DNA from: Abditibacteriaceae bacterium
Lineage (GTDB): Bacteria; Armatimonadota; Abditibacteriia; Abditibacteriales; Abditibacteriaceae
DNA length: 13,162 bases
Assembly: GCA_031372065.1 (NCBI GenBank)
Contig: JANMKN010000340.1
Span: forward strand, 1 to 13,162
Reading direction: 5' to 3'
Shown: positions 1 to 13,162 of the stretch, one piece after another
Position numbering within the stretch: the first letter of the stretch is position 1
How the letters are laid out: each line of letters begins with the position of its first letter
The notes under the pieces: generated by a model
What the model saw: only the letters and a program-made list of their open reading frames with translations
Told to the model about the DNA's origin: nothing
The model's database searches: none
Translations under genes and position numbers: made by a program

Positions 1-14
1 CATGGAATGTGGGG

Positions 15-120
15 CCGCTCCCCTGGGGGGTGTGGTTTGGTGAGGGCAACGAGGTCGTATCGCGACCTCTTATGCAACGGAAACCCTTCACCCCACCCCT
101 CTCCCCAAGGGGAGAGGGGT
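15..120. repeat. REPIN-like inverted pair of CCCTCACCCC..CCCTCTCCC..GGGAGAGGG-type palindromic repeats
   Basis: 84-119 reads cccttcaccccacccctctccccaaggggagagggg and contains a perfect 12-bp stem (95-106/109-120). 15-46 is a degenerate reverse complement of it. There is an inner hairpin gaggtcg-N5-cgacctc at 51-69. Confidence 0.6.
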
Positions 121-163
121 CTTTTCAAACAGCCTTTTAAAGGCGCGACACGCGCGGCTGGAG

Positions 164-550
164 TTACCAGAAAGCATTGTCTTCACGTTCCTGCACTTTT
201 TGGAGACGAAACTCAGCGATCTTGCGAATCAGTTCTTCGGGCAGAGGCTTGTCGTAGGGAAGCTGAAGGTAGTTCTTGGTCGTCTTGTGCGTTTCCAATT
301 CCTCGCGAAACGCTTCCAGCGCTGTCGGTGTGGGCGCGAAGTTGCAGTGTGCTTTGTGCGCGGAGAACGCGAACACGAAGCGCGGCTCCACGAAGTAGGG
401 CGTGCCCCACTTGATGATTTCTTCGGCTTCTGGCGCGACGCTTTTAAGAATCGCGTATAGCTGGCGCAAATGCGGCTGCGCCTCGCGCGGAGCCGCCTCA
501 ATATACTCGGCGATTGTCGTCGGGCGCTTGGTTGAAATGGGTGGTTGCAT
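164..550 (-). CDS. DUF1801/YdhG-like (iron chaperone family) protein
   Basis: Motifs TIAEYIEAAP, LRQLYAILKSVAPEAEEIIKWGTP and FPYDKPLP-like LPYDKPLPEELIRKI are typical of DUF1801 proteins. The ATG at 550 is preferred; the ORF is open to 589. Confidence 0.8.
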   Translation of the reverse strand: MQPPISTKRPTTIAEYIEAAPREAQPHLRQLYAILKSVAPEAEEIIKWGTPYFVEPRFVFAFSAHKAHCNFAPTPTALEAFREELETHKTTKNYLQLPYDKPLPEELIRKIAEFRLQKVQEREDNAFW

Positions 551-705
551 AGTTTGTAAGTATATAGGTAGCTCTTGAACGTCCATCACGCTGACAGATA
601 AAAGGCTACATTTGTGGCCGGGCGCAAGCCCCGCCTATTTAGATAGGCTCTAAGTTCGCCACCCCTTGCCAACATAGTCTCTTGTTCGTCCGCTGTTGGA
701 CATTT

Positions 706-1164
706 TCAGTTTGATACTTCGGCGTGCTTAAGCAACTCGGCAATGGCGATGAGTCCATACGATTCTGCAATTTCTATTGCTTCTTGATCAATACCTATTT
801 TAACGCTCGCGCCGTATTGTAGAAGAAGCTGAACAACATTGATGTCCGCCGTCTTGACAGCCTTGCACAATGGAGTCTCATCTTCAACATTCTTTGCATC
901 GGGATTTGCGCCGGCATCAAGCAAAAGTTTTATGATTTCCGTATCTGGCTTCTTGTATGAACAGGCCAAGTGCAACGGGGTTTGACCCCAGCTGTCTTCC
1001 TTATTAAGTTCTGCTTTTGCTTCCACTCCTGAATTTTGGCTTAAGATGAGCCGTATAGCTTCAACATCTTTCCATCGCACTGCCCACATCAATGGCGTGC
1101 GATTATATTCCTTATCGTCTTTGTAAGCAAGAATTCTCGATTCGACTGATTTGTTGTTCATCAT
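706..1164 (-). CDS. ankyrin repeat protein (about 3-4 repeats)
   Basis: Ankyrin consensus segments RTPLMWAV, GQTPLHLAC...IIKLLLDAGANPDAKN and ETPLCKAV...VVQLLLQYGA. AT-richer than the housekeeping genes. Confidence 0.9.
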   Translation of the reverse strand: MMNNKSVESRILAYKDDKEYNRTPLMWAVRWKDVEAIRLILSQNSGVEAKAELNKEDSWGQTPLHLACSYKKPDTEIIKLLLDAGANPDAKNVEDETPLCKAVKTADINVVQLLLQYGASVKIGIDQEAIEIAESYGLIAIAELLKHAEVSN

Positions 1165-1411
1165 TCGTTCATTTTAACATTTGCGCCTATAGCAACGCCG
1201 CGCGCCGCAGCCCAATAATGCAACTCACCCGCAAATTTCCGCCGTAAAAGCGCGTCTTTGTGCTGGAAAGTGCCCAAATTGGCCTGAAAAAGCCGCAAAA
1301 ACTCCTCTGGGGCATGATTCCGCGTTTTGTGGCGCAAAAATGCAAGCGTTTGATGCCTTTTGTCCCTTGTGAAGTGGCATTTTGAGGCTGGTTACACACA
1401 AAAATTGCTTG

Positions 1412-1915
1412 TAGAGGCGCAGGTTTTCATTGATGCTGTTCATGCGATGACTATGTGCTTTCATTCAAGTATTGTAGATGGTCGTGTAAAAAGTGCTTCA
1501 ACTAATTCAACACCTGTGGGTAAATATAAGTTGTATAAGTATGCTAATTCAGTCTATGTATGTGCTTATTCAATTCCTGTATGTGCTCATGTCAAATTTA
1601 TATGTGGTCATGTGAGTGTTCTATCTATTCATGTAAAATTTACATACTATAATTCGGACTTACACAAGCAGATGCAAGTTTGACATAAGCACATGCAAGA
1701 CTCACCTGAGCACATATAAGAATTGAATTGCAAGGTATACAAGATGAATAAGCACATGGATAGATTATATAATCAGATACAAGAAATCAATTATCATGTG
1801 TAAGTTCTATATGAACGCATGCAGCATTTGCGTGTTATCATGCAACATTTACAGAAGCAAAGATAGGTATTGAATGGACGCGCATAGACAAATCACGGAC
1901 GTTCGCATACAATAA
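1412..1915. repeat. bipartite degenerate 21-bp-period array with inverted left and right halves
   Basis: Left units include 1559 tatgtgcttattcaattcctg, 1580 tatgtgctcatgtcaaattta, 1601 tatgtggtcatgtgagtgttc and 1622 tatctattcatgtaaaattta. Right units include 1664 acaagcagatgcaagtttgac, 1685 ataagcacatgcaagactcac, 1706 ctgagcacatataagaattga and 1748 ataagcacatggatagattat. The right units are rotated reverse complements of the left consensus. Outer boundaries are fuzzy. Confidence 0.85.
1885..1913 (+). promoter_or_regulatory. sigma70-type promoter for the 321-aa gene
   Basis: TAGACA (1885-1890), a 17-bp spacer and TACAAT (1908-1913); each hexamer has one mismatch to consensus. GGAGGA RBS at 1941-1946 precedes the ATG at 1953. 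Confidence 0.7.
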
Positions 1916-1952
1916 AAACAGCGAAGAAGGGAATTTTTGGGGAGGAACAACT

Positions 1953-2918
1953 ATGCCTCGTTTGACTTTGCAAGAGCGCGAAGTGCTCATGGATACCTAT
2001 GACGGCCACTATGCGCTGCTTTTAAAGCAGTCTGCCGGTTGGGAAATTGAAGAAGGGTTTGGCCTTGGCGAATTACGCGCCCTATTTCAAACCTATCTCG
2101 ACACGCAAAACGACATCAGCACCAACGAAACAACCCTCAGCGTGCAGCGTAACCAACGCGATGCCTTATTTGGCCGCGATATCGAAGACATCAATGGCAT
2201 TTGGTTTGTGTTGGGCCTGTATAAGCAGATGGCGCGTTCCCGACTGCCCAAAAGTAGTGCGCTCCGCAAAACCGATCTAACCATCGGGAAAGTGTCCCCC
2301 GCCGCTTACGACGCGATTTTAGGCCGCTTCATCGAACACTGGAAACTCGTCAATGCCGCATTGCCTGTCAACAAGCCGCTGGTCATTGCCGGAAAAACCT
2401 TGGCCGATGTGCAAGCCCTGCGGCAGCAAATCGCGGATTTGAAGACCGAGATTACCGAAACGCTGCCCACGCGGTTAGAGGCCATGCGCAGCGAACGCGA
2501 ACAGTTGTTCGGCGATGTCATCGCGGACGAACGCGAACCGACTTCTATTATCGGACGGTTGGAAAGTTACGGCGTCGAAGTGAAATCGCAGTTTGCGGGC
2601 GACGTGCTGACCAAAACTATCCCCCGTATTTTCCCCGACGAAGCCGCCACGCCACGCTTTGCCTTCAATTTCCGCGTGGCGGGCAGCGATGTGGTTATCT
2701 GGTGGACGATGCGCGAAACCTTGCAAAATCGCGCTGCCGTGATTTATCTCAAAGCAGGCAGCTTCGCGGAAACTCGCTCAATTCCCGCCGCGCCCTATAA
2801 AGTCACCTTTGCCGGTGCCGAACCAGAAGACGGATTGGACGCAGTGGAATTGCGCAACGCCGACAGCAAAACCATCGCCAAGGGCCGCCACGATGCCAGT
2901 TTGAGCGAGCCTGCGTAA
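1953..2918 (+). CDS. hypothetical protein, 321 aa (predicted helical/coiled-coil N-terminal region plus a beta-rich C-terminal domain)
   Basis: Long ORF with a strong RBS, its own promoter and a terminator. Heptad-like segments (LADVQALRQQIADLKTEI), a Pro-rich linker (IPRIFPDEAATP), then alternating beta-strand patterns (RFAFNFRV, DVVIWW, AVIYLK, YKVTF, AVELRN). No signal peptide and no family recognised. Confidence 0.85.
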   Translation: MPRLTLQEREVLMDTYDGHYALLLKQSAGWEIEEGFGLGELRALFQTYLDTQNDISTNETTLSVQRNQRDALFGRDIEDINGIWFVLGLYKQMARSRLPKSSALRKTDLTIGKVSPAAYDAILGRFIEHWKLVNAALPVNKPLVIAGKTLADVQALRQQIADLKTEITETLPTRLEAMRSEREQLFGDVIADEREPTSIIGRLESYGVEVKSQFAGDVLTKTIPRIFPDEAATPRFAFNFRVAGSDVVIWWTMRETLQNRAAVIYLKAGSFAETRSIPAAPYKVTFAGAEPEDGLDAVELRNADSKTIAKGRHDASLSEPA

Positions 2919-2955
2919 GGCGTAGTCGGCATAGCAAGCCATGCCCTAAGAAAAC

Positions 2956-2993
2956 AAAAGAGCGCGACGAGAATCTTCTCGTCGCGCTCTTTT
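2956..2993. terminator. bidirectional rho-independent terminator
   Basis: Perfect 18-bp inverted repeat aaaagagcgcgacgagaa-tc-ttctcgtcgcgctctttt with an A-tract before and a T-tract after, between convergent genes. Confidence 0.85.
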
Positions 2994-3034
2994 ACATAAC
3001 CTCAAGTTGCTATCTATGGGTTGTGCCGCAGAAA

Positions 3035-3170
3035 ACCCCCACCTAATCCTGCCCGCAAGCGGGCGCCCGCCCAAAGGGGAGGAATTACGCGTCTCCATCG
3101 AAAAATGCGCTTCATAGGCATAGCTCTTCCCCTTTGGGCGGGCGCCCTCTGGGCAGGATTGGATGGGGGT
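3035..3170. repeat. REPIN-like element with about 46-49-bp inverted arms
   Basis: Left arm 3035-3083 is acccccacctaatcctgccc-gcaagc-gggcgcccgcccaaaggggagga. The reverse complement of right arm 3125-3170 is acccccatccaatcctgccc-aga-gggcgcccgcccaaaggggaaga. Confidence 0.8.
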
Positions 3171-3203
3171 ATATGCCAAGAAACCAAGCGTGATTTTGCT
3201 GAT

Positions 3204-3500
3204 TTACTCTTCGTCTGTTGACGTGGGGGTAGCGGGTGGCAATTGCTTTTGAGCGCGCAAAGTTTCAATTTCGAAGCGCAAGGCGAGTTTTTCACGCTCA
3301 TGCGCCTCGTTTTGTTGCATCAGTTGGATTTGATAGGCCAAATGTTGAATTGCTTCGCGGAGTTCGTGGACTTCGGCTTGTGTAGCAGCGCTAAGATCGC
3401 GCATTTCGGTTTGCAATTGCTTGAGATCGGCGCGATTTTGTTGTAAGTCTTTGCCAAAATTGAAAAGCAAATTGGCAATCTCGTAAAGACTCTTGAGCAT
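3204..3500 (-). CDS. hypothetical coiled-coil protein, 98 aa
   Basis: Amphipathic N-terminus (MLKSLYEIANLLFNFGKDL) followed by heptad repeats. Starts 2 nt after the stop of the upstream small ORF. Confidence 0.75.
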   Translation of the reverse strand: MLKSLYEIANLLFNFGKDLQQNRADLKQLQTEMRDLSAATQAEVHELREAIQHLAYQIQLMQQNEAHEREKLALRFEIETLRAQKQLPPATPTSTDEE

Positions 3501-3502
3501 GG

Positions 3503-3682
3503 TCAGGAGCCTTTCATTTGAGAGAGAATAACGCGGGTTTCAGCGCGCAAGGCTTCGATTTCGCGCTGGTCGTTAGTCATTTCTTCGCGCAAGTTTTTCA
3601 TGGCGGCTATGAATTGATCTATAGCCGATTGGTATTCTTCATCGGTCTTGTCAGGCACCGCTTTTTCCAGCATGGTTTCCAT
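3503..3682 (-). CDS. small hypothetical coiled-coil protein, 59 aa (absent from the ORF track)
   Basis: Manual translation gives METMLEKAVPDKTDEEYQSAIDQFIAAMKNLREEMTNDQREIEALRAETRVILSQMKGS*. GAGGTG RBS lies 7 nt upstream. It fills the gap between cysteine synthase and the 98-aa gene. Confidence 0.75.
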   Translation of the reverse strand: METMLEKAVPDKTDEEYQSAIDQFIAAMKNLREEMTNDQREIEALRAETRVILSQMKGS

Positions 3683-3712
3683 GATACTTCACCTCAAAAA
3701 ACATTTTAGCAC

Positions 3713-4720
3713 TCACAAATGCATACGGCCCAGTTGGGTTAAATATCTGTCGCCCCGGTCGCAGAGAATGGTAACAACGATGGCTTGATTCTCTTCGGAA
3801 TACGCGCCGGAGGCTTCGAGTTGTTCGCCGAGTTGCAGCGAAGCATGGACGGCGGCGCCTGCGGAAAAGCCAACGAAGATGCCTTCTTCTTTGGCGAGGC
3901 GCGCTTGCATATCGTAGGCGTCTTCGGTGCGCGCGGGAATCATTTCGTCGTGTAGTTCGGCGTGATAAATACCGGGCACAATCGAAGTTTCGAGATGCTT
4001 TAAGCCTTCGATGCCGTGCAATTCGTTGTCGGGTTCGACGGCGTAAATCTTCGGCGCGGGCGTTTGCTCTTTCAGAAAGCGGCCCGTGCCCATCAAAGTG
4101 CCGGTGGTGCCGACGGTTGCCAAAAAGTGCGTGACGCGGCCATGCGTTTGGCGCCAGATTTCGGGGCCGGTGCCAGTGTAATGCGCTAAAGCATTCGCTT
4201 CGTTGTTGTATTGATCGGGTTTGAAGTAAATGTCAGGGTTTTCGGCGTAGATTTGTCGCGCCAAAAGAATGGCGCCATCGGAGCCGTCGTATTTGTTGGA
4301 CAGAATCACTTCGGCGCCATACATGGCCAGAATCGCGCTTCGTTCGGGCGACACGTTACCGGGCAAAACCAGTTTCACTTTGTAGCCCAGCGCCGCGCCA
4401 ATCATGGCGTAGGCGATGCCGGTATTGCCCGAAGTCGAATCGAGAATGATTTTGTCTTTGGTCAGTTCGCCGCTTTTGATGCCCCGACAAATCATCTGAA
4501 AGGCAGCGCGGTCTTTGACGCTGCCACCGGGGTTGAGATATTCGGCTTTGCCGTAGATTTCGACGGTCTTTAAATGGGCGGGAATGTGATTGAGACGAAA
4601 CAGCGGCGTGTTGCCGATGTAGTCCATAATCGGAATCGCCTCGACGCCTTGTTTTTCCAGCGGCGGCGGCGCGCATGGCGTCACCACTGCGTTACTGAGA
4701 TGCCCGTTGCTCTGATTCAT
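3713..4720 (-). CDS. cysM: PLP-dependent cysteine synthase (CysM/CysK family)
   Basis: IGNTPL, NPGGSVKDR (PLP lysine), TSGNTG, HYTGTGPEIW, GTTGT and CDRGDRYL. The adjacent Mec-like gene favours the CysM type. Confidence 0.85.
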   Translation of the reverse strand: MNQSNGHLSNAVVTPCAPPPLEKQGVEAIPIMDYIGNTPLFRLNHIPAHLKTVEIYGKAEYLNPGGSVKDRAAFQMICRGIKSGELTKDKIILDSTSGNTGIAYAMIGAALGYKVKLVLPGNVSPERSAILAMYGAEVILSNKYDGSDGAILLARQIYAENPDIYFKPDQYNNEANALAHYTGTGPEIWRQTHGRVTHFLATVGTTGTLMGTGRFLKEQTPAPKIYAVEPDNELHGIEGLKHLETSIVPGIYHAELHDEMIPARTEDAYDMQARLAKEEGIFVGFSAGAAVHASLQLGEQLEASGAYSEENQAIVVTILCDRGDRYLTQLGRMHL

Positions 4721-4735
4721 GGCCTTTGCACAACG

Positions 4736-5182
4736 TCAAATGATGACGACGGGTTCCTCTCGAATGTCTTCGGGAATGCGGCGGCCTTCGATTTTAAACG
4801 AGCGCGGTTCGGGATTTTCCACATCACGCAGCGACACAATCAAATAGGAAAAACCGGGAAACGTTAAGTCGTCCGAATCGCCCCAATGCGCTTGTTTTAC
4901 ATCCGTCGGCGACGGGTAGGGTTGCGTGGCCGGATGCGTGTGATAAATGCCGACGATTTGCGTGCCTGCCTCGCGCGCTGCTTTTTCGGCGCGCATATAA
5001 TCGCGGGCGTTGATGGTGTAAGTCAGTTCGCTTTGGTCGTCGCTTTGCGCCGGATACACCTCGGCGATAAGAATGTCATCACCGTCTTTGTGGCCCGCCA
5101 AGAGACCGCATATTTCCAGCGGTTTGCCTTCGCGTCCCTGCGCCACAATACGCTCGAATTGGTTTTGGGTCAGTTGCAGCAT
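4736..5182 (-). CDS. JAB/MPN+ (Mov34, M67) metalloprotease, Mec-like [CysO]-cysteine peptidase
   Basis: JAMM motif E-x(n)-HxH-x7-S-x2-D appears as PLEICGLL...GIYHTHPATQPYPSPTD, with YLIVSL downstream. Confidence 0.9.
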   Translation of the reverse strand: MLQLTQNQFERIVAQGREGKPLEICGLLAGHKDGDDILIAEVYPAQSDDQSELTYTINARDYMRAEKAAREAGTQIVGIYHTHPATQPYPSPTDVKQAHWGDSDDLTFPGFSYLIVSLRDVENPEPRSFKIEGRRIPEDIREEPVVII

Positions 5183-5184
5183 AA

Positions 5185-5257
5185 TTGTAGGGGCACGCTA
5201 CAGCGTGCCCTGATTTTGGTATTGACCATTCGGGCACGCCGTAGCGTGCCCCTACAA
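5185..5257. repeat. GTAG-family REP doublet (REPIN)
   Basis: ttgtaggggcacgctacagcgtgccc (5185-5210) and the inverted copy gggcacgccgtagcgtgcccctacaa (5232-5257) differ at 1 of 26 positions. Each has GTAG followed by a GGGCACG/CGTGCCC hairpin. Confidence 0.85.
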
Positions 5258-5260
5258 ATT

Positions 5261-6421
5261 TTAAGCCTTCGGTTTCATCGCCTTAATCAAAACTTCGGCG
5301 ACTTCGGGGCGGGTGAATTCAATCGGCGGGATGATGCCGTCAAGCAACATCTGGCGCACTTTGGTGCCGGACAGCGTGATTTTTTCGGCTCCTTCAGGCA
5401 GCGTTTTGTCGGTGCCCATGCCGTTGACAGTGGGGCTATAATAGGCGTGTTCAAACTTCAAAGGCACGATGTCCATTTCTTCGGGCGTGAATTCATCGAA
5501 GATGTATTGCGCGTCGAAGGTGCCGTAATAGTTGCCGACACCGGCGTGGTCGCGGCCCACAATAAAGTGCGTGCAACCGTAGTTTTTGCGCACGATAGCG
5601 TGAATAATGGCTTCGCGCGGCCCGGCATAACGCATGGCGGCAGGCAAAACCGAAAGCATGACGCGTGAGCGCGGATAGTAATTCTTAATCAGCACTTCGT
5701 AGCATTCCATGCGCACATCGGCGGGAATGTCATCATCTTTGGTGTGGCCGACAAGCGGGTGAATTAAGAGGCCGTCCACGATTTCAAGCGCGCTTTTGGT
5801 GACATATTCATGCGCGCGGTGAATGGGGTTGCGCGTTTGAAACGCCACGATGGTTTTCCAGCCTCGTTCGGCAAAAGCGCGACGCGTTTGTTCGGGCGTC
5901 AAGCGATATTCGGGAAAGTTGGCGTCGCTGCGTTGCGCCAACACCTGAATTTTGCCGCCCAAATGAATGTCGCCGCGACGATACAAATTCTTCACGCCGG
6001 GATGCGCCTCGTCGTCCGTGCGATAGACTTCGCGCGCTTCCCGCTGCTTGTCGTATTTGTAAATGTCTTCCAGCGTCATCACGGCTAAGATGTTGTCGAA
6101 CTTGTCAATCAAGGCGACTTCTTCGTCTTGCTTGAGCGATTCGGCTTCGTCGGCGGTGACGGCCAAAGTGATGGGAATCGTCCACGGCAAGCCATTGGCG
6201 AGGCGCTTGTTTATAACAACATTTTCGTAGTCGCCGCGATTCATGAAGCCGTCAAGCGGCGAAAACGCGCCGTTGCCGATCATTTCCAAATCGGAAAGAC
6301 GGCGGTCAGCCAAATAAATTTTCTGCAAATTCTGCGCTTTTTCGCGCAACGCTTCGGCGGCGTCGCCTGTGACAAAGGCATTGATCAGTTTTCCGCCGTG
6401 AGGCGCAATTTCAGTCCGCAT
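5261..6421 (-). CDS. sat: sulfate adenylyltransferase (ATP sulfurylase)
   Basis: [51 protein letters not shown] and SGTKVR. AGGAG RBS upstream. Confidence 0.97.
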
Positions 6422-6450
6422 ATCCTAATTTCTCCTGAGATGTTCACTCG

Positions 6451-6496
6451 CAAAGGCGCCCCGGCGGGCGAAAAATGCCTTGCCGGGGCGCCTTTG
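6451..6496. terminator. strong intergenic stem-loop between rrf2 and sat (terminator, attenuator or mRNA stabiliser)
   Basis: 15-bp perfect arms caaaggcgccccggc (6451-6465) and gccggggcgcctttg (6482-6496). Only a short U-tract follows. Confidence 0.55.
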
Positions 6497-6506
6497 TAAG
6501 ACGATT

Positions 6507-7034
6507 TTAATTCAAAACCACCAACGGCACGCTCGAAACCTTGTGCTGTTTGCCGGTTTCGTAGGTGCGAATGGGCATACCGTAGCGCCGTTCCTGCCGT
6601 TCGAGCAATTCGGCCAAAGTTAGCCGCTTGAGAACTTCTTCCATTGCGTCGCGCATTTCGCGCCACACTTCCTGCACCGCGCAGCTACCGCTGGCGAGGC
6701 ACGAATTATCTTTGTCGGCTTTCGACATCGGCAAGGCGTCGGCGGGCACTCCGGCGGAAAGGCACATCATCGGGTCGAGTGGCCCTTCGAGTGCGACAAG
6801 CGCATCGAAAACTGTGATTTCCTCGGCGGGTTTGGCGAGCAAATAACCACCGGTGGCGCCGCGCCGTGCCTTGATTAAACCGGCAGTTTTCAGAGCGGGC
6901 ACGATTTGCTCCAGATAATCCAGCGAAATGTGCTGACGTTCGGCGATGTCGCGCAGCGACAGGGCCGTCCCCGTTTCGATGCCCAGTTCCATCAAGGCAC
7001 GTAATCCGTATTCTCCGCGTGTTGAAATTCTCAT
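6507..7034 (-). CDS. Rrf2 family transcriptional regulator (IscR/CymR-like, with three Cys)
   Basis: MRISTRGEYGLRALMEL, IAERQHISLDYLEQI, RGATGGYLLAKP and LEG. Cys residues in MMCL...NSCLASGSCAV. First gene of the sulfur operon. Confidence 0.92.
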   Translation of the reverse strand: MRISTRGEYGLRALMELGIETGTALSLRDIAERQHISLDYLEQIVPALKTAGLIKARRGATGGYLLAKPAEEITVFDALVALEGPLDPMMCLSAGVPADALPMSKADKDNSCLASGSCAVQEVWREMRDAMEEVLKRLTLAELLERQERRYGMPIRTYETGKQHKVSSVPLVVLN

Positions 7035-7184
7035 TTGCGACTTGGAAATTGAGGATTTATCGCTTCTTTACTTGTTTCGCAGGCAGCAAAAACGCAAACT
7101 AAATCCCTCAAATGCCGCAGGCAGTATAATGAAGGGGCTGCCAAGGCACAACCAAACCGCAATCAAAACCTACCTTTCAAGCAG

Positions 7185-7520
7185 ATGATGAAACTTATAA
7201 CCGCCATTCACGCCCCGTTTTCTGTGTTGACCGATGAAACCATTGTCGCGCCCTCGGAAATTAATGTTGGAGAAACGACAGACCGCACCAGCGACGGGTT
7301 TCGCGTGCTGCTTTACAACGATGAACATCACTCAATGGACGAAGTGATTTTGCAGTTGCAAAAAGCCACTGGCTGCAATTTGGAAAAAGCCATCGACATT
7401 ATGATCGAAGCGCACACCAAAGGCCGCGCTGTCTGCTACAAAGGCGGGCGCGATGACTGCCAAAAAGTCTGCCGCATCCTGCGCGAAATTCGCCTGCAAT
7501 GCGAAGTAGATTGCGATTAA
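7185..7520 (+). CDS. clpS: ATP-dependent Clp protease adaptor ClpS family protein
   Basis: FRVLLYNDEHHSMDEVILQL and AIDIMIEAHTKGRAVC match the ClpS core. TATAAT at 7125-7130 upstream. Confidence 0.85.
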   Translation: MMKLITAIHAPFSVLTDETIVAPSEINVGETTDRTSDGFRVLLYNDEHHSMDEVILQLQKATGCNLEKAIDIMIEAHTKGRAVCYKGGRDDCQKVCRILREIRLQCEVDCD

Positions 7521-7555
7521 TTAATTCACCGCGTTCTCTGTGGTGAATTTTAAAA

Positions 7556-8245
7556 ATGAATCCTGAAATAGAAACGAGAATGCGTGCTTTGGTTGACGAA
7601 GTTTTGCGTGTCAACCAGCAACTCAATTTAACCTCTATTCGTGAGCCGGACGAAGCATGGACGAAACACATTTTGGATTCGTTGCAAGGCTTGCAAACCG
7701 GACTTTTTGAAGGCACCAAATCGGTTGTAGATGTCGGCAGTGGCGCCGGATTTCCCGGACTTCCACTTGCCATCGCGCGGCCCGATTTGAAAGTGACGCT
7801 GCTTGAATCCACGCGAAAAAAGTGCGATTTTTTGCGTGAAACGATCCAAAAGTTCGAGTTAAACGCCCGAATTCTCAACGAACGTGCCGAAACTGCCGCG
7901 CAAAACAAAGTGTGGCGCGAACGCTATGCCGTTGCGACAGTGCGCGCCGTTGGTTCTCTTAGCGAAGTCTGCGAATTAACGCTGCCACTGGTAAAAGTCG
8001 GAGGCTACGCTGTGTTATGGCGCGGTCAATGGGCCAAAGAAGAAACGCAGGCGGCACGTGGCGTTTTGAAAAGTCTCGGCGGCAAATTACACAGCGTCAC
8101 GCCGTATAATCTGCCCGCCCATCCGCTGCAATTTCACCTTGTTGTCCTCGAAAAGGTGGCCTCAACGCCCGCTAAATTCCCCCGTCGCGAAGGTTTGCCC
8201 AAACATCAGCCGCTTTGTGATTTTGAACCTCCCTCAAATTCGTAA
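7556..8245 (+). CDS. rsmG: 16S rRNA (guanine(527)-N7)-methyltransferase
   Basis: NLTSI, KHILDSL, DVGSGAGFPGLPLAI, LLESTRKKCDFL, RAE, RAV and C-terminal TPAKFPRREGLPKHQPL. Confidence 0.95.
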   Translation: MNPEIETRMRALVDEVLRVNQQLNLTSIREPDEAWTKHILDSLQGLQTGLFEGTKSVVDVGSGAGFPGLPLAIARPDLKVTLLESTRKKCDFLRETIQKFELNARILNERAETAAQNKVWRERYAVATVRAVGSLSEVCELTLPLVKVGGYAVLWRGQWAKEETQAARGVLKSLGGKLHSVTPYNLPAHPLQFHLVVLEKVASTPAKFPRREGLPKHQPLCDFEPPSNS

Positions 8246-8791
8246 GTGAAAAGGACATTTTAGCGCCATGCGCCGCAGCGATTCATCTTCGTGATCTTGC
8301 AATTCAGTCACGTCAACCCAACGCCACGCTTTGGCCTCGTGATTGATTTGCAGCGGTTCATTTGCATTGGCGCGCAGTAAAAAGCGCACATCGTAATGCC
8401 AATGGCCGGGCACGAACGCCTGATTTGCGCCACGTTCGGGAATCCAATGCACATCAACATCGAAAATATCGCTCGAAACGGTGCGCAATGACGTTAAACC
8501 GCTTTCTTCTTGTGCTTCGCGTAGCGCGACACGCAAAACATCGCTATCACCATCGCAATGACCGCCGGGTTGTAGCCAGCGATGTAATTTCGCATGATGC
8601 AACAACAAGACTTGTGTGCCCGTTTTGTTGCTGACCCACGCCGAACCGGTGATGTGGCCGCTTAAAAGTGTGCGCTCGAAGCAGTTTTCGTTTTGCAAAA
8701 CAAAATCGCGGAGGCGTTTTAGCATCGCCGCTTCGGTTTCATCGAACGGCGAATGGGCATTCAATAGATGAAGTAAAGTTTGGCGATGCAT
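8234..8791 (-). CDS. NUDIX hydrolase
   Basis: Nudix box GGHCDGDSDVLRVALREAQEESGL, plus GHITGSAWV and HYDVRF. Confidence 0.92.
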   Translation of the reverse strand: MHRQTLLHLLNAHSPFDETEAAMLKRLRDFVLQNENCFERTLLSGHITGSAWVSNKTGTQVLLLHHAKLHRWLQPGGHCDGDSDVLRVALREAQEESGLTSLRTVSSDIFDVDVHWIPERGANQAFVPGHWHYDVRFLLRANANEPLQINHEAKAWRWVDVTELQDHEDESLRRMALKCPFHLRI

Positions 8792-8869
8792 GAAAAAGAG
8801 TTGCCTGAAAGCGTGTCGTCGCCTTAACTAAGCGAGATGTTACCATTTTTTCGCAAAAAGGAGCCAACT

Positions 8870-9355
8870 GTGGCTAAACAGTATGCAGCACCGCCGGAAA
8901 TGAGCATTGACGTCTCGAAAGATTACGTCGCGACCATCGAAACCAATCGCGGCAGCATCGTTTGCGATCTTTTCGCCGATGCCGCGCCCGTTACGGTCAA
9001 CAACTTCGTGTTTTTATCGAACGAGGGCTTTTACAATGGCGTGACGTTTCACCGTGTGATTGCCGATTTTATGGTTCAAACCGGCGATCCGACAGGGACA
9101 GGCCGTGGTGGGCCGGGTTACCGCTTCAAAGATGAATTTACTGGCAATTCGCATCGCCATGACACGCCCGGCGTGCTTTCGATGGCAAATGCTGGCCCCG
9201 GCACCAATGGCAGCCAGTTTTTCATCACCCACACGCCGACGCCGCATTTGAACAACAAGCACACCGTTTTCGGCAAAGTGCGCGAAGGGCAAAATGTCGT
9301 GGATTCGATTCGCCAAGGCGATGTGATTAACAGCATCACCATAAGCGAAAAGTAG
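8870..9355 (+). CDS. cyclophilin-type peptidyl-prolyl cis-trans isomerase
   Basis: [49 protein letters not shown] and HTVFG. The GTG at 8870 follows an AAGGAG RBS and is preferred over the ATG at 8837. Confidence 0.95.
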
Positions 9356-9386
9356 AATGATTCGCGCGCGATGCGTGGAAAACAAA

Positions 9387-9426
9387 AAAATAGCACCTCT
9401 GGATTGCAATCCAGAGGTGCTATTTT
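9387..9426. terminator. perfect 40-bp palindrome; probable bidirectional terminator between the PPIase and lexA
   Basis: aaaatagcacctctggattg|caatccagaggtgctatttt, with no spacer and A/T tracts at both ends. Confidence 0.75.
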
Positions 9427-9608
9427 GCAATTTAACGCTTCCAGATCATGATTTATGACCTTTGGATTACAATCTATGACTACCAGATTACGATCTATGA
9501 CTCCAAGATTGCAATCTATGACTACCAGATTGCAATCTATGACTTCAAGATTACGATCTATGACTCCAAGATTACGATCTATGACTCCAAGATTACAATC
9601 CAGAGGGC
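9402..9608. repeat. 21-bp tandem repeat array, consensus GATTRCRATCTATGACTHCMA
   Basis: Six well-conserved units start at 9465, 9486, 9507, 9528, 9549 and 9570. Degenerate or terminal in-register units start at 9402, 9423, 9444 and 9591. Confidence 0.95.
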
Positions 9609-9656
9609 ATGAATACAAAAATTTCACTGTATTCCCACTTCTCTGCGGTGGAACAA

Positions 9657-10286
9657 TCAATTCCACGGCGAATGGCGTATTAAACCGCGAAAGGCGCCGA
9701 CGATTTGCACATCTTCGGCGGGAAATTCCATATCTCGATAAAGCGGATTCGAGGCGCGCAGAGTAATGGTATTTTCGCCCGGCTCTTGATGAAAATGTTT
9801 CAGCGTGGCGTCGCCTTCGACTTGCACGGCGGCAATTTCGCCTTTATGCAAGGCCACATCGGGCCGCAATAATACTAAATCGCCTTCTAAAATGCCGTCG
9901 CCGATCATCGAATCGCCTTTGACGCGCAACAAAAAATCGCCGGGGCGCGAGGCTAATACATCGTTGGTATTTTCGGCCCAATCTTCGGCTTGTTCAATCG
10001 CTTCGCTCAGTGGCCCCGCCGGAATGCTACCCAAAATCGGCAAGCCAAAACCATTGGCGGCTTTGCCTTCTTGAGTCAGCGTAATCACGCGCGGTTTGCC
10101 ACGCACGCCGCCTTGGATTTGCACAAATCCCATATTTTGCAGGCGATGCAAAGTCGGCGTCAGGCTCGATTCGCCAGCCAAGCCCATCCGTTCGGCTAAT
10201 TCGCGCACAATTGGGAATCCGCCTTCTTGCCACGCAATCGAAATCTGCTTTAAAACTTCTCTTTGACGCTTGCTTAATTCTTTCAT
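9657..10286 (-). CDS. lexA: LexA-family repressor (wHTH plus S24 peptidase)
   Basis: LSKRQREVL N-terminus, P-x-VRELAERMGL helix, Ala-Gly cleavage site (LGSIPAGP), catalytic Ser (VKGDSM) and catalytic Lys (ATLK). Confidence 0.88.
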   Translation of the reverse strand: MKELSKRQREVLKQISIAWQEGGFPIVRELAERMGLAGESSLTPTLHRLQNMGFVQIQGGVRGKPRVITLTQEGKAANGFGLPILGSIPAGPLSEAIEQAEDWAENTNDVLASRPGDFLLRVKGDSMIGDGILEGDLVLLRPDVALHKGEIAAVQVEGDATLKHFHQEPGENTITLRASNPLYRDMEFPAEDVQIVGAFRGLIRHSPWN

Positions 10287-10323
10287 CTTCGTCTTCCTAC
10301 AAAGGGATATATAAAATATGCCA

Positions 10324-10371
10324 CAAAAACGGCCATGCGGCGCGAAGGAGGCAGTCCCCGCGCCGCATGGC
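10324..10371 (-). terminator. rho-independent terminator after the AAA ATPase gene
   Basis: 13-bp arms gccatgcggcgcg (10332-10344) and cgcgccgcatggc (10359-10371), followed on the minus strand by cgtttttg. Confidence 0.65.
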
Positions 10372-10398
10372 TTGCTGTTGCGCTTAAAAATCGCGCTT

Positions 10399-11454
10399 TT
10401 ACGCCGAAGTTACAGCCGCACGGCCATTGGCGGCGCTAACGGGCGCTTCTTCCAACTCGCCCAAACGTCCGCCCCAATTTGCGGTGTCGCCTTCGTAAGG
10501 GTCATCCTCCGGCGATGCGTCTTTCAAACGAAAATCGCAATTGGGCTGACCAGTTCCGGCGTTGCCGCAAACCCAACCCGCGCCCGATTTGCCGCGCACA
10601 TAACGCGCAGGCACACCGCAATGACACTGAATGGCATCAGACTCGAAACCCTCAACAGGCGCGGCTGCGACGGGCTGTTCGACGCGTGGCGTCGGTGTTT
10701 GCACTGGCGGCGCCACTGGCGCTTCTGAGCGGGCGAAACCATTTTGTTTTTCCGTGCTGGTGCTGCCATCGGATAGCCACGCCACTAATTTTTGCGCGAC
10801 TTCGCGTCCCGCACGCGGAATGACCATGCCTGCCACTGCCGGACAACGCGTTTTGCCGATAATCAAGTTGTTGTCTTGATCTAAATCGGCGACCACATCG
10901 AATTCGTATTCCATGCCGTCGCGCTGCACTGGGGCGAGGCCCACTTTGCGAACCGAAATTTTGCCGGTTTTTTCGTTCTTTTCCTGCACATATTCAGTTT
11001 TAGCGCGCATGGTCGTGATGATATGCAAACGCGCATTCAAAATGGCATCCACCATCGAATTATGCATCGGCGTCACATCGCGCCACGCTGCGAACGTGTT
11101 GCCCGATTGACTGCGCTTCGTGGCACGCGTCACTTGGTCGAGCGCGCCATCTTTGCCCGTCCACGCATGGCTGAGACTATCAATAATCAGCACATTGTAA
11201 CCGGCTTCTTCGGCGGCTTGAATGGCGTCAATGTAATTCTGCGGGCTGAACGATTCCAATTCCAATACATCGAAATCGAAAATGTCCGAATACTTGCTGG
11301 CGCTGCCGCGTTCGGTGTCCACCACGGCAATCGGGCCGCCCAAATGGGTGGCGACGTTTAACGCCGTGTAGGTTTTGCCACTACCCGCGACGCCCATTAA
11401 GGCCATGCGCAGGCGCGATGATTTTTTAGATGCTTTTTGAAAACTCAGGCTCAT
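10399..11454 (-). CDS. AAA_24/Sak4-like P-loop ATPase with a C-terminal GRF-like zinc finger
   Basis: Walker A GVAGSGKT, DTERGS, Walker B LIIDSLSHAW, HIITTMRAK, QRDGMEYEFD and KTR. C-terminal CHCG...WVC...NCDF follows a P/A/T-rich linker. Confidence 0.85.
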   Translation of the reverse strand: MSLSFQKASKKSSRLRMALMGVAGSGKTYTALNVATHLGGPIAVVDTERGSASKYSDIFDFDVLELESFSPQNYIDAIQAAEEAGYNVLIIDSLSHAWTGKDGALDQVTRATKRSQSGNTFAAWRDVTPMHNSMVDAILNARLHIITTMRAKTEYVQEKNEKTGKISVRKVGLAPVQRDGMEYEFDVVADLDQDNNLIIGKTRCPAVAGMVIPRAGREVAQKLVAWLSDGSTSTEKQNGFARSEAPVAPPVQTPTPRVEQPVAAAPVEGFESDAIQCHCGVPARYVRGKSGAGWVCGNAGTGQPNCDFRLKDASPEDDPYEGDTANWGGRLGELEEAPVSAANGRAAVTSA

Positions 11455-11507
11455 GATCGTGTCCTTTCGCGCCCAAAGCGCGGCTTGTCATAGTTCTTGC
11501 TGCGCTT

Positions 11508-12029
11508 TTAAGCGACTTGCAATTCCGGCAAACGGGCGTCCGCCAAACGTGAAACGCTTTTGGAAACTTCTCCTTCGTAATGGAGGCTGTGATCGCTTTC
11601 ATGCAAGCGTCCCAAGCGTTCGTTGAATGAACGCAGCGGAACATAAAGTTCGTCTTCGTCAATGACTTCGGCGATGCGGGCGAAACCATGATCGCCAAAA
11701 GCCTCGCCGGACAAGTCATAATCTTCGTAGTCGTTTTGCGGCGCGTCATATTCCCAACGCGAACGACGCAATTGTGCGGCGCGAAACGCTTCGCGCTCGG
11801 TTTTGATGCGACGCGCGGTTTCCGTTTTGGCTTCTGCCTCGCGCATTTCGATGAGTCGCTGACGGGCGCTGCGCTGCGCCATCACCAGTTGCAAATCGGT
11901 GCGCCATGACAGGTCATCTTCGTCGCGCGCAATCGCTTTGAGCGAGCGCCGCGCCTCGGCCTGCAAACCGCGCAGGAACAAACCAAACATCCCCAACATT
12001 GCCAGCATCCACAGATTTTCCATTGTCAT
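11508..12029 (-). CDS. hypothetical protein with an N-terminal transmembrane helix, about 173 aa
   Basis: GGAGG RBS (12037-12041) precedes the ATG at 12029. Hydrophobic LWMLAMLGMFGLFL is followed by a charged helical region and an acidic region. Confidence 0.7.
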   Translation of the reverse strand: MTMENLWMLAMLGMFGLFLRGLQAEARRSLKAIARDEDDLSWRTDLQLVMAQRSARQRLIEMREAEAKTETARRIKTEREAFRAAQLRRSRWEYDAPQNDYEDYDLSGEAFGDHGFARIAEVIDEDELYVPLRSFNERLGRLHESDHSLHYEGEVSKSVSRLADARLPELQVA

Positions 12030-12251
12030 TGTCGTGCCTCCGTTGCCTTGTCTCTTGTGTTTTCGTTGTTGCTTTTGATTCGCAATCGCCAAATTCGGCT
12101 TTTCTGCAAACCTTGTTTTTCCCGTCGCAATTCATTTTGAATGCGATTCAGCCCGAAAAAAAGCCATTTTCATGCCAAAAATCAAGAAATTTTGCAAAAA
12201 GTCGTGAAATTTAGCGACTTATCCCTATATTTAGGCATTTTTGCTGGCGCC

Positions 12252-12260
12252 TGTGGATAA
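12252..12260. promoter_or_regulatory. consensus DnaA box
   Basis: TGTGGATAA is the reverse complement of TTATCCACA and lies in an AT-rich intergenic region. Function not demonstrated. Confidence 0.4.
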
Positions 12261-12377
12261 GTCATCAGTGATTTCATTACTTCGAGTGAAACGAATCGGA
12301 CGAAAAAAGTCAAGTCCAACGACAAAAAACTCCGACTTTTGAAAAAGCGGAGTCGAAAAACTTGCGAATCGGTGTTT

Positions 12378-12851
12378 TTATAGGTCGTGTTCGCGGCGAA
12401 TCGCTGCGAGCAAACCGGCGCAACCATCTTGCACCAGCAGAAAAACCGTTTCAAAGCCGCCGTCAAAATACGGGTCAGGCACTTCGCGAATAAACGCTTG
12501 TTTGGCGAGGGCGCCGTAATCAAGCAGAGGCACGGCACATTGACTGGTGACGCCAAAAAGTTGATACAAATCGCGGCGGTTTTGCTCGTCCATTATCAAA
12601 ATATAGTCAAATTCTGCGAGATCACTTTCCAAAATCATGCGAGAGCGGCCTTCGTAGGCGATATTGTTTTTTTGCAAAATCGCCAATGTGCCATGGTGCG
12701 CTGGATTTCCTGCGTGCCAATCGCCCGTTCCGGCGGAATCGGCTTCGATTTCGTTTTCGAGTCCGGCCTCTTTGACCATTTGTTGAAAAACCGCTTCGGC
12801 CATAGGCGAGCGGCAAATGTTGCCCATGCAAACAAATAAAACGCGAATCAT
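12378..12851 (-). CDS. low molecular weight protein-tyrosine phosphatase
   Basis: P-loop VLFVCMGNICRSPMAE, DSAGT, FDYILIMD and VPDPY. The ATG at 12851 is preferred; the ORF is open to 12878. Confidence 0.95.
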   Translation of the reverse strand: MIRVLFVCMGNICRSPMAEAVFQQMVKEAGLENEIEADSAGTGDWHAGNPAHHGTLAILQKNNIAYEGRSRMILESDLAEFDYILIMDEQNRRDLYQLFGVTSQCAVPLLDYGALAKQAFIREVPDPYFDGGFETVFLLVQDGCAGLLAAIRREHDL

Positions 12852-12982
12852 GGCGCTCAGTAAAATGAAAACGGGCACAATTTACAACGTGTTCAAGCCC
12901 AGAGCATCAAAAGGTGCCTCGTGCCAGCGCTTTGTATAATTATCTGAGTGCATGACGGATTAAGTTCGAAAGCGACACAAAC

Positions 12983-13162
12983 ATGAAAAAAATCCTTATG
13001 GCCCTGATTGTTGCAATTTCCTTGATGGCAGGGCGCGCCGAAGCCAGAGATAGCACTTGTCTTCTCGGGTGAGAGGTTCGCTGGCGCAGTTTTCGTATAT
13101 TGACTGGCGTGCGGCGGAACACGAATCGGGGTATGGGAAGTTGCTGGAGTCGTGCAGGCCAC
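12983..13162 (+). pseudogene. truncated signal-peptide ORF (12983-13072) overlapping a second frame (13069 to window end) that resembles a TIR-domain C-terminal segment
   Basis: First ORF is MKKILMALIVAISLMAGRAEA-RDSTCLLG*. A GTG overlapping its TGA opens VRGSLAQFSYIDWRAAEHESGYGKLLESCRP. TATAAT at 12935-12940 upstream. Confidence 0.4.

Follow-up and report, generated by a model that had tools for sequence, protein, structure and literature searches.

A non-coding 21-bp repeat array with two opposed arms upstream of a helical-protein gene in an Abditibacteriaceae genome

The window, a stretch of 13,162 nucleotides from an Abditibacteriaceae genome (G000, 94% complete), contains at positions 1433 to 1905 a real non-coding array of 21-base repeats arranged in two opposed halves. 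This array is the upstream part of a self-contained cassette made up of the array, a predicted promoter, a gene for a helical/Ig protein and a terminator-like hairpin, and arrays of the same period recur throughout the genome and beside homologous genes elsewhere in the phylum. A preliminary description of this DNA, which treated the array on its own, missed both its tie to the downstream gene (all five members of the gene's family in this genome carry upstream arrays) and the genome-wide class to which it belongs. Labels such as f2370 and A6 were coined in this analysis. The relevant features of the window are as follows.

1197..1327, no strand: left flank common to the paralogous cassette, 91% identical over 131 nt with C125 and 78% over 98 nt with the C211 orphan array
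1433..1663, plus strand: left arm, about 11 degenerate 21-bp units with a consensus of approximately TATGTGCTCATGTAATTCTTA, without indels and decaying outward (autocorrelation and profile scan)
1654..1905, minus strand: right arm, 12 units of the left-arm family inverted, the last unit weak and overlapping the promoter-like site
1885..1913, plus strand: predicted sigma70-like promoter, TAGACA-17-TACAAT, 10/12 matches, hexamers and spacing identical in the C125 paralogue
1941..1946, plus strand: ribosome-binding site GGAGGA, from the sequence
1953..2918, plus strand: gene for a 321-aa protein with a helical/Ig-FN3-like product; its four paralogues elsewhere in the genome are likewise all preceded by a 20-21-bp array
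2954..2995, no strand: hairpin with an 18-bp perfect stem flanked by A/T tails on either side, which probably terminates transcription in both directions at the end of the cassette
9387..9618, no strand: second, orphan 21-bp array of another sequence family (common to C7 and C51), between convergent cyclophilin and lexA-like genes

Relative to 300 dinucleotide shuffles, identity at a lag of 21 was 0.459 in the left arm (z 6.6), 0.494 in the right arm (z 7.3) and 0.470 over both (z 9.4), with harmonic peaks at lags 42, 63 and 84, while the four top reverse-complement diagonals (sums 3296, 3338, 3317 and 3275) all fell at 20 modulo 21. The preliminary description had claimed a 21-bp period free of indels and had proposed autocorrelation and inverted diagonals, each compared with shuffles, as the check; the significant lag-21 peak and the single register of the diagonals bear the claim out. 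Its three cross-arm matches (1568-1589 with 1707-1728, 20/22; 1578-1596 with 1679-1697, 17/19; 1599-1617 with 1700-1718, 17/19) are exact, and a recount of the two lines between 1501 and 1620, for which it gave a GC content of 30-35%, returned 0.30 and 0.35. It had also proposed about 12 units in each half, over 1412-1663 and 1664-1915. The opposed arms and the 12 right-hand units stand, but the left arm has about 11 units starting at 1433, and the right arm spans 1654-1905. In the profile scan the two arms overlap at the orientation flip, at approximately 1654-1663, in agreement with the flip placed earlier near 1650-1660, and the units are best conserved there; unit 1412 was not separable from background, and left-arm unit 1517 scored at background level. 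The unit profile was trained on 1538-1642 plus the right arm, so that only 1433-1537 and 1643 are out of sample. Column conservation ranged from 0.44 to 1.0 with no unique spacer block, and with a period of 21 and no alternation of constant repeat and unique spacer the array is not a CRISPR, as had been stated.

The array ends at the -35 box of the predicted promoter, and the same is true of the C125 paralogue. The order of elements is array, promoter-like site and gene, with no terminator-like site between array and gene. The four paralogues of the 321-aa protein (32-63% identity) lie in unrelated chromosomal neighbourhoods, and the arrays upstream of these genes and the window's gene (5/5) have a period of 21 or 20. 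Between the window and C125, the closest paralogue, the arrays differ at approximately 51% of positions, with gaps of 63 and 21 nt. The left flank at 1197..1327 shows a weak periodicity of A/T runs at 10, 20, 21 and 30 bp, seen without a shuffle control. Around the cassette, the window holds an ankyrin gene, a DUF1801 gene and a housekeeping block, with no Rep or Par gene nearby. The first 3.7 kb of the window, including the cassette, had no match beside the conserved cysM block in genomes G001-G003; this segment (1-3700) is lineage-specific, comprising the DUF1801, ankyrin, cassette and small coiled-coil genes unmatched beside cysM-sat. GC-rich REP-like palindromes occur at 3035-3170, 5185-5257 and 83-120 of the window, those of the 3035-3170 type being multicopy in the genome, and in the C125 paralogue the insertion of an element similar to them separates the array from the gene. 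Farther along, at 9657-12092, a lexA-like gene, an AAA_24 ATPase gene and a 194-aa gene form a phage- or repair-like trio.

A scan of the G000 genome yielded 294 segments, 250 of which passed a period-21 filter (median of 11 units per array; 41 arrays per Mb); 210 of these were intergenic once 8 heptamer arrays and 32 overlapping rough gene calls had been set aside. The period is specific: over 1.85 Mb there were 76 arrays at 21, 8 at 20 and 3 at 22, while nine further periods gave no array. Arrays with a period of 20 or 22 bp are found next to members of the same gene families (the C137 and C131 paralogue arrays and C122:29500-29760 of G000, as well as L086 and L088). The 210 arrays fall into at least 85 sequence families, many of them unrelated; 45 lie upstream of genes from about 17 small families, 6 lie alongside such genes, and 159 are orphans. 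The gene families for which alignments or models were made encode helical proteins, some with and some lacking an FN3-like domain. The palindromic layout is a minority form, a point that the preliminary description missed: among 200 arrays, 100 had a single orientation, 43 had one or two terminal inverted units, 40 were mixed and 17 formed two clean opposed halves. The layout characterises the unit family to which the window array belongs (C369, C161, C173, C125, C211, C281 and C60) and is found also at homologue loci L113 and L083. The second array of the window ends in an inverted unit that forms a perfect 20-bp hairpin and could serve as a bidirectional terminator; G002 and G003 lack this array at the corresponding site and have a different, heptamer-like palindromic element there. 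Tandem arrays of the heptamer AGTGGTC, a separate family as described for cyanobacteria and Beggiatoaceae, occur in G000 at C189:6784, C280:39817, C320:6171, C351:63313 and C357:6693.

Promoter matches of at least 9/12 lie just after 24 of the 45 gene-linked arrays, compared with 5/45 inside arrays, 7/38 upstream of arrays and 14% of 1690 control genes. Because the match follows the array in these 24 cases, at a rate above the controls, the array should usually lie outside the predicted mRNA; the other 21 of the 45 have no such match. The f2370 family of 150-160-aa proteins shows a different arrangement, in which the array directly follows the stop codon in 6/7 genes (e.g. L036 and L043), and the same post-stop position is seen at L102 and L103 in two other genomes.

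The association of arrays with genes was examined in two ways. Within the genome, 54/66 genes of 16 small-gene families have an array versus 24/550 control genes, with 5 of the 12 misses at contig ends, but this count is circular because the families were picked through array adjacency. Homologues of the A6 family in other genomes, which shares homology with the family of the window's gene (HHalign 92%, E 7e-7) and is present in 19/251 genomes of the phylum including G000, provided an independent set of 23 loci outside G000 and 2 metagenome loci, with 3 fragment loci and 1 locus without upstream DNA left out. Upstream of these genes 21 was the best of 18 periods at 10/14 full-length and 6/11 partial loci (16/25), versus 4/24 in downstream controls; at the remaining 9/25 loci another period scored best. 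Loci with A3, A5 and A4 homologues outside G000 mostly follow suit, with arrays of period 21 or 22 within approximately 700 bp upstream at L045, L086, L087, L088, L090 and L093, and downstream arrays at L102 and L103, while L085, L089, L091 and L104 have no adjacent array. The cross-genome comparison rests on these related families (A6, A5, A4 and A3); no locus of the window's exact family was obtained outside the genome.

What is retained at these loci is the spacing rather than the sequence. Conservation by column had excess power at 10.5 bp (z 7.5) and at 21 bp (z 4.5), although autocorrelation at lags 10/11 was not above the shuffled mean (z 0.3). For five pairs of paralogues, divergence of the array versus that at four-fold degenerate sites was 49/20, 45/32, 45/18, 33/31 and 51/46%, approximately equal in two of the five; array sequence thus appears, from these alignments, to turn over usually faster than synonymous sites while the period is kept. 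The same change recurs in many units of diverged paralogue arrays, and array units are mosaics of a few alleles. A sixth pair departs from this pattern, the arrays at C41:20540-20791 and C102:7359-7694 of G000 differing by 3% and their genes by 34%, which indicates a recent conversion of the array and gene start between paralogues. Among proteins 82-91% identical to one another, unit consensuses matched at only 10-13/21 positions against a background of 9-10, and a strict code of cognate recognition is therefore unlikely.

The 321-aa protein itself gives few clues to function. An AlphaFold model (pLDDT 87, pTM 0.58, 9 sequences) predicts two helical modules (approximately residues 1-110 and 111-228), homologous to each other (HHalign 98.7%), followed by a C-terminal Ig/FN3-like beta sandwich weakly resembling FN3 domains (best Foldseek E 1.3e-3). 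The best VIA hit was to chemoreceptor helical bundles (Z 8.8), a score that helical proteins commonly reach. With a net charge of -6 and a pI of 5.4 the 321-aa protein is acidic, as are its paralogues (-12 to -20). Pfam, NCBIfam, PHROGs, PADLOC and PDB sequences gave no significant match and no known DNA-binding domain, and no toxin family was matched; nor did the families and folds listed for it include a Cas, Tas or Vipr effector, families outside those listed being beyond the reach of the fold search. PF19775 (DUF6261) had no Pfam match in the window protein or 18 others, and an Atlas cluster with 10% DUF6261 scored only 0.84. In the Atlas its neighbours are hypothetical proteins from Verrucomicrobiota and Bacteroidota, with 23% fn3 in one of the clusters, and serve as leads only. 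As a single query the window protein matched 0/60 relatives, searches with it or with A1 gave no confirmed locus in genome or metagenome collections, and a plasmid search gave no match.

We tentatively favour, at somewhat less than even probability, the reading that the array is a phased DNA platform for a protein, most likely one of the downstream gene's superfamily, that controls the promoter at the array's edge. According to this model the protein would assemble on the array with one unit per two helical turns, binding cooperatively and with loose sequence specificity, such that the reader takes the spacing rather than the sequence; the assembled protein would then control the edge promoter, in a form of autoregulation. 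In-register recombination may homogenise the units and sometimes invert them, which would generate two opposed halves, and the orphans may be recent copies of arrays made within the genome. The basis of the proposal is that the array is non-coding, keeps a 21-bp register, is positioned at a -35 box, is linked to particular genes and undergoes rapid concerted change with whole-unit indels, and that orphan sites are empty in relatives. The promoter position, family linkage, 21-bp geometry with its enriched A-tracts, conserved period with sequence turnover and spread of orphans all support it. A phased protein-binding platform was among the readings offered in the preliminary description and fits best of them, given that the array ends at a -35 box conserved in a paralogue and that its period is kept without its sequence. 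Counting against a simple operator are the acidity of the protein, its lack of a known DNA-binding domain and the lack of sequence co-conservation, and an operator role is harder to explain for the f2370 arrays that follow stop codons. The modest 10.5-bp signal, the 21/45 arrays without a promoter match and the 9/25 loci with another best period are further points against a platform, as are the restriction of A-tracts in the window's unit family to its AT-rich members and the two paralogue pairs whose arrays diverge about as much as their four-fold sites.

It is unlikely that the array is instead transcribed as a separate non-coding RNA, here a long register-slipping hairpin, that is bound or processed by the helical protein in 21-nt steps. 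The window array has a predicted fold of -154 kcal/mol (z -5.8), and the orphan at C161 reaches z -15.3; the window array folds well because any opposed repeat must. The opposed layout, with the TG-word arm first, is found in at least 7 of the 9 family members examined as well as at L113 and L083, the f2370 arrays directly follow stop codons, and a -10-like box lies within the conserved left flank of C125, all of which would suit a transcript. Selection on an exact RNA hairpin finds no support, however. Wobble pairs show no strand bias (182 G-U versus 161 A-C, p 0.28, in the directional ones among 31 arrays), and identity across arms (9.6/21) is approximately that within arms (9.4/21). Half of the arrays (100/200) have a single orientation, and their units exceed shuffles only slightly in palindromy (11.3 versus 10.6), the best promoter match is downstream of the array, Rfam gave no match over 1412-1915 at E <= 1, and a tRNA scan found nothing over the array. 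The long structured RNA suggested in the preliminary description accordingly has a stable fold but no specific support.

To a similarly low degree, we consider that the arrays may be selfish or neutral minisatellites made by a 21-bp ruler, possibly an activity of the adjacent protein, and copied in the manner of MITEs with no regulatory role. Their patchy abundance points in this direction: there are 250 in G000 and, at a still higher density, 28 in 400 kb of G004 (contig C1, L141-L160), where many share a CGTCTGTCA or GAAGAATTA word, and none in 296 kb of G003, 167 kb of G002 or 100 kb each of G041 and G162. A 231-kb sample of G001-G003 contained one heptamer-type match; G003 has gene-linked arrays without orphans, and none of five family queries matched in G002 (79% complete). 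At all 7 comparable orphan sites the flanking genes were found adjacent to each other, and the site empty, in G002/G003, and at the C161 orphan site the terminator and promoter region lying on either side of the G000 array are still present in a relative, so that gain of orphans in G000 is a simpler reading than loss. A shared unit family with a gene-linked array was found for 88/159 orphans (62 at a stricter threshold). Divergence that is near neutral or faster, as seen in a related strain (run X4), where 26/192 letters differ over 1751-1942 without gaps compared with 0.6-7.5% in six gene pieces, is also consistent with a neutral repeat, and the terminal inverted units of 43/200 arrays suggest fold-back copying. 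On the other hand, the fixed -35 position and the retention of arrays beside homologous genes across several families of the phylum count against such minisatellites. Orphan pairs of the same family rarely share flanks (10 matches among 163 pairs), which indicates that there are no common MITE ends, and a spreading agent is not apparent, there being no reverse transcriptase found in G000 and only 1/7 Y1 transposases within 1 kb of an array.

Less probable still is a role for host factors, namely RNA polymerase alpha-CTD, a nucleoid protein or A-tract curvature, which would read the array at a strong promoter while the downstream protein has an unrelated job. This would account for the placement of the array just upstream of the -35 box, the acidity of the partner proteins and a conservation that is fixed in period and free of sequence. 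A-tracts of at least four are present in 49/85 units versus 25 expected and are better conserved than other columns, once per 21 bp. Within the window's unit family, A-tracts are confined to AT-rich members and are missing from GC-rich ones such as C125, which a host factor reading curvature does not explain, any more than it explains a period of 21 instead of 10.5 or one gene superfamily that always carries an array versus 24/550 control genes.

We regard it as very improbable that the array is, as the preliminary description had entertained, an invertible or diversifying cassette, which would be a programmed one such as a phase switch or guide array. The opposed halves, the mosaic units drawn from few alleles and the 26/192 letters that differ in the related strain are what such a cassette might leave, but runs X1-X3, of the same strain type, showed no variants, indels or inversion joints where they covered the array, with the limit that they come from one study at low depth and as contigs only, which drop rare variants, and that X1 may be the source of the window. 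Furthermore, no recombinase or reverse transcriptase adjoins the array, flipping an array this close to symmetric would have little effect, and the promoter-like site is at its edge.

A coding origin for the array, as a heptad-repeat sequence of 7 codons per unit that is cryptic or has decayed, is the least credible reading and already largely refuted: the left arm falls inside a 107-aa open frame (1360-1683), one frame resembles an amphipathic heptad helix in the window's unit family (C161, C173 and C125) and open frames are somewhat commoner than in column shuffles, but the array has 5-13 stops in each of six frames, the heptad-like frame having 5 stops in the window and 4 in C161. Because of these two frames the heptad was tested over 85 independent unit families, in which there was no 3-nt codon periodicity (z -1.9), no synonymous bias (best-frame synonymous fraction 0.305 versus a null of 0.321) and no enrichment of heptad-like consensuses (54/85 versus 57 expected), and the coiled-coil score, computed with approximate home-made weights, was 1.88 compared with 1.72 for a block null, 1.78 for reversed sequence and 1.45 for plain column permutation. 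With stops in all frames and no open or synonymously constrained frame, an intact or decayed heptad-repeat gene is rejected, and so is the ordinary decayed repeat-protein gene that had been named as the outcome that would undo the preliminary description.

Bacterial operators and centromeres are normally conserved in sequence together with their protein. Here the spacing persists throughout a phylum, but one near-identical paralogue has a different array sequence from the next, and a single genome has approximately 200 copies belonging to dozens of sequence families. If the platform protein reads the two-turn period, this would be a new mode of DNA recognition and would provide a testable handle on a large hypothetical helical/FN3 superfamily; if a 21-bp ruler generates the arrays, it would be a new source of dispersed repeats that reshape promoter regions within a genus. 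A broader and rather doubtful idea is that these loci represent a widespread, undescribed two-part element, in which helical-module proteins of one superfamily would polymerise along nucleic acid in constant steps of 21 bases, this ruler setting and refreshing the period of the arrays as their sequence drifts, and that in some genomes the arrays escape their genes to occupy hundreds of intergenic sites, either as a genome-wide binding or chromatin-like network or as a new kind of mobile repeat that can do without known types of transposase and reverse transcriptase.

Among known systems, type III toxin-antitoxin loci (ToxIN-like) have, in order, a promoter, RNA repeats of 34-60 nt, a terminator and an RNase toxin. 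The window's order of array, promoter-like site and gene, with no terminator between, a period of 21 and no toxin family match, rejects this assignment. Centromere and operator iteron arrays, such as those of R1 parC-ParR, F sopC and the KfrA operators, are bound by a polymerising cognate protein. They resemble the present arrays in that some twelve phased repeats, which may form two opposed clusters, sit by the promoter or end of a small-protein gene, whereas the window's class is chromosomal, with approximately 200 copies in at least 85 families and no Par ATPase, Rep or known DNA-binding fold, and its unit sequence is not conserved between near-identical partner proteins. Of the parC- or iteron-like platform raised in the preliminary description, the form that belongs to a replicon is thus rejected, as is a plasmid iteron or partition centromere generally, no Rep or Par gene adjoining the array and the five paralogues lying in unrelated chromosomal contexts.

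As regards spread, BrickBuilt of Porphyromonas gingivalis is a 23-nt spacer-less minisatellite MITE with 19 copies, a shared leader and tail and inverted ends (PMC4596501). It is likewise an intergenic, spacer-less tandem array near two helical turns, dispersed and associated with promoter activity, but it is a single family with shared ends (PMC4596501), while here the sequences are many and unrelated, the period is 21 bp, ends are not shared and the arrays are linked to a gene superfamily; with no shared leader or tail, and only the 10 flank matches noted above, a BrickBuilt-type MITE is rejected. The REP/REPIN-RAYT elements are similar in their hundreds of extragenic copies in groups, inverted arrangement, cognate gene by some copies and patchy distribution, and differ in that the present arrays have about 12 head-to-tail units rather than short palindromic doublets and a linked gene that is not a Y1 transposase (PMC3116915). 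With a median of 11 head-to-tail units, half of the arrays in one orientation, no REP-doublet units and no Y1 transposase in the window, they too are rejected. Dispersed heptamer repeats of Beggiatoaceae, Cyanobacteria and Bacteroidetes consist of one 7-bp word in more than 100 intergenic sets, which like the present arrays are tandem, upstream of genes, patchy and of proposed regulatory role (PMC4679880); autocorrelation of the window array has no peak at lag 7 or 14, however, and heptamer substructure is absent. TIGR, VIPR, CRISPR and the arrays of Sun et al. share a periodic intergenic array beside a cognate gene, and the accessible text of the latter names periods of 60-79, 18, 5, 7, 8 and 10 nt, with 21 not named there, and includes clusters #8,581 and #156,623, in which an array is followed by its reverse complement, as opposed 7/8-nt arrays (10.64898/2026.10.21.760802). 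Where TIGR, VIPR and CRISPR have, on that account, a fixed repeat and a free spacer, all columns of the 21-nt units here vary among few alleles, and the window array lies upstream of a predicted promoter (10.64898/2026.10.21.760802); a guide array of these kinds is rejected on the period of 21 and the lack of alternation of constant repeat and unique spacer at 60-79, 18 or 5 nt. Literature searches with little reach into subscription journals found no description of such arrays, which may nevertheless be present in the supplements or the database that accompany the work of Sun et al. By analogy, the window's class would appear to work most like centromere and operator arrays and to spread like BrickBuilt and REPINs, while failing a defining feature of each family tested.
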